Below are positions 1 through 64,000 of a stretch of DNA of 64,000 bases, piece after piece (within the stretch, counting starts at the first letter, position 1; the number at the start of each line of letters is the position of its first letter). This DNA comes from Candidatus Bathyarchaeota archaeon. GTDB lineage: Archaea; Thermoproteota; Bathyarchaeia; Bathyarchaeales; Bathycorpusculaceae. The notes beneath the pieces were generated by a model. The model did no database searches. It was not told where the DNA came from and was given only the letters and a program-made list of their open reading frames with translations. Both the position numbers and the translations under genes were made by a program. Location of the stretch: positions 128,001 to 192,000 of the forward strand of contig CAVTBV010000013.1 in assembly GCA_963733095.1 (NCBI GenBank), in the 5' to 3' direction.

Positions 1-807
1 ATTTCGTTATCGTGGAAAGATCTTCGCCTAACCTGTTTGGCTTTGTTAATTGTTTTAGTTTGTTCTGTCGTTAAATTGAAATGTTCTTTAAGAAATTTCA
101 TTGAAGCATATTCAACATTGTCATATTCGTGGAAGCTATCACGGAAATATTTATCATAACTCAAACCAAAATACCTTTTTACTGTTTTCACTCTTTGTGA
201 ACAGGAAACCGCTCTAATTCAAACCTTGCCATTTAACTCACTAATACACTCTTGTAGCGTGCTGTTTTAAAGGGTTTACGCATACTTGGGTTTATCCATC
301 TTTTTGACCGTGATCGTGCTGATTTCAACTTGTAAGGTCCGAGGAGCCAATAGAAGCTCTTTACCCACAATAAGGACAATGAACATTTGGTGTTTCGCAT
401 GTTCAAACTTTTAAGCAGCGGTTGCTAAAATAGTTGGGGAAATGTTTGAATAAAAAACCAATAACCGTCGCCGAAGCAGGAAGATTAGGCGGAAGAAAAA
501 CAATTATGCAACAGCGAAAACGAAGATTTGTAAAATAGTATAAGATGTGGAAATTATTAATGCAGAGCTGCAATGCGGTTATTCCAATAAACTGGAACTA
601 AAGTACATCAAGCAAGGCAAACAATTCAAGATTACTAATCAGGATTTAGTTTAAAATTCTATTTCGAGATGCAAACTTTGGGTGGCAACCAGCTTTCTGC
701 TAAATGTTGAGGACTTAAGGTTTTGTATTATTATCCCAAAATGTGGGTGTATATTTTAATTTTGTACGATTTTTTGGCGTATACTGCAAAGTTATTTAAA
801 CAAGAAG

Positions 808-1167
808 TTGACAGAAAAAGAATTGGCAAGAAGTATTTCCAAACTTTTAACCAAAATTAAAGGAAAGGAACTTCTTGACGGCACCACTACAAGCGATGGC
901 AGCGGCACGTTTGCTTTTACTTGGACACTTGACATATCTGGCGATTACACTGTAATAGCTAACTTTGCAGGCTCAGAAGCGTACTACCCATCCAATGCAG
1001 AAACACACTTCACTGCAAGCGAACCAGCAGCAACAGCATCACCGGCTCCAACCGCAACAGCATCAATGGCTGATCAATACTTTGTTCCCGCAATAGCAGG
1101 CCTATTTGTTCTAATCATCATAGTCCTCGCTCTATCAGTGCTGTCGATGCTTAGAAAGCGACCTTAA
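808..1167 (+). pseudogene. C-terminal remnant of a membrane-anchored surface protein (Ig-like segment, Pro/Thr/Ala linker, TM helix, basic tail)
   Basis: GTTTSDGSGTFAFTWT...YTVIANFAGSEAYYPS is followed by a linker, a hydrophobic helix and RKRP. There is no signal peptide, and the first ~24 codons are AT-rich and look unrelated. Confidence 0.6.
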
Positions 1168-1456
1168 GAATGTCTACAAAATAAAAACCATCTTTCCCCT
1201 TTTTTTTGTCTCGAGTACTAAGATATGTGGGCTGAATAGGTATGGCAAAAATACGAAATAGCCAAACTAAAAGAGCTTTGCATGCTCTTTTCTCCTTTAA
1301 GCCAGAGCCTCAGCAAATCCTTTCAGGTAAATTTGTTTTCTTTAAACGCATGCGCTTAGAAAGTGGCTTTGGATTAATTCATACTCGTTGCGTATAATGA
1401 CCAACTTTTACTTAAGATTAATTAAAGCCAAGGGGTGAATCAATTAATGAATAAAA

Positions 1457-2931
1457 ATGAGCAAGCAAACCCAACTTGCATTTATCGCTTTTCTTTCTTT
1501 TGTGCTTCTTAGCCCATTTATAGCTTCATATGTAAAAGCGCAAGATGACTTTTTCACTCTTGAGGCGGAGCAAAATTGGGATACCTATGGTGTTGGGGGC
1601 ACCTGCATTTATGGGACTCACAACATTTTTGTGGCAGATGTTAACGGTGATGGCATCATGGAAATAGTTACAGGCGGATTTACCTATAACACCGTAAACG
1701 GTTCTAGAACTGGAAGCGAAGCACCCCTAAAGGTATGGAATTGGGACGGATACAATGTTACACTTAAAGCAAGCGTTAAGTGGAATGGCTCAATCTCTTG
1801 TCTTTACGCTGCCGACTTAGATGGCGATAACATTGCAGAGGTAATTACTGCAGGATCATTTAGAAATGAAACGGGTATTAACACTTATTCTCTTAGAATT
1901 TGGAACATCAGAAACGGCGAATTGAACTTAGAAGCCCATTTTGAGGGCACAGCAATCAACTCGCTCTTTGTCAGCGACGTCGACAAAGACGGGACACCGG
2001 AAATTCTCTCAGTTGGACGGTTGCTCAATAACAATTTGAATACTTCCCAACTCAGCTTATGGACCTTCAAAGATAACACTCTAACTCTTGAAAAAAGCTT
2101 AGCTCTGGACTCAGCGAATGTAACAAGTGCTAATTCAGTGTATGCTTCAGACTTAGACAACGATGGCAACCAAGAAGTAATCATTGGGGGCTACTCTGAT
2201 AGCATAGCAAACAGCAAAGGGCAACTTAGCATTTGGCAATGGAACGGACAAGAATTTATCCTAAAAGCAAACAAAACATGGCAACTATCTGGAGGCACTG
2301 CAAAGACTATTGCCGGTGGCACTCAAGGAAACACAGCTGTTTATAATTTGAAAGCCGGGGACTTGGATGGCGATGGCTACAAGGAAATTGCTACTGGTGG
2401 CTTTGCTTATGATGGCGAAAAAGTCAATGCTCAACTGAAAATTTGGAGTTGGGATGGAAGCGCTTTAACGGAAAAAGCAAGTCATGAGTGGGCAACTGAT
2501 TATCTGACAGAAGTGAAATGTTTGTCGCTAAATGATGTTGACAATGATGGAAAAATGGATGTTGTTGAGAGCGGTATAGTGGCGGCTCAAGGGAGTTTTA
2601 AAAACAGCGAAAGCATTCATGACAGAGCTCAATTGAGAGTTTATGGTTGGGATGGAACAACGCTGACTTTAAAACAGAGCAAAGATTGGTCTTTCGATGA
2701 AGGAGCATGCGCATGGAACGTAGCTAACGGTGACGTAGACAAAGATGGTTTTGTAGAGATAATAACTGTTGGCTGCACGGCTTTAAATGAGCAATGCGAT
2801 CCAGATATGCGTATCTGGTCACTGACAAGCGTAGACACGACCCGAATTATCTGCCATATGTTCTTGCAGGAGTATTAATAGCAACAACTGCTTTTTCAAT
2901 TCTTGTTGTCTTTACCAGAAAGAAAAAATAG
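1457..2931 (+). CDS. Secreted FG-GAP/VCBS repeat beta-propeller protein; C-terminal TM anchor displaced by a frameshift near 2842
   Basis: Signal peptide plus 7 D-[LV]-[DN]-x-D-G type repeats. The ORF stops at 2878, but the -1 frame 2842-2931 reads PNYLPYVLAGVLIATTAFSILVVFTRKKK*. Confidence 0.85.
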
Positions 2932-3336
2932 CACCAGTCTAATAGCAGCTCGCTTATTGTCGATGGTGATTCTAATGATCACTGATCCTTTCTATTTTCC
3001 TAGAATAGGTATTTATTGCCATTTTCTCCTGGATTTCGGATAATGGTGACTTTCCTTATCGCTACGCGGTCCATGCTTGCGCGGTTTGAAACCCTCGATT
3101 GTAAAATCTAACGTTTGCTCCAAATAATTAGCCCCAAAATACAATAAATGCAAAATAAAAAAAGGGAAGAAGTTGCGTAGAGAATGGTGACATCACCATT
3201 GAAAACGGTTGCGAAATAATCTCTTGTACTATAAACGCTCGGATTCAGTTACGCTAGTTAAGGTTTAATTACACGATATAGTAACTCCAAGTTTTTTCGA
3301 TTAGTTTTTTAATGCTAAATCTGCTATCTAATTGGG

Positions 3337-3711
3337 ATGGTAGGTTGTAGGCAACCAAGCTTTCTAATTGGTGCAACAGCTCACAAAAAGCAATTGGCGA
3401 TTAAAATGTCCCTACAAGCAACTGTTAGATTCGTGAAGTGTCAAAATGCTATTTACCCAGAATTCGGTAAACTATCTAAATTGAATTTCGTCCAATGCCC
3501 AAAATGCAATACCAAATTTAATTTGTTTGGGATCTATAGAGCACTTTATGAGACTAATCCTTTATGCGCCAGAATAGTTGACGTAGCAACAAAACATACT
3601 GATACTGAAATATTCATAACTGGTGGTGAGGAAAGGGATGTAGAAGCGGTTATCCAAGTTTTGGACACAAATAATTTTCAATCCCTAAAGAGTGAAAATA
3701 TCATGACATGA
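3337..3711 (+). CDS. Hypothetical protein (contains CPKC)
   Basis: 124-aa AT-rich ORF with an ATGA overlap into the next ORF; start uncertain. Confidence 0.5.
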   Translation: MVGCRQPSFLIGATAHKKQLAIKMSLQATVRFVKCQNAIYPEFGKLSKLNFVQCPKCNTKFNLFGIYRALYETNPLCARIVDVATKHTDTEIFITGGEERDVEAVIQVLDTNNFQSLKSENIMT

Positions 3712-4286
3712 TTCTTTACGGAAATTCTTTCATAGCTAAGCAATCAACTGGCTTATCACTAAGACTACAAAGGCTTGAGCCTGAGGACTTAGCCTTCACA
3801 ATAGATTTTGTTCAAGAACATCCCGCTATATCCTTTAGAGAAAAAATGACAGAATTGAAGGACTTAAAAACATCAATAACCTACTTAGCTAACGATATTC
3901 TGCACTTCAAGGTATCGGATTCAGGTTACGAACCATTTGGCTCCTCGATACTGGGTATGTGGTTGCATGACTGGTATTTTTTGGGGGCTTGGGAAGGTAC
4001 TGTGCCATTGCTTAATACAAAAAACCCTGAAGAGAACGCAATCAAAGAATTATGGGGATTAAAACAATCACTTGTAATCGGAGCAGCAAGAGTTCCATAT
4101 GAGCTAATATTTCCCTGGCTAAGAACTCGGTCCCAACAAATCTTATGGGATATGTTCACTGATGACATTGAGTCAAGAAGAAACAAACTGAAGCGGTTAA
4201 CTCGAAGGAAGCTATTTCCAAGAATACTAAATAAAACATATGATGATAATACTACTCCAGATCTAGCTTTTTTGGGTAACGGGTAA
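3708..4286 (+). CDS. Hypothetical protein
   Basis: 192-aa AT-rich ORF coupled to the upstream ORF; no recognised motif. Confidence 0.6.
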   Translation: MILYGNSFIAKQSTGLSLRLQRLEPEDLAFTIDFVQEHPAISFREKMTELKDLKTSITYLANDILHFKVSDSGYEPFGSSILGMWLHDWYFLGAWEGTVPLLNTKNPEENAIKELWGLKQSLVIGAARVPYELIFPWLRTRSQQILWDMFTDDIESRRNKLKRLTRRKLFPRILNKTYDDNTTPDLAFLGNG

Positions 4287-4450
4287 TATGTTCCCCAATT
4301 ATTTCGGGAAGCTAAGGGGGTTTAAAAAAAGAAAAGGGGTTGTGTGCGGATTGGAGTAATCACCATTTAAATCCGTTTGAAACCAAACCGCTAAATCTAT
4401 GCCCTCCTAATGGTCTATTTGCCTAGGATAGGGAAAAGCGGGCTGACTCG

Positions 4451-5179
4451 ATGACTAACGTTTTTGATGAAATGAGCGTTTTCTGGGCAGAGATAGCGGA
4501 CAAAAGCCAAACACAAAGGCAACTGCAATTCCTAAAAAAACACCTCATCTCCAACGGATACGTTTTGGACCTTGCCTGTGGAACGGGAAGGCACTCGATT
4601 CCTCTAACCCAGCAAGGTTACGCGATGGTAGGCATGGATGTTTCCGCGAACCTTCTCAAGATAGCCAAGAAGCGGTGGAGCAAGCTTGAGGTTGTTAGGG
4701 GGGATATGCGGTTTTTGCCCTTCAAAGCCCATGCGTTTGCAGTTGTCATAAGCATGGACACAAGTTTTGGGTACTTGCCCTCAGAGAAAGATGACTTAGT
4801 TAGTCTTACTGAAATTCACAGAACAATGAGTAAGAACGGCGTCATGGTTTTGGACGTTTTCAACAGAGAAGAATTAGCCCACAAATACTCCAAAGAAAAC
4901 AATTCTTCAAAATGGAAAGAATACCCCAGTTTTCTCCTACAACAAAAAAGAACTGTAAGCCAAAGGAGCGATTGGCTTTGTGATTTTTGGACTATTCGGG
5001 ATAAGGCAAGTGGACGATTGACAGCTTTCGAGCATTCAGTACGCTTGTATGAGAAGGGTGAGTTACAGGGTTTGGTTGAGAAATCGGGTTTTTTGGTTAA
5101 TCAGGTTTTTGGGGGTTACGAAGAGGAGACCTTTAGCGTTAATTCTCTGCGGCTCATCTTGATGGCTCGTTCAGAGTGA
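4451..5179 (+). CDS. Class I SAM-dependent methyltransferase
   Basis: VLDLACGTGRH motif I, GMDVS, GDMRFLPF. Confidence 0.92.
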   Translation: MTNVFDEMSVFWAEIADKSQTQRQLQFLKKHLISNGYVLDLACGTGRHSIPLTQQGYAMVGMDVSANLLKIAKKRWSKLEVVRGDMRFLPFKAHAFAVVISMDTSFGYLPSEKDDLVSLTEIHRTMSKNGVMVLDVFNREELAHKYSKENNSSKWKEYPSFLLQQKRTVSQRSDWLCDFWTIRDKASGRLTAFEHSVRLYEKGELQGLVEKSGFLVNQVFGGYEEETFSVNSLRLILMARSE

Positions 5180-5281
5180 TTTTTCTGTTTTTGTAACTCT
5201 AAGGATGAATGTTTAGTGTTAGCACATAAAAGTTATAAGCTCCCACAAAGAAAGTTTGAATGATACAGAAAGTGACGAAGG

Positions 5282-6274
5282 ATGAATGCTTGGAAACTTA
5301 GGGTTTCTATGGCTGCAACCTTGGCAGCAATCTTTGGCTTAACCACGTTAGTTTTCGCAGTAGTTTTAACCTGGGTTGGATTCGGCTTAAGCATCTACGC
5401 TATAGGGATATTTGTGGTAGTTCTTAACATTGCTCAATGGCTATTGTCACCCTACCTTGTGGGCTGGATCTACAAAGTTAAAGAAATGCCCCAAAACGAA
5501 AACCTCCAAGTGCACCAGATGGTCTCTGATTTGAGCCGAAAAAGCGGTATATCCACACCAAAACTTATGCTCTCACGAATGCCACTTCCAAACGCATTCG
5601 CCTACGGTTCACCCCTCACGGGAAGCCGTGTTGCAGTAACTCAGGGACTTTTGCAGCACCTTGACAACGGAGAAGTCGAAGCGGTTATCGGTCACGAACT
5701 TGGACACCTAAAACACCGCGACGTACAAGTGATGATGGTTGTTTCGTTCTTGCCCGCATTGTTCTACTACATTGGTTACTCGCTTATGCTCTCAGGCATC
5801 TTTGGCGGCGGAGACCGCAAAAACAGCGGTGGCGGAAACAATGCTTTATTCGGCATCGCCTTCATGGCTTTCTCATGGGTCCTAACCCTCTTTACCCTAT
5901 ACCTTAGCCGCCTACGAGAATACTATGCTGACAGACACAGCGCCACAATAGTTGAAAACGGCGCAACAAAACTGTCCACCGGCCTAGTAACAATCGTGCA
6001 GCAAAGCAAAAATCCAACTAAACAACAAAAAGATCAACAGAAAAGCACCAGCTCCTTCAAAGCCCTTTTCATCGCCGACCCTGAACGTGCAACCGCAGAC
6101 GCAGCAGAACTAAACGCTAATCGAGTAGCAAACAAAGAAGACCTGTTACGCGATACTCTCGCCAAAAAACCCACTTCAGTCGACAAGTTCGCCGAAATCT
6201 TCTCCACCCACCCTAACATAATCAAGCGGTTGCGGGCACTTCAGGAAATCAGCCAAAACCCACCAAATGCATAG
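5282..6274 (+). CDS. htpX: Zinc metalloprotease HtpX (M48)
   Basis: PNAFA, HELGH, SRLREYYAD and STHP motifs with TM helices. Confidence 0.93.
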   Translation: MNAWKLRVSMAATLAAIFGLTTLVFAVVLTWVGFGLSIYAIGIFVVVLNIAQWLLSPYLVGWIYKVKEMPQNENLQVHQMVSDLSRKSGISTPKLMLSRMPLPNAFAYGSPLTGSRVAVTQGLLQHLDNGEVEAVIGHELGHLKHRDVQVMMVVSFLPALFYYIGYSLMLSGIFGGGDRKNSGGGNNALFGIAFMAFSWVLTLFTLYLSRLREYYADRHSATIVENGATKLSTGLVTIVQQSKNPTKQQKDQQKSTSSFKALFIADPERATADAAELNANRVANKEDLLRDTLAKKPTSVDKFAEIFSTHPNIIKRLRALQEISQNPPNA

Positions 6275-6898
6275 TTAAAAAATTAAATCTTGGCTTCTAT
6301 TGTTCAGAAATGGGTTTCTTCTTTTTTCTTCTCGAATTATCGATGCCTCGCCGTGGCCTGGGTAAACCAACAAGTTTTCCGGCAGATTGGTAAGTTTTTT
6401 TAATGAAAGTCTCATGTCTTTCATTGATCCGCCGGGAAAGTCTGTTCTGCCAATACTGCCCGCAAATAAGGTGTCACCCGTGAAAACTATTCTTTCTCCG
6501 ACCAGACATATGCTGCCGGGAGTGTGCCCTGGCGTATGTATTACTTTGAGGGTTTCACCGCCAAACTCGACTAAGCTGCCCTCTTCCAGCATGATGTTAG
6601 CTGGAGAAGCGCCTTTTTCTGCTGTTTCGATGAAATGGGCGTCAAGTGGGTGGATGCAGATTGGAACGTTGAATTTCTCCTGGAACAATGTGTTTGCCTT
6701 GATGTGGTCATCGTGTCCGTGTGTATTCACGATAAACTTTACTTTTAACTTCCCGTTTGTCACATAGTCGAAGATTGATTTGGCTTCGCCTGAAAAGTCC
6801 AGTCCGGGGTCCATTAGGATGGCTTCTTTTGTTTCTTTGGAGCTTGCGAGGTAACAGTTGGTTGATAGCATGCCAACCGTGAAGGTTTCAATAAGCAT
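6275..6898 (-). CDS. MBL-fold metallo-hydrolase (glyoxalase II-like)
   Basis: THGHDDH, HTPGHTPG, FTGDTLF, PGHG. Confidence 0.92.
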   Translation of the reverse strand: MLIETFTVGMLSTNCYLASSKETKEAILMDPGLDFSGEAKSIFDYVTNGKLKVKFIVNTHGHDDHIKANTLFQEKFNVPICIHPLDAHFIETAEKGASPANIMLEEGSLVEFGGETLKVIHTPGHTPGSICLVGERIVFTGDTLFAGSIGRTDFPGGSMKDMRLSLKKLTNLPENLLVYPGHGEASIIREEKRRNPFLNNRSQDLIF

Positions 6899-6984
6899 AC
6901 GAATCTAAGATGCAAACGTGTTTAGGTGAAATAAAGATTCGCTTTGATATGAAACAAAAAACTTAGTTTTAAGAAACTAAAGTA

Positions 6985-7233
6985 CTAGTCTTCTGCGCCT
7001 TGTTGGAACCCAGTCACTTTTATCTTGCTCCCGCATCTACCGCAGCTTACGACTATTTCCGCAACTTCGTCATGTTCAACTTTGATGTCTAAGATTTGGT
7101 AGTTCTCTTCAGACTCGTCATCAGGCGAAATCGAGAGTCCGCATTTTGGGCATGGAAATGAACCGTCGCCTTCGATGGCAGCCAAGTCTATTTTGTAGGC
7201 CGTAGCTTTTTTGTCCAGCTTTTTCATCATCAT
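6985..7233 (-). CDS. Small zinc-finger protein
   Basis: CPKC...CGRC pair in an 82-aa ORF. Confidence 0.75.
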   Translation of the reverse strand: MMMKKLDKKATAYKIDLAAIEGDGSFPCPKCGLSISPDDESEENYQILDIKVEHDEVAEIVVSCGRCGSKIKVTGFQQGAED

Positions 7234-7375
7234 ATTATTTCACTCTTAATTTTTTAGATTTTCATTGACCGTTTTTATTAATTAACGATTATGAATTTCT
7301 ATTCCATATGTGGCATCCATTTAAAAGGTTGACGCAAAAAAAGGAAAAAATAACTGATTTATTCACGACTTTTGT

Positions 7376-9283
7376 TTACCCCTCTGCTTGCTTTTCAAAG
7401 TTTTCAGGTGAAATATAGTCGCCATAATTCTCTTTTGCTTCCAGCAATCGTTGGCGCTGCATATAGAGTAAACCGAACATTTCCAGCGGTGTATCAGTGA
7501 CGTTTTCTTGGTAGAATCTTTGGACACGTTCAATTTTCGCCAGGTTTTCTGGGACACGTATGGTGAATTGTTTGATGTAGTCTTCTTTAGCGTAGTTCTT
7601 GTTTAGCACTTGTTTGAAGAGTTTTTTGAGGTCTTCGTATTTAGGTATGTATCCAGTTGGCGTTTTTAGGGCGCCGACTTCTTTGTGGACTCGCAGTTCC
7701 ATCCATTTTATCCAAACGTGCTTGTCTTGGGGACTGTTGAGGTATTGGTCGTTACCTGTTTCTTTGAGGAAGTAGTTGACACCGAATACTATGGGTTGCT
7801 TTTTGAGTTTTCGCCCGAACTCCAAGTTGTTGTTGACGTTTTTGCCCATTGGAATCGAGATGAAGTCTTGGATGCTCATCATGTTGATTTCTGGAACACC
7901 CTCTTTGCCGATGGTTGCGAATGTGGTTTCTGTTTCCAAGGATGCGCCGTATGCGACTATGCCGTGGTCCCAGCTGAAGCTTTGTTGAACAGGCACATAA
8001 GCCTTAGTGTCGCGTCCGCCGTACATGATGCCGCCTAATTCTACTCCGTTAGGGTTATTAAGTTCTGGATCGACGTTTTCGAGCGCTTTTAGTGCGACTG
8101 CGTAACGAGCGTTTTTGTTTGCTGCTGGAACGTCGTTGTCGTTTTCATCTTTTTTGCCTTCGAACCATGTTCCACTGTAGTTGCAACCGTCTTTAGGCAG
8201 TTCATGTCCCATGCCCAGCCAGTAAGGTTTGCCATCCTTCACCAGAATGTTGGAGAATATAATTTCTCCTGGATTTGTCAGTACTTTCCAGATTAGTGCG
8301 TCATCTCTTGGGTTTACGTCTTGTATTATGCCGAAGATTCCTGATTCTACGTTTACTGCGCGGGCCGCTGAGTCCATATCTCGGATGTATGCGATGTCGT
8401 CGCCAAGAATTGTTTCGCCTGGAAGCATAGCTGTTGAGGTTTTGCCGCATGCACTTGGGAACGCGCCTGCGAAGTAGGTTTTGCGTCCATTTGGTCCAAA
8501 GACGCCCATGAGCAACATATGCTCAGCTAACCATCCTTCACTGCTGGCTTTGCGTATTGCCAGGCGGAAGGCGAGTTTTTTGAAGCCTACGCTGTTGCCT
8601 GCGTATTGTGTGTTGACGCTGTAGATTGTGTTGTCCATATGGTCGATGTATATACGTTTTTTAGCGTAGTCTACGCTGACCATGTCACTGTTGAGGTTTC
8701 CAGCAGAATGCAAAACACGTAAGAAGTCGCTTTTTGTTCCTGCTTTAACGAATTGCTCATAACCAGGCCTGTAAAGTAACGATTCAGAATGTGCAACATA
8801 CCAAGAATCGGTGCACTGCAAACCTAATATCGTGAATACTGAATCAGCAGGTCCAAGAGAAATGAAGCGAACAATCATTGTTTTGCCAACCATTGAGCCA
8901 CGAAGCAACCCCATAACTTCAATGAGGCCTTCTTGGCGATCCATTTGGTTGAGTGCTTTGCTTAGTGTGAGGCCTTTGGGAACCAGGTATTTGGTGGCTT
9001 GGCGGTCGCGTCCTTGGTCTTGTTCGCCGTCAAAGTGTACAGTGTGCCCTGGTACAGTAAGTATGGCTTGTTCTTCATTAGTGGCGATTGCTTGTTTTCG
9101 TACGTAAGCTATGTCTTCGGCTGAGTCGCTGCAGATGAAGATTTTTTCAGGGTGACACAGGTCGCTTTCTTTAGCGATGAACTCGTGGATGTTTGGGTTG
9201 TCTATGGCGCTTAGTTTTTGGAAATCTGTGGCGCTGAGTTTTGATTGTAATGTTTCAAGATATGGATTCATTGTCTTTAACAT
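7376..9283 (-). CDS. pckG: Phosphoenolpyruvate carboxykinase (GTP)
   Basis: AFPSACGKT P-loop, GDDIAY, YAGN and YGGR motifs. Start placed at ATG 9283 (or 9271), just after the upstream stop, rather than 9361. Confidence 0.93.
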   Translation of the reverse strand: MLKTMNPYLETLQSKLSATDFQKLSAIDNPNIHEFIAKESDLCHPEKIFICSDSAEDIAYVRKQAIATNEEQAILTVPGHTVHFDGEQDQGRDRQATKYLVPKGLTLSKALNQMDRQEGLIEVMGLLRGSMVGKTMIVRFISLGPADSVFTILGLQCTDSWYVAHSESLLYRPGYEQFVKAGTKSDFLRVLHSAGNLNSDMVSVDYAKKRIYIDHMDNTIYSVNTQYAGNSVGFKKLAFRLAIRKASSEGWLAEHMLLMGVFGPNGRKTYFAGAFPSACGKTSTAMLPGETILGDDIAYIRDMDSAARAVNVESGIFGIIQDVNPRDDALIWKVLTNPGEIIFSNILVKDGKPYWLGMGHELPKDGCNYSGTWFEGKKDENDNDVPAANKNARYAVALKALENVDPELNNPNGVELGGIMYGGRDTKAYVPVQQSFSWDHGIVAYGASLETETTFATIGKEGVPEINMMSIQDFISIPMGKNVNNNLEFGRKLKKQPIVFGVNYFLKETGNDQYLNSPQDKHVWIKWMELRVHKEVGALKTPTGYIPKYEDLKKLFKQVLNKNYAKEDYIKQFTIRVPENLAKIERVQRFYQENVTDTPLEMFGLLYMQRQRLLEAKENYGDYISPENFEKQAEG

Positions 9284-9285
9284 CC

Positions 9286-10260
9286 TTAAAGTTCGTTTAC
9301 TGTTCCGGGGATTCTTGGGAACGGTTGGCATTCGCCGATGTGTTTGACGCCTGCAAGCCATCCGACTAAGCGTTCCATGCCTATGCCTCCGCCTGCAGTG
9401 GGTTTGAGTTTGCCTTCTTTGGCCATTTTCAGCACTAGGGCATAGTTTTCTTTTTTGACTTGGTCGCGCTCAATTTTTGTGAGGATTTTTGTGTATTCGT
9501 ATTCGCGTCTGGCGCCTGAGAGGACTTCGCCGAATTGCGGTAGGAACAGGTCGTAGTTGTCCCATTTGCCTGTCTTGAAATCTTCAAAGTCATAGAATTC
9601 TCTTGGTATGTTTGTTACCCAAACAGGCTCGGATGTTTCTTGGGATATGCCTGCTTCCCAGTCTGCGCCGTATTTGGCTTCAAGGTCTACGCGGTCATAG
9701 ATTTTGAATGGTGTCTTAGGCGCTGAAAGAGTGTCACAGCGGCAAAGAGTGGTTAATTCACCTTTCATATCCTTCTTTAAGTTCTCAACGAGGATGACGA
9801 TTGCTTCTTCGACCAAAGCAAAAACGTCTTTAGAAGAGGCACCTTGAGCTTCAAAGTCTAGTTGGGTAAACTCGTAGATGTGTCTGCCCGTTTTGGCGCG
9901 TTCAGCTTTTTCGATGCGGATGTTGGGTGAGAGAATGAAGAGTTTGGGGTAGGCGGTTGAAGCGGCGACGAGTTTGTGGATGATCATGCTGGCTGTGGTG
10001 CGGACTGGTTTGCCATAGATGTCGACTTCGATTCTTTTTTCTATAGATGCACCTGGGTCTGGCCAGAGTGGGTCGGTGCTTTGACTTAATGCTACGGGCA
10101 GTAGCCATTGGAAGCCTTTGTTTACAAAGGTGTTTGAGAGACTTTTTAGTGTGTAAGTCATGATTTTGCCTATGCATGCTTTTCTTTCTATTTCTGTTGC
10201 CGTCAGTTGTTCCAACGGTTTGGGGATTTCTATTGATTCTTGTTTGGACATTTTGGTCAC
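9286..10260 (-). CDS. asnA: Archaeal asparagine synthetase A (AsnRS-like catalytic domain, no anticodon-binding domain)
   Basis: Class II aaRS motif 2 (PNIRIEK...RHIYEFTQLDFE), EVLSGARRE and motif 3 (GGGIGMERLV); 324 aa with no N-terminal OB fold. Confidence 0.85.
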   Translation of the reverse strand: MTKMSKQESIEIPKPLEQLTATEIERKACIGKIMTYTLKSLSNTFVNKGFQWLLPVALSQSTDPLWPDPGASIEKRIEVDIYGKPVRTTASMIIHKLVAASTAYPKLFILSPNIRIEKAERAKTGRHIYEFTQLDFEAQGASSKDVFALVEEAIVILVENLKKDMKGELTTLCRCDTLSAPKTPFKIYDRVDLEAKYGADWEAGISQETSEPVWVTNIPREFYDFEDFKTGKWDNYDLFLPQFGEVLSGARREYEYTKILTKIERDQVKKENYALVLKMAKEGKLKPTAGGGIGMERLVGWLAGVKHIGECQPFPRIPGTVNEL

Positions 10261-10361
10261 TGTGAACTTGTTTTTATGTACTTTGTACAGGGTGGGTAAT
10301 AAATTTTCTACAACTAAACATGGATAATTTACAATTAATATAGGCTTTTATACTTGAAACC

Positions 10362-10374
10362 TGTAATAATTACA
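10362..10374. promoter_or_regulatory. Palindrome TGTAAT-A-ATTACA, candidate operator in the asnA/lrp divergent promoter
   Basis: Perfect 6-bp inverted repeat between a TTTATA box (~10347) and the lrp ATG (10376). Confidence 0.4.
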
Positions 10375-10375
10375 T

Positions 10376-10882
10376 ATGAGCATTAAATTAGACGAAAAAG
10401 ACCTCGCCATCCTAACCCTAATCCAGGAAAACAGCAAATTAACCGCCAACCAAATCGCCAAAAAAATCAACACCCCAATCACCACCGTTTTCGCAAAAAC
10501 CAAACGCATGGAAGAATTCGGCATCATAAAACAGTATCGCGCCATCCTTTCACCAGAAAAACTCAACCTCGGCACGGCAGCCTTTATTTTAGCCGCAGTA
10601 TCCTACAGTGCAAAAAACGACGACCAAACACCAATCTCCCAAAGACAGGTAGCCCAAGAAATCGCCCTCTTCCCCGAAGTACAAGAAGTACACATCATCA
10701 CAGGCGACTGGGACCTACTGGTAAAACTGCGCGCAGAGAGCGTTGATGCAATCGGCAAGTTTGTGGTCGATAAACTGCGGTTGATTAAGGGTCTAGATAA
10801 AACGTTGACTTGCATGGTGTTTGAAACCGTGAAGGAATCCACGAGCCTGCCCCAAACCTTCAGAAAAAACCTGCCCAAATAA
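10376..10882 (+). CDS. Lrp/AsnC family transcriptional regulator
   Basis: LDEKDLAILTLIQEN HTH start and VHIITGDWDLLVK RAM domain. Confidence 0.93.
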   Translation: MSIKLDEKDLAILTLIQENSKLTANQIAKKINTPITTVFAKTKRMEEFGIIKQYRAILSPEKLNLGTAAFILAAVSYSAKNDDQTPISQRQVAQEIALFPEVQEVHIITGDWDLLVKLRAESVDAIGKFVVDKLRLIKGLDKTLTCMVFETVKESTSLPQTFRKNLPK

Positions 10883-10885
10883 TAG

Positions 10886-11314
10886 TTAGGCTGAACTGGA
10901 ATAGTACACCAGAGGCAACGCGAGAAGAACCGTATTTTTTCCCTTAGCGGTCAGAACGTATTTTACGCGCAGGGGCGGTCCAGCAGTGACTTTTCTTATT
11001 ATGTAGCCGTGTTTCTGGAGCATTTTGAGTTTGTCCGAGAGTGTTCTTGAGTTGACGGTTAAGATTTTTTTTATCCCGCCAAAGCCTATAGAGTCTTTGA
11101 GAAGTAAGGTGTATAAGATTTCGAGGCTCCATTTTTGGAACAGAAAGTTAAAGCTTTCCTCAAGGCTTTCCAGTTCATTCTTTAGTTCGGTGGGTGTGAT
11201 TTTTTGTTTTTCCATGATTTCGTTGAAGGTGACTTCTATGCCCTTTAGTACTTTGTCCATTTGGGCTTCGACGAGTTTGCGGAATTCAGCACTCAACGTT
11301 AATGGGGCGCTCAT
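10886..11314 (-). CDS. HxlR family winged-helix transcriptional regulator
   Basis: KWSLEIL...SRTLSDKLKML...GPPLRVKYVLTAKG. Confidence 0.88.
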   Translation of the reverse strand: MSAPLTLSAEFRKLVEAQMDKVLKGIEVTFNEIMEKQKITPTELKNELESLEESFNFLFQKWSLEILYTLLLKDSIGFGGIKKILTVNSRTLSDKLKMLQKHGYIIRKVTAGPPLRVKYVLTAKGKNTVLLALPLVYYSSSA

Positions 11315-11360
11315 GTACTCTACACTCGGTGTGGTTTTGCTTACTTCATAATTTATTAAG

Positions 11361-11393
11361 CTTTACATATACAACAAGGTATACAAAGTAAAG
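11361..11393. promoter_or_regulatory. Nested inverted repeat CTTTAC-A-TATAC-N6-GTATA-CAAA-GTAAAG, candidate operator
   Basis: Seen directly in the 104-bp divergent gap between hxlR and the reductase gene. Confidence 0.4.
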
Positions 11394-11418
11394 TTAACAA
11401 ACGGAGGAAACAAACCAC

Positions 11419-12780
11419 ATGGAAAAATATGACGCCATAGTCGTTGGCGCAGGAACCGCAGGCTGCTTAGCCGCAAAAACCATCGCAGAATCAGGCTTAA
11501 AAGTCTGCATCGTCGAAAAGAAAAAACGCGAAGAAATCGGCGAAAAAATCTGCGGCGACGCCCTTGGAGAGCACCACCTAAAGTTCCTCGGACTAGAAAA
11601 ACCCACAGGCGGCGAACTCGAAACTAAAATCGACGGCATAAAAATCTACTCCCCCGACGAAAACACCGTATTCACGATTGCCGACAAGGATTTTATCGGC
11701 TTCCTACTCAACAGACGCCTATTCGGCCAATGGCTCCTCAAAAAAGCCACCGACACAGGCGCAGTTCTCCAAGACAACATGAACTTTCGTTCACCCATAA
11801 TCGAGAAAGGCTCCGTCACAGGCATCACAGCCAAGAACATGAAGACAGGCGAAGTCAGTGAAATGCACAGCAAAGTAGTGATTGACGCCAGCGGCTACTT
11901 TGGCATGGTGCGCAAACAACTGCCCCCCGAAATGGGTATCGACCGCGACATAGCCAACGAAGACGTTGAAGCATGCTACAGAGAAATCCGCCAACTCAAA
12001 CAAGAAAACGAAAACACAAACTTCTGCGAAATCTACCTCAACCAAAAAGCATCACCAGGCGGCTACATATGGATTTTCCCCAAAGGCGGCGCACGAGTAA
12101 ACGTCGGCTTAGGCATCTGCATGCGCAAAAACTACCCCAACCCCAAAGAGCAACTATACAACACAGCCTTCAAAAAACAAATCTTTGAGGGCTCCCTTGT
12201 TTTGACTGGAGGCTCATGGTTTGACCCTGTCCGCAGACCCTTAGACAACATGGTTTCAAACGGAGTAATGTTAGTCGGCGACGCAGCTTCATTGGTTAAT
12301 CCCATTCACGGCGGCGGCATCGGGCCTTCAATGCTAAGCGGCTATTTTGCCGGACAACAAATCATCGAAGCACTCGGCAGAGGTGAACCTACCAAAGAAG
12401 CACTCTGGGGCTACAACAAAAGATACATCGAAACCTACGGCAAAAAACAAGGCACCCTCGACATATTCAAAATGTTCCTCCTCTCATGCAGCGACGAAGA
12501 CCTCAACTACGGCATGAACGAGAAACTCATGACCGAAGACGACGTGCTTAAAGCAGGCATGGGCGACGACTTCCACCTCAACATGACTGAAACCGCCAAA
12601 CGAGTCTTCAGAGGACTGCGAAGAGTTGGATTCCTCAACAAACTACGCTTAACAGTGACAATGATGAAACAGCTCAGGGCACACTACAACACTTACCCAG
12701 ACACACCGGCAGATTTTGAGCCATGGCGCCTGCAAACGATAAAACTGATTGAAGATGCCCGAGCAAAACTCGTAGATTAG
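11419..12780 (+). CDS. Digeranylgeranylglycerophospholipid (geranylgeranyl) reductase
   Basis: GAGTAG FAD motif, ICGDA, PGGYIWIFPK, GDAA..VNPIHGGGI. Confidence 0.9.
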   Translation: MEKYDAIVVGAGTAGCLAAKTIAESGLKVCIVEKKKREEIGEKICGDALGEHHLKFLGLEKPTGGELETKIDGIKIYSPDENTVFTIADKDFIGFLLNRRLFGQWLLKKATDTGAVLQDNMNFRSPIIEKGSVTGITAKNMKTGEVSEMHSKVVIDASGYFGMVRKQLPPEMGIDRDIANEDVEACYREIRQLKQENENTNFCEIYLNQKASPGGYIWIFPKGGARVNVGLGICMRKNYPNPKEQLYNTAFKKQIFEGSLVLTGGSWFDPVRRPLDNMVSNGVMLVGDAASLVNPIHGGGIGPSMLSGYFAGQQIIEALGRGEPTKEALWGYNKRYIETYGKKQGTLDIFKMFLLSCSDEDLNYGMNEKLMTEDDVLKAGMGDDFHLNMTETAKRVFRGLRRVGFLNKLRLTVTMMKQLRAHYNTYPDTPADFEPWRLQTIKLIEDARAKLVD

Positions 12781-12870
12781 CCCAGCTAATCTTCTCTTTT
12801 GTTTTTTCTTTTCTTTTAATTCCTGTAAAGGCTTAAATGCCCATTGACATGCATACTTACTGGTGAAAAA

Positions 12871-13209
12871 ATGGTTTACTGCTCTAACTGCGGCACAAAA
12901 ATAGATGATGAGGCTTATTTCTGTTTTAAATGTGGAACCAAAACTCAAGCAGGCAAAACCGCTAAAGCCGTGTATCCCGCTGACGAATTGCGCGATGCCT
13001 TCCACCAAGTAGGACTTGAACTCGAAAAAGCATTCACCATGGCGGCAAGAGAAACTCAAGCAGCATTCAAGAAAGTTAACGAGAACATGCAGCAAAAAAA
13101 CCCTTCGAACACCCAAGGAACTGTTGTATGCTCCAGCTGCGGAACAAAGAACGTTTCTGGTGCAGTTTTCTGCCACAACTGCGGAACAAAAGTAGAATCA
13201 TCTAAGTAG
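12871..13209 (+). CDS. Double zinc-ribbon domain protein
   Basis: CSNCG..FCFKCG and CSSCG..FCHNCG; ATG at 12871. Confidence 0.85.
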   Translation: MVYCSNCGTKIDDEAYFCFKCGTKTQAGKTAKAVYPADELRDAFHQVGLELEKAFTMAARETQAAFKKVNENMQQKNPSNTQGTVVCSSCGTKNVSGAVFCHNCGTKVESSK

Positions 13210-13229
13210 TCATCGGAAGACCTAAAAAA

Positions 13230-13703
13230 ATGAACATAAACAAGACTCTAATAACATATGTAAGCAAGGGCGGAGCTACCGAGGAGGCGGCGAGGAAAAT
13301 AGCGGAAACCCTGCGCTCAAAGTTTCAGCTACAAGTCGATTTAGTCGACCTAAAAGAACAAAATGCTCCGGATTTAGCGTTGTACCCGAACATCATAGTT
13401 GGTGCTGGTGTTAGAGGCGGAAGAGTTTACGGTAAAGCCCTAAAGTTTCTCGAAAACGATTTGACAGGGAAAAAGGTTGCTTTTTTTGTTTCCTCTTCTT
13501 GGGCAGGTACCCCTGGAAGCTACGATAATGCCAAAGCCAAATTTGTAGAAAAAACATTAACTAAATTTCCCAAGATTAATCTTGTCAGCACGGAAGCCTT
13601 CGGCGGACGCATAAGATACTTCAGAAAAACTATGCTGGATAACACAGACTTAGGAAAAGTTGAGGCTTGGGCAGAACAACTTGGAAAAAAATATACCCAA
13701 TAA
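13230..13703 (+). CDS. Flavodoxin-domain protein (HemG/flavodoxin-5-like)
   Basis: YVSKGGATEEAARKIA FMN loop, VAFF, AFGGR. Confidence 0.85.
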   Translation: MNINKTLITYVSKGGATEEAARKIAETLRSKFQLQVDLVDLKEQNAPDLALYPNIIVGAGVRGGRVYGKALKFLENDLTGKKVAFFVSSSWAGTPGSYDNAKAKFVEKTLTKFPKINLVSTEAFGGRIRYFRKTMLDNTDLGKVEAWAEQLGKKYTQ

Positions 13704-13728
13704 ACTAACCCTCACAAAAGCAAATGCG

Positions 13729-13905
13729 TTGCTTTGCCCCACCTGCTGCGTTGAATACGTCGAAGTCGAGTTTGACTTAGAAGTTGACGGTATCATTCTT
13801 GACAATGTTAAAGCACTCAAGTGTCCTGAATGCAATGAAGAGCTATTCACGCCCGAACAATATGAAACGATTGCGAGAAGAATCAAGAGCTCAACAAATC
13901 TCTAA
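13729..13905 (+). CDS. YgiT-type zinc-finger protein
   Basis: CPTC...NVKALKCPECNEELFTPEQ; start uncertain (TTG 13729). Confidence 0.6.
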   Translation: MLCPTCCVEYVEVEFDLEVDGIILDNVKALKCPECNEELFTPEQYETIARRIKSSTNL

Positions 13906-14222
13906 CACGTTTCTGACGTCTTCATTATTGTTTTTTACAATAATAATCAAGGTTGCTGAATTTAGACCTGAACTCTGGTTGTTATGCTATTTCCAATAAA
14001 GTCGATAATTCCATAACCTTCCAAAAACCGGTTAAAGAACATCTAAATACTATCTTACGAGAACAATAGTTCTGCTGTAGCCGCAATCTTTCAGCATGTT
14101 GACAAAAACCTAGAACGATAATAGAAAAAAACTGAAGAGATAGGTTTTTATGTTCCTGTTAAGTCTCTAAGGTAATCGCCAACATATAAAAGACGGCAAA
14201 ACAATTGGATTGATCGACTAAC

Positions 14223-14531
14223 ATGGTAAGAAAAGCACGAATACGCCTCACAAGTACCGATTACAGTAAATTAGAAGAGGTATGTGGAGAACTCAAAAGC
14301 ATCGCGTCAAAAACAGGCGTGAAGATGAACGGGCCAGTACCGCTACCAACCAAACGTTTGCGCGTTCCAGTCCTTAAAGGTCCATCCGGTGAAGGCACAG
14401 CCACATGGGACCGATGGGAAATGCGTATCCACAAACGCTTAATCGACATCGACTCCGAAGAACGTGTCATGCGTCGAATCATGCGTATACGGGTTCCAGA
14501 AGAAGTCCATGTCACAATCGAACTCATCTAA
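14223..14531 (+). CDS. rpsJ: 30S ribosomal protein uS10
   Basis: [10 protein letters not shown]...[21 protein letters not shown]. Confidence 0.97.
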
Positions 14532-14621
14532 AATTTTTTAGTTCATTTTTAATTCAACAATTCTTCTTCCAGAGTACGCCTTAAATCTAGGCTTTAAATC
14601 AAGCGTTTTAGAGGTGAAACG

Positions 14622-14761
14622 ATGAAAGAATGGCGATGCATACTTAGTTAGTCACCAAGACGAAGTTGGCAAAGCCATCATGGAGTGGGAACGACAAGGC
14701 TGGCGAATGAACTCCATTCAACTACACGGTCAACCATTACGTGCTTTTCGAAAGAGGGTAA
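14622..14761 (+). pseudogene. Degraded small-protein gene
   Basis: GAGGTGA RBS then MKEWRCIL / SHQDEVGKAIMEWERQGWR / VNHYVLFERG*, spread over shifting frames. Confidence 0.5.
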
Positions 14762-14804
14762 TAAACTGCCGCCGATTTGTTAAGGACTTTTGACTTATTT
14801 TAAA

Positions 14805-15635
14805 TCAGTAACCGAAAGCTTGAAGGTAGGTTACTATAGCTAAAGTTACGCTTGCAGTAAAAGCTAAGGCCCAAATCTTCTTGTTAAAGCTAAAGATTTT
14901 GTATCCATCTAAGATGCCGAAAGGTATCAGATTGAAAACTGCCATGAAAGCATTGATGTAAGCGGCAAAGTATAACATAAAGACCATTGGGCTGAAAGGT
15001 AGAGCGAACGCGAATCCCAGAAGTGAACTTGCGAAAATAATGTTAGTGATTGGTCCAGCAATGGAAATTTTCACTATGTCTTCGCCACTGGGAACGGAAC
15101 CGCCAATCATCATGGCCCCAGGAGAAATCATTTTGAAAGGCAAAAATACTGAAACAAGCGTTAAGACTGCGCCCCAAGTTGTTAGCCTAAATTCAGCCCA
15201 CATACCTTTCTTTTGAGCCATAATTTTATGAGCGATTTCGTGAACCAGAAAAGATGCAGTCATAATTACTGCGAAAACAGCCATAACATCCCATGTCCAA
15301 GCGGCTAAGAAACCCCCAAAAAAATTACCGTATACTCCAATGGAAAAGCCGATGCCGATCACAAGCGTCGCTGCAACGACTATATGTTTAAGCTCTTTTG
15401 GACTGGTATAAATGTGGTTTTTGCGTTTATAGAGGTCTTGGCCATACACATAACTATAACTGTATGAGCCGTAGGCTTGATTTGTCATTACTTGATCTTG
15501 TCTTTGGGCGCGAGCAGCGTCGATTCTTGCGCATGCATGGTTTTCTGGTAAACGGTGTGCACTGCAGAATTGGCCTCCGCAGTGGGGGCAACGGAATGGA
15601 AGAAGAGTTTCTTGGGAGCATGTCTGGCATTTCAT
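14805..15635 (-). CDS. AN1-type zinc finger fused to an M50 (site-2) membrane metalloprotease
   Basis: CQTC..CPHCGGQFCSAHRLPENHAC; HEIAH, IAGP, FNLIP..LDG. Confidence 0.9.
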   Translation of the reverse strand: MKCQTCSQETLLPFRCPHCGGQFCSAHRLPENHACARIDAARAQRQDQVMTNQAYGSYSYSYVYGQDLYKRKNHIYTSPKELKHIVVAATLVIGIGFSIGVYGNFFGGFLAAWTWDVMAVFAVIMTASFLVHEIAHKIMAQKKGMWAEFRLTTWGAVLTLVSVFLPFKMISPGAMMIGGSVPSGEDIVKISIAGPITNIIFASSLLGFAFALPFSPMVFMLYFAAYINAFMAVFNLIPFGILDGYKIFSFNKKIWALAFTASVTLAIVTYLQAFGY

Positions 15636-15822
15636 TTTGGTTGGGCGCCTTTCATTGTAAATGTAAAGTGTATCTTATATTTTTACGCCAAAATAATTAG
15701 AAAATTACCTTAGAATAAAGAGAACAGAATCCTTCAATGTTTATTTTGGGTATGATAAAACCCAATACCCTGAATAAAAACGCATGGAAAATAAAAAAAA
15801 TACCTAAATCACACACCATTAA

Positions 15823-16095
15823 TCACGACTTTTCCCAAGCCTCAATCAAGCACACGACAGCTTTGGCCTTGGGACTCTCGCTGAACCTGTACATTCGAAC
15901 ACGACCATACGTGTGCACCCGCAGAATGCCCTCCGACTCCAAAATTTTAAGGTGTTCGCTGGTTGAGGTAAAATTCAGTTTCAGACGGCGTGCAATATCG
16001 GAAACGTTGAGTTGGCCCAGTTGGTAGATGAGTTTTAGGATCTTCATGCGGGACTTTGATGAGAAAACTTCCTCCAGCTCCATAAAGTTCACCAT
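15823..16095 (-). CDS. ArsR-like winged-helix protein
   Basis: SKSRMKILKLI...VSDIARRL..TSEHLKILESEG; the ATG overlaps the cdc6 stop (TAATG at 16097-16093). Confidence 0.85.
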   Translation of the reverse strand: MVNFMELEEVFSSKSRMKILKLIYQLGQLNVSDIARRLKLNFTSTSEHLKILESEGILRVHTYGRVRMYRFSESPKAKAVVCLIEAWEKS

Positions 16096-17300
16096 TACCC
16101 TTTTTGTGATTGTAAACTTGCCGTTAATTCCTTTTCGAGTTCGCCTGCGGGGATGGTTGGCAGGGAAATCCGTGTGGTTCGTCCACGTGTTTCGGCGCTG
16201 GCTACTTCGGTTTTTAGTATGCCTAATTTGGATAGGTACTGGGCGTAGTTCCAGACCTGTGTGTGCCCGTTGGGTGTTTCGTCGAACTCTTCGCATGCGA
16301 TGGCGTAGGCTTTTTCAACTTCGGATAAAGCGACGTAGGCTTGCTCGTTTTCCTTGAAGTAGCGGGCAACGGCAAGCAGGAACAGTTTCTCATGCAAGCC
16401 CAGCCCAGACAACTCGCTTCGGCGTAAGCTTGGGATGATGCTTGAAACCGCCATGCGGACACACTCAGGCTCCACACAACCAGCATCTTCCGCGTCAGCG
16501 TATTTACCTGAACGCCACAGCAACTCAATCCCAAACCGGGCGTTTCCAGTTTCGGTATATGCCAACTCAGAAATCAAATCCACTACATCCTCAGGCACTG
16601 TGCCAACCTCAAATGCCATGGAGACGCGGTCAGTTAAGATGTCTATGAGCTGGGGTTTGCCGTAGCGTTCCAACCTGATTATGCTACGCTGCAGGGTGCT
16701 TCTCGCGCTTTCATCAAGTTGCTCAATGGCTTCTAAGCCACGCATGATAAAAATAAACGACAGCCTCTGCGGTTTTCCCTGCCGCATCTCCTGCAACCGC
16801 GTCAATTTGTAAACGGCGTCGGAACCTTCCTTCTCGATTAAGCTGTCGAACTCGTCAAGAGTCAGAATCATATGGGCATTTTCTTCGTCCAAAATCTGCA
16901 TGAGTGTTCCAAGAATTTCTTCGGAACCATAACCGCGGGCTGGGTAATTTGGGCGGAAAACGGTCACGGCACGATGCAGAATCGGCGAGAGGCTGCCTCG
17001 GTATTCGCGACAGTTAACGTGGACGTAGCGGAATTTTATGCCCCGCTTGTTCGCTTCTGAGGTGATGGTTGCGCCAAAATGCTGTGCGAGCGCGGTTTTT
17101 CCCGTGCCCACGTCGCCCGTTAAGATGACTCTTTGCGCCATCCGTTCTGGACACTGCAAAACAAAGTTGAAGAACTCCATTAGCAGTCGATGCTGGGTTT
17201 CGCGGTGCGGCAGCTTCGCTGGAATATAATTTATGTCAAGTTTGGATTCGTCTTTGAACACACTTTGATGCGGCGCCAAACGTTTTTCCTTCAGGCACAA
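16095..17300 (-). CDS. cdc6: Cdc6/Orc1 replication initiator
   Basis: YIPAKLPHRE, Walker A GDVGTGKT, HVNC, Walker B LTLDEFD, GNAR, C-terminal winged helix. Confidence 0.95.
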   Translation of the reverse strand: MCLKEKRLAPHQSVFKDESKLDINYIPAKLPHRETQHRLLMEFFNFVLQCPERMAQRVILTGDVGTGKTALAQHFGATITSEANKRGIKFRYVHVNCREYRGSLSPILHRAVTVFRPNYPARGYGSEEILGTLMQILDEENAHMILTLDEFDSLIEKEGSDAVYKLTRLQEMRQGKPQRLSFIFIMRGLEAIEQLDESARSTLQRSIIRLERYGKPQLIDILTDRVSMAFEVGTVPEDVVDLISELAYTETGNARFGIELLWRSGKYADAEDAGCVEPECVRMAVSSIIPSLRRSELSGLGLHEKLFLLAVARYFKENEQAYVALSEVEKAYAIACEEFDETPNGHTQVWNYAQYLSKLGILKTEVASAETRGRTTRISLPTIPAGELEKELTASLQSQKG

Positions 17301-17493
17301 TTAATTGTTTTTGGGTAATATTATGTTTTGGAACAAACACTGCAACTTTAAACGTAAACCTAATAAAAAAAAGGTTTACCTTTTGTAGCCCCCTGAAACG
17401 CTCTGGCCTTCTACGGGAGACATCGCCACTTACTAGTGATTCGGAACAAAACACTAATAAACACATTTAGCAACACTATTTTTCGAAACTAAC

Positions 17494-18060
17494 ATGATAC
17501 CAAAATACTTCTTTTTCACAAAAGGAGTCGGCAAACATAAAGAGCAACTCCAATCATTCGAATTAGCCCTGCGCGATGCAGGCATCCAAATGTGCAACTT
17601 GGTCGCCGTATCAAGCATCGTTCCCCCAGGATGTGAACTTCTCACTCGGGAAAAAGGCTTAAAGATGGTGCAGCCCGGCGAAATCACCTTTGTCGTCATA
17701 GCCCGCAACGCAACCAACGAACCCCACAGGCTCGTTGCATCATCCGTCGGTGTCGCCATTCCCTCGGGCAAAAACCAGTACGGCTACCTGAGTGAACACC
17801 ACAGTTTTGGGCAAACTGACGAAACTGCCGGCGACTATGCAGAAGACCTCGCCGCAACCATGCTGGCGACAACCATGGGCATCCAATTTGACCCCGAAAC
17901 CGCCTGGGACGAACGTAAGCAACTCTTCAAAACCACAGGGTTAATAATTAAAACAGCCAACGCGACTCAGTCTGCTGCAGGCGACAAGAACGGGTTATGG
18001 ACCACGACCGTGGCTGCTGCTGTTTTTGTTCCGGCAGAAAACAACAAATCAAAAGAATAA
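17494..18060 (+). CDS. pdaD: Pyruvoyl-dependent arginine decarboxylase
   Basis: [21 protein letters not shown] (Ser-Ser self-cleavage site), GYLSEHH. Confidence 0.93.
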
Positions 18061-18208
18061 CAAACGGTGTTTAGCAAGTTTCTTTTTGGGCTTGCGTATT
18101 TTCTTTTATTCATCTTCTAAATTTTTTTAGGTACAGACGAGCACCTTATGTTTCTCTAAAGATGTTGTAAAAAACAAAAGTGGTGGACTTGCCTATTTGA
18201 GCCAGCGG

Positions 18209-18310
18209 CTATCTCTTTCCAGCTTTCCTAGCGCAAGCGTCACTGCAATACTTTGATTTCGTATCAAAAGTTGTGTATTTCTTTTTGCAGATTGGACATT
18301 TCTTTTCCAT
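18209..18310 (-). CDS. Putative 33-aa zinc-binding microprotein
   Basis: ATG..TAG reading MEKKCPICKKKYTTFDTKSKYCSDACARKAGKR; below the ORF-track cutoff. Confidence 0.55.
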   Translation of the reverse strand: MEKKCPICKKKYTTFDTKSKYCSDACARKAGKR

Positions 18311-18349
18311 ATGAACCCAGCCGTTAAATATACGTGCTGGGGTACAAGT

Positions 18350-18629
18350 TTAAAGCTTTTGTGCAAAAAAGACAAGATCATCTCCAGTAGCCGCGGCATC
18401 CTTCGGCTTAATCGCCAAAGCAACATTCAAACTCGGATCAACCGTCCCCGCCGCCTTACCGAGCGAAAAATTGAAGCCCTGCACACTAACCGCCATAGGC
18501 TTCCCGCCAGCCGAAATCTCCTTTAACAATATCCACAAAACTCCGAACCGTGCCAATAATCTCATTCACATTCAAAAACGCCTTAATTGGCTCCGCTCTC
18601 ACATTATGCTCCTCAACCAACAAATTCAT
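18350..18629 (-). pseudogene. Hypothetical gene with a 1-nt frameshift near 18522
   Basis: ...VRSFVDIVK in one frame continues as EISAGGKPMAVSVQGFNFSLGK... in the next frame across GTTAAAGGAG. Confidence 0.45.
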
Positions 18630-19120
18630 CTCAATATGCTCACAAGAAAACACGCGCCCTAAGGCGTTTAAAGATGTGTGACTATACCCCGCCACAAATA
18701 CTCACCGACCTTTTTCAACCAAAACAAACCCGTATCCGAACCTTTCCGCAAAGTTGTCTATTTCAGCAATCTATAGTCTAATAGCACAACCTTATAAAAA
18801 ACCCCAAACACACAAATCCTCTGCAACAAAAAATAAATGCCCAATAACTCCAAGACCTCGAAAACATAGCGAAAATCACTGTATATTGAAGAAGCCGGAC
18901 CTACAAAACAGCAATTAATAGAGAAATTCGTAAACACTGTTACCAAAAATCATATTTGCGTCTTGATTAGTCCAAATATTTCCATTTATCCCTTTATTCT
19001 AAAGCAGAGTTTTTTGGAGTTAATTTGGGGACCTCATCAAAAAAGAAAGGTTGTTGGTTCGTGTTGTTTAAATATTAGTGTTATGACTATGAAGTTGCAA
19101 AAAGAAGGAATAACTGAAGA

Positions 19121-19561
19121 ATGGGTTCCAAGTCACCAAGAGGCGAATTTGCCGCAAGGCAACTAGCAAAGAAACGGAAGAATTTCCGTTGGTCAGATCG
19201 TTACTTTAACCGACGCATGCTTATGCTCGATGAGAAAGTTGATCCTATGCAGGGTGCACCCCAGAGCCGGGGCATCGTTCTCGAGAAAGTAGGTGTCGAA
19301 TCTAAGCAGCCCAACAGCGCCATCCGCAAATGTGTCCGCACCCAACTTATAAAAAATGGAAGAACCATCACAGCGTTCTTGCCCGGTGACGGCGCCCTCA
19401 ACGTGATCGACGAACACGACGAAGTAGTCGTGGAAGGCATCGGTGGCACCAGAGGCGGCGCAATGGGAGACATTCCAGGTGTCCGCTGGAAGGTCGTTAT
19501 GGTTAACGGCGTAAGCCTAAATGAACTCGTCTATGGACGTAAACAAAAACCAGCAAGGTAA
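19121..19561 (+). CDS. rpsL: 30S ribosomal protein uS12 (archaeal)
   Basis: [28 protein letters not shown]. Confidence 0.97.
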
Positions 19562-19566
19562 TTTGT

Positions 19567-20157
19567 ATGTCAACAGTTTCGGTATCAACTCCTCAAGAAA
19601 TTAAACTCTTCCAAAAATGGAGCTTCAAAGACATCACAGTCGTAGACATAGGTCTGCAAAGATACCTCAACTTAACCCCGATGGTTGCACCCCACAGCAT
19701 GGGACGCCACGAACACCAACGCTTCCGAAAATCCAAAGTAAACATCGTTGAACGCTTAATCAACGGGCTGATGCGCAGCGGCAAGAATGCAGGCAAAAAA
19801 GCCAAAGCAACCAACATCGTAAAAGAAACCTTTGAAATAATCAACTTACGCACAGGCAAAAACCCCATCGAAGTCCTCGTGAAAGCAGTCGAAAACGCAA
19901 GCCCATGCGAAGACACCACACGTGTCAGCTACGGCGGAGTCGTCTACCACCTATCCGTAGACGTTGCCCCTCAACGCAGAATCGACCTTGCCATACGTCA
20001 CATAACCGCAGGAGCACGTGCATCCTCAGCCAACAACCCGCGCAGTATCCAAGAGACCCTCGCCGACGAACTTGTTCTCGCAGCTAACAAAGATATAAAG
20101 AGTGTTGCAGTCGCCAAACGCAACGAAATCGAGCGCGTTGCACAATCCAGCAGATAA
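19567..20157 (+). CDS. rpsG: 30S ribosomal protein uS7 (archaeal)
   Basis: IKLFQKWS, IVERLIN, SVDVAPQRRID, EIERVAQSSR. Confidence 0.97.
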   Translation: MSTVSVSTPQEIKLFQKWSFKDITVVDIGLQRYLNLTPMVAPHSMGRHEHQRFRKSKVNIVERLINGLMRSGKNAGKKAKATNIVKETFEIINLRTGKNPIEVLVKAVENASPCEDTTRVSYGGVVYHLSVDVAPQRRIDLAIRHITAGARASSANNPRSIQETLADELVLAANKDIKSVAVAKRNEIERVAQSSR

Positions 20158-20221
20158 ACTGCCCAACATTTTCTTAATTTTTTATTTTTTAATTCTTAAA
20201 TCTTAAAATTGCCTTTTTGTT

Positions 20222-21412
20222 TTAGGTTATTCTGGCGTGAATTTCAATAATATCGCCATCATCTAGAACAAAATTTAACCCAACCTTCTTAGGACTAAAC
20301 GGAAGGCGCTTTGCCCAAACCATAGCAAACATGAAGTTGGATAAGAGCTCTTTATGGATGTTTTTGGCGAGTTCGTTGACGGTGGCGCCTTTTCTTAAGG
20401 CGAAAGGGTGGTCGCTGTGGACTTTGTTGCCGGGTTCTTTGGTGTAGATGCGGATGATTCCAAGGGATTCAAATATGGCTTTTCCCAGTTCTTGCATGCC
20501 GAGTTTGCGTTCGCAGGACATTGGCACGATGGGCAGTTTGCCGTCTACATGCTGTTTTAGACGCCGCAGGTTAGCTGCTGTGCCTGGCAGGTCGAGTTTG
20601 TTGGCGACGATTACGGCGGGTTTGTAGATGGTGTTTTCGTAGATGGCGTTTTCGACGTCTTCTAAGGTGACGGCGCCGCTGATGCGTATAACGGCGTCGT
20701 TGATTTTGTAGCTGCGAACCAGTTCTTCTATGTCGCGCATGCTGCAGTCGATGAGTCTGCCCACCGTTATGACCCTGATTCTTGCGCCCGCAGGACGCCG
20801 CTCAATCTCCACGCGTCCCCCACTGGGCTTGCTAACCAATACACGGGTCTTCTCAAGCTCCGCCAAAATTAAATCCAACTGCATCACGGGGTCTCGGCTC
20901 AAATCCAGCATCAAAATTACGCCGTCAGCATTTCGCGCTAACCCAAGCGTAACGTTGCCGCCTGCTTTTCCCTCTGCTGCGCCCTCCATGACGGCGGGCG
21001 CTTCCACTATCTGGAACTGTACGTCCAAATAATTCATGATGCCCGGCACGGGTTCGTGGGTGCTAAATGGGGTGGGGGTGACGACGACTTTGGAGTTTGT
21101 GGTGGCGCACATGAGGCAGCTTTTGCCCACGTTGGTCATGCCGATTAATGCTACTTGGGCTGTGGCGCCTTTTTCGATGAAGAGTTTGGGTCCGCCGCTA
21201 CTTTTGCCCGTGCCCATGCGCTTCTTTTTATCTAAGTCTTCCCGAATCAGCGCGATTTTTCTGTTTATTTCGCCGCGCAGCTTCATGGTGCCTTTGTGGT
21301 GCGGAACATACCTTAGGAACTCTTGCATGGCTTCCATTTTTTCTTTAGGAGTCTTGGCAGCCTCAATCAGCTCCCACTTATCCATCGCTTCAGGCGGCAA
21401 ATTAGTCGGCAT
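20222..21412 (-). CDS. DRG/OBG family GTPase with TGS domain
   Basis: GMTNVGKS, PFSTHEP, NKLD, C-terminal TGS domain. Confidence 0.9.
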   Translation of the reverse strand: MPTNLPPEAMDKWELIEAAKTPKEKMEAMQEFLRYVPHHKGTMKLRGEINRKIALIREDLDKKKRMGTGKSSGGPKLFIEKGATAQVALIGMTNVGKSCLMCATTNSKVVVTPTPFSTHEPVPGIMNYLDVQFQIVEAPAVMEGAAEGKAGGNVTLGLARNADGVILMLDLSRDPVMQLDLILAELEKTRVLVSKPSGGRVEIERRPAGARIRVITVGRLIDCSMRDIEELVRSYKINDAVIRISGAVTLEDVENAIYENTIYKPAVIVANKLDLPGTAANLRRLKQHVDGKLPIVPMSCERKLGMQELGKAIFESLGIIRIYTKEPGNKVHSDHPFALRKGATVNELAKNIHKELLSNFMFAMVWAKRLPFSPKKVGLNFVLDDGDIIEIHARIT

Positions 21413-21612
21413 CTAAACTTCGCAAATACAATCCACAACACAGCCATATGACTATTTCTAAACAAAAACAAAAAATAATCCGAAAACAGCCGCCGACCAG
21501 TTAACTATTCCCACATTTACCTTCCATTTAGTTCTGTCACGTTGCTGGACCGCCATGTTTCTGATAATCACTGCAATTTTGGTTGCTATCGATGACGCAA
21601 CACCAACAGTTT

Positions 21613-22281
21613 TTATGGCTCTTTAATGAGAGCTTTATTTTGTTTTGTTTTAATTCTTTGGCGCACTAAGATAACTGATAGAATAACTGCAATCAGCATG
21701 GTGAATAGTAACATAAAGGGCGATTGGAACTCCGGCACTGCTGAAGATACTACAACGTTTCCCCACATGCCATAATCTATGTGACCTGGTTCTGTGCATA
21801 CATAGTAGAAGTTGCCTGTTTGGTTAGGTGTGAAGGTGACTGAGGCTGAGTTGCCTGCAGGTAAAAAGTTAGTTATGTCGATGCCTGCTCCGAACATAGG
21901 TATATTACTTACAGCTTTTGTTGGCACGATTTCCCATGCATGCGGGCTGGTGCCTACGTTGTACACGGTCATTGTGTACGCGGTTCCTTCTTGGAGGTAA
22001 AGCGTTGGGCCGGGTGAAGTAATGTTAGTTGCAGAGTTGCCAAAACCAAATAATAATGAACTTGTTGCGCCTGTCGATAATGGGCCTTCATACAACACTA
22101 GGGCTGTTTCTGAACTTGTCGCAGTGGGAAAAGGTGTACTTGTACTTGTGGGGGAACTTGTTGTTGGAGGGTAGGTATAGCTTGGGTATTGGGATTTTAC
22201 GGGCTCGGTTATTGTCAACGCAGAGATCAAGCCGATCATAAGAACGAGCGTAAATACTAAAAAGTATTTGCAATTTAACAC
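21613..22281 (-). CDS. Surface-anchored cupredoxin (type-1 copper) with a PEF-CTERM-like sorting signal
   Basis: Signal peptide, S/T/P linker, His (PHAW), C-x-x-P-G-H-x3-G-M ligand loop, then VPEF, TM helix and basic tail. Confidence 0.82.
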   Translation of the reverse strand: MLNCKYFLVFTLVLMIGLISALTITEPVKSQYPSYTYPPTTSSPTSTSTPFPTATSSETALVLYEGPLSTGATSSLLFGFGNSATNITSPGPTLYLQEGTAYTMTVYNVGTSPHAWEIVPTKAVSNIPMFGAGIDITNFLPAGNSASVTFTPNQTGNFYYVCTEPGHIDYGMWGNVVVSSAVPEFQSPFMLLFTMLIAVILSVILVRQRIKTKQNKALIKEP

Positions 22282-22547
22282 TTAAATTGCCTCTAATTTT
22301 TGTATCTTTAACAACTTTAAAAAGGTTTGTTGTCGTTCAATTGTAACACACCACGACGCACAATGTTCTAGTTCCCTCGTTGCGACTTTAGTTTAAATCC
22401 CTATCGTTACCAATGATTTAAACGTCAGTAACAGTCTAGTTATACAGCTCAGTATTTGCGAGATTCGTATCCATTGAATAGTAAGTCCCTCCCTGACTTA
22501 CTTAAAACTGTTTTAACTAAACAAAAATTCTTTAATGTTTAAAAAAA

Positions 22548-23438
22548 TTGAAAGGTGCAAGCGTGAATTCTACAGTATGCAATTCAAAGTTACATTCGAT
22601 TGATCTTCGGTTTCCTATTTCTGTTGCCCTTGCCGGTGGATTAGCAGTAAGAATCTATGGGGACCAGCGTCCAAGTTGTATGGAAACATCCGCTTTGCAA
22701 AAGGGGCTTGTCCTCACGCTTGACGGCAGGGAGTTGATTGAGGAAGGGATGGGTTTTGGGGTTCCAATCGTTATGTATGCGGATAAAACGTTCTTTTCCA
22801 GCAAAGCGGACGTGTCAATCCAAAAGTCTGGTCATGGTTATACGTTAAGGAAGGTTTTCACATTAGACACAGTTTCCTTAAAAAAATTCGGGCAAGGCAT
22901 CTACATCAATGACCGCGTTTATTCTCCGTTCAGAAAAACTTTTCAAAAACTATACATCAAACACAAAAAACTCAACCCGTTCTTCAACAAGCTTATGGAG
23001 CTCCGCGAGCTGGCAAATATCAAAACCGACTTCGTAACTGTTAGACCCAGAGGAACTGTAACGGTAACCTATCACCTTCAACCAACAACCATAAACATCC
23101 AAGCAAACTTTTCAAACGTAGCATTAAACAAATGCTGCGAAGTTTTGGTTTTAAACGAGCAAGGTTCCAGCATGTTCGAAAAGTATTCTGATTCAAGCGG
23201 TCTAAATCTTTTCGGACGCAAGATTGGGGCATGGGAAACAGTTACTGCAAACCAAGCAGCCATGCAGAGTGTGAACCGGAAAATTTTCTTTAGCGTGCAG
23301 AAAGTGGAAGGCGCCACGCTTTTTAGGGGTTGGGAGAGGACTCGGAAGCGGTTTTCGTGGGCGGGTTTGAGTTATTCTATGGGTCCCACCAATGGCGTTT
23401 TCGGTTATTCAATCGGTTTAGGCTTTGATACGAAATAG
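22548..23438 (+). CDS. Hypothetical protein
   Basis: 296-aa open frame with no motif recognised. Confidence 0.65.
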   Translation: MKGASVNSTVCNSKLHSIDLRFPISVALAGGLAVRIYGDQRPSCMETSALQKGLVLTLDGRELIEEGMGFGVPIVMYADKTFFSSKADVSIQKSGHGYTLRKVFTLDTVSLKKFGQGIYINDRVYSPFRKTFQKLYIKHKKLNPFFNKLMELRELANIKTDFVTVRPRGTVTVTYHLQPTTINIQANFSNVALNKCCEVLVLNEQGSSMFEKYSDSSGLNLFGRKIGAWETVTANQAAMQSVNRKIFFSVQKVEGATLFRGWERTRKRFSWAGLSYSMGPTNGVFGYSIGLGFDTK

Positions 23439-23474
23439 CCCCTCTGCGCCATATTTTTAGGCAGGGTTAATTGC

Positions 23475-25214
23475 TTGAGTACATTTATCCCCAGTTTATT
23501 GGTATATAAGACATTGGAAAGTCTTTTATGCATTTGGCTCAAATATTACACGGGGATAAAGATAGTGAGCTCTATCGATGTTGCCCAGTCCAAAGCCTGC
23601 AGGCAGGGGTCTCCCTTAATCCACACTTCACAAACCCCCATTAAAGTCAAAAAGCGAATCGATGTAAACAAAGATTTCCTCGAGGAACTGGGCGTTAACA
23701 GTCAACAGTTTAAAATCTTATTCGATAATCTCCCCCAAGGTGTTGCCCTCTACAAAATGATCTATGACCAACAAGGCAAGCCCGTCGACTACATTCTCCT
23801 CGAAAGTAACATGGTGTATGATGATATTCACTATTTTAAAAGAGAACGAATCGGACAGAAAGCAACCGAGTTTAATCCAAAAATAAAATATGACAAAATG
23901 GGTTGGATAGCCCTTTATGGCAAAGTAGCCACCACCGGTGTCCCTGAGTATTTTGAAACCTACTGCAAACCTGACGATAAATGGTATGAAATCTACATCT
24001 ATAGCCCAAAGAAAACATTTTTTGTTTCAGTTTTCATGGATATAAATGACCAGAAAAAGAGGTTTGCGAAAGAAATTGAGGAACAAAAGAAATCAGAACA
24101 GAAACTTTCTTTTTCAGAAAAAAAATATCGTAGACTCTACGAGACATCGCAAGATGGCATCATGGCGCGTGACCTCAAGGGAAATATGGTTGATTGCAAC
24201 CAAGCATACGCAAAAATGCTCGGTTACTCAAGAAAAGAACTAGAGCACCTGCCTGTTCAACGTTGCCTGCCGGCGAAGTGGCATGAGCAAAGAGACCGAA
24301 TCGTTAAAAAAGTCCTACAAACGGGGCGCTCCATAGTGTTTGAGCGGGAATATCGACGGAAGGATGGTTCGGTGTTTCCTGCATCCGTAAGAACTTGGCG
24401 GTTAACTGATGGAAAAGGAAAGGTTGTTGGCATTTGGTCGACTGTTCGAGACATTACTGAGCAGAAGGAACGGCAGAAAAACCTTCAGGACCAAGCGGAC
24501 TATCTCCAAAAAGTGGTTGAAGACCGCACTAAACAGCTAAAGGATTCGGAGCGTTTAGCGGCTATTGGGCAAACCGCTGGTATGGTTGGGCATGACCTGC
24601 GCAACCCCTTGCAGACAATAACCGGCGAATTGTATCTGGCGAAAACGGAAATTAGCTCACTGGGCGAAGGCGAAGTCAGAAGTAACCTGCAAGAAAGTAT
24701 TCATTTGATAGAAGAGCAAGCCGCTTACATGGACAAAATTGTTTCTGATTTGCAAGCGTTTGTGCAACCTATCAAAATCGATAAGAAACCATTCAGCCTA
24801 AAAGAGCTCGTAAGCAACGTTTTGAAATCGGTTGCCAAGCCCGCCAATGTCACGGTGCGAACGCGAATCGTTGATGCTCCCCAGATAAAAGCTGACCTCC
24901 AACTCCTCAAACGTGTTTTAATCAATTTGGTGACCAATTCAATTCAAGCCATGCCTGATGGAGGCAAGCTAACCTTAAGTGGACAAATAAATCAAGATGG
25001 ACAAGTCTCTCTATCTGTGCAGGACACGGGCGTTGGGATACCTGACGCGACTAAAAACCAAATATTCACGCCCCTCTTCACCACTAAACCGCGTGGGCAA
25101 GGCTTTGGGTTAGCGGTCTGCAAGAGAGTTATAGAAGCCCACAGTGGCACCATCAGCTTTGAAAGCAAAGTGGGTAAAGGCACAAAATTCACGATTCAGT
25201 TTCCCGCAGCTTAA
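23475..25214 (+). CDS. PAS-domain sensor histidine kinase
   Basis: Two PAS domains, H-box GHDLRNPL, N/G boxes (NLVTNS, DTGVGI, FTTK, GFGL); start may be GTG 23565. Confidence 0.93.
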   Translation: MSTFIPSLLVYKTLESLLCIWLKYYTGIKIVSSIDVAQSKACRQGSPLIHTSQTPIKVKKRIDVNKDFLEELGVNSQQFKILFDNLPQGVALYKMIYDQQGKPVDYILLESNMVYDDIHYFKRERIGQKATEFNPKIKYDKMGWIALYGKVATTGVPEYFETYCKPDDKWYEIYIYSPKKTFFVSVFMDINDQKKRFAKEIEEQKKSEQKLSFSEKKYRRLYETSQDGIMARDLKGNMVDCNQAYAKMLGYSRKELEHLPVQRCLPAKWHEQRDRIVKKVLQTGRSIVFEREYRRKDGSVFPASVRTWRLTDGKGKVVGIWSTVRDITEQKERQKNLQDQADYLQKVVEDRTKQLKDSERLAAIGQTAGMVGHDLRNPLQTITGELYLAKTEISSLGEGEVRSNLQESIHLIEEQAAYMDKIVSDLQAFVQPIKIDKKPFSLKELVSNVLKSVAKPANVTVRTRIVDAPQIKADLQLLKRVLINLVTNSIQAMPDGGKLTLSGQINQDGQVSLSVQDTGVGIPDATKNQIFTPLFTTKPRGQGFGLAVCKRVIEAHSGTISFESKVGKGTKFTIQFPAA

Positions 25215-25552
25215 GTTTCAATCATAGCTTTCTGTTGCTTGGTGCCTTTAAGTTTCTGTCTTAAACTATACACAAACGCCATGAACCAGAAGACTACCGT
25301 AAACCAGCCTAACGCAAAACCGATAGTGTTTCCTAACAGGTGATAAGCTACCTCAAAACCAGTGATGGATACAAACGTCAAAAAGGAACCAACAATGCTA
25401 AATCCTCGCAGTACGTTCCTGTTTTTGATGATTGCCCGCAGCATCCAGAGCAAGCCAAGGAAGTTTATGGCGCTGGCGACATCTAAGATTAAGTTTGCAA
25501 GAGCCAAAGTATCCATATTTTTCGGTTTCCTAAAGCCAATTCGCCTTGCCAA
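25211..25552 (-). CDS. Small three-TM membrane protein
   Basis: Three hydrophobic helices and a basic C-terminal tail. Confidence 0.65.
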   Translation of the reverse strand: MARRIGFRKPKNMDTLALANLILDVASAINFLGLLWMLRAIIKNRNVLRGFSIVGSFLTFVSITGFEVAYHLLGNTIGFALGWFTVVFWFMAFVYSLRQKLKGTKQQKAMIET

Positions 25553-25655
25553 AACTTAAGACTATCGTAGCTCGCCAATCTCTTGGACGTAAATTACCTT
25601 AAATCCATCCATAACAATGCTTCAGTAATCTGCTAAGGAGTGGTGATAAAAAAAA

Positions 25656-25790
25656 TTGATTTCGCGAGATTGTGACGGATGCGAGCAACAGAAAATCTGC
25701 CTCAAACGCTACGGCAAAGTTTCTGAAGGCGAAAAAGTCTACTGCCCAGACGGAACAGCACATCTATTATATAAGGCAAGCCATGCATGA
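25656..25790 (+). CDS. Putative 44-aa Cys-rich microprotein
   Basis: GGAG/GGTGA RBS-like sequence upstream; TTG start, ISRDCDGCEQQKICLKRYGKVSEGEKVYCPDGTAHLLYKASHA*. Confidence 0.55.
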   Translation: MISRDCDGCEQQKICLKRYGKVSEGEKVYCPDGTAHLLYKASHA

Positions 25791-25953
25791 AAATGAAAGA
25801 ATAGCCCAAGTATTCTTCGCCACTCTTTTTGTTTAACTCTAACGATTTGATGGGGAGTTTATCTGAAAACATGCAATATGGGCGTGTTTTGGGGGAAAGT
25901 TAAAAAACCATAAATGCTTCAAATAACTATCTATACGGCTGTGGGGGAGAATA

Positions 25954-26643
25954 GTGAAACTTCGAATATCCATAATCGTTGCTGTTTTAACAATCACTTT
26001 CCTTTGTATGGGTTTTGCCGCTGCGCTTAACCAAGATGAAGCCTCCGTTCACAGTTTCTTCTCAACTTCAACGTTGCAGCCTGGACAAACAGTGACTGTC
26101 ACCGTATTCTTCACCAGCAACTCATCCGATGCACTGCAAGTGACCGCTGTAGGCTTACACTTTGACTGGATGCCGGATGCTGAAGGCTTCTACGGTTTCA
26201 ATTTGGCAAGCCAACCTGTAACGGTCGCGGCTGGCGGAACTCAAGCATTCCCTCAGATGACCATTCAAATTCCAACAAACGTTACATTAGGTGAGCACAG
26301 CTACTTCGTTGGTGTTGACGGAACCCAAGGCGCATCGTCTACTGATTTCTCATGGAGTTCTCCTTTACTGACAGTTATGGTTGTTGGCAGCAACGGACAA
26401 ACCGCTGGCCCAACAGTTACAACAGCGCCTACAGAACACAGCGGACAGGTTGGACAATCAGACCTGCTTCTTTATGGCGTAGCAGCAGCAGTTGTCGTTA
26501 TTGTTGTTTTGCTCGTAATAGCGCTAATGCTTCGGAGAAGGAAACCATCCCAGCCAAAGCCAGCAGCTAACGAAGGCACAACTAAACCCGAGCCACCAAG
26601 CCAACCACCGAAATCTAATCCTGAGCAAGACTTCAACATTTAA
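25954..26643 (+). CDS. Secreted Ig-like protein with C-terminal TM anchor and Pro-rich tail
   Basis: Signal peptide, beta-rich domain, TM helix, RRRK. Confidence 0.8.
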   Translation: MKLRISIIVAVLTITFLCMGFAAALNQDEASVHSFFSTSTLQPGQTVTVTVFFTSNSSDALQVTAVGLHFDWMPDAEGFYGFNLASQPVTVAAGGTQAFPQMTIQIPTNVTLGEHSYFVGVDGTQGASSTDFSWSSPLLTVMVVGSNGQTAGPTVTTAPTEHSGQVGQSDLLLYGVAAAVVVIVVLLVIALMLRRRKPSQPKPAANEGTTKPEPPSQPPKSNPEQDFNI

Positions 26644-26738
26644 TATTTTTTTCATAAAAGTCGTTCGGGACTGTGCAGAGGCAATTTGAAAAAGCTTATA
26701 GCTAAATGCCACAACATATCGGTACTTAAAGTGGCACT

Positions 26739-27404
26739 TTGATGGCGACCCACACAAAACATGTCCTAACTGTACTGGTAACAGTCATCATTGTAGCACT
26801 AATGTTTCCTCTTGCTTGCATGAATGCTCAAGCTCAAACTGAAACAACCTTCACACCCTCCAACAAGTTCAGTATTCCCTCTCTTAACGGAACCATCAGT
26901 TTTGCATTAAACGGGTCCTGTTCCTCAGCAACTTTAGTCAACGATAGCTGGGTCTTCTCAAACCTAAGGCTGAACAATTCACAACCGCTTGGCAACCTAA
27001 CTATCAGCACATCAAACTCTGAAATAACTATTTTTTCCTTCGGATCCATCAACTATTTTGGTCGAATCGCTCAGCTTCGCTACAATGCACAAGGAGAAGG
27101 AACGCAGACTGTAAACTTAGGTCTTAATCTCACGCAGCCAACTCAACCAAGCGAATGGAGCATAAGCGTTCCAGGAAGAAGCGGTTTTCTCTCAGAGGGA
27201 AGCAACTGGAACCTCTTACCTGACGACTCAGTAGTTGTTTTCGGCTTAACGGGCAATGTATCGGTTTTGCATTTTGGCAGGATCATTCCGAACAACAGTA
27301 ATTTGCCGTTTTATCAGCAGCATTCAGTAATTATCATAACTACAATCGTGCTTTCGATAGTTGTAGCGGTCGCGGTTGTAATTCGGGTTAAAGGAGGGAG
27401 TTGA
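26739..27404 (+). CDS. Secreted protein with C-terminal TM anchor (many N-x-S/T sequons)
   Basis: Signal peptide and terminal TM helix; stop lies 4 bp before the 4Fe-4S gene. Confidence 0.8.
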   Translation: MMATHTKHVLTVLVTVIIVALMFPLACMNAQAQTETTFTPSNKFSIPSLNGTISFALNGSCSSATLVNDSWVFSNLRLNNSQPLGNLTISTSNSEITIFSFGSINYFGRIAQLRYNAQGEGTQTVNLGLNLTQPTQPSEWSISVPGRSGFLSEGSNWNLLPDDSVVVFGLTGNVSVLHFGRIIPNNSNLPFYQQHSVIIITTIVLSIVVAVAVVIRVKGGS

Positions 27405-27408
27405 CGGG

Positions 27409-28656
27409 ATGGTTTTGGAAAACTCACCGGTTTTAGTGTTGACGATTTACGCCCTAATAGTGGCAGTCGGCATCGTTCTCATTCTTAAACTATCCAAAGA
27501 CAAAACCCGAAAAATCAGCACACTGAGGCTTTTCATCCAAGTCGCCGCAGTCATCATCGTATTTTTAGGACTCATAATAGGACCATTCAACCAGCCAAAC
27601 TCGCTATTTTATCCCTTAGGGGTTTCTCCGCGCGACAATTTAATCGGCAAAGACGTTTTAGGCACCCAATTCCCCGACGGCATCTCCCTGCCCATCTTAG
27701 CATGTTACTACCCTAACGGACGAACTGTCACCTGTGCAATTTGGCAGTTGCAAGCCTACGTTTTTCCCTTCTGGAACTACCCGCAAGGCTACAACGTAAT
27801 CTACTCTACCTCGGGCTTAGAAAAACTGGCCATAGTGATTGGCATGTTGATTGTGGCATCTATAATTTTAGGCAGGGTTTTCTGTGGGTGGCTCTGCCCA
27901 TTCGGCTTATACCAAGACCTCTTAACTCGACTCCGCAAATCAGCTCGGCTACGGCACCTGAGTTTTTCAGAAAAAACCAGCAAGGCGCTTGGGCAATCAC
28001 GGTACATTATAATCGCGGTCTTTATGATTTTAAGCGTTATTTTCGCTTCTTACGCAATTTTCGGCACACAACTTATTCCCGGCACCAACCCCGGTGGTCC
28101 CCAAGGAACCGAAGCAGGTATCATCAGCAACATCAATGAGCCCTTCTGCCTAGTCTGCCCCATGAGGCCACTATGCATCTTAATAGAAGTCGGCGCCGGC
28201 CAAATGAACTGGTCCTACATATCCCAAATCGCCTATGGACCTTTGTGGGTAACAGGCTTCTACTTAACCTCCATAAACCTCGCGATTTTGGTGGTGATTA
28301 CGATTTTGGCACTGGCTTACAGGCGGTTATGGTGCCGAATCTGCCCCTTAGGCGGCTTAACAGCCCTCTTCAGCACATTTACACCCTTCAAACAAATAGC
28401 CCTAACCAAACTTCAAAAAGACGAACACAAATGCACCAAATGTGGAGTCTGCAAACGCGTTTGCCCAACCCAAGCCACCGCCATGTACGACAAGAAAGGC
28501 GGCGACGTAACAGAATCAAAATGCATGCTTTGTGCGCGATGTGTTGAAATCTGTCCCTACGAAGGCGCGTTGGAACTAAAGTTCGCTGGTAAGTCCCTGA
28601 TGAAATCGCGGAATTGGCTCAAAGAAAACAAACCCGGAAACACACAAAACGATTGA
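27409..28656 (+). CDS. Membrane 4Fe-4S binding protein (NapH/MauN-like)
   Basis: FCGWLCPFG and WCRICPLG CxxxCP motifs plus two CxxCxxCxxxCP ferredoxin motifs. Confidence 0.9.
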   Translation: MVLENSPVLVLTIYALIVAVGIVLILKLSKDKTRKISTLRLFIQVAAVIIVFLGLIIGPFNQPNSLFYPLGVSPRDNLIGKDVLGTQFPDGISLPILACYYPNGRTVTCAIWQLQAYVFPFWNYPQGYNVIYSTSGLEKLAIVIGMLIVASIILGRVFCGWLCPFGLYQDLLTRLRKSARLRHLSFSEKTSKALGQSRYIIIAVFMILSVIFASYAIFGTQLIPGTNPGGPQGTEAGIISNINEPFCLVCPMRPLCILIEVGAGQMNWSYISQIAYGPLWVTGFYLTSINLAILVVITILALAYRRLWCRICPLGGLTALFSTFTPFKQIALTKLQKDEHKCTKCGVCKRVCPTQATAMYDKKGGDVTESKCMLCARCVEICPYEGALELKFAGKSLMKSRNWLKENKPGNTQND

Positions 28657-28845
28657 CCTAAACTCGCCTAAAATACATACTTTGGTTATCTCTAACTTCT
28701 GGAATTCGCGAGCTAACTTCTTTTTTCTTGTTGTACTTTTTCGGGGGTTTTTCGATTTCAAGATCCTAAAGGTTAAGATAACAACACAGCATTGTGCCTT
28801 CATCAAATCGTCTGTGAGATGGAAAAAGTCCATGCTTTAACTGAG

Positions 28846-28872
28846 TGAACGCCACGTAGGTATCGTGGCGGT
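28846..28872 (+). repeat. Degenerate inverted copy of the tRNA-Ala anticodon arm
   Basis: TGAACGCCACGTAGGTATCGTGGCGGT versus tRNA TGATCGCCACGTTGGCATCGTGGAGGT, 23/27 identical. Confidence 0.5.
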
Positions 28873-29118
28873 AGATGGGGCATGCAACGTAAACGTTCGT
28901 TATTTTCGAACGCTAAAACATAGAGTAAATACCAAAATAAGGTGATAATGCTCGTATTTTTCAGTTTACCAGAATAATTTTACTCGATTTTTAACGAAAA
29001 AACGTGTTAAAATGTCTGAAATTATAGGTAATTATACTTTTTTGTTATCAGATGAAAATACAATTTGTTAACATAACTTTTATCGTCGCAGATTTGTGTA
29101 ATAATAAATTTTGATATG

Positions 29119-32100
29119 TTAATTGAAAATCTTTTTAAGAAAATCACCTATTTGGTCTACACTTAATTTAGAACTTTTCTGTATGTAATAACTTCGTTCT
29201 AAGTCGTCAAGGTAACTATGGAGGAAATTTACACCCTTAATTTCCTTTGATTGTCGATGAATAAATGTTAGTAATTCATTTTTGACTATCAAATAATTCT
29301 CGTCCGTTTGTAACCCAATTGCTGATAACGTTTTCATAACCGTATTATGAAGGCTGGGAATGTCATCTTGAAAAGCCTGATCATAACTGACTTCTAATAA
29401 CTGAAAAAGATCAGGTATTGCTTCGATGGAAACAAAGGATTCGATTGGGGATCTACTCTGTAATCTCTCAACTATCGTTTCAGGAACTTTTTTGTGTTTT
29501 TTTACCCATTCAATATAGAACTTTAAACCATTAAGGTCTTCTACTTCCATTAAATTAATCGCTAATTTGATTTTTTTATCATCGTTAATTTCTCGGGCAA
29601 ACATATTTTTTAGGATCTTGTTTATCTTTTTGCTTTTATGGTCAATTAAAGAGCCTATAACGGTCCACATAAATTCGTCTTGAATTTTTGAGACGGTATT
29701 TTCTATTTCATTCAAGCTATCTGAACTATACAAGCAATTCAGTGCAGCATTGCGAGCATCATTATTTCTCTTATTATTTACTATTTCAAATAAGGCAAAA
29801 GGCACTGCCGGTTTCACTTTATTTCGAGCGCAATAATCAAAATGATTCTCTAATACATTATTGACTTCAATTCCTTCTGCCAGGTTTTCAAGGACTCTTC
29901 TTGTAATGGATTCTTTGTCCAAGAGTTCTTCTAAATATTCTATTCCAACACTGGTATTTTTTTCAAGCCAATCAAAAGAAAGCAGATCTAAGAGTACATC
30001 TTTTGGATACGATAGATTGAGTCTTCGTAAAAAAAACCAAAGAAATATGGCGGTGTCACTTGTGCTGGTGGGTCTTTCATCTGTTCGTGTTAGTGTTTTT
30101 TTGAAATTGATCTTGTTAATGTTTGAATAGCACCAATTTGCTATCCAATCGCTTTGTTCTTTAGTTAGAACTTCGAGTTGTCCATTACTATAGTATTGAT
30201 AAATTACTCTAATACAGAATGAATCCCAGTTTTCATTTTCAATCATTTTTATTACGTTGGATACTGAGACTGGCTGTTTTCTTGTAATCTGTAACAGCGT
30301 GTTAATCGCAAGATCGGAAGAGGATTTATCTTCCCAGTGATCAGTCATTATTTTTATAACTTCATCACTTGTTAGTTTCTCTTTATGTTCTTTTTCGAAA
30401 ATTTCTCTAATTTGATTTAAAAACTGAGCTTTATTGAACAGTAACTCAATGTCCAATGTGGCACGATTTTTTCTTTCCCTCTCAAAATCTCTTGTAGGTT
30501 GACGGATAAATTTGTTCCCACTTTTTTCATTTATCAGCCTGTTGAAAAGTTGAAACAATTCATAGTTATTTAGATATAAAAGATTCTGGAACAACCTCAC
30601 ATCACCGTCCGTAATCTTTCCGTCTTTGTATTGGTCTATGAAAAAGCTCAAGCATTCCTCGTTCGCTAACATAGACAGGGTATTCATATAATGACCAATT
30701 TTTCCGGTCATTAACTTAGAGAAGGCTATGATTCGGGTGTTTGATTTGTCAAAAAAGCAAGCAAAATTGTTTACTTCATCTTTTTCGTAGCCATTCGCTA
30801 ACAATGTCACTAAATTTATGCCCAATTCTAAAATAGTTGGGTCTTCAGCAAATGGGGCAGCATTTTCAGCGATTTTGGCAAGGCTTTTATCAAGCAAAGA
30901 ATGGTGTGATAGCTTGTTGTGGTTTTGTATTAAATAGTTCAAGATCTTCTTGATTGATTCCTTAGCCTTCGCTTTTTCTAATCCTATAAGTAAGTTTGCC
31001 CGTTCTTCTGTCAAGCCTGAACGATGTATCTCATCATCATTACTCAAGTCATACTCAACTTGTGGGATGCCATTCAGAAAAATCTCGATGTATTCGTCTA
31101 AGTAAACGCTCTTGTGAATTAGGTAATAAAGTCCATAACGTATCTGATCACTCGGCGATCCAACCAAAAGATTTACAATTTGATCTACTACTTCTCGTGA
31201 GGTAAGATCTAATCGTGCCAAAGTGACTTGAGCCTGTGATTGAACTTGCTCGTTCTCTTGTTTCGTGAAATTCTCGTCATTACTTTGGAGTATAACTTTC
31301 AAAAGCACATCCCTAATTTCATTTCCATAACATTCCTTGTCTGCATAACCTAGTAATTCAATTGCATTGCAAACAGTAGTATAATCTGTTCCCGTATCCA
31401 CTTCATTCACAAGGAACTTAAGCATCTCTTCAGACTGCCCAAATCGTGCAAGCTCTTTGTAATCGTATTTGCCAAATGGTAACCATATTTTCTTTTGTTT
31501 ATATTCATTAAAAATACGTTTGAAAATGTCTATCCTGATCCTATTTTCAATTCTACTGGGTTCTGTCTTTACCAAGAGTTCAGGTTGAATTTCCATAATC
31601 CATGCCAACAATAATTCATTACTCGACATGTTAATCAGAAAAGACAACGTATTTACCTAGAAAGGACTAATCTTTTTGTAATAGGGTTTAAAAGAAATGC
31701 ATTCTTTTATGACATCCAATGGCTTATTTGATAAAGCTCTTGCTGCCAAATACTCCTGAAAGTTATTATGCTCAAACTGCCAAGTTATGGTTGTTCCATC
31801 ATTTCTCTTCCATGCAGTACAATATGATAGAAGATTTCGTAATTCATCCACAGGAATTATCTCATTATATTCCTCTTCAGAAATATAGTTCCTACCCAGC
31901 ATATTCATCGCTAAACCAAGGCGTTGTAATGCGCACCGAATTTTTCCTCTGTTTGCTTTAATCTCTATAGTAGTATGGAAGAGATTTGAATCGAGGTTCA
32001 TCCTATAATTTAGTAAATACTCAAAAATTTCGCTTTTACTTTCAGGCAATTTGTTTTCATTTTGCTCAAATAACTTTACAAGACGTACTAAGTAAAATGG

Positions 32101-33240
32101 TATCTTCAATAAAGCACCAAGGTAGCCGTTTTGAACAGCATCAAAAAAAACTTCTGCCTTTTTTTCGAGTACCGTTCCGACATATCTTTGTATTTCTTGA
32201 TAATCTAAATCGAGAAGGACATAAGACAAGAAACCATTTATTGTTCCTGATTCTTCACCTTTTTCTTGATTATAAAAATTATTTCGACTCGAAATAAGTA
32301 TTTTACAAAATTGATGCTGTTCCGCAAATAATTCTATTTTTCGAACTGCATCATTTTTATTTTTAGCTTCGATTTCATCTAAGCCGTCAAGGATAACCAG
32401 AATTCTATTTTCAGGGTTTGTTGTCCAACCATCTCCAAGTAATTCAGAAATATCTTGATTTACATATTTGTTTAATGGTAAAAAGAATGGAACTAAGGGT
32501 GAATCAGTCATTGAAAAGAACCCTTCTATTCTTCTCAGCTCCGTTGTTTTTCCTATTCCCGCGTCACCCAACAGAACTATTCTATTTTGCTTTTCAACAA
32601 TATCAGGAAGATCTCCGGATTCACTAGGCAGAAATAATCCAAAAGAGTTGTAGTCTTTTGTAGACACGACTTTTCTTTGAAGATAATTTTTATTTTCTTC
32701 CTTTGGCTTTCCAAAATGAACACTAGTCAATGAGAACCAATTTACTATTTTGTAACTAATATCTTGGTGAATTTTCTTCCTAAATTCCTTCGCTTCGAAA
32801 TCTTTGTAAAGTCCTAACGGTTTGAGTTTTTCCTTAAATTTCTTTACTGCAAAAATTTGTTCCGTATCATCCTCTGGGGAATCATTAGTTTTGAAATATA
32901 CGCTAATCAATGGCTTTCTTGTGTTATTATAACGATTGAATGCCCTGTCAAACTCTTCTTCAGTCGGTGTGAGCCCATTCGCTTGTTTTATTCCGAAATG
33001 TTTCCATAAAATACCAATGTAAATGTCATAATCGTCCCTGATTTGCTTATTTATTACTGACTGTGCTCCTTCTCCCGTTATTAGAGAAACAGTGTTTTGC
33101 TTCCATTCAACAATATCAAAAATATATCGAGATGAGAATGTACTCTCTATTTTTTTGCATTCTTCAATTGCAATTAGTTTTTCCTTTTCAACATCTTCTG
33201 GGTAAGAAATAAATATTCTAATTAGCGTTTTAGGGAGCAC
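29119..33240 (-). pseudogene. DUF4062/TIR-like effector + NACHT (STAND) NTPase + helical-repeat sensor, ~1373 codons, interrupted by an in-frame TAG at 31657-31659
   Basis: IFISYPEDV..DIYIGILW..PTEEEFDRA; Walker A GDAGIGKT; Walker B LDGLDE; FEHNNFQEYLAA. The frame continues ISPF*VNTLSFL into the 842-aa ORF. AT-rich. Confidence 0.8.
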
Positions 33241-33478
33241 TAATATCTCTTCAAGTCTTTAATTAGACGAATTTTAACTTAAAAAGTATCCCATACTAAA
33301 CTTGATATGCTGAATTTGTTAAGTTTGATTAAAACATTGAGATTACCGTTAGAAGAAACAACAAGGCGCTTCTTCTTTCTAACTCTAAAATTGCTTGTTT
33401 TTAGAACTTTTTAGCCGTCATTCCTATAAAGGCGCATCCGGACAACGGACACGTATAATTCGTGGAGGTCAAAAAAAA

Positions 33479-33760
33479 ATGGTTGGAGAAATAAACACAA
33501 TAATCGAATTAAACCCTGAATTGGCAAATTTAGCATATGAAATAGGTTTAAATCCATCTAAAATATGCGAAAGTGCCATAAAATTGGCAATACGGCGTCT
33601 AAAGGGCTTAAATGTTGAGAAATTGATGGTGGACGAGGCGGGATTTGAACCCGCGACCTCCACGATGCCAACGTGGCGATCATGCCAGACTGATCTACTC
33701 GCCCAAACTATCTGGCTTCTACATTCTAATTCGGCTCGTTTAATAAGCGTTTCTTATTGA
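33479..33760 (+). CDS. RHH/CcdA-like ORF running antisense through tRNA-Ala (possible Int(N)-type remnant of an integrated element)
   Basis: GGAGGT RBS; LANLAYEIGLNPSKICESAIKLAIRRL followed by tRNA-antisense-encoded MVDEAGFEPATSTMPTWR. Confidence 0.5.
   Translation: MVGEINTIIELNPELANLAYEIGLNPSKICESAIKLAIRRLKGLNVEKLMVDEAGFEPATSTMPTWRSCQTDLLAQTIWLLHSNSARLISVSY
33627..33704 (-). tRNA. tRNA-Ala(GGC), CCA encoded
   Basis: GGGCGAG/CTCGTCC acceptor with G3:U70, GATC D-stem, CCACG-TTGGCAT-CGTGG anticodon arm, GGTTCAAATCC T-arm, ACCA end. Confidence 0.97.
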
Positions 33761-34134
33761 GGGATTTCGTTTATTATTGGGGTTTCCAACGTTGGACTTT
33801 GGGGTTCATCGGGTTGCTGGCTAAACGGTGTGCCTCAGTAGCACTTGTTTTAGGGCGCCTCCAATAATTCTACTTCTAATCCACGATAATCCAAGTAGCT
33901 TTCCAAGAGTTCTTTATAGATCTTAACTCCAGAAATGATGCCAGATAACCTCAGTATCTCGCCTTGTCCAAGCCTGGTGTTTCCAGCCCCCCCAACGTGG
34001 CACAAAGCTTCTTTAATTCTTCTTCGATGCTGGGTAATTCTTTGGGGATTTCTAGTGTGGTAGAACACTCATGAAAGACAAGCCATCGAAGTACCGAAGG
34101 CACCTAAGACTTACCCTAAACCAGCAAATCACCT

Positions 34135-35178
34135 CTATCCATTTAAAGACTTAAGCTTTTTGGCATACCTCACCTCATCAACCGACTCATACGGCTCCTT
34201 TCTAGTCAACATAAACCAAATAATCTTTAGCATCTTATTCGCAACAGCAACCACCGCCTTCTGATCACCACGCCGCTTAGCAACACGCTCATAGAAAGCC
34301 TTCATCCTTGGATCAAACACAGACCCAACCCTAGCAGACTCAACCATAATCCACCTAAGCATAGTGCTGCCCTGCTTTGTAATATTGCCATGATATTCGA
34401 TATCGCCTGACTGATGCAAAGACGGTGCAAGTCCAGCCCAAGAAACAAGCTTCTTATAATCGCTAAACCGCTCAATACTGCCAATCTCTGACTTAATCAG
34501 CAAAGCACTATACACGTTAATTCCCTTCAAACTCAACAGTAGCCTAACGTCACTATCAAAAGAAGCCCTCGACGTAATCTCCGCATCCACACGCTCTATC
34601 TGCAAATCCAGGTTCTCCAAATGCATCAAATAGTTATCCAGCATCAACCGATCAAGCCCAGACAACTCCAAAGACTTCAACCACTGTATTCCCGCTTTGC
34701 CAAACAAATCACTAAATTCATGTTTGAGGCCATTTCGATCAATCAAAGCATGAGCCTTATTCTTCACCATCGTACGCAACTTAACAATTGATAATCGATG
34801 ACGTACTAAGCTTCGTATTTCTCTCATTTCTTTAGGCGGAACATAGCACTCTGGAATCAAATCAGTCCTCAAAAGATGCGCCAGAATCCTAGCATCAACC
34901 TTATCACTCTTAATTCTAGCTGAAGCTATCGCTTTAGTTCTCAACGGATTCGCCAACACCACAGGAATATGCAGCTCATCTAATTGATTGTATAGGTCCA
35001 GCCAATAAGGTCCAGTGGACTCCATTACAACCTTATCATCCATCGACAGCAGCAGAGTTAGGCTAGCTATTCCATCGGAATTGTTGTTGAAATCAAGCTC
35101 TTTTACGATTCTTCCTTGAGGGTTCATTATTGCTGCTCGGCACTTTTTCTTTCCAATATCTACTCCTACATACTTCAT
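34135..35178 (-). CDS. IS110 family DEDD recombinase/transposase (347 aa, intact)
   Basis: YVGVDIGK, VVMEST and KSDKVDA (DEDD), plus AGLAPSLHQSG (catalytic Ser) in the Tnp domain. Confidence 0.95.
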   Translation of the reverse strand: MKYVGVDIGKKKCRAAIMNPQGRIVKELDFNNNSDGIASLTLLLSMDDKVVMESTGPYWLDLYNQLDELHIPVVLANPLRTKAIASARIKSDKVDARILAHLLRTDLIPECYVPPKEMREIRSLVRHRLSIVKLRTMVKNKAHALIDRNGLKHEFSDLFGKAGIQWLKSLELSGLDRLMLDNYLMHLENLDLQIERVDAEITSRASFDSDVRLLLSLKGINVYSALLIKSEIGSIERFSDYKKLVSWAGLAPSLHQSGDIEYHGNITKQGSTMLRWIMVESARVGSVFDPRMKAFYERVAKRRGDQKAVVAVANKMLKIIWFMLTRKEPYESVDEVRYAKKLKSLNG

Positions 35179-35184
35179 TTCTAG

Positions 35185-35325
35185 TTTCCTGCTGGTTTCA
35201 GGCTGCATTCACTCATACGGGCGTTTGGCCCAGTTCTTTAGCAGCTCAGGATTCGCCCAGTCAACAACGCGGTCGCAAAGACCATGTTCTACCACGGGCT
35301 AACCAGCCAGTACAAGTTGGCAGAA
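35185..35325 (-). ncRNA. Predicted bridge RNA (5' hairpin, target-binding loop, donor-binding loop)
   Basis: GCCC-[GUGGUAGAACAU]-GGUC(UUUGC)GACC-[GCGUUGUUGACU]-GGGC and GCUGC-[UAAAGAACU]-GGGC(CAAAC)GCCC-[GUAUGAGUGAAU]-GCAGC. The loop strands match the flanks and element ends; transcript ends are estimated. Confidence 0.8.
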
Positions 35326-35700
35326 GTCTTTCATAAAGTCAACAACAATTGGAATTTTTTGGGTGTTGTTGTTCTTTCAGAAGTCCTATTTTTATGAGTT
35401 TTGGCGAACCGCTTCTTCAGTGTATTCTCCGTTAAAGCTGAAGGGTAAGACGCCAAGATCAGTGGTTCCATACTTGTACCAGTCTTGAAGTTTATGCTCG
35501 TCGTCTGCAGGCCATTGCTTCCCTTTTGGCATGTTTTTTGCCCCACAAATAATCCAACTATTGTGCCGCTTGTCATGTCTGAACCTGAGCTTTGTCCTAC
35601 TGATGCTTCGCCCAACTCTTTTTTCGGTGATTTGTGGTCCTAACTCTTTTTCTAATCTCTCTCAAAATTATTTGTTTTGTAGGTCAATTTACCGTTTAGC

Positions 35701-38700
35701 TCATTGGGGGGGCAAACGTATACTGAATTTTGTTCCTTTTCCTACTTGGCTTTCAAAAGCTACCGTGCCGCCTAAAGCTTCAGTCATACGCTTAATTACG
35801 GCTAAACCAAATCCCTGACCTTTAGCTTTAGTCGTGAACATTGGCGTGAATAATTTGTTTTTCACGCTTTCAGGTATGCCAACGCCTGTGTCTTCTACTG
35901 TTATGACCGAATCATGTTTTTTCTTGTCTCTGAAAGCATGTATCGTTAATTGGCCGCCTTCCGGCATTGCTTGAACCGCATTATTAACCAAATTGAACAT
36001 AATACGATTAATGAAACAAGAGTCAGCCATAATTTTCCTAGCATCAGTTTCCACTGCGACACTTATGCTAACATTCTCAGGCCAACCGTTCTTTGCTATC
36101 AACTCATCCACTACTAGCTTAAGGTCGGTTTCCTCAACTCGAGGGCTAAGTGGTCTGGCAAAATCTTGCAAATCCTGAACGATCTTGTTGATGTAAGTGA
36201 CGTTCTTTTCAATCTCGCTCAAACTTTCTAAAGTATTCTTTTTCTCTTCGCTCTCAGGCGTCAAAGCCAACTCTGCCTTGGCCAAATAGACATCGCTAGT
36301 TATAGCCTGTAAAGGGTTTCGAATATCATGACCAACCATCCCGGCAGTCGTTCCGATGGCGGCTAAACGTTCAGAATCTCTAAGCTGGATTGTTCGCTCT
36401 TCGACCAGCTTTTCTAAATTTCCACTATATTCTTTGAGCTTATCTTGTATTGCCTTGCGTTCGGTAATATCCATGAATAAAGACGCAAACATCCCTTTAT
36501 TTGGACTAAAAGAATAAACTTCGTAATATCGACGGGTGTTTTGGTTATAACTTTCAAAATGAGCGGGTTCACCAGTCAACGCGACATTACAATAAGCTTG
36601 GACCCAACTATCCTCAAGCCCGGGAAGAGCCTGTTTTATCGTTTTCCCCATCAGTTCAGTTAGCTTAAGACCTGTTTGCTTCTCAAAAGCATTATTTGCT
36701 TCAATTATGCGAAAATCAACAGGAATTCCTTTACTATCAAGGATTGGTTCACCTAAAAAGAAGGCTTCGTCCATATTAGCAAAAAGGGTACGATATCGCA
36801 GCTCGCTGTCACGCAGAGCCGATTCTATTTTTTTGCGTTCAGTATTGTCTGTGAAGGTTAAAACAGCGCCATCAATTCTTTTCTCTTCACTTAAATACGG
36901 ACGGATTCTAATTTCACATAGTCTGTCTCCACTGAGTGCAACTTCTCGATCGACAGCCTTTAGTTTAGTGATCGAATCCAGAATTGCGCCTTCTAAATCT
37001 GCACCCTGAACACCTATGTTTACTTTAGTTATTGGCTGCCCCACATCGGATGGAGAAATTTTCAAGTAACTTTGAGCAGAAGATGTAAACCGCCTAATCT
37101 TCAGGTCGTTATCTACAATAACCACTGGCAAATCAATATTTGTTTGCAGATTAGCTAAGTCATCATTTAGGCGTCCAAGCGCCAAATTTCGGTTCTTGAG
37201 CTCCTCATTAAGTGTCTGTAGTTCCTCGTTTCCAGACTGCAGCTCCTCTTTTGCCGTTTCCAACTCTTCATTGGTGCTCTGTAATTCTTCATTGCTGGAT
37301 TGCGCTTCCTCCATGGTTGATCGCAATTCTTCATTTGTTGCTTCTTGCACTTCAATAATGGTCTGCAAAGACTGCTTGGTTGACTCCAATTCCCCTTTAA
37401 GATCATTAATTTGTCCATCTTTGATGGACTTCTTTTCGCCAGGTATTTTTGTAGTTTCAGTTTCCTGAGATAAATTATAAAGTTGTATTGTGGGTTCTTG
37501 GAATGTTACAATGAAAAAGGGTTCTTCATAATCCGTTGTTTTCAAGGGTTTAACTTGGATAATTACGGTTTTCTGTTCCCCGTCGCTTTTGAACTGAATG
37601 GTTTCTTTTTGAGTTTTGTTTTCTTTTCTTGCTAAGTAAACTGAAGTTTGAACGTTGGTCCTCAATTCTTTGCGAACCATTTTTGTCACATTTAAGCTTG
37701 CGGTTCCTGATTCATGCCTTAGGTATGGGTTAACTTGTCCGCGGAAAAAAAGAATATCCAAATTATTACTTACAAGTAGAGTTGCGGGAACATACTCAGC
37801 CATTAATAGACGGTCGACATCTTCTTTGAGCGAAACCATAGAATTGGGCTTCTCAGATTGCTTTTCCAGTTTTTTTTGGAAACTGTAGGGAACAAATGTT
37901 TCTGGATGCGAAAAGGCCTGGGGCTGGGATCGTTTCTTTTTGTAGATTAAACCTTTGGTGGTGACTGGTTCGAATAGGTAACTGAATTTGCCTATGCTCT
38001 CCGATTCGCCTAAAACAAGAAAACCGTTAGACTTCAACCCATAATGAAAGATTGGAAAGACTCTTTCATGCAGCAAAGAATCAAAGTAAATCAAAACATT
38101 GCGGCACATTATCAGGTCTAGGTTGGAGAAGGGTGGATCGCTTGTTATGTCCTGCTTTGCGAATATGCACATGTCGCGGATTAGTTTGGTTATATGGTAG
38201 TTTCCATTTTGCATGCTAAAGAAACGTTTCAGTTTGCTCTCAGAAATATTTTCTTCTATGGTTTTGGGGTATATTCCTTGGCGAGCTTTGTCTATGTTTT
38301 TTTCATTTGCGTCAGTGCCAAAAATTTGAACCCGAATTTCGGGTTTGGCTTTTTCTTCTAAGAATTCCTGAACTGCTATAGCAATGGAGTAGACTTCTTC
38401 ACCCGTTGAACAACCTGGAACCCAAACTCTAATAGATTCATTAGCCACGCGGTTTTTGATCAGCTCGGGAAAGACTTTTTCTTCTAAAGCCTTGAAGGTT
38501 TTTGGTTCTCTAAAGAAACTTGTAACCCCTATGAGAAGGTCATCAAACAACGCAAGGATCTCGTTTGGGTGGGTTCGTAGAAATGCCACGTATTCTTTGT
38601 TGTTTTCTATTTTGTTTATTACCCTGCGTCGTGTGATACGCCGGTTTATAGTTGTTTCTTTATAGTGGGTAAAATCAACGCCGTATGAGGCCTTAAGCAT

Positions 38701-39357
38701 CATGAGGATTCTTTTAAGGTCAGTTTCACCTTTAGCTTTCTGTAGAGCTTCTGAAGGGGGAAGCGCGAGTTGGGGGTTCCTGGCGAGTCTAACTAATTCT
38801 TTTGCTATGTTTTCGGGAGAGAGAATAAAATATGCTGTTTCAGCATTTATGGCGTTTTTGGGCATGTCGGGGTATTGAGCTGTCTCGGGGTCTTGAACGA
38901 AAGTTATGCCTCCTTCAACTTTGATTGCTTTTAGTCCTTCGGTTCCATCATTTCCCGTTCCTGAGAGTACGATTCCGATTGCTTGGGTTTTTCGCTCTGA
39001 GGATAAGGAAATCATGAAGTCGTTGATTGGTTTGAGAGCTTCACCTTTAGGAACAAGTTTAAGGAGACCTTTTTTTAGGGTCATAGTTGTTGCTGGGGGG
39101 ATGACATAAACTTGGTTCTTTTCAACTTTCATTCCAACGGTGACTTGTAGAACCTTCATTTGGGTGGATCTGGAGAGGATTTCTGGAAGCATGCTTTCTT
39201 GTCCTGGGGCTAAATGTTGGATGACAACAAACGCCATACCTGTATCTATGGGCAAGGTTTCTAGCAGTTTCCTGATGGGATCTAATCCGCCTGCAGAAGC
39301 TCCAATCCCAACAATCGGAAACTCGTTTACAGCTCTGGTTTCAGAAACGCTTTCTAT
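35701..39357 (-). CDS. CheB methylesterase-CheR methyltransferase-PAS-histidine kinase fusion
   Basis: GIGASAGG (upstream of the ORF-track start), QHL, LSGTGNDG, VTSFFRE, GCSTGEE, CRNVLIYF, EELQS coiled coil, GHDIRNPL; apparent ATA start. Confidence 0.9.
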   Translation of the reverse strand: MESVSETRAVNEFPIVGIGASAGGLDPIRKLLETLPIDTGMAFVVIQHLAPGQESMLPEILSRSTQMKVLQVTVGMKVEKNQVYVIPPATTMTLKKGLLKLVPKGEALKPINDFMISLSSERKTQAIGIVLSGTGNDGTEGLKAIKVEGGITFVQDPETAQYPDMPKNAINAETAYFILSPENIAKELVRLARNPQLALPPSEALQKAKGETDLKRILMMLKASYGVDFTHYKETTINRRITRRRVINKIENNKEYVAFLRTHPNEILALFDDLLIGVTSFFREPKTFKALEEKVFPELIKNRVANESIRVWVPGCSTGEEVYSIAIAVQEFLEEKAKPEIRVQIFGTDANEKNIDKARQGIYPKTIEENISESKLKRFFSMQNGNYHITKLIRDMCIFAKQDITSDPPFSNLDLIMCRNVLIYFDSLLHERVFPIFHYGLKSNGFLVLGESESIGKFSYLFEPVTTKGLIYKKKRSQPQAFSHPETFVPYSFQKKLEKQSEKPNSMVSLKEDVDRLLMAEYVPATLLVSNNLDILFFRGQVNPYLRHESGTASLNVTKMVRKELRTNVQTSVYLARKENKTQKETIQFKSDGEQKTVIIQVKPLKTTDYEEPFFIVTFQEPTIQLYNLSQETETTKIPGEKKSIKDGQINDLKGELESTKQSLQTIIEVQEATNEELRSTMEEAQSSNEELQSTNEELETAKEELQSGNEELQTLNEELKNRNLALGRLNDDLANLQTNIDLPVVIVDNDLKIRRFTSSAQSYLKISPSDVGQPITKVNIGVQGADLEGAILDSITKLKAVDREVALSGDRLCEIRIRPYLSEEKRIDGAVLTFTDNTERKKIESALRDSELRYRTLFANMDEAFFLGEPILDSKGIPVDFRIIEANNAFEKQTGLKLTELMGKTIKQALPGLEDSWVQAYCNVALTGEPAHFESYNQNTRRYYEVYSFSPNKGMFASLFMDITERKAIQDKLKEYSGNLEKLVEERTIQLRDSERLAAIGTTAGMVGHDIRNPLQAITSDVYLAKAELALTPESEEKKNTLESLSEIEKNVTYINKIVQDLQDFARPLSPRVEETDLKLVVDELIAKNGWPENVSISVAVETDARKIMADSCFINRIMFNLVNNAVQAMPEGGQLTIHAFRDKKKHDSVITVEDTGVGIPESVKNKLFTPMFTTKAKGQGFGLAVIKRMTEALGGTVAFESQVGKGTKFSIRLPPQ

Positions 39358-39553
39358 GTTTATACCCCTTTTATGTCTTTACTTGTAAACCATATGTAAT
39401 AAATCTGAACAATCTTAACTAAAATGGATGTGCAAGCATAATTTAAAGCTTCAATATCAATTGAAGGTAAAAAGCAGAATTTTTCAGGCAAAAACTTTCC
39501 AGATGCCTGCAAACGTTGAACACGTAAATAATGAATGTTGGCAAGATCGTTTG

Positions 39554-40558
39554 TTAAGGTACTAGTATTGCTCTCCCCACGATCTTACCCTGCTTAAGCT
39601 TGATTAATACATCCTCAGCATCGCCAAGTCTATACGACGTATAATCCACCCTTACCTTGCCCATAGATGCCAACTTCAAGGTCTCATTCATCTCCTTTCT
39701 GGTGCCTATGAAACTTCCAATAACCGAGTACTCTTCTGGAAAACTAATGTGAGTATTCCCAATAATGCCCATGAGGACAATTCCGCCGCGCTTAACTATT
39801 CGTAATGCTTGCTCAACGGCTCTCTGGGATGGTGCATGGACCATAACTACCTCTGGCCTGCCCGTATTCAGAATGTAATCGTCAAGTTCCATTGGAGTTA
39901 AGGCATGGTCAGCACCGATATCTTGGGCCAACTTTAGCTTTTCCTCAGAAGTGTCGATGGCGATAGTTTCTGCCCCCGCTAACTTGGCAAACTGTAGCGT
40001 CATATGTCCCACGCCGCCGATGCCTATGATGGCAACTTTTTGGCCAATCCGCACCTTCGCCCTCTTAACCGCATGGTATGCCGTGATACCGGGGCAAAAC
40101 AGCGACGCACTCTCCTCAAACCCCAAGTTATCGGGCAAATGATAAACAAAAGCAGCAGGCGCAACCATGAACTCAGCAAATCCTCCATCAACGACTTCAC
40201 CAGTGGTTAGCCTTTTTACACAGAGATTTTCTCTTCCACTCAGACAAAACTCGCAAGTTCCATCAGTCTTCCAAAGTACCTGTACACCCACCCTATCACC
40301 CCTCTGGAATCCCTCTGCCAAACTGCCAACTTCCACAATTTCACCAGTGACTTCGTGTCCTGGAATGATGGGTAGTTTAGCTGGGACTCCGAACTGCTTT
40401 AGTTCACCCTCTATCATGTGCAGGTTGCTGTAGCATACACCGCATGCTTTGATTTTGATTAGGACTTGGTCGCTTTCTGGCACGGGGTCTTTGACGGTTG
40501 TGTAGGTTAACGGGTGGTTTTCTATCTTGTCAATTCTTGTGAGTAGTTGGGCTTTCAT
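39554..40558 (-). CDS. Zinc-dependent alcohol dehydrogenase (MDR family)
   Basis: ACGVC, PGHE, CEFC..ENLC, GIGGVG. Confidence 0.92.
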   Translation of the reverse strand: MKAQLLTRIDKIENHPLTYTTVKDPVPESDQVLIKIKACGVCYSNLHMIEGELKQFGVPAKLPIIPGHEVTGEIVEVGSLAEGFQRGDRVGVQVLWKTDGTCEFCLSGRENLCVKRLTTGEVVDGGFAEFMVAPAAFVYHLPDNLGFEESASLFCPGITAYHAVKRAKVRIGQKVAIIGIGGVGHMTLQFAKLAGAETIAIDTSEEKLKLAQDIGADHALTPMELDDYILNTGRPEVVMVHAPSQRAVEQALRIVKRGGIVLMGIIGNTHISFPEEYSVIGSFIGTRKEMNETLKLASMGKVRVDYTSYRLGDAEDVLIKLKQGKIVGRAILVP

Positions 40559-40911
40559 ATTGGGTTCCTTGACAATGGTTGCTTGTGCTTTAGGACTCAA
40601 TTTGACGGAATCTAATAAGAATGACTGTTGATGTGCAAATATTTAGTTTATGTCAAGAATCCAAATCCACCTATGTCCTGATGTTTCCATCAAACGAGCA
40701 ATAGGTAATAAAACCCTCTTAGCGACAGATTCACACACTTGATGTGAACATTAAACCTAGTACCGATTCTTCTTATTTCATTTAGCTGCAAATAGTCGCG
40801 GCTGTTTTTTGTGATCTATTTTGGACTTAAATTCTATTTCAACAGTTTTATGCGGCGTATCTTTTTATACGGCAAACGCAAATAGAGAACCCAAGCAAGG
40901 TGCAAAAAGCT

Positions 40912-41964
40912 ATGCCTAAAGTTAAAGTTGCATTAATCGGCGTTGGAAACTGCGCCTCATCCTTCATCCAAGGCATCCAATACTATGGAAAACTCGACAA
41001 ACCCAAAGACAGCGTTGGATTGCGCAACCCCGTTTTAGCGAATTTGAGCCCCAAAGACATAGAGGTGGTCGCAGCGTTTGATGTCGATGACCGCAAAGTT
41101 GGCAAAGATCTCTCTGAAGCAATTTTTGCTCAGCCAAACAACACCCTAATAGTATCTGATGTTCCTTCAATGGGCGTTATGGTTTCTAAAGGTCAATTGC
41201 TTGATGGGGTTGGGACATCAACACAAGCCCTCGTTCAAGTAAGCAAGGAACCAGACGCAGACACAGTTAAAGTCCTCAAGGCAGCTGGCGCGGAAGTCAT
41301 GATTAATCTGCTTCCAAGCGGAGCCACAAAAGCCACACAGTACTACGCAGAACAAGCCCTAGCCGCAGGATGTGCTTTCGTGAACGTTACACCAAACTTC
41401 ATCGCAAGCGACGCCGCATGGGCAAAAAAATTCGCTGACGCAAAACTTCCACTCGTCGGCGACGACTTAGTCGACCAAGTCGGCTCAACCGCACTACACA
41501 AAACCCTGCTTAAACTGCTCTCAGACAGTGGAGTCCGAATAAATGAAACCTACCAGCTCGACGTTGGCGGAGGAACCGAATCCGCAGACACCATGGACCG
41601 CACACGCGATGCAAAACGCTACATCAAAACCGAATCCGTAGCCGCATCAATACCCTACAAAGCCGAAATCGTCGCAGGCTCAACTGACTACGTGGATTTC
41701 CTGAAGAATAAACGCGACAGTTACTTCTTCATCAGCGGCGTCTACTTCTGTAATACACCCATGAAAATCGACCTCAAATTCCAAACTGTTGACGCCCCGA
41801 ACGCGGGGTCAGTTCTGTTTGATGTTGTGCGAGCAGTGAAATTGGCTTTAGACAAAAAACTTGTGGGTGCAGTGGAGCCAGTTTGCGCTTACGGGTTTAA
41901 GCGTCCACCGCAAATGGTTTCGATAGAAGAAGCAGAAACAATGTTCAAAAAATTTGTAGCTTAA
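40912..41964 (+). CDS. ino1: myo-Inositol-1-phosphate synthase
   Basis: IGVGNCASS, VAAFDVD.RKVGKDLSEAI, VGDD, DAPNAG. Confidence 0.9.
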   Translation: MPKVKVALIGVGNCASSFIQGIQYYGKLDKPKDSVGLRNPVLANLSPKDIEVVAAFDVDDRKVGKDLSEAIFAQPNNTLIVSDVPSMGVMVSKGQLLDGVGTSTQALVQVSKEPDADTVKVLKAAGAEVMINLLPSGATKATQYYAEQALAAGCAFVNVTPNFIASDAAWAKKFADAKLPLVGDDLVDQVGSTALHKTLLKLLSDSGVRINETYQLDVGGGTESADTMDRTRDAKRYIKTESVAASIPYKAEIVAGSTDYVDFLKNKRDSYFFISGVYFCNTPMKIDLKFQTVDAPNAGSVLFDVVRAVKLALDKKLVGAVEPVCAYGFKRPPQMVSIEEAETMFKKFVA

Positions 41965-41965
41965 G

Positions 41966-43105
41966 CTAGATTTTTTCTAGCTCACCCAATATTTTATCTT
42001 TAACCCCGTTCTGTTCAAGAGTACTTTTTAGCACAGTTATGGTTTTTACTGGTGTGGGGTCTGCTCCACGCAAAATGGCTAGGTAGACACTTGTGAAGTC
42101 TCCGACTAAGATAGTTGACAGCATTTTCGCCAACGGGGTTGTTCCCTGGGCTTCCAAGTCAATCATAACCAAACCCGCACGCTCCATAATTTGCTTAGAG
42201 ATTTCAATTCGACTCTCGATTTCCACAGGCTCATCGACATCGCGGATCAAAACTATCGTGAACCATTTGCATTGTTCGCCTCTGCCTTCCCAACCGACAA
42301 TCTCGTTATGATCCAGCTCAGAAAAGTATTCCCATTTGGCGGCGGATTTGCTGTTCTCGTTAAACTGCTGCTTAAACCGCTGAGCCACGCTCCGGTAGAA
42401 GCCAAACCCATAGATAATCGGGGTTGATTCACCGATGTTTTGAGCTAAGCCCTTTGCAAAATTCTCGTTAGCCTGTTTTTCCGGGCCATTGTCTTGGCTG
42501 ATTTTTTCGAGAAGACTGAAAGTTTCTTTTAATTCTTCTTTTACGCCTTTAGCTAAGCCTGCCTTTTCCATGTAAACTAGAAGCGGCAAAAGCATATACG
42601 GCAATGCTGCGCGCGGAGGCATTCCGCTGGGAACCTGAAGGTGCGGCACTTTGTGTTTTCGGGCGTATTTTAAGAGTGCACCACCGCTGGTTATGCAGTA
42701 AATCATGCATTTGCGTTTCAGTGCATCAAGGTAACTGCTTAGGGTCTCTTCTGTGTCGCCTGAATAGCTTGTGATGAAAACAAGTGTTTTTTTGTTGGCG
42801 TATGCTGGTAACTTGTATTCTCGGCTAACTTCAACGGGCACGGAAAGTTGGGTTTTTGCCCAGTCTTTAAGCAAGTCGCCGCCGATGGCTGAACCGCCTA
42901 AACCAGCCACGATTATATTGTCGGGTTTAGGGTAATCAACGACGATTTTCTCAGCGTTTTCGGCAGCTTCACGGTAATGTTTAGCTGCGTTAACAGAAAA
43001 ATTTAGCATACCACTCTTATCAACGGCGTTTATTCTCTCAACATTATCCAAAAGTGCTGTTGGCAACTTTGAGTCCTCCAAATAACACGCAGTTTTATAT
43101 CTCAT
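41966..43105 (-). CDS. Bifunctional phosphoglucose/phosphomannose isomerase
   Basis: GLGGSAIGGD, SYSGDTEET, PRAA, QFNENSK, ELDHNEI. Confidence 0.92.
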   Translation of the reverse strand: MRYKTACYLEDSKLPTALLDNVERINAVDKSGMLNFSVNAAKHYREAAENAEKIVVDYPKPDNIIVAGLGGSAIGGDLLKDWAKTQLSVPVEVSREYKLPAYANKKTLVFITSYSGDTEETLSSYLDALKRKCMIYCITSGGALLKYARKHKVPHLQVPSGMPPRAALPYMLLPLLVYMEKAGLAKGVKEELKETFSLLEKISQDNGPEKQANENFAKGLAQNIGESTPIIYGFGFYRSVAQRFKQQFNENSKSAAKWEYFSELDHNEIVGWEGRGEQCKWFTIVLIRDVDEPVEIESRIEISKQIMERAGLVMIDLEAQGTTPLAKMLSTILVGDFTSVYLAILRGADPTPVKTITVLKSTLEQNGVKDKILGELEKI

Positions 43106-43154
43106 CCCACCCTTTTAAGGACAACGCACACAACAACCGCAGAGGCACGACCAT

Positions 43155-44009
43155 ATGGATAAAAAGAAACTTGCAATCGCCATACCCGCATCCACAATCT
43201 CCGACACACCCCACCTTAGAGAAAAAACTGCAAAGATCGGTTTAATTGGACGTGCAGCAGCAATTTTTCGAGTAGACGAAATCATAGTTTACCCCGACAG
43301 CCCAAAAGTTGACCAGCGACGCGATTTGGATTTTATTGCTCTTTTGCTTAATTATTTGGAGACTCCCCAGTACCTGCGGAAAACCTTGTTTAAGCTTGAC
43401 CCAGATTTGGAGTATGCAGGGATTCTTCCACCGTTGCGTACGCCGCATCATCCGTTGAGTGGCAAAACTAAGCATTTGCATGTGGGCGAATACCGTGAGG
43501 GCGTGGTTTTATCTGAGGTAAAAGAGGGCTTGGTGGTTGAAATTGGGGTTCAACAACCAGCGCTTCTGAGACAAAAAGGATTCTCTGTGGGCGAACGTTT
43601 AACTCTGCAAGTAGTTAATGTTGGCAAGCAAATTGAGGTTCAGACTGCAAGTCGCGAGGACGTGCCTGCTTACTGGGGGTATGAGGTTCGCGTGGAGAAA
43701 CGTTCTTTTAGAAAAATGATGGCAGACGCCGAGTTTGATTTAAAGATCGCCACTGCACGGATAGGTGACAACTTTATGGAGGTCGCCTCCAAGATAAGTG
43801 CGCAATGGGCTAAGAGCCAGCAGGTCTTAGTGGCGTTTGGGGCTCCTTCGCGTGGTTTACATGAGATTGTGCAGGATGAGGGCGTGAAACTGGAGGCGGT
43901 TGCGGATTTTGTGGTAAACATGGTTCCATGTCAAGGGACAGCAACGGTTCGCACAGAAGAGGCACTTTTGGCAACATTAGCAATTTTAAACGTTCAATTT
44001 AGCTGTTGA
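43155..44009 (+). CDS. SPOUT-family RNA methyltransferase (DUF171/SPOUT1-like)
   Basis: IGRAAAIFRVDEI, ETPQYLRK, GILPPLRTPHH, QGTATVRTEEA. Confidence 0.92.
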   Translation: MDKKKLAIAIPASTISDTPHLREKTAKIGLIGRAAAIFRVDEIIVYPDSPKVDQRRDLDFIALLLNYLETPQYLRKTLFKLDPDLEYAGILPPLRTPHHPLSGKTKHLHVGEYREGVVLSEVKEGLVVEIGVQQPALLRQKGFSVGERLTLQVVNVGKQIEVQTASREDVPAYWGYEVRVEKRSFRKMMADAEFDLKIATARIGDNFMEVASKISAQWAKSQQVLVAFGAPSRGLHEIVQDEGVKLEAVADFVVNMVPCQGTATVRTEEALLATLAILNVQFSC

Positions 44010-44097
44010 CCTTTGCCTTGTTTTTTTAGAGTTTTTTGACAAACAAATAAAAGCTACTTTTGTTTATTGTGGAGTCTATGCCCTCTCTTGACCTTGC

Positions 44098-45223
44098 CAT
44101 GCCCATTGCCCTATTGACCGTGGTAACTGTTGCGATGCTTCTAAACAAACGTGTGGAAGGCAAATTGATGGCGACAGTTGAAGAAAAAGAGTTCAAGACA
44201 CGCGACATAATCCTGCTTGTCGTCTTCATCTCCATCGCGATTACGGTCATAGCCTTAACGACGATGTATGCTCCAGGGCAAGTTTTCCAAAACATCCTCA
44301 TGATAGTTTTCCTCTCATCCTACACAATGTTGCTGTTCACATTCTCATACGTGTTTTCTAACCTTACCAAGATGAAGGCACAACTGCTCTCCGTCGGTTT
44401 CGGTATTGTCAGCTTAGTCGTTGCGTTAGCAAGCCTTTCGGGTCCACTCAGCGACAATTATTCAATTTATCGTGCTGCCGCCTTCTTTGCATTATCCGCC
44501 TTCTGCTTTGGCGCCACACTATTTGAGCAGAAAAAGACCCTTGAAAAGAAATCCCGCTGGTATGTTGCTGCTCAGCCACCCGCATTGTTTGTGTTGCTCT
44601 TCGTGTTATTCAATTTCATCTACGGCGGCACCCTCCAAGTATGGTATCCTATTCTTATGGATGTTTTCGGCTTCACCTTTGCCATCCTCATTATCCTCTA
44701 TCTTTCCTCGTTGTTTAGCTGGAAAACTGTAGGCTTATTTGCGGTTCTCCTAACAATCATGGACATTATTCTGGTAATTGGCACTGGCACGATGGTTACT
44801 GCAGCCAAGCAATTCACTGGGCTGGGTCTTCCTGTCCTAGTTTATCTGCCAAATGTTCCGTTCATCCATTCTGCTACGGGTGCCCTTTTGAGTCGAGGTT
44901 TAGGGTTAGGGGACTTTTTCTTTGCAGGCGTCCTTGCTGTTCAAACATTCAACAAATTTGGTAAAAAAACTGCGTTTGTTGCGGCTATTGCGATGGCGGT
45001 GGCTTTCGGTATTTGGGAAGCGTTCTTGCCAGACATCATAAATGGGCTCATCCCGATTGTTGGAAGAAACATCCAAGGGTTCCCGGGTACATTGATGATT
45101 ATTAGCGGTTGGGCACCTATCGTAGCTTTGAAGTTGCTTTTTGACAGAAATAAGGTGGCTGAGGTGTCTGCGGTTTCGGAACAACCTGAAACACCAAAAG
45201 ACCCAAGTTTACCTATTCAATAA
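44098..45223 (+). CDS. Presenilin/signal-peptide-peptidase-like (A22, GxGD) intramembrane aspartyl protease
   Basis: Multi-TM protein with LTIMDIILV and GLGLGDFF aspartate motifs. Confidence 0.75.
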
Positions 45224-45314
45224 AGTCTTCAAAATGAAAATTTCTTAGGAATTAAATGTAAAGATAAAATATTTTTGGGAATAATAAGATTAAAAATAAG
45301 AAAAAAGGCTTAAT

Positions 45315-45632
45315 TTACCCGAATAGGGCGCCTAATCCTTCTAATGCTGCTTCTTCCTTGGCTTTCTCTTCTTCAGCTTTCTTCTTCTTGTCCTCTGGTG
45401 GAGCTGCTGCTGATTTCTGTTCTGCTGGAGCTGCTACTGGAGCGGCTGCCATCATTGCTGGTGCGGCTTTGATAGCTTCATCAATGTTTACTTCACTGAG
45501 TGATGCTACGAGTGCTTTAACTTGAACTGCATCAACTGTGACACCTGCTGCTTCGAGAACTTTTGTTACTGAAGCTTCGTTGATTTCTTTACCTGCCTTG
45601 TGAAGGAGCATTGCTGCGTAAATATTTTCCAT
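45315..45632 (-). CDS. rpl12p: 50S ribosomal stalk protein P1/L12p
   Basis: [11 protein letters not shown]..., Ala-rich hinge, EGLGALFG C-terminus. Confidence 0.96.
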
Positions 45633-45916
45633 ACCTTTTCACCTCTTCCAACCTCTACGTCGGGGTATTTTAACCTTTTTAGGTGGTCTGACCTTCCTCC
45701 AAGATTGGAAGCTGGTCGTTACCTGAAATGGCAATTACTTTTGCCGTTTTCTTGCCGTTTAGAAGATTGCCCTTTACCTTAAGAACCTTTCGCACATGGA
45801 TAAGTCAAGTAATAATTCACATTTTTCTTTCCCTACCAACCAAAAATTAATGCTCAACCAACAACACTTATCTTGCAGAACAACTTCATTGCGGATAGTT
45901 TACTGGGTCGGTACTA

Positions 45917-46888
45917 ATGGGAAACATCACTGTAGCCATTCTGGGTGCTTTAGATTACGGTGGCAACCTTGGCAAAAAAGGCACCTCCACAGATATAACC
46001 CTCTACAACCTCAAAAAAGGCGAAGACACCATTACCTTCATTGAGCCCACACGTTACCCCGAACGGTTAGCGCCACTGTTCTATGCATGTGCGTTAGCTA
46101 AAGAAGCCATAATAGTTGTGGATGAACTTAACGCTACCTTTGGAGAACAACTGGTCATGGTCCAGTGTTCAGACATAAAGAGCGGCTACTTCGTTTTGCG
46201 CAATTATATTCCTAAAGAAAAAATCTTGCCCATAATCAAAGGCACAAGTCTTGAAACTTTTGAGTTTGTGGCTGACGATGCCAATGTGCTGCGGGAGAAA
46301 CTCTTAGCAGATGCCGCCAAACAACAACCCGCCCAAACTCCACAACCAGTCGGAACGGTTCCCGTCGATCACGCTTTTAACGTAAAAGGCGTCGGCGTAG
46401 TCATTTTAGGCATAGTCGCATACGGTTCAGTGCAAAAACACACAACCTTAAACGTTCTCCCAGCCTCAAAAACTGCCCAAGTCCGCTCAATACAAAAACA
46501 CGACGACGAATTCGACCTAGCAAGCGAAGGTGACCGCGTTGGGTTAGCACTAAAGAACGTAGACGTTGAAGACCTCGACCGCGGTACCATCCTGACAAAT
46601 GACCCTTCCATCAAAACAGCAACTAAGCTCCAGGTGCAGGCTTCGCTGGTGAAATATTGGCAAACCCCGCTCAAAGTGGGCATGGTTGTTCATGTTGGGC
46701 ATTGGACCCAATTTATAACCGCAAAAGTAGAAGCCGTTAGTGATGTGGGTGACCCTAAGAAACCAACTTTAACATTAACATTGGAAAAGCCTCTTGCTTA
46801 CCGGCCTAACGACAAAGCAGTGTTGATGTATCTTGATGGTGCCAAACTGCGGGTAGCGGGAACAGTTACGCTATCTTGGACGCGCTAA
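45917..46888 (+). CDS. SelB-like (SelBL) translation-factor homologue with a degenerate G domain
   Basis: LGKKGTSTDITLYN N-terminus without an intact P-loop; VDHAFNVKGVG and VRSIQKHD...GDRVGLALK EF-Tu domain II. Confidence 0.8.
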   Translation: MGNITVAILGALDYGGNLGKKGTSTDITLYNLKKGEDTITFIEPTRYPERLAPLFYACALAKEAIIVVDELNATFGEQLVMVQCSDIKSGYFVLRNYIPKEKILPIIKGTSLETFEFVADDANVLREKLLADAAKQQPAQTPQPVGTVPVDHAFNVKGVGVVILGIVAYGSVQKHTTLNVLPASKTAQVRSIQKHDDEFDLASEGDRVGLALKNVDVEDLDRGTILTNDPSIKTATKLQVQASLVKYWQTPLKVGMVVHVGHWTQFITAKVEAVSDVGDPKKPTLTLTLEKPLAYRPNDKAVLMYLDGAKLRVAGTVTLSWTR

Positions 46889-47033
46889 TTTGGGTAACGA
46901 AGGTTTTTGATGCGCAGTCTTGTTCTTGTATCTTGCAGGTTGGGCATACTGCTTACCGCACCATTAGCATCTTAAGCCCGAACTACAAGGAAAATGATAA
47001 GTTCCTGTTTAACGAATGATTATTGGTTGCTGT

Positions 47034-48134
47034 ATGAAGAAAACAGCATTATCCCACGCATTCATTTTGATACTGCTCATCTCTGCAGTCTTTGTAGTTG
47101 GCTTTGCAGATGCGGCACCAACATATCCTATTCCAACCGGACCCTTAACTCCACCCGCTATATCGATGGAGTCGCCTGTAAGCAGGACTTATGTTTCATG
47201 GTTTGTGCCGCTTCAGTTTTCGGTGAACGGCAATTGGGATGGGTATGTGAATCATCTTTCCGTGGAGTTCAGTGTGGACAGCGGGGCACAGTATATTATC
47301 TATGATTCTCACTTTCGCCTAAACGAGATAGGCCAAAACTTTTCAATAACTTTAGGTCCCCTCTCAGAAGGAATGCACCATATCCAAGTCTTTGCAACAG
47401 TCGGCGGCGTCTACCAAACCACTCCAAACTCAACCACACTCAGCATCAACGACTTTACCTCCCAAACCTCAGTATACTTCACCGTAAACACAACCGGGCA
47501 AGCTAAAATTGCAATTCTCTCACCCCAAAACCAAACCTATAACCTAAACAAGGACATACCAGTGGAATTTAATGTAAACACGACTTCTTCAATCGAAAGC
47601 ATGGGCTACACTTTAGACACCCAATCAAACGTTACCATCCCCCGAAACACCACATTGTACGGACCAATACCTGACGGCACGCATACACTCAAAGTCTATT
47701 CAGTATTCAGCGACATACTCCCAGTTTCTTCAACCATCAACTTCACTGTTGACACCACTCCGCCAAACGTCTCCATTCTATCATTAGCAGATGAGACATA
47801 CAACACATCCAAGATACCCTTAGTGTTCACAGTTAACGAGACAACTTCGCTAATCACCTATATCCTTGATGGAAAAGTGTACACTATTGATGGAAACACA
47901 ACCTTGACCGGTCTGCAAAACCAAGCGCACAAGATAACAGTCTACGCAACCGATGAAGCTGGAAACGCTGGAGCTTCAGAAACAATCGATTTTAACGTCC
48001 AAGTGCCAATTCCTTCCCAAAGGGCTCTTGCAATTCTGCCGCCTATGGCAATAGTTCTGATTGGCGGTCTAAGTATCCTTATCTACCTTGAGAGACGCAA
48101 GCAAACAGCTGCCAAAAATCGACAAACAATCTAA
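47034..48134 (+). CDS. Secreted Ig-like repeat protein with C-terminal TM anchor
   Basis: Signal peptide; repeated SPQNQTY/YTLD/GTHTLKVY and VYATDEAGN modules; TM helix plus RRK. Confidence 0.85.
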   Translation: MKKTALSHAFILILLISAVFVVGFADAAPTYPIPTGPLTPPAISMESPVSRTYVSWFVPLQFSVNGNWDGYVNHLSVEFSVDSGAQYIIYDSHFRLNEIGQNFSITLGPLSEGMHHIQVFATVGGVYQTTPNSTTLSINDFTSQTSVYFTVNTTGQAKIAILSPQNQTYNLNKDIPVEFNVNTTSSIESMGYTLDTQSNVTIPRNTTLYGPIPDGTHTLKVYSVFSDILPVSSTINFTVDTTPPNVSILSLADETYNTSKIPLVFTVNETTSLITYILDGKVYTIDGNTTLTGLQNQAHKITVYATDEAGNAGASETIDFNVQVPIPSQRALAILPPMAIVLIGGLSILIYLERRKQTAAKNRQTI

Positions 48135-48196
48135 ATCGCATGGACAAATAGAATTATTAAAAAAAGAAATATTCCCAAAAAAAGAGCGTTATTGTC

Positions 48197-48436
48197 TTAT
48201 GTGTTTTCAATTACCCTGAGTTGGTGAGCTGGTTACGCCGGCTATTTGTCTTATGCGTGATTTAGTTATGTCTTTTAGCTTGTCAACGGAGTTGGCTTTG
48301 ATTTTGATTAGAAGGTCGTATATACCGTATAGGGTGTATGCTTCTTAGACGCCTTCAATCTGTCTTAGGTTTTCTAATACTTTATCTTGGGAGCCTAAGT
48401 TGGTATTTACTAAGACTACTGCAAAAAATTATACAT
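48197..48436 (-). pseudogene. Stand-alone Lrp/AsnC ligand-binding (RAM) domain pseudogene
   Basis: AVVLVNTNLGSQDKVLENLRQIEGV*EAYTLYGIYDLLIKIKA... with TAA at 48345-48347 and frameshifts near both ends. Confidence 0.75.
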
Positions 48437-48776
48437 TAAACCTATGTGTTCTCCTCTGCTCTTTGCAACATAATTAAGGCTACATGGTTGCATGAAAGAG
48501 CCATCAAGACAGTTCGGTCAAAAAATCCTTTGTCTTTAACTGAAAGAAGCTTTGCGGTCGCAGAACCCCTAACTGACTCTTTGTGTACCAACCTATTAGA
48601 ATCCTAATAACAGATTATTGCAGAAACTGTAGAAGGATATTTCATATTGACTTAAAACAGCCGCATTAGCATGTTGAAAATCTGGATTATTCGTCTATTG
48701 GTCTGCTGGAAGGGTGTCGGCGGTTTTGCGGGTTTGGTTGCAATAATCCATATATCCTGAGGCGTTTCATCAAGGC

Positions 48777-49919
48777 ATGATGATTATGTATCGGACTGGC
48801 ATGGCAAACTTGCCCCTGCATGGAGGGAAGGCTCCTTCTTGGCTTACTGGGCGCATGAGGAAGATGGCTAAGGAAATCGCCAGTATAATCATCGAGGAGC
48901 AGGGCACCGCCAAATTTATTGCGCGGTTGTCGGATCCTTTTTGGTTTCAAGCTTTCGGGTGCGTCCTCGCTTATGACTGGCACAGCAGCGGCGTAACCAC
49001 CGTTGTAACAGGCATCCTCAAAAATGCGCTGTCAGCTGAAGAGCACGGGGTTGTTGTTTGTGGTGGGAAAGGTAGGACTTCGCGGAAAACTCCTAGTGAT
49101 ATAGCGGCGGCAGGCGAAAAATTCGGGTTCTCCGAACAAACCATTGAAGACCTCACATACACAAGCCGCATGACTGCTAAAGTTGACAACACCGCTATCC
49201 AAGCAGGATACCAACTCTACCACCACACCCTACTGGTAACAAGAGAAGAGAAGTGGGCTGTTATTCAGCAGGGTATGAGTGATGAGAACCGTTCGGCGAG
49301 GCGGTATCATTGGCTAAGCGAAAACACCCGGAGTTTCGTTGAGGAACCCCACACTGCAATCGCATGCAACATTAAACGGGAACGTGCCCTTAACATGGTT
49401 GCTCAACAAAGCGAGGCTGCCCGCAAAGCATCTGTCGACCTCTCAAAGGAACCTACACGAAAACTCATGAATCTAATCCAATCTGCCGCTAAACCCATCA
49501 ATCAGGCATCGCTTCAAGATTGGCTTCCTAAATCATCTGACCCATGGCAGATAACCCAAACAACACTCAACATGCCTCGCAACATCAACTGGGACACCCT
49601 TGCCCGAGTCTACGAGTTTCAGCCCAACAATTATGAGGAACTGCTCAGCGTCAAGGGCGTCGGACCTGCAACGGTGCGGGGACTTGCGTTGGTTGCTGAG
49701 TTGGTTTATGGTGAAGAACCCAGCTGGGAAGACCCTGTCAAATTTAGTTTTGCATACGGCGGCAAAGACGGCGTCCCCTACCCAGTGAATCGTCAAGCAA
49801 TGGATGAATCAATTGAAATCCTGCGACAATCGGTGCAGGAAGCAAAAATGGGTGACAAAGAAAAACTTCAATCACTCCAAAGATTGCGCCGTTTTGTTAC
49901 AGCGGATGCAAATTCTTAA
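48777..49919 (+). CDS. DUF763 family protein
   Basis: LPLHGGKAP.WL, DWHSSGVTT, AKVDNTAIQ, HhH-like KGVGP, FAYGGKDGVP. Confidence 0.9.
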   Translation: MMIMYRTGMANLPLHGGKAPSWLTGRMRKMAKEIASIIIEEQGTAKFIARLSDPFWFQAFGCVLAYDWHSSGVTTVVTGILKNALSAEEHGVVVCGGKGRTSRKTPSDIAAAGEKFGFSEQTIEDLTYTSRMTAKVDNTAIQAGYQLYHHTLLVTREEKWAVIQQGMSDENRSARRYHWLSENTRSFVEEPHTAIACNIKRERALNMVAQQSEAARKASVDLSKEPTRKLMNLIQSAAKPINQASLQDWLPKSSDPWQITQTTLNMPRNINWDTLARVYEFQPNNYEELLSVKGVGPATVRGLALVAELVYGEEPSWEDPVKFSFAYGGKDGVPYPVNRQAMDESIEILRQSVQEAKMGDKEKLQSLQRLRRFVTADANS

Positions 49920-49945
49920 AACTAAAACCTGCCAAATAGACATGT

Positions 49946-50545
49946 ATGTCCGACTCCAACTTTACCAAACAGAGAACGGGTGCAGTTTCAGGCATAATAG
50001 CGCCCATAGTTGCCTTCATCTGCATATTATCTGCCATCGCATCTTACCCCTCGTTCAGCTGGACAAACAACGCCTTAAGCGACTTAGGTGTGGTACAGGG
50101 CATAACGGCGGAGCTCTTCAATTTTGGGCTTTTTGCCAGTGGACTTTTAGCCTTTAATTTTGCGGTGTTCGGTTTGTTCTCGTATCTGGGAAAAAGCTGG
50201 GTGGGCAAAATCGGCTCCGTGGTCTTTGCAGCTGCAACCTTAGCGCTTATTGCCATCAGCGTGTTCAACGAGCATTATTCACCAACCCACTACCTGGTTT
50301 CGGTAGCTTTCTTTACTTTAGCGCCTATTGCGCTTTTCATCTTAACCGCCGGGTTTTTGCTTTGTCATATGCGATCAATGGCGGTTTTTACGGTTGCAGT
50401 TGGAATCGCGGCGGCGCTCCCTTGGCTTTTGTTGTTTGCATTCAACTATGTTCCAAACGTTGCTATTCCCGAGTTTTTGTCAGGACTCACCGTTTCCGTT
50501 TGGGCTATTGTGGTCGGCAAAAAGATGTTAAGCGCTACGGTTTGA
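49946..50545 (+). CDS. DUF998 family membrane protein
   Basis: FSWTNNALSDLG motif and multiple TM helices. Confidence 0.82.
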   Translation: MSDSNFTKQRTGAVSGIIAPIVAFICILSAIASYPSFSWTNNALSDLGVVQGITAELFNFGLFASGLLAFNFAVFGLFSYLGKSWVGKIGSVVFAAATLALIAISVFNEHYSPTHYLVSVAFFTLAPIALFILTAGFLLCHMRSMAVFTVAVGIAAALPWLLLFAFNYVPNVAIPEFLSGLTVSVWAIVVGKKMLSATV

Positions 50546-51536
50546 TTGCGTCAACGTACATTTGAGCGCAACAAAAAGATGAAAAAACGGTTCCATAACC
50601 CATGTTTTTTGCGTATTCAACTGCTTCTTCGCTTGGAAACGCGATAGCGTCAACCCCTGCTTTTAGGGCTAAAACATCTGTTTCGCCGCGGCTTTTCCCT
50701 TTGGGACGCATACAACCCAACACGAGGGGTGTTTGGGGAAACATCTGTCGCGCCAGCGCCGACACCTTGGCTATATCTGCTGGTTTGGGCGGCAGAGTTG
50801 TTGCCATGATTGTTCCGTGGATGGGCATGAACGCAATTATCACGAGTGCTGAGGGTTTGATTTGCCTTATCATTTGGAGCGCTTTTAGTTCGCCGTCGAG
50901 TTTGCCCTCATTTAACCCAACAATAACGTGGGGAACAATGCTTAATTCGGCCTTTTGAAGTGCTTTGAGTGAGTCGGCGTAGTCTTGGACGGTTACTTTG
51001 AGGTTGTAGATTTTCTCGACAGTTTCCGCGGAGCCGATAACATCGATTAATGCAGCGTCAACTCCTGCAGTCTTAAGAGCCATTGCGGTTTCCTGCTTGA
51101 TTATGCCTGTATGGACAAAAACTGTTAAGCCTAACTCTCGCTTAAACCTGCCCAGCACGGGCACAAAATCGTCCAACGGCACCGAACCGTCAGGTAAGCA
51201 TCCGCCACTGACTAAACAACCCACAGCGCCATTCTGCTTGAGCTTGACACCCAACTCTAAGAGCTGCTCAGGCGAGAGTGCAGGCTGCATGGTTTCGAGC
51301 ACTTTGCCGCCGCAGTGCTTACAGTTCAAGGCGCAGGTGTTACCTGTAACAGAGATTGTTGGGAAGTCAGTTGTCGAGGAGCAGTAATGTTTGGTTTTGT
51401 AATAGGTGAAGCTGGGTGCGTAAAAGTGAATTTGGTTTCCTCTTGATTTAAAAGCTTCTGAGTCGAGCAAATCTAAGAGTTCTTCATCTTTTAAGTTCCA
51501 AATCGTTTCTGTGGACAGCTGTACCATATTTTTCAA
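50535..51536 (-). CDS. Radical SAM protein (biotin-synthase-related archaeal family)
   Basis: CALNCKHC, LVSGG, LGCMRP, C-terminal CC. Confidence 0.88.
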   Translation of the reverse strand: MKNMVQLSTETIWNLKDEELLDLLDSEAFKSRGNQIHFYAPSFTYYKTKHYCSSTTDFPTISVTGNTCALNCKHCGGKVLETMQPALSPEQLLELGVKLKQNGAVGCLVSGGCLPDGSVPLDDFVPVLGRFKRELGLTVFVHTGIIKQETAMALKTAGVDAALIDVIGSAETVEKIYNLKVTVQDYADSLKALQKAELSIVPHVIVGLNEGKLDGELKALQMIRQIKPSALVIIAFMPIHGTIMATTLPPKPADIAKVSALARQMFPQTPLVLGCMRPKGKSRGETDVLALKAGVDAIAFPSEEAVEYAKNMGYGTVFSSFCCAQMYVDAIKP

Positions 51537-51646
51537 GCCTAAAGATATTTATCTTGCTTAATAGGGTAGCGCAACCCAGCTGTTTAAACGACTAAGGAAA
51601 AAAAGTGATCTTCTCAAATGAAACGACTCTGGGTTGCCTCGAACAT

Positions 51647-54439
51647 TTAGGTGTGGTCATGTCTGCTTGGATCTTCTGTTGTTTTGCCGAATCGTCTAAT
51701 GAATAGCTTGCGGATTTCCTCAGCGAAGACAACCACGAGCGCCAGCGAAATTAGAAATGCCCAGTCTGTTAAGCCCAACGCTACTGTACCGAAAACATCC
51801 TGCATCAAAGGCACGTAAACAAGCACAGCAAGAATCGAAAGCTGCGCTATTATGCCTGCGATGATCCATTTGTTGGTTTTGAGGCTGGTTTTGAAGATGG
51901 ATTGTTTGCTTGTTCTACATGCTAAGACGTTTCCTGCTTGCGCAACAACTATGCTTGCGAAAGTCAGCGTTACACCTTTTAGGTATATTGGGTTGTTGTT
52001 CGGTAGGTCACCGCCCCAATGCCAGTCGATAGGTACGGGCATTCCAATATGCCAGCCGCCAGACGCCCAAATGCTCAAGCACCCCATCATCGCGCCAATC
52101 GCTATGATTACACCGATGAATAGTGAACGCCCGAAGACTCTGCCCGTAAACAATCTTTCTTTTATGCTTCTTGGCGGCTCCTCCATGATGCCTATTTCTG
52201 GTGGCTCACGGCTAAGAGCTAAACTTGGAATGACATCAATTGCTAAGTCAATGGCTAAAACCTGAACGACAAGCAACGGCAAAGGCATTCCTAATAGTGC
52301 ATAGAGTATAAAGGGAATTAGCTCTGCCCAGTTATGGGAGAATACGTAAACGATGAATTTGCGGATGTTCTCGTAGATTGCTCTGCCCGATTCGACGGCT
52401 TTTACGATAGAGGCAAAACTGTCGTTGAGCAAAACTATGTCTGCAGCTTCACGGGCAACGTCTGTGCCTGAAGCTCCCATCGCAACACCAATGTCGGCTT
52501 CCTTTAGTGAGGGGGCATCGTTTGCTCCATCACCCGTAACTGCAACAATCTCGCCGCTTCCTTTGAGAACCTTAACTATGCGAAGCTTCTGCTCTGGAGA
52601 AACCCGCGCAAAAATAACGTTTCCCTTTTTAACCTCATCCACGACGGCTTGATCACTTAGGTCTTCAAGGTCTACGCCTCGTATTACTTGAGCGAATCCT
52701 TTTTCGACTATGCCGACATCCTGAGCTATAGATTGAGCAGTTGGACCATAATCGCCTGTAATGATGACTGTTTTGATTCCTGCTTGCTTTGCTTTTTCAA
52801 CTGCATCTTTAACTTCTGCTCTAGGCGGATCACGCATGCCAGCTAAACCAACGAAGATAAGATCTTTTTCAACTTCTGTACCCTTCTTGTACTCTGTTTT
52901 GGGCAATTGCTTATACGCTACTGCTATAACGCGCAAACCCGCATTTGCAAACTCGTGAATTCTTGCTTCAATCCAAGCCATGTTTTGTTCGTTTAAATCT
53001 TCAATTTTACCTTCAACGAGTACTCTACTGCAAACATCTAGGATGTTTCTGGGTGCACCTTTCGTATAGATTAAGACGTTGCCATCTAGTTTATGAACAG
53101 TAGTCATGCGTTTACGTTCAAAACTGAAAGGCAAAACATCCAAAATTGGTTTGGCGGCTAACGCATCCTGAATGTTCACACTTGATTTGAGTGTGGCAAC
53201 AAGCAAAGCTCCATCTGTGGGGTCTCCAATGACGTTCCAGTTTTTGTTTTTGTCCGATGGGGGGTCAAGTTTCGCGCCGTTGCAGAGGGCTGCAATCTCG
53301 AGAAGTCTCTCCAAAGAAGCTGTTTGTCCGCTTTCCAGTGGCTGACCATTTATCGTGAAATTGCCCTCGGGCTTATACCCTGCGCCGGAAACGTTAACTG
53401 TGTAGTCAAAAACCCACAGCTTGTTGACTGTCATTTCGCCTTTAGTTATTGTTCCGGTTTTGTCGGTGCAAATAACGGTGACACTGCCCAAAGTCTGCAC
53501 AGCAGACAACCGCTTAACCAACACGTTCTGCCTAACCATCTTGAGCACATTAATGGCTAAAGCACTGGAAACCGTGACCTGCAAACCTTCAGGAACACAA
53601 CATACCATCACACCAATCATGAAAAGAATACTGGTTGCCAACGCAACGTGTAAGAAAAGAAAGCTAGCCATGAAGAAAATCGTGCCAACGGCAATAGCTA
53701 TGATAAAATCATACCTTGCCATCAACGCAATCTCTTTATGAAGTGGGCTTTCTTCTTGGCGAATTGTCTGAGTTAAACTGGCAATTTTGCCAAACTGTGT
53801 TCCCATACCTGTAGCATAAGCAACCGCTTTGCCGCTTCCCTTAGCCACGCTGGTGCTCATAAAAATAAGGTTAGGCGCATACAAATACGCCTTCTCCACT
53901 GTTTTGACTGTTTCAGCAACTCTTGGCTGAGGCTCAGATTCCCCTGTTAAGGGAACATTATTTGTCCACAAGTCATAAGCTTCAATTACTCGTGCATCTG
54001 CCGGTACCCGGTCGCCTTCCTCTAAAACAACGATGTCGCCAGGTACTATTTCTCTAACCTGAATTTTCTTTAATTCGCCGTCACGGATAACTTTGGCGTA
54101 TTCAGGCATCCAACTCTTCAGGGTTGCCATAGCTTTTTCGGCACGTGACTCTTGGAATATGCTGACGAATATGTTCACGAAAACTACGGCTAAAATGATT
54201 AAGGAAAGCTCTGGGTTGGAGAAATACGAAAGAAAAGCTGCTACTAAAAGCAAAATCCCAAATAAATCCCTGAGATGGTGGATGAACTTGTTTACTAGTG
54301 GGATTTGTCTTCTTTCGGAAAGTTTGTTGTAGCCGTATTTTTTTAAGCGCAGTTTAGCCTCTTGGCTTGTTAATCCGTTTGCTGTTGTGTTTAGGTCTTC
54401 GAAAACCTTGTCAATAGGCATAGACGCAGCTTTTTCCAA
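51647..54439 (-). CDS. Type II P-type cation-transporting ATPase
   Basis: TGES, VPEGL, DKTGT, KGAP, TGD, GDGANDAPSL. Confidence 0.95.
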   Translation of the reverse strand: MEKAASMPIDKVFEDLNTTANGLTSQEAKLRLKKYGYNKLSERRQIPLVNKFIHHLRDLFGILLLVAAFLSYFSNPELSLIILAVVFVNIFVSIFQESRAEKAMATLKSWMPEYAKVIRDGELKKIQVREIVPGDIVVLEEGDRVPADARVIEAYDLWTNNVPLTGESEPQPRVAETVKTVEKAYLYAPNLIFMSTSVAKGSGKAVAYATGMGTQFGKIASLTQTIRQEESPLHKEIALMARYDFIIAIAVGTIFFMASFLFLHVALATSILFMIGVMVCCVPEGLQVTVSSALAINVLKMVRQNVLVKRLSAVQTLGSVTVICTDKTGTITKGEMTVNKLWVFDYTVNVSGAGYKPEGNFTINGQPLESGQTASLERLLEIAALCNGAKLDPPSDKNKNWNVIGDPTDGALLVATLKSSVNIQDALAAKPILDVLPFSFERKRMTTVHKLDGNVLIYTKGAPRNILDVCSRVLVEGKIEDLNEQNMAWIEARIHEFANAGLRVIAVAYKQLPKTEYKKGTEVEKDLIFVGLAGMRDPPRAEVKDAVEKAKQAGIKTVIITGDYGPTAQSIAQDVGIVEKGFAQVIRGVDLEDLSDQAVVDEVKKGNVIFARVSPEQKLRIVKVLKGSGEIVAVTGDGANDAPSLKEADIGVAMGASGTDVAREAADIVLLNDSFASIVKAVESGRAIYENIRKFIVYVFSHNWAELIPFILYALLGMPLPLLVVQVLAIDLAIDVIPSLALSREPPEIGIMEEPPRSIKERLFTGRVFGRSLFIGVIIAIGAMMGCLSIWASGGWHIGMPVPIDWHWGGDLPNNNPIYLKGVTLTFASIVVAQAGNVLACRTSKQSIFKTSLKTNKWIIAGIIAQLSILAVLVYVPLMQDVFGTVALGLTDWAFLISLALVVVFAEEIRKLFIRRFGKTTEDPSRHDHT

Positions 54440-55077
54440 TGTTATTCCGCCAAAATCTTTGTTATTGTCTGTTTTATGTCACCCTCGACAGTATCTGGAG
54501 ATGAATGGTGCTAAGGGCGCTTGGAACAATCCATTATTTTGATGAACAGGAACAGCTTGATGGTTCATTAATATCCTCGGTCGCTGATTTTACATCGCCA
54601 ATTTTGACGATTTGTTTTGGGGTTATTATTGTTTGTTGCATTTAAACTAATCGCAGGTAAAGCTGTATTTAACTCGCAAGAAATGGTGCAGACTGATGAA
54701 TTGTATGCAAACGGATTCCTATCCATTTAATATTTTTGCTCCTTTAAGCGCCGAATTCTTGCTAAATAAAAAAATAAAATGGATTTATTCTTTTTTGCGA
54801 ATTAGCCTTAACCGTTTTGCAAAGTCTAATTAACCGCTCGCTTTTTAACCGAATTGTCCACGAACAAGTATTTTCTAAGAAAAAACCTCTCAAAAAGTCA
54901 TTGACCATCAATTTTCTAACTCAACTATTTTCAAAGAATCATGCCATAAAGTTAATAGGCTACAAACTCAACTTCCATGTAGTTTACCCATTTCATGAGA
55001 GAGTAAATAATGCTTCAAATAATTAAAAAGGAAGTCTTTCAAGTAATAAATTCAATTAAATTGGAGATCGAATAATT

Positions 55078-57294
55078 ATGGCGCGTTATAGGCAAACAGA
55101 CGAAATTGTAAAACTAATGGAAACCCCGACATACATACGCAACACCAGCATCATCGCCCACGTAGACCACGGAAAAACCACCCTATCCGACAGCTTACTC
55201 GCCGCGGCAGGCATCATCAGCACCCAAACAGCAGGACAAAAACTGTTCCTTGACTCCTGGGACCTTGAGCAAAAACGTCAAATGACCGTTTTCGCCTCAA
55301 ACGTCAGCTTAGTCCACACATACCAAGAAAAAGATTACTTAATCAACCTAATCGATACACCCGGTCACATCGATTTTTCAGGCGCAGTAACAAGAAGCCT
55401 GAGAGCCGTCGACGGCGCACTAGTAGTCGTCGACGCCGTTGAGGGACCAATGACTCAGACAGAAACCGTTTTGATGCAGGCTCTACGGGAACGCGTTAAA
55501 CCAATCCTTTTCATCAACAAAGTTGACAGATTAATCAAAGAAATCAAACTAACACCACAAGAAATCCAAAAGAAATTTGCCAAGATTCTCCTAAGAGTCA
55601 ACAATCTAATCGAGAAATATGCACCTGCCGAACACAAGAAAGACTGGCAAGTAACAATCGAGGATAGCCGTGTTGCATTCGGCTCAGCTCTTCACAAATG
55701 GGGCTTAAACCTCGATCACATGAAAATGAAGAAAGTCAGCTTCCAAGACATCATTGACGCCTATACAGGTGACCCGATAGATGTAGGTCGAAAAGTCGAT
55801 GAACTAAGCAAGAAGGCGCCTTTACCCGAACCAATTTTGGACATGTTCTGCAAACACTTACCAAACCCATTTGAAGCACAGCCTTACAGGCAGCCTCAAA
55901 TTTGGCCAGGCGACGTAGAAAGCCCAACAGGCCAAGGAATGGCAAAAGTTGATCCTAAAGCACCGTTGCTCATGTGCATATCCACAATCGAAGTTGACCC
56001 ACACAGTGGAACTGTTGCAATCGGCAGAATCTTCAGCGGCTCAATCGAGCGAGGCAAAACAGTTCAACTCGTCAGCAGCAACAACAAAGGCACTATCCAA
56101 CAGGTCTTCATGAGTATGGCAACCGACCGAGTTCTCATCGACCGTGTTCCAGCAGGAAACATTGGAGCCATCTCAGGTTTACCATCCATCCATGTCGGCG
56201 AAACCATCGCTGAAGAAGGAATCGAAGTACATTCCTTCGAAGGCTTACGATACGTTTCCGACCCAGTCGTAACCGTCGCCGTGGAACCAGAAGACGTCAA
56301 AGACCTCCCCCTATTCGACAAAGTCATGCACAAACTCACAACTGAAGACCCCAACCTGCACTTTACCATGAACAAGGAAAGCGGTGAGTTCCTCCTGTCT
56401 GGTATGGGTGAACTTCACCTTGAAATTACTGCATACCGAATGCAAGAAGCAGGCTTAAAAGTTAAACTCAGTAAGCCAATCGTGATCTTCAGAGAAACCA
56501 TCAGTCACGATTACAGGGGTCCCGCAATCATGGGTAAAAGCCCAAACAAACACAACAAACTCTGGATAACCATCGATAGATTATCTGACGACGTAATTGA
56601 AGCAATAAAGTCTGATAAAATCAATGACATGCAAAGCAGAGACGAACGAACCAAAGTGCTCAGGTCACTTGGCTGGTCACCTGACGAAGCCAAAGGCGCG
56701 GTTGCTGTTGAAGAAAACAACATTCTCGTTAACCGTATCAGAGGGCGTCAGTATGTGGAAGAAATTATTGACCACATAAAGACTGGATTCCGTGAAGCAG
56801 TTCACACCTCACCGCTCGCTAAAGAACCCGCATATGGCCTAAAAATTAACCTAGAAGACATTGTCTTGCACGAAGACCCAGTGCACCGCGGACCCGCACA
56901 AGCAATCCCCATGACTTGGAGACCAATCTACTGCGCCATCCTCCTTAGCGACCCCAAACTGCTTGAACCGCTTATGAGCTTCGAATGCAAAGTCCCAAGC
57001 GAATTCGTCAGCAACGTCATCACAATGCTCAACAAACGACGCGGCAAAATCCTCGACATGCCCTCAGAAGAAGACATGATAACAGTCAAAGCTGAAATGC
57101 CAGTATCCGAATCCTTCGGAATCGCCGACGAACTCCGCAGCAGCACACAAGGCCGAGCTTTCTGGGCAACACAGTTCAGCAGATGGGCACCAGTTCCAGA
57201 ACAGATGCAGGCAGAAACCATAAAGAAGATTCGCGAACGCAGAGGCTTACCACCTATTCCACCAAAACCAGAAGAATACTTCGAGAAAGAATAA
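55078..57294 (+). CDS. Elongation factor 2 homologue, probably the aEF-2p paralogue
   Basis: AHVDHGKTT, DTPGH, NKVD and the diphthamide loop HEDPVHRGPAQ; G2 reads RQMT instead of RGIT; not adjacent to uS7. Confidence 0.9.
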   Translation: MARYRQTDEIVKLMETPTYIRNTSIIAHVDHGKTTLSDSLLAAAGIISTQTAGQKLFLDSWDLEQKRQMTVFASNVSLVHTYQEKDYLINLIDTPGHIDFSGAVTRSLRAVDGALVVVDAVEGPMTQTETVLMQALRERVKPILFINKVDRLIKEIKLTPQEIQKKFAKILLRVNNLIEKYAPAEHKKDWQVTIEDSRVAFGSALHKWGLNLDHMKMKKVSFQDIIDAYTGDPIDVGRKVDELSKKAPLPEPILDMFCKHLPNPFEAQPYRQPQIWPGDVESPTGQGMAKVDPKAPLLMCISTIEVDPHSGTVAIGRIFSGSIERGKTVQLVSSNNKGTIQQVFMSMATDRVLIDRVPAGNIGAISGLPSIHVGETIAEEGIEVHSFEGLRYVSDPVVTVAVEPEDVKDLPLFDKVMHKLTTEDPNLHFTMNKESGEFLLSGMGELHLEITAYRMQEAGLKVKLSKPIVIFRETISHDYRGPAIMGKSPNKHNKLWITIDRLSDDVIEAIKSDKINDMQSRDERTKVLRSLGWSPDEAKGAVAVEENNILVNRIRGRQYVEEIIDHIKTGFREAVHTSPLAKEPAYGLKINLEDIVLHEDPVHRGPAQAIPMTWRPIYCAILLSDPKLLEPLMSFECKVPSEFVSNVITMLNKRRGKILDMPSEEDMITVKAEMPVSESFGIADELRSSTQGRAFWATQFSRWAPVPEQMQAETIKKIRERRGLPPIPPKPEEYFEKE

Positions 57295-57436
57295 GCCCAA
57301 AACTCTTCTCTCTTTCTATTTTCTTTTATTTTATATTTTAAAAAACGACTTTTACTTTTCTCTCTTGCCTCTTTATTCCAAGGCAGAAAGAGGAAGGCTT
57401 TAAAGCAAAATCCAAGTTAACGTTTAGTGACTGCTT

Positions 57437-58027
57437 ATGATAATTGGAATCTGCGGTAGCCCCCGAAAACAATCAACGGAATACGTCCTTGAAGAAGCCC
57501 TAAAGATGCTGTCGGAGAAGGGTTTTGAAACTAAACTCTGGACGGTTAGGGGTAAATGGGTAGATTACTGTGCACACTGCGATTACTGCCTAACAAACAA
57601 GGAATGCGTTGTCCAGGATGATTTGCAAGAACTCTATGCGTTGCTTACTGGAGCCCAAGGCATAATCTTCGCTTCTCCAGTCTATAACGGTGGAGTCAGC
57701 GCTCAAACCAAAGCTGTAATGGACAGAATGCGGGCGGCAGTTGCGGCAGACAAGAACTTTTTTAAGGGCAAAGTCGGCATGGGCATCGTTACAGGCGGCG
57801 ACAGAAATGGCGGCCAAGAATTTGCTCTTATGCAGATGCATAGTTTCTTTATTATAAACGGTATGATTCCGGTGGGCGGTGGATTCTTTGGTGCAAACTT
57901 GGGTGCAACCTTCTGGTCCAAAGATACTTTGGAAGGCGTCAAGTTAGATGAGGAAGGTTTCCGTAGCCTAAAGAAAACCACTAAAAGATTCGCTGAGTAT
58001 TTGGAGCTTTACAGTAAAAGTAAGTGA
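57437..58027 (+). CDS. Iron-sulfur flavoprotein (Isf) family
   Basis: GSPRK, CAHCDYC-x5-C, SPVYNG, GGDRNGGQE. Confidence 0.88.
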   Translation: MIIGICGSPRKQSTEYVLEEALKMLSEKGFETKLWTVRGKWVDYCAHCDYCLTNKECVVQDDLQELYALLTGAQGIIFASPVYNGGVSAQTKAVMDRMRAAVAADKNFFKGKVGMGIVTGGDRNGGQEFALMQMHSFFIINGMIPVGGGFFGANLGATFWSKDTLEGVKLDEEGFRSLKKTTKRFAEYLELYSKSK

Positions 58028-58033
58028 AATTTT

Positions 58034-58618
58034 ATGGCTGAAGTAAAAGTTAAGAAAACAAAAGTTGCCTGGGGCATCACAGGTGCCGGCGACAAAATCG
58101 CTGAAATCATCGAAACCATGAAAGACCTAAAACGGCAATCCGAAGGCATAGTTGAAGTTGACGTTTACCTCTCAAAAGCAGCTGACACTATGCTCAAATT
58201 CTACCGCTTAGACGAGGAAATAAAGAAAAGCTTCGCCAAGGTGGCAGTTGAGTCGAATTCGAATTCACCTTTTCTCGCAGGTATGATGCAGAGTCACAAA
58301 TACGAGTTTCTGCTGATTTTTCCAGCATCTTCCAATACAGTAGCTAAACTGGTTAACGGCATTGGAGACACCCTGCTCACGAACTCGGCGATTATGAGCC
58401 TCAAAGCATTCGTGCCCGTCTGGGTCATGCCAGTAGACTACAAAGAAAGCGTCATCTCAACCAAACTGCCCAACGGCAAAGAGATGAAAATTCGTGTACG
58501 CAAAGAAGAAGCCGAGCAGGTGCGCAAACTAGAGCAGACAGAAGATGTACGTGTGTTTGAGAACCCTGCAAAGGTGCGTGAGGGGTTTTTAGAGTGGCTA
58601 AAAACCGTTAAACCCTAG
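58034..58618 (+). CDS. afpA: Archaeoflavoprotein AfpA (HFCD flavoprotein)
   Basis: VAWGITGAG, SNSPFLAG, PASSNTVAK..GIGDTL; directly downstream of isf. Confidence 0.8.
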   Translation: MAEVKVKKTKVAWGITGAGDKIAEIIETMKDLKRQSEGIVEVDVYLSKAADTMLKFYRLDEEIKKSFAKVAVESNSNSPFLAGMMQSHKYEFLLIFPASSNTVAKLVNGIGDTLLTNSAIMSLKAFVPVWVMPVDYKESVISTKLPNGKEMKIRVRKEEAEQVRKLEQTEDVRVFENPAKVREGFLEWLKTVKP

Positions 58619-58707
58619 CTTACTTTTGATGAGTTATTATCCTATATTTTTTAAAAAATATTCAGGGCGGGGTGGCGGATTGAACCCGTCGTCTCCTGTT
58701 TGTTTTG

Positions 58708-59571
58708 TTAGTTGAATTCTTTTCTTTCGAATAAAATCAACCCTAAGATTGCGGTGACAGCGAAGTATATTGCCATGATAGCGAGTCCTTCAGGAATTGT
58801 GGCATTGTATGTGTTCAATGTGGGTCCGCCTCCGCCAGGACGTAGGCTGACTGAATCTATGTGTGGTGGATAGGGCGATGTTAATACGTTGCCGACTATT
58901 TGGGAGCCATACGTCAAGATGAACCAAGGCTCAATTTGGACAAGTCCAGCAACAAGTTGTTGTATTAGCGTGAAAACGAACAAGAACAATATAGCTGTAA
59001 GAAGGATAGACATCGAGCTGCTCTTGAACAGCGAGCTAAAGAAGAACGTGAAGCCAAGAACCGCAACTAAATACAGCAAAGCGAACAACAGTGACTCGAC
59101 GAATTGGTATGGCACACCTGAGAAGTAGTATAAGCCGTTCCCTAATGTGACGACTGTGAAAACACCCAGGATAGCAATTGATGCCATGAATGCCGCGATC
59201 CATTTTCCTATATAGATGGATGAGCGCCTGATTGGGTTGGGAACTCCGAAATACCCTGTCTTGTTTTGAAATTCACCTGAAATTGCGTCGCCGCCAAAGA
59301 AAATCCCCGAAAGAATAATCACAAAAGTAACTGAATTGCCCCACCAACTATTGTAGAATCCAAGCTCGGAAGATAGAAAGCCAGCTGGACGGTAATATCC
59401 TACAAGAACCGTGAGAAGCAAACTTATCAGCGCTGTTATAATCAGCATAATAAAGAACCGTCGGGACCTTATGTAGTCTAGAAGAGTGTACTTGGTGATT
59501 ATGCCAACTTGGGCAATGCTGCTTGGTACAACATTTTTTGATGCAAAGTTTGTTTGAGTCATATCTATCAC
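58708..59571 (-). CDS. ABC-2 type transporter permease
   Basis: Six TM helices; ISGEFQNKTG..P.RRSSIYIGK. Confidence 0.88.
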   Translation of the reverse strand: MIDMTQTNFASKNVVPSSIAQVGIITKYTLLDYIRSRRFFIMLIITALISLLLTVLVGYYRPAGFLSSELGFYNSWWGNSVTFVIILSGIFFGGDAISGEFQNKTGYFGVPNPIRRSSIYIGKWIAAFMASIAILGVFTVVTLGNGLYYFSGVPYQFVESLLFALLYLVAVLGFTFFFSSLFKSSSMSILLTAILFLFVFTLIQQLVAGLVQIEPWFILTYGSQIVGNVLTSPYPPHIDSVSLRPGGGGPTLNTYNATIPEGLAIMAIYFAVTAILGLILFERKEFN

Positions 59572-60509
59572 AACGTAGCGGTTATGAGTTTAAGGTAAAC
59601 ATCTTCAAGTTCAGATGATGCAGCTTTATAGCTGACAACGCCGATGTTTAGTTTGACAATGTCGTTTAGGAGCCGCTCCTGTACTTCTAAGCCTCCCTTG
59701 AAGATTATCTTTAGGTCTTTGTCATCTATTTTTTCTGCAGCAACAACATCTGGCAAAGCTGCGATGGTTTGGGTTACAATTTTAGTGTCCATTGAACGTC
59801 CTAATCCAACTTCAACCACGTTGTTTCCTCCGGAGAACTTTGCTGTCACATGTGGCAGGGTGTCGTAAATGATTAGTTTCCCGTGGTTTATCATGGCGAC
59901 TTCGTCGCAGACATCAGAAACCTCGCTTAGGATATGTGAGCTCATGAATATAAGGCGCTTTTTGCCTTTGAGCCCTTTGATTATGTCGCGGACTTCACTC
60001 ATGCCTCTAGGGTCAAGTCCAGTGGTAGGTTCATCTAAAAGAACCACGTCTGGGTCACTTAGCAAAGCAGAAGCGATGCAGATTCGTTGCTTCATGCCCT
60101 TCGAAAACTTGCCTACACGCTTATCAATCCATTCTTCCATGCGCAATTCCGCGGTGACTTCTTCTACACGTTTCTTTCTCTCAGCATGCGGTATTCCACG
60201 TATCTCCGCAATCATGGTTAAGGCTTCTCTTGGCGTAAGTGAAGAATAGATTTCTGGGGTTTCAATGAGGGTGCCTACGCTTTCGAGTGCTTTTTTCTTG
60301 TGGGTGTGCACGTTTACGCCGTTGATTAGAGCTTGTCCTTTGGTCGGTTTGATTAGGTCGGTGAACATCTTTAGGGCGGTTGTTTTTCCTGCCCCGTTGG
60401 GTCCCAGAAAACCGACGCATTTTGTTCCCTCAATCTTCAAGTTTAAATCCGAGAGAGCTGCGAATGCGCCATATTCTTTTGTTAGATTAACTGCTTCTAT
60501 TGATGGCAT
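59568..60509 (-). CDS. ABC transporter ATP-binding protein
   Basis: GPNGAGKT, FSKGMKQR, LLDEPTTGLD, SSH. Confidence 0.95.
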   Translation of the reverse strand: MPSIEAVNLTKEYGAFAALSDLNLKIEGTKCVGFLGPNGAGKTTALKMFTDLIKPTKGQALINGVNVHTHKKKALESVGTLIETPEIYSSLTPREALTMIAEIRGIPHAERKKRVEEVTAELRMEEWIDKRVGKFSKGMKQRICIASALLSDPDVVLLDEPTTGLDPRGMSEVRDIIKGLKGKKRLIFMSSHILSEVSDVCDEVAMINHGKLIIYDTLPHVTAKFSGGNNVVEVGLGRSMDTKIVTQTIAALPDVVAAEKIDDKDLKIIFKGGLEVQERLLNDIVKLNIGVVSYKAASSELEDVYLKLITATL

Positions 60510-60745
60510 CGATTATCTCTTCTTCGAGAAGGTTACGAAAGTGTGGCTTAAAAGGTATACTCACTACAAGGAGATATCTGCAGCACAGGTTCGCAGCCGC
60601 AACTCTGGAAATTTAAGTACCCGCTTCCAAGAATTTAATTTTGGTTTGAAGAAAGTATTTTAACCCAGCGTTTTTGTACTTGAGAGTAGGCTGGTACCGA
60701 AGGTTCAGTGGATAATGAAGATTCAATGCCTAAAGCTAAGGTAGG

Positions 60746-61300
60746 ATGTTTGCTATGCTATTTCAGAGTGCAGTAGAATATGTTGGGAGCAGATTTCTCC
60801 GCTTGTTCACCCGGTTGCCTGTGAGGGGGCTTATTCATTTGATTTCGCAGCAAGCAACGTTTACAGATTATTTTGTGGGCTTTGAGAGAAACCGTGCGGT
60901 TCAGGGAATATTTGGAGAAGAAACAGAATCCATTCTCAAAACCCTCAAGATGGATTTCATCTGGTTTGGTTACATGGGTGTGAGCGATGCTGACGGGCAC
61001 TTGATGGTGAACAAACGTTATTTGAGCACTGGACGCAAACAGGACATCTACCTTGATGTTATCCATGAACTCTGCCATGTAAAACAGCACATGGAAGGTC
61101 GCGAACTCTTTGACCCCCGCTACGACTACGTGGATAGACCAACAGAAATTGAAGCATACCGCTACGCGGTGCAGGAAGCCAAACGAATAGGACTGAACAC
61201 AGAGGAAATTCGCGTGTACCTTAAAACTGAAATGATGAGCTCCAAAGCTTTGGACAGGCTGATTAGAAATATGGATGTAGACCTTCAAGAACCCAGATAG
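60746..61300 (+). CDS. Hypothetical protein with an HExxH metallopeptidase-like motif
   Basis: IHELCHVKQ...PTEIEAY; start uncertain. Confidence 0.7.
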   Translation: MFAMLFQSAVEYVGSRFLRLFTRLPVRGLIHLISQQATFTDYFVGFERNRAVQGIFGEETESILKTLKMDFIWFGYMGVSDADGHLMVNKRYLSTGRKQDIYLDVIHELCHVKQHMEGRELFDPRYDYVDRPTEIEAYRYAVQEAKRIGLNTEEIRVYLKTEMMSSKALDRLIRNMDVDLQEPR

Positions 61301-61395
61301 CTTTACTCGGCAACCGTAAACCAAGGATAAATAGAGTTGCATGCTAGAAAACCTTAATAGAAAAATTAAGCAGTGCAGGATGTCAGTGATGCAAT

Positions 61396-61833
61396 GTGCG
61401 TTTAGACGAATTCTTACTTCTTCTATCGGTTATTGTCTTTGCCGCCGTCGCCGTGTTTTTAGCCCTCAAATCTAAAGCCAACCCTCACACGACCCTCACC
61501 CGACTAATCGCAGCAAACATAGTTTTAGACATAATCGCAATAGCAATTTGGGCGTTCCCTGCTACGCAGTGGAGCATCTATCGGTTGGGGGTAATGGTCG
61601 CTGGCACGGAAGCAGCTTTGGCGGCAGTGCTGTTTGCGTTAACGCTCTTTGGGCTGAATAAACGGAGAATGTGGGCGCCTATCCTTGCAATCGCGTTGAC
61701 CGTAACACAGAGGGTCTTCGCTACTTACATATTCTTCCCCAGTCCTGCATTAGCTCTTACCTTGATCTGGAGTCTGGTTATAGTTACCTTCGCTTACAAA
61801 GACATAAAAACCAAAAGACATAACCCAAGCTAA
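61396..61833 (+). CDS. Hypothetical membrane protein
   Basis: About five hydrophobic helices. Confidence 0.7.
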   Translation: MRLDEFLLLLSVIVFAAVAVFLALKSKANPHTTLTRLIAANIVLDIIAIAIWAFPATQWSIYRLGVMVAGTEAALAAVLFALTLFGLNKRRMWAPILAIALTVTQRVFATYIFFPSPALALTLIWSLVIVTFAYKDIKTKRHNPS

Positions 61834-62071
61834 AATCGGACCAACTTAGACTGATGTTTCCGCATTGCACTTTTTAGATAGTTTGATGAGGGCTTTAGGA
61901 AAATATTGCCTCTTGTTTATTTATTTTGTTTCTCTAAAACATTTCTGATAAGTGTACAGCGATTTTGGGGTTACACACTGCCATGAGCTAATTATTTCCG
62001 CCACGAATGATGCGGTTATTTAAGATATATGGCGTAATAGTAATTGTTACCCGACGCGAAAGGATAAAGAA

Positions 62072-62950
62072 TTGATGAGCAGCCAAATATTCAGATTGCC
62101 AGATAAACGCCAGCTTGGATACGCAATGGAAGGCGAAGGCAAACCCGTTATCTATTTTCATGGCACCGCAAGCAGCCGACTTGAAATTCTTCTCTTAAAA
62201 GAATTCGCTTATGCAAACAAGTTCCAGTTGATTGGCATAGATCGACCCGGATATGGCTTATCCACTTATAGAGCCGAAATCGGTTTGTGCGACTTTGCCC
62301 AAGACGTCAGGGTGCTCACTGATTACTTGAAACTGCGCAGTTTTGCGATTTTGAGTTGGTCAGGCGGTGGACCCTTCGCATTAACTTATACTGCACTTTT
62401 TCCGGAGCAGGTAACTCACACAGTCGCTGTTGGTTCACCCGCCTTGCCCTTCGATACCTCAGAGGCACACAACGGCAATCTGCTCGCTAAAATCGCAATG
62501 AAAAACCGCTATTTTGCGACCTTAGGCCTTAAGTTCTTCCGAAAATCTATTCTCCAAGCAAATCAGAACATCGATGGGTACATGAATTCCCGTAGTGGCA
62601 AAAACATGGTTGCAGATTGGCCTAAACCTGATAGAAAATTCTTTTCAGATGCAGCTTGGCTAAAGAGGATGTATGCTGCGATGGCAGAGGGTTTTAGACA
62701 AGAGAGTAGTGTTAAAACGATATTCCAAGAGCATCAATTGTTCCTAAAGTCTTGGAACTCAAGTATAGGGCGGATTCCAATAGGGAAGCTGACTCTTTGG
62801 CAGGGCGTTCAAGACAAAACGTGTCCAGTTGACAATGCACAAAAAATCGCTAAAGTTGTCAAAGGTACACACGTTAAGATATTTCCAGGTGAAGGGCACT
62901 GCGTCATGTTCAGCCAAATACAAAAACTCGACACCGCCCTCACACTGTAG
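62072..62950 (+). CDS. Alpha/beta hydrolase
   Basis: FHGTASSR, DRPGYG, SWSGGG nucleophile elbow, GEGH. Confidence 0.9.
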   Translation: MMSSQIFRLPDKRQLGYAMEGEGKPVIYFHGTASSRLEILLLKEFAYANKFQLIGIDRPGYGLSTYRAEIGLCDFAQDVRVLTDYLKLRSFAILSWSGGGPFALTYTALFPEQVTHTVAVGSPALPFDTSEAHNGNLLAKIAMKNRYFATLGLKFFRKSILQANQNIDGYMNSRSGKNMVADWPKPDRKFFSDAAWLKRMYAAMAEGFRQESSVKTIFQEHQLFLKSWNSSIGRIPIGKLTLWQGVQDKTCPVDNAQKIAKVVKGTHVKIFPGEGHCVMFSQIQKLDTALTL

Positions 62951-63067
62951 CAATAACTTTCGCTTTTAACCATTATTAGTTTAAAGAAAAAAGGATTCAA
63001 GAAAACATGGAAATAGCCTGTATTATAAAAATACTCTCCATTTGTAATGGATGGATTTGTGTTAATT

Positions 63068-63244
63068 TGGTGGGGCCGGCCGGATTTGAACCGACGACCT
63101 TTACCCAACTCTGGCGCATAGTCCAAAGTTTACGGGTTTCTTCATGACCGCTCCGGAAATTCGTCATTCTCCTCGCGGAGTCAGCAAACCCGTGTGTGTT
63201 TGCTTTCTGGAGCCCGTCGTCATACCTGTCTAGACTACGACCCC
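63068..63244 (-). tRNA. tRNA-Trp(CCA) with two introns (69 nt at 37/38, 63138-63206; 31 nt at 43/44, 63101-63131)
   Basis: Spliced product GGGGTCG...ACGGG-CTCCAGA-CCCGT-AGGTC-GTCGGTTCAAATCCGGC-CGGCCCC-ACCA (77 nt) folds as a cloverleaf; BHB-like motifs at the junctions. Confidence 0.9.
63138..63206 (-). ncRNA. Intron-encoded box C/D guide RNA candidate
   Basis: ACGGGTTTG-CTGA (D box), CTCC-GCGA-GGAG hairpin, ATGACGA (C box), TTTCCGGAGC; the guides are complementary to the host tRNA anticodon arm. Confidence 0.7.
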
Positions 63245-63337
63245 ACCGGTCCAGACACAAACCAAATAAGTTAACCCTCACGCATAAAAATATTTCATTA
63301 ACCCACTGTACTTTGAAACAAACTAAAGAAGGGCGAA

Positions 63338-63694
63338 TTATTTGACTGATACCAACTCAAATTTCTTGAGTTGTGAACCCGATTGCTTCATAACTTGTAG
63401 ACTGTGCCGAAGTTTAATGTCCTTCAATGACAACTCAGTTAACTGTCTCTCAAGCGCGCTGTTGAGTTCGGCAGTGAACACTTTGATAGTTGCACGGTAA
63501 ATCTTTGCTTTCTTTATCTTGTCCAAATCGAGCCCTATTTGGGCATCAAGACTAAGGGGGATTCCGTCATCTATGTTCTGTGCATCAACATTGCGATCTT
63601 GACGATTGACTTTCATAACCCGAATCCTTCTCTGGACAGTTTCAGCATACTTCCACTCAAGACCAGACATGCGAATCAACACCATAAGCCTCAC
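63338..63694 (-). CDS. Hypothetical protein
   Basis: 118-aa ORF with no motif; start uncertain. Confidence 0.55.
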   Translation of the reverse strand: MRLMVLIRMSGLEWKYAETVQRRIRVMKVNRQDRNVDAQNIDDGIPLSLDAQIGLDLDKIKKAKIYRATIKVFTAELNSALERQLTELSLKDIKLRHSLQVMKQSGSQLKKFELVSVK

Positions 63695-64000
63695 ACTTGC
63701 ATTTTACCTTAACTGGACGCCTCTGCAACATCAGGTATGCCCCCTTCTGAGGAATCCAGCATTCAGTTTGAATGCGCTTTTTCGCTGTTATCCAGTTGAT
63801 TGGTTTAATTGTCAATCCTTTTTCCGTTAGGGTTTGGCGGGTTGGTTTGATAAGGGGAGCCAGTGTTTTCATTCGGGGGTTTATTCTTTGATCCAAAAGG
63901 AATTGGCCTATTTGGATGCTATTGGTGGTTTATCGCAGAAATCATGAGGTATAGGCCGTGTTGGAAATTTCCCCCGCGATAGCATGTTGAAAATCAAAGC

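Follow-up and report, generated by a model that had tools for sequence, protein, structure and literature searches.

In the IS110 group of insertion sequences the guide RNA is encoded upstream of the recombinase gene (PMC11208160; also the accessible text of PMC11187229), the long left end holding the bridge RNA and the subterminal repeats being of 2-3 bp (PMC11208160). For IS621, residues D11, E60, D102, D105 and S241 have been named as catalytic (PMC11208158). In the seekRNAs of the IS1111 group, according to the accessible text of PMC11187229, complementarity to the top strand is found 5' of complementarity to the bottom strand. The same source mentions a small number of IS1111 relatives, e.g. 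ISMtsp17, in which the non-coding region is upstream, and in that part of the text their RNAs are left undecoded. Archaeal homologues of the recombinase, 662 in number, were catalogued by Vaysset et al. (bioRxiv 10.1101/2024.06.21.599552); the available portion of that preprint treats the proteins and a link to Nop5 without decoding archaeal guide RNAs. A large-scale clustering of bridge RNAs over bacterial and archaeal genomes already exists, as far as the accessible part of a 2026 preprint indicates. No paper linking a bridge RNA to Bathyarchaeia was found in a literature search over the main texts of openly available papers, and within the accessible parts of the bridge-recombinase literature that touches archaea no archaeal bridge RNA was decoded.

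The locus described here lies in the window, that is, the whole stretch of 64,000 nucleotides of DNA that was analysed. It had been described in an earlier note, made from the letters alone, as an archaeal IS110 element with a readable bridge RNA; the host does belong to an archaeal lineage, the Bathyarchaeia, and the loop fold, coordinates and letters given there all agreed with the sequence on re-reading. The feature is very probably an intact IS110-family insertion sequence of a Bathyarchaeia genome, with a bridge (seek) RNA of its own as guide. It is well supported that the element adds a further example to a system already known in bacteria and is not a new kind of system. Its parts are listed in Table 1.

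Table 1. Features of the element and of its insertion site (positions in the window).
Feature	Position	Strand	Remarks
Whole insertion sequence, IS110 family	34066..35339	minus	1274 bp, one copy of the TG core counted
Target half, RNA-bearing side	35340..35346	minus	GTTGT (35346..35342) and core TG (35341..35340); identical to the target-loop 3' strand
Target half, recombinase-3' side	34057..34065	minus	TTCTACCAC; with the core, complementary to the target-loop 5' strand
5' arm of the hairpin, natural target structure	35365..35375	minus	AGAACAACAAC
Left subterminal inverted repeat	35326..35334	minus	ATGAAAGAC, reverse complement of 34079..34071; preceded by the 5-nt extension ACTTT (35339..35335)
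Right subterminal inverted repeat	34071..34079	minus	GTCTTTCAT, then GAG (34070..34068) and core TG (34067..34066)
Bridge/seek RNA core (predicted), ~119 nt	35190..35308	minus	RNAalifold consensus, pair counts, covariance model
Target-binding loop	35255..35299	minus	outer stem GCCC/GGGC; inner hairpin 35283..35271
Target loop, 5' strand	35295..35284	minus	GUGGUAGAACAU
Target loop, 3' strand	35270..35259	minus	GCGUUGUUGACU
Donor-binding loop	35202..35245	minus	outer stem GCUGC/GCAGC; inner hairpin 35231..35219
Donor loop, 5' strand	35240..35232	minus	UAAAGAACU
Donor loop, 3' strand	35218..35207	minus	GUAUGAGUGAAU
Recombinase gene	34135..35178	minus	ORF from ATG 35178; 347 aa and stop; DEDD RuvC-like domain, Tnp domain with Ser

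The limits of the element were set by an unoccupied paralogue of its site in the same genome, together with the ends conserved in 30 homologous loci. The empty site reads ...ATTGTTGTTGTTCTACACTGG..., and the window reads ...ATTGTTGTTG-element-TTCTACCACACTAG...; the two are 94% identical over 121 nt, with the alignment running past the insertion point. This comparison places the element between GTTGTTG and TTCTAC, TG being common to both. The empty site has a single TG core, the occupied site one at each junction, and there is no target duplication. On its sense strand the element begins ACTTTATGAAAG... and ends ...CTTTCATGAG-TG. The target is part of a hairpin, whose 3' arm, GTTGTTGTTCT, is interrupted by the insertion. 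At the left subterminal repeat, the motif TTTATGAAAG is kept with at most one mismatch across the 30 loci used.

The recombinase has the two domains of the family, PF01548 (E 2.9e-28, 99.1 bits, cut-off 29) and PF02371 (E 5.8e-21, 75.1 bits, cut-off 21.3), and its relatives of known structure in the PDB are ISCro4 (E 2.4e-17) and IS621 (E 8.9e-16). In the alignment, residues D7, E53, D92, D95 and S257 stand opposite D11, E60, D102, D105 and S241 of IS621. The 347-aa recombinase is intact, as the earlier note had proposed, and the residues aligning with the catalytic set of IS621 are kept. With these Pfam domains, the catalytic D/E/D/D and Ser, and an insertion that shares its core, the element belongs to the IS110 family sensu ISfinder. 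The protein is 23% identical to the IS5075 transposase in a full-length alignment and 23% identical to IS621 with a 27-aa gap. The non-coding stretch 3' of the recombinase stop codon is only 68 nt long.

The upstream non-coding end holds a predicted RNA core in which a closing stem, GGCUGG...CCAGC, surrounds two internal-loop modules. The RNAalifold consensus of 27 sequences has 28 pairs in five helices, with 97.1% of the cells paired against 23-42% in slid controls. Compensatory changes were found in 8 pairs, e.g. in the outer stem of the target loop at columns 28/74 (CG 12, UA 12), and the covariation score was matched by none of 500 shuffles. The covariance model R1 scored 148 bits at this RNA. 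Folded as a single sequence, the region 35179-35346 was no stabler than its shuffles (z = -0.66; 49/200 as stable), and its MFE structure pairs a few of the loop bases. The claim of structure rests on the alignment because the single-sequence fold gave no significant stability. A search of Rfam over 33300-35600 with E up to 1 returned only a tRNA at 33630-33704 and two sub-threshold chance matches, and no family over the RNA. The left end was covered by assembled contigs from two metatranscriptome runs, which come from relatives (8 and 26 differences) and have DNA carry-over or read-through as possible sources. No circle or empty-site joints were reported in the covered parts of the assembled run contigs. 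The conserved TTTATGAAAG was also considered as an archaeal TATA box, on the basis of the usual archaeal TATA spacing, since it lies ~29 nt before the first conserved base of the RNA; the element would then contain the promoter of its RNA. This idea was rejected as unsupported: the inverted repeat explains the motif, and a second subfamily carries GTATGAGAAACG at that position.

On the minus strand, 35299..35255 reads GCCC-GTGGTAGAACAT-GGTC(TTTGC)GACC-GCGTTGTTGACT-GGGC. The first loop strand had been said to equal the flank at the far end, and GTGGTAGAACA (35295..35285, minus) is indeed identical to plus-strand 34057-34067 at 11/11 positions; it follows that, on the recombinase strand, the RNA is complementary to TGTTCTACCAC of that junction. 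Both the empty paralogue and the permutations described below argue against chance. The second strand reads the near-end flank, GTTGTTG (minus 35346..35340), and here the match is longer than had been claimed, since the identity extends to 10 nt, GTTGTTGACT (35346..35337), entering the element by 3 nt in a handshake-like manner. Given the empty paralogous site, both matched stretches are real flanks that abut at the TG core. The target read earlier from the two strands, GTGGTAGAA-CA-ACAAC on the plus strand, can thus be retained: the empty site and the covariation argue that a bridge-type guide RNA, through its internal loop, sets the site at which the element really inserted. The 3' strand of the donor loop has the sequence of the right end, ATGAG, followed by the core TG; the 5' strand of this loop is complementary over its first 5 nt to CTTTA, positions 2-6 of the element, and leaves the core uncovered. 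The donor loop, the 3-nt extension into the element and the empty-site paralogue were absent from the earlier note.

Homologous copies were compared in order to see whether the loop strands covary with the flanks, as the earlier note had suggested. Excluded before the counts were L042, L049, L059, L061 and L068, where the left-end motif is absent from the locus, L043, where the motif lies beyond the right end, and the loci at ≤37% identity (L065, L067 and L070 onward); exact duplicates of guide and flank were counted once, which reduced 24 pairs to 22 and 27 to 23. In all 30 homologous loci with a left end both loops, target and donor, were readable. The 5' strand agreed with the right-side flank at a mean of 6.36 of 8 positions in the 22 non-redundant cognate pairs and at 3.19 in 462 non-cognate pairs, a score of at least 6 being reached by 17/22 and 23/462, respectively. 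For the 3' strand and the left-side flank the means were 5.13 of 7 (23 non-redundant cognate pairs) and 3.03 (non-cognate), with scores of at least 5 in 21/23 and 52/506. For each strand, the observed sum was matched in 0 of 20000 permutations. The loop strands track the flanks over ~17 different target sequences, and therefore the flanks are not shared by descent from one ancestral insertion. Copies with the same loop in unrelated flanks, which would have spoken against guidance, were not what the comparison gave: loops followed flanks, and copies with identical loops shared the target motif, as in four copies of one MAG that all sit in CTTTTT-AG-AAGGC.

The core covaries in the same way. At 8 of the 30 loci AG replaces TG in the donor 3' strand and in the target-loop strands, and the core at the junction is AG in 7/7 AG-type loci with a right end and TG in 18/18 of the TG type, so that the switch from TG to AG appears at four places simultaneously. 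In 30/30 loci the sequence of right end and core recurs in the donor 3' strand, the TG/AG switch included. The donor 5' strand follows element positions 2-6, with UAAGG where these are CCTTA (6/6 loci), UAUAG where they are CTATA (4/4) and UAAAC where they are GTTTA (1/1). There were exceptions: at L055 the right flank mismatches the guide (3/8), four loci reach 4-5 of 8 (L036, L039, L047, L052), L054 requires a 1-nt bulge, and L066, a truncated gene in a bacterial bin, has lost the match of the 3' strand (3/7). In the clade of L053, L056 and L064 the target 5' strand covers a single core base.

The identity of loops and flanks could be explained by the way in which the boundaries were drawn or by chance, the supposed flank being element sequence or a duplication and the RNA a 5' UTR or a structure controlling translation. 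The unremarkable stability of the single-sequence fold and the 3-nt entry of the 3' strand match into the element would fit this, and small RNAs of ISPpu9 have been proposed to regulate expression of an IS110 recombinase (mentioned in the accessible text of PMC11208160). However, the matched bases are host sequence in the empty paralogous site, the flanks vary by copy with the loops following them at the permutation values given above, and a UTR structure has no reason to follow host DNA on two sides. This explanation is consequently very improbable. A more serious possibility, though still not the likelier one, is that a genuine bridge-RNA insertion sequence is stranded here as an immobile copy, its RNA perhaps unexpressed. 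The genome holds a single copy, both by DNA search and by the covariance model; no other site within one mismatch of the 16-nt target was found in the assembly, which is 95% complete; hairpins of the target type number only three in its 2.84 Mb; and the nearest paralogous site has a 1-nt deletion in the 9-nt half. Against immobility stand the open gene with its putative catalytic residues kept, the intact ends and loops with perfect flank matches (11/11 and 10/10), the presence of related copies in RNA-library contigs, and L034, a copy that is 90% identical, has almost the same guide and lies in another MAG on a contig of 1285 bp.

It could also be proposed that the element is a typical IS621-type member of the IS110 group, in which the long 5' guide reads the flank beside the RNA-bearing end. 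The position of the RNA, upstream of the gene, is indeed that of the IS110 group, and the layout of the loops parallels that of IS621. In the E. coli W copies of IS621 used as a control, however, the 5' strand, AUCGGGCCU, has the sequence of the flank on the LE side together with the core (ATCAGGC-CT), whereas the archaeal 5' strand complements the RE-side flank, so that the polarity is opposite and the long 5' strand of the archaeal element is not the left-end-adjacent flank. The IS1111-type IS5075, the second control, has the same polarity as the archaeal family; both controls agree with the accessible text of Siddiquee et al. (PMC11187229). In addition, the subterminal repeats are of 9 bp and not of the 2-3 bp seen in the IS110 group. 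Membership in the typical IS621 type is thus highly unlikely. The IS621-type logic invoked in the earlier note holds for the internal-loop guide made of two strands, but not for its polarity, since the 5' strand complements the flank of the opposite end, as in the IS1111 type.

The element is of IS1111 type in guide polarity and subterminal repeats and of IS110 type in the position of its RNA upstream of the gene. With the IS1111 type (ISEc11, ISPa11, ISKpn4; IS4321/IS5075) it shares subterminal repeats with short extensions, of 9 bp with 5 and 3 nt in the archaeal element (ACTTT and GAG) and of 12 bp with 6 and 3 nt in IS5075; the archaeal repeats fall in the 7-17 bp plus terminal extensions of the IS1111 group. 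It also shares the recombinase of ~340 aa, the donor 3' strand that equals right end plus core, the target loop placed before the donor loop, and the segment order, the top-strand-complementary segment lying 5' in the archaeal RNA. It differs from that type in its archaeal hosts and in the RNA, which at 35190-35308 is upstream of the recombinase gene, the IS1111-type RNA being downstream of the transposase gene. The placement in the left end is the one expected for the IS110-group layout.

With IS621 and ISCro4 the archaeal element has in common the protein family, the alignment of catalytic residues, the upstream RNA, and a pair of internal loops in both of which a long 5' guide and a short 3' guide overlap at a 2-nt core. 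An extension of 2-3 nt after the core matches the partner DNA, comparable to the handshake guide, and the loop order of spacer, guide, core and 2-3 nt extension is that of IS621. Unlike in IS621, the guide frame is reversed relative to the element body: the archaeal LT adjoins the right end, and LD equals the reverse complement of the left end. The archaeal donor 5' strand pairs over 5 nt only, the RNA core has ~119 nt compared with 177 nt in IS621, the long-strand guide has 9 nt plus core compared with 7 nt plus core, and the core is TG or AG instead of CT. ISEc21, which carries a seekRNA of IS110 type, is similar in that its upstream non-coding region gives rise to a target-matching RNA and its recombinase is of intermediate size, in a cluster of 345-385 aa; according to the part of its description available, the top-strand match in ISEc21 lies 3' of the bottom-strand match, in contrast to its 5' position in the archaeal RNA. 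The recombinases of Vaysset et al., in the accessible text, resemble the present one in family and in archaeal hosts.

Following IS621 and ISEc11, whose reaction is probably also that of the archaeal element, the left non-coding end would give rise on transcription to a structured ~119-nt RNA carrying both internal loops, and this RNA is presumably bound by the recombinase. The 5' strand of the target loop (9 nt plus core) would pair with the recombinase-sense strand of the target to the right of the core and the 3' strand (5 nt plus core) with the opposite strand to the left, the two pairings overlapping at the TG core; three more nucleotides (ACU) would correspond to the bases with which the element begins, much as in the IS621 handshake guide. 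The 3' strand of the donor loop would match the right end and core, and its 5' strand would pair with left-end positions 2-6. The RNA-bound DEDD/Ser recombinase would then act on the circular RE-LE junction and the 16-nt target GTTGT-TG-TTCTACCAC, and recombination between them would proceed without target duplication. By the state of its gene, ends and loops, this copy is probably still active.

The same guide logic was found outside the immediate family. It is seen in a second Bathyarchaeia subfamily with ~40% protein identity, where the subterminal repeats are of ~15 bp, in a plasmid copy of Halanaeroarchaeum sulfurireducens HSR2 with 43% identity, whose RNA was read by eye, and, on the left side only, in a Solirubrobacterales copy. 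When model R1 was run on the other loci with default filters and E up to 1, the Solirubrobacterales locus alone was matched, weakly (16.6 bits); the same search gave no match at IS621, at IS5075, at the haloarchaeal locus or at the Methylomarinum, Acidithiobacillus, Accumulibacter and Pseudoduganella loci. Brief inspection of the Methylomarinum copies (27% identity; ends CTAACGATC... and ...CATGTTAA, with variable flanks), undertaken for the guide polarity of bacterial relatives, gave no readable loop. It may be, and we offer this tentatively, that a widespread and mainly archaeal clade, with members in Bathyarchaeia and Nitrososphaerota, on a haloarchaeal plasmid and in contigs binned as Asgard, joins the ends and polarity of the IS1111 type to the upstream RNA of the IS110 type.

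The archaeal element leaves the known mechanism unchanged. It provides a fully readable natural case of RNA-guided recombination in archaea, in which target, donor, core and handshake-like bases can be assigned from sequence, and natural reprogramming is documented over many copies. For the building of tools it offers a short RNA scaffold and a 16-nt specification of the target, and the plasmid relative in Halanaeroarchaeum gives a cultured archaeal host for testing the mechanism. The views of the earlier note, that this is a candidate programmable tool and comes from a lineage where its author knew of no characterised example, are plausible. If the tentative reading of a mixed clade is true, the system would be compact (an RNA of ~119 nt and a protein of 347 aa), naturally reprogrammed to ~17 targets and working with archaeal transcription, and therefore a candidate orthogonal tool; the clade would also be worth examining for the proposed link from IS110 to Nop5. 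RNA position and guide polarity, which have been used to split the IS110 from the IS1111 type, can be uncoupled, and this bears on the relationship between the two groups. If the mixed arrangement had not been decoded before, the clade would represent a living intermediate for the step between IS110 and IS1111 in which, according to Durrant et al., the bridge RNA moved between ends.

In the recombinase, PF01548 (E 2.9e-28) and PF02371 (E 5.8e-21) were detected, the two Pfam domains of the IS110 family; its only relatives of solved structure were the transposases of ISCro4 (E 2.4e-17) and IS621 (E 8.9e-16). In a pairwise alignment, D7, E53, D92, D95 and S257 fell opposite D11, E60, D102, D105 and S241 of IS621, the catalytic residues named by Hiraizumi et al. 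(PMC11208158). A DNA search found one full copy of the element in its own genome, as did the covariance model of the RNA. Of the region 5' of the element, the 3' part with its hairpin recurs on the same contig with 94% identity over 121 nt (L002). This second copy runs on without the element (...GAAAGAACAACAACACCC(A)nTTCCGATTGTTGTTGTTCTACACTGGAAATCCCC) where the window reads ...ATTGTTGTTG[ACTTTATG...CATGAGTG]TTCTACCACACTAGAAATCCCC at the same junction, and it has a 1-nt deletion within the 9-nt half-site. The comparison fixes the bounds of the element with a TG core, identifies the loop-matched stretches as its true flanks, and shows that a hairpin (AGAACAACAAC / GTTGTTGTTCT) supplies the target with its 3' arm. 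The target given in the earlier note, GTGGTAGAA-CA-ACAAC, is the reconstructed target GTTGT-TG-TTCTACCAC read on the opposite strand. The 2.84-Mb assembly held no further target occurrence at up to one mismatch and three with two mismatches. The hairpin type itself was present just three times in the assembly, the third case lying on contig C12 near 343147. About 350 nt past the right end of the element there is a tRNA gene (33630-33704, minus; Rfam 61.9 bits), and upstream of the duplicated region an ORF of 1184 aa (35701-39255, minus), which by eye would fuse a CheR/CheB-like part to PAS and histidine-kinase parts.

Features of the element and its empty site (window positions unless a contig is named)
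Feature	Position	Strand	Basis or role
Insertion sequence, 1274 bp including one copy of the TG core	34066-35339	minus	empty paralogous site
Recombinase gene, 347-aa product	34135-35178	minus	ORF and Pfam domains
RNA core, about 119 nt	35308..35190 (predicted limits)	minus	consensus structure
Target loop, GCCC-GUGGUAGAACAU-GGUC(UUUGC)GACC-GCGUUGUUGACU-GGGC	35299..35255	minus	reads the insertion-site flanks
Donor loop, GCUGC-UAAAGAACU-GGGC(CAAAC)GCCC-GUAUGAGUGAAU-GCAGC	35245..35202	minus	reads the element's own ends
Left subterminal repeat, 9 bp, ATGAAAGAC, extension 5 nt			
Right subterminal repeat, GTCTTTCAT, extension 3 nt			
L002, duplicate of window 35340-35459, unoccupied near-target	contig C13, about 107034-107160		own genome

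It is very probable that the element is guided by its own bridge RNA. The sequences and positions on which the earlier note had based this reading were reproduced, including the 161 nt upstream of the gene with the target loop. As claimed there, the first strand of this loop (35295..35285) is identical to plus-strand 34057-34067, which makes it the complement of TGTTCTACCAC in the recombinase-strand sequence. For the second strand, the stretch in common with 35346..35337 was found to be GTTGTTGACT. Both loops could be parsed in all 30 homologous loci holding the left-end motif. When the 5' strand was compared with the right-side flank (8 nt past the core, 22 pairs), cognate pairs averaged 6.36/8 and non-cognate pairs 3.19, and a score of at least 6 was reached by 17/22 cognate and 23/462 non-cognate pairs. 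For the 3' strand and the left-side flank (7 nt before the core, 23 pairs), the means were 5.13/7 and 3.03, and 21/23 cognate against 52/506 non-cognate pairs scored at least 5, which counts as complete, the first two positions being spacer. For either strand none of 20000 permutations attained the observed sum, a figure inflated by kinship among the copies, so that counting separate retargeting events gives the more reliable measure; read by eye, the homologous loci held about 17 clearly distinct target sequences. The earlier note had named identical loops in unrelated flanks as evidence against its reading, and the opposite was found. Four copies with identical loops in one MAG all lay within CTTTTT-AG-AAGGC. 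Exceptions were L055, whose right flank did not match the guide (3/8), L036, L039, L047 and L052 with weak matches (4-5/8), L054, which needed a 1-nt bulge, and the degenerate L066, in which the 3'-strand match was lost. After the core, the 3' strand of the target loop continues with ACU, the first three bases of the element, and where the element starts with ATT (L045, L052) the loop has AUU; IS621 has comparable handshake guides (PMC11208158; PMC13626964).

The donor loop follows the ends of the element in a similar manner. Its 3' strand corresponds to the right end ATGAG plus the core, with GAGAG replacing GAGUG in 8/30 loci, and these eight have AG in both target-loop strands as well. The junction had AG in all seven GAGAG loci with a right end and TG in all 18 such loci of the TG type. 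In the donor 5' strand, the first five bases form the complement of element positions 2-6 and change together with these positions (CCTTA with UAAGG in 6/6 loci, CTATA with UAUAG in 4/4, GTTTA with UAAAC in one). The other four are variable and leave the core uncovered. In the donor 3' strand, the core is followed by three bases that are UUU in one clade (L053, L055, L056, L064), where they would pair with the AA ending the long target half-site, and AAU in the window's clade (L035/L040/L045), where they would not; any handshake-like pairing with the donor loop may thus be confined to certain clades.

The consensus structure, obtained with RNAalifold from 27 distinct sequences, consists of a closing stem GGCUGG / CCAGC and two modules in which an internal loop lies between an outer stem and an inner hairpin. 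On this structure 97.1% of cells were paired and 8/28 pairs had changed on both sides; none of 500 shuffles attained the observed covariation score, and sliding the partners by 1-3 columns reduced pairing to 23-42%. The outer donor stem is invariant and hence uninformative. Expression data consisted of assembled metatranscriptome contigs only. In two runs from different studies, contigs of relatives span the left end (35076-35378 with 26 differences, 35168-35347 with 8 differences), the latter continuing into another hairpin-like flank. These contigs are a weak hint of expression at most, possibly due to DNA carry-over. The RNA could be transcribed from a junction promoter, from an internal promoter or by read-through, as reported for IS621 (PMC13626964).

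Although the covariation with the flanks supports the bridge-RNA reading of the earlier note, the IS621-type guide polarity implied there is contradicted by IS621 itself. In the four E. coli W copies used as a control, the RNA-bearing end is joined to the sense-strand left flank ATCAGGC-CT, and the first loop has AUCGGGCCU as its 5' strand and GCGUAG, the complement of CT-ACGC at the opposite end, as its 3' strand; relative to the element body, the archaeal family shows the mirror image. Exactly such a reversal was described by Siddiquee et al. between IS1111-type and IS110-type seekRNAs, the top-strand match lying 5' of the bottom-strand match in IS1111 and 3' of it in ISEc21 (PMC11187229). 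The IS1111 polarity was confirmed on a copy of IS5075, in which AAAACGGAA is complementary to the sense-strand right junction and ATAGATT equals the right end plus core. IS5075 has subterminal repeats of 12 bp, extended by 6 and 3 nt, and its RNA lies downstream of the gene. Judging from its sequence, the archaeal element is IS1111-like in ends and polarity, given its 9-bp repeats with 5- and 3-nt extensions, and IS110-like in RNA position. Its recombinase is 23% identical to the transposase of IS5075 and likewise to that of IS621. Siddiquee et al. also mention rare relatives of IS1111, ISMtsp17 among them, whose non-coding region lies upstream (PMC11187229).

Among 201 genomes of the same family, 23 had relatives by protein search, and a pattern scan with one genome per species gave 79 loci. 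By title, the 34 loci with at least 55% identity comprised 22 from Bathyarchaeia, Bathyarchaeota or Bathyarchaeales (the window's genome belongs to the same family as one of the Bathyarchaeota MAGs), eight from Nitrososphaerota, Thaumarchaeota or their orders, two from Promethearchaeati, one from an 'archaeon' and one from Anaerolineaceae. The last, L066, the sole bacterium-assigned copy at this identity, has a truncated gene (residues 1-216 matched), and its flank is the target of the close archaeal relative L048, though the 3' guide is mismatched; a binning error or an ancient transfer could account for this copy.

The covariance model had matches in 14/151 sampled genomes of the class. Weaker matches represent a second subfamily, about 40% identical at the protein level, which differs in its ends (GTATGAGAAACGTTTTC...), has AG as its core and obeys the same guide rules. 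Read by eye, left flank and 3' strand are identical in 6/8 of its loci (L130, L131, L133, L136, L137, L138); in a separate reading L129, whose left-end motif was not located, also agreed, and L132, whose target loop was not parsed, agreed in part. The 5' strand was complementary to the right junction in all three loci examined, over 8 nt in L138, 7 nt in L136 and 9/10 by eye in L129, for which an exact-match script gave only a 6-nt match elsewhere. In a Solirubrobacterales copy (34% identity) the covariance model matched weakly upstream of the gene, and the 3' strand matched the left flank over 8 nt, so the arrangement is not exclusive to archaea. Three matches in Bathyarchaeia genomes (L125, L127 and L135; G323, G110) are followed by no recombinase match, and in L127 and L135 the RNA similarity ends within the donor loop; all three resemble remnants, either decayed or solo. 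Separately, a Methylomarinum MAG chromosome holds at least 25 near-identical copies (L081-L110) of an IS110-family element of 27% identity, with ends CTAACGATC... / ...CATGTTAA and highly variable flanks; in L084 and L090 one copy abuts another.

The bridge RNA or seekRNA mechanism is already known (Durrant 2024; Hiraizumi 2024; Siddiquee 2024), 662 archaeal IS110 recombinases have been catalogued (Vaysset et al., bioRxiv 10.1101/2024.06.21.599552), and bridge-RNA variants were clustered across bacterial and archaeal genomes in a 2026 preprint. No publication on a bridge RNA in Bathyarchaeia was found in the literature searched, and no decoded archaeal one was evident among its papers on archaeal bridge recombinases. 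The architectural interest lies in the combination of IS1111 polarity with an upstream RNA, which work outside the literature searched may already include. A copy with 43% identity (L139) is found on a plasmid of Halanaeroarchaeum sulfurireducens (NZ_CP008875.1, 52290-54664), adjoining an IS5-family transposase gene. By eye, its left junction is identical to GGCCUUGACU, and TG-TTTAGAC at its right junction is the complement of GUGUCUAAACA; this follows the same upstream two-strand logic, with GGCCTTGACT for the left junction and GTGTCTAAACA as the complement of the right. Residing in a cultured haloarchaeon, this copy could serve as an experimental system.

Follow-up and report, generated by a model that had tools for sequence, protein, structure and literature searches.

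The window, the whole stretch of 64,000 nucleotides of a Candidatus Bathyarchaeota contig that was analysed, carries an insertion sequence on the minus strand. It encodes a recombinase of the IS110 superfamily and, ahead of the gene, a structured RNA that very probably acts as a bridge RNA. The main parts of the element are the following, with positions counted along the plus strand.

34068-35339, minus strand: insertion sequence, 1272 bp without the core copies; the ends come from an uninterrupted paralogous site, and the same ends recur in relatives
34066-34067: core dinucleotide beyond the 3' side of the recombinase gene, CA on the plus strand and TG in gene sense, from the paralogous site
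35340-35341: core dinucleotide on the RNA side, from the paralogous site and relatives
34071-34079: subterminal inverted repeat on the recombinase side, ATGAAAGAC on the plus strand, the reverse complement of 35326-35334
35326-35334: subterminal inverted repeat on the RNA side, GTCTTTCAT on the plus strand, pairing with the recombinase-side copy
34135-35178, minus strand: recombinase gene, 347 amino acids from the second ATG, placed by its Pfam domains and by where the alignments of relatives start
35188-35311, minus strand: predicted bridge RNA core, about 124 nt from outer stem to outer stem, 135.6 bits with a covariance model

The ends of the element are given by an insert-free copy of the site. 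Seventy-nine bases of the RNA-side flank recur elsewhere on the same contig without the insert, and this uninterrupted paralogous site (L002) reads ...TTGTTGTTG/TTCTAC..., the slash marking the place of the window's insert. Aligned with each other, the paralogue has ...ATTGTTGTTG/TTCTAC... and the window has ...ATTGTTGTTG, then the insert (ACTTTATG ... CATGAGTG), then TTCTACC.... Because the insert-free paralogue fixes the ends, the element spans 34068-35339 with a 2-bp core at both junctions. When joined, its ends read …CATGAG-TG-ACTTTATG…. In gene orientation, the element reaches beyond its subterminal inverted repeat by 7 bp on the left (TGACTTT, one core copy counted) and by 3 bp on the right (GAG). 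The repeat is perfect over 9 bp in the window and extends over 11-12 bp in relatives, both sides changing together. The element is present in one copy in its genome, and the sequencing runs compared contain no joint, neither an empty site nor a circle.

The site of insertion is a perfect 12-bp hairpin (35340-35375 together with 34062-34065), in which AGAACAACAACA and TGTTGTTGTTCT enclose a loop of 16-17 nt and the insertion lies in the 3' arm. The same hairpin is intact in the paralogous empty site (L002, about 1400-1700), and a similar palindrome is found near the insertion of another relative (L014). It looks like a REP-like repeat serving as target, as for IS621. A tRNA gene (33630-33704, minus strand, 61.9 bits) is located about 360 bp past the recombinase-side end, outside the element.

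The recombinase has both domains of IS110-superfamily recombinases, PF01548 (E 2.9e-28) and PF02371 (E 5.8e-21). The 347-aa protein aligns to the recombinases of ISCro4 (E 2.4e-17) and IS621 (E 8.9e-16), and the ISCro4 alignment places the D, E, D..D positions and the SG serine in register. The C-terminal motif GL-P----SG is present as AGLAPSLHQSG. Similarity to IS5075 (23%) is as distant as that to IS621. The listed open reading frame is longer (34135-35208, minus strand). Since its first ATG, at 35208, falls within the stem of the second RNA loop and the protein matches of relatives begin at residues 7-11 of the long frame, we place the start at the ATG at 35178, just past the outer stem of the RNA. 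RNA and coding sequence thus likely adjoin without overlap.

Related elements were found in a scan of species-representative genomes (28 loci, all in archaeal assemblies labelled Bathyarchaeia, Nitrososphaerota or similar), in 25 of 401 genomes of the phylum, and in a metagenome scan (80 loci, 60-90% protein identity). A covariance model built from the RNAs of 17 relatives identified the RNA in 27 of 40 sources and in 78 of the 80 metagenome loci, always upstream of the gene and on the same strand. At E<=0.01 the model found no RNA in the remaining 13 of the 40 sources, which hold relatives of 31-40% identity. The 105 related RNAs collected became 101 once identical rows were removed.

The RNA lies between the left end of the element and the recombinase gene, on the gene's strand. 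Its fold comprises an outer stem and two internal loops; a stem closes each loop, and within each lies an inner hairpin whose first pair is U.G. In the 17-sequence alignment 95.6% of 458 stem cells are standard pairs, versus 23-44% when the partner strand is slid, and five pairs have changed on both sides. The inner hairpins are rewritten in distant copies with pairing kept (UGGGC/GCCCU, UGUGC/GCACU, UGGCU/AGCCU, UGAGC/GCUCU). The structure rests on this comparison because the folding energy is no different from that of shuffled sequences (z -1.6 and -1.5). An Rfam scan of 33500-36000 at E<=1 returned one tRNA and chance matches, and no family for the RNA. Contigs from RNA libraries of relatives that are 91-96% identical (two studies) span the RNA region; DNA carry-over is possible, and we take them as a weak hint of transcription. 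A TATA-like TTTATG in the left end, about 26 nt upstream of the outer stem, is a putative promoter element.

The first of the two loops matches the host DNA on either side of the insertion through two strands.

35285-35295, minus strand: 5' strand of the target loop, left target guide GUGGUAGAACA, equal to plus strand 34057-34067, flank plus core, 11/11
35262-35268, minus strand: 3' strand of the target loop, right target guide GUUGUUG, reverse complement of plus strand 35340-35346, core plus flank, 7/7

In relatives a guide fits its own flank far better than the flanks of other loci. Among the first 26 distinct loci, the right target guide agrees on average with 6.48 of 7 positions of its own flank versus 3.29 in the flanks of other loci, and the left target guide with 7.35 of 9 versus 3.76; only about 1% of the cross pairs between a guide and a foreign flank reach top scores. 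The core part of the loop follows a TG or an AG core in 95 of 97 rows. Judged by these matches, the target loop is one of RNA-guided target choice, as in known systems. The AG core (in gene sense) marks a sub-lineage of about 20 loci (L014, L039, L118-L148) in which the core positions of both loops follow the change. On the top strand as defined by the RNA this core is CT, the same as that of IS621, whereas the core of the window element is CA.

The second loop occupies 35202-35245 and matches the ends of the element itself.

35202-35245, minus strand: whole putative donor-binding loop, from its stems and its matches to the element ends
35241-35245, minus strand: 5' half of the closing stem, GCUGC, pairing with 35202-35206, kept in 16 or 17 of 17 sequences
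35202-35206, minus strand: 3' half of the closing stem, GCAGC, pairing with 35241-35245
35240-35232, minus strand: loop segment UAAAGAACU
35236-35240, minus strand: 5' strand, left donor guide UAAAG, equal to plus strand 35334-35338, positions 2-6 of the other (RNA-side) end
35218-35232, minus strand: inner hairpin U-GGGC(CAAAC)GCCC-G, with GGGC at 35231-35228, CAAAC at 35227-35223 and GCCC at 35222-35219; its pairs are kept in the 17-sequence set
35218-35207, minus strand: loop segment GUAUGAGUGAAU
35210-35216, minus strand: 3' strand, right donor guide AUGAGUG, reverse complement of plus strand 34066-34072
35208-35209, minus strand: donor-loop handshake position AA; the flank of this copy would need UU

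An earlier note on this DNA, made from the sequence alone, had read the loop as GCUGC-UAAAGAACU-GGGC(CAAAC)GCCC-GUAUGAGUGAAU-GCAGC, and all of its strings and coordinates (35245-35202, minus strand) are correct. The inner hairpin appears as GGUC/GACC within the 17-sequence set and as UGUGC/GCACU or UGAGC/GCUCU in distant copies. AUGAGUG, which the note had paired with CACTCAT at 34066-34072 on the plus strand, fits at 7 of 7 positions and covers exactly the core and the first five bases of the element at its recombinase-side end. CACTCAT occurs six times in the window versus 6.45 expected, so that a 7-mer at chance frequency gains its weight from the exact placement at an independently defined junction and from the comparative data. 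The partial agreement that the note saw between UAAAG and TAAAG (35334-35338, plus strand) is likewise found: positions 2-6 of the end fit, and AAC (35235-35233), the next three bases, fits nothing. These bases vary freely in relatives (AAC, AAU, UAG and others). Inspected by eye, the eighth base of the 5' strand shows no consistent pairing, either with the target or with the base that opens the 3' strand.

Both strands of the second loop follow the element ends through the relatives. The 5-nt arm of the right donor guide agrees exactly with the element end in 85 of the 94 rows, which fall into three matched states (AUGAG/ATGAG in 79 rows, AUAGA in four and AUAGG in two). In six of the nine mismatched rows the supposed ends are unlike the end of the family and were probably misplaced by the pattern search, and the other three are RNA variants in degenerate copies. 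The core part of the donor loop follows the core in 86 of 93 rows (UG/TG 70, AG/AG 16). With wobble counted, 65 of 96 rows have all five bases of the left donor guide paired to positions 2-6 of the other end, versus a mean of 47.3 and a maximum of 56 in shuffles that ignore relatedness; with Watson-Crick pairs alone the full match is seen in 35 of the 96. Here too both sides change together (UAAAG/CTTTA, UAAGG/CCTTA, UAAAC/GTTTA, UGUGU/ACACA). Much of this agreement between RNA and ends reflects shared ancestry because donor ends and donor loop are highly conserved. The note had named covariation across homologues as one way to check its reading, and in the 101 distinct RNAs the loop bases do covary with the element ends.

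A protein-binding repeat could produce some of these observations. CACTCAT at 35210-35216 would then be a subterminal repeat bound by the recombinase as DNA, with no RNA guide; such a repeat would covary with the element end too, and the element does have subterminal inverted repeats at the DNA level. The match, however, sits in an internal loop whose stems keep pairing through sequence changes, and the other strand of that loop fits the other end in the reverse orientation. The sister loop fits host flanks that differ from one insertion to the next, which a protein-binding repeat cannot explain, and the recombinase has relatives whose structures were solved together with such RNAs. We regard a DNA repeat as highly improbable. 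The comparison supports the second loop as the donor-binding loop, and we conclude that a bridge RNA very probably has its donor-binding loop at 35202-35245 (minus strand), the RNA being encoded ahead of a DEDD/serine recombinase within an archaeal element of the IS1111 type, 1272 bp long.

Bridge RNAs and their recombinases are described for IS621 and ISCro4 of the IS110 group (Durrant 2024, PMC11208160; Hiraizumi 2024, PMC11208158; Hiraizumi 2026, PMC13626964), and the window element shares several traits with them. It has a two-loop RNA upstream of a DEDD/serine recombinase, a 2-bp core and inner hairpins that open with a U.G pair. As in IS621, the 5' strand of each loop matches one DNA strand on the approach to the core, which the left donor guide does not reach, and the 3' strand matches the other DNA strand from the core outwards. 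The host, in contrast, is archaeal, and the proteins are only distantly similar (E about 1e-16). We took the pairing geometry of IS621 from PMC11208158 and compared it with four real IS621 copies of E. coli W. There the 5' target guide AUCGGGCCU reads in the same sense as the flank adjoining the RNA, and the left donor guide ACAGUAUC in that of the far end. The window element differs: its 5' target guide corresponds to the flank past the 3' end of the recombinase gene, on the other strand. Its left donor guide is also shorter, comprising 5 nt that stop short of position 7 and the core, whereas that of IS621 is reported to pair through position 8 (PMC11208158). Subterminal inverted repeats span 9-12 bp in the archaeal elements versus 2-3 bp in IS621.

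The order of the guides relative to the gene, on which the earlier note was silent, is the reverse of that in IS621 and corresponds to the IS1111 type. The marks of the IS621-like IS110 group are absent from the window copy, whose guide order is reversed, whose core is TG in gene sense and whose repeat is 9 bp long. IS1111 elements and their seekRNAs are described with subterminal inverted repeats of usually 11-13 bp, beyond which the left end extends by 7 bp and the right end by 3 bp, and with the motif GL-P----SG (Siddiquee 2024, PMC11187229). The window element shares the near-perfect repeats (at 9 bp, shorter than usual), both extensions and the motif, as well as the recombinase length of about 347 aa and, in gene sense, a guide complementary to the top strand lying 5' of the match to the bottom strand. 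By its ends, repeats, motif and guide order, the element is therefore of the IS1111 type on sequence grounds. We had considered the reversed guide order as a novelty and dropped it, since it is already in print as a difference between IS1111 and IS110 (PMC11187229). In PMC13626964, IS1111 is named only among the references.

The position of the RNA departs from that of a typical IS1111 element. In the window copy and in 78 of 80 close relatives it lies upstream of the gene, an arrangement reported as a rare exception in IS1111, for example in ISMtsp17 (PMC11187229). Relatives from the same phylum with 38-40% protein identity (L062 in G173; L041/L061 in G257) resemble IS1111 in this respect and carry a two-hairpin RNA downstream of the recombinase gene. 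With filters off, L062 gave a single weak match to the covariance model (E 0.77) that on reading proved to be such a downstream RNA. In these RNAs the 3' donor strand is again equal to the element end (AUAGGUG/ATAGGTG; AUAGAUAUGU/ATAGATATGT). Because relatives at 38-40% identity carry the RNA downstream, we infer that the RNA module switched sides within the archaeal group.

The target loop also contains bases that match the donor.

35260-35261, minus strand: candidate target-loop handshake dinucleotide AC, pairing with T35339 and G35338 of the plus strand, the end of the donor's left arm

In IS621, two bases 3' of the core complement of each right guide pair with positions 7-6 of the other DNA (PMC11208158). 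In the window element ACU (35261-35259) sits right after the core complement of the 3' strand of the target loop. The earlier note had matched all three bases to AGT (35337-35339, plus strand) and likened them to the IS621 handshake. The complementarity is there, and it supports AC as the handshake; the U probably lies outside it. It is invariant in the 17-sequence alignment and is predicted to close the target-loop stem (G.U in 13 sequences, A.U in three, other in one), so that we count the handshake as 2 nt, AC, and regard the third base as probably belonging to the stem. The dinucleotide occupies the same place as in IS621, directly 3' of the core complement, and is complementary to donor positions 7-6, with A-C against T-G where IS621 has A-U against T-A.

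The target-loop dinucleotide covaries with the element end. Of 97 rows, 82 show full complementarity to the donor end, distributed over four matched states (AC 68, AU 7, AA 5, UC 2). Shuffles average 57.6 such rows, and none of 2000 reaches 82. The shuffles ignore relatedness, and independent changes of the handshake are therefore few, perhaps three or four. Complementarity fails in 15 of the 97 rows, for example in L013, L019 and L039.

AC(U) might instead be a conserved linker of the RNA scaffold, kept for protein contacts or folding and complementary to the donor without any role in strand exchange. AC easily outnumbers the other states (68 of 97) at a donor end that is itself conserved, and most of the agreement may thus reflect ancestry. 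The 15 mismatched rows point the same way, as does L039, in which the left donor guide tracked a change of the end (UAAAC/GTTTA) and the handshake did not, and so does the invariant U, which is predicted to belong to the stem. A linker does not, however, account for four matched states at a level that no shuffle attained, nor for a location that is exactly that of the IS621 handshake guide, where mutation alters recombination (PMC11208158; PMC13626964). The dinucleotide is also complementary to its own target in only 3 of 93 rows, the level of chance. We consider a mere linker unlikely and favor the handshake, in the place that IS621 uses, as the function of AC.

The corresponding position of the donor loop behaves differently. 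Unlike in IS621, AA in the window copy is not complementary to the target (0 of 2 bases), and its first A can pair with T35339 of the donor itself (T7). The donor-loop dinucleotide is variable in relatives. Thirteen of 93 rows show complementarity between it and the target, where shuffles average 6.8 and 16 of 2000 get as high as 13; full complementarity to its own donor is found in only 2 of 97 rows, where shuffles average 5.4. Among the 70 rows with an end that begins AC, not one has AC at this position. Our reading of these sequence counts is that the dinucleotide may be under selection against locking onto its own donor and under at most weak selection for pairing with the target. In IS621 the handshake pairs are reported to form after top-strand exchange, and cognate pairing blocks exchange (PMC11208158); the scarcity of cognate pairing in the donor loop fits this block.

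In the mechanism that we propose, the first loop would read the target, its 5' strand pairing with one flank and the core and its 3' strand with the core of the other strand and the other flank. The second loop would read the joined element ends with the same geometry, AUGAGUG pairing with the core and CTCAT and UAAAG with positions 2-6, and AAC would stay unpaired where the IS621 guide reaches position 7 and the first core base. As in the structures and assays of IS621, two recombinase dimers would hold the two loops. The serine would cut the top strands beside the core, and the strands would then be exchanged. The incoming donor strand would gain the AC pairs on the target loop, which by analogy with IS621 may favor the forward direction, insertion. 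In the window copy, insertion would gain two pairs on the target loop and lose one, A with T35339, on the donor loop, and this balance could give a modest bias towards insertion. In IS621 the configuration of the handshake bases shifts the balance between insertion and excision, and a role in directionality, the one that the earlier note had suggested for this element, has already been demonstrated there (PMC13626964).

The architecture could be right and the window copy nonetheless an inactive relic, its RNA neither made nor used any more. The element is single in its genome, RNA coverage comes from the RNA-library contigs of relatives alone, and the donor-loop handshake is not complementary to the target. 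Against decay, the reading frame is open with its catalytic residues in place, all four guides fit their DNA without a mismatch, and another assembly contains L004, which shares the donor loop and whose protein is 90% identical. A relic is possible but on balance doubtful.

Published work on IS621 already covers the mechanism, the handshake and the part that it plays in directionality, and work on IS1111 covers the reversed polarity. Some differences in detail from the known systems are seen in the short left donor guide, the one-sided handshake and the position of the RNA. We tentatively propose that the lineage (Bathyarchaeia and Nitrososphaerota, more than 100 loci) consists of IS1111-type elements in which a two-loop RNA moved from the 3' to the 5' side of the gene and the polarity of IS1111 was kept. 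Its handshake would be one-sided, the target loop alone being selected for pairing with the donor and the donor loop being selected only to avoid full pairing with its own donor, and its left donor guide would stay off the core. If this is true, the handshake is older than the split between IS110 and IS1111 and its two halves are not equivalent.

The data provide evidence from natural covariation for pairing of donor loop and handshake in an archaeal lineage of the IS1111 type. In the published work consulted, these features are dissected experimentally only in the bacterial IS621/ISCro4 group. The lineage opens no new mechanism; it offers compact archaeal orthologues, with a recombinase of 347 aa and an RNA of about 124 nt. 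Design rules for bridge recombinases could be informed by three traits: the left donor guide has 5 nt and leaves out the core, a conserved handshake matches the donor on the target loop alone, and the donor loop avoids cognate pairing.

Two features of distant copies were seen in passing. In L038/L059, L036/L058 and L041 the inner hairpins of target loop and donor loop share the same stem within one RNA (e.g., UGGGC…GCCCU twice), and the loops of the two hairpins are near-identical. This points to a duplication of the modules or to their changing in concert. In L036 (G020) the left end lacks its first 8 bp (AACACATG, itself ending in the core TG), as if an internal TG had served for recombination, and the flank nonetheless fits the target guide at 7 of 7 positions.
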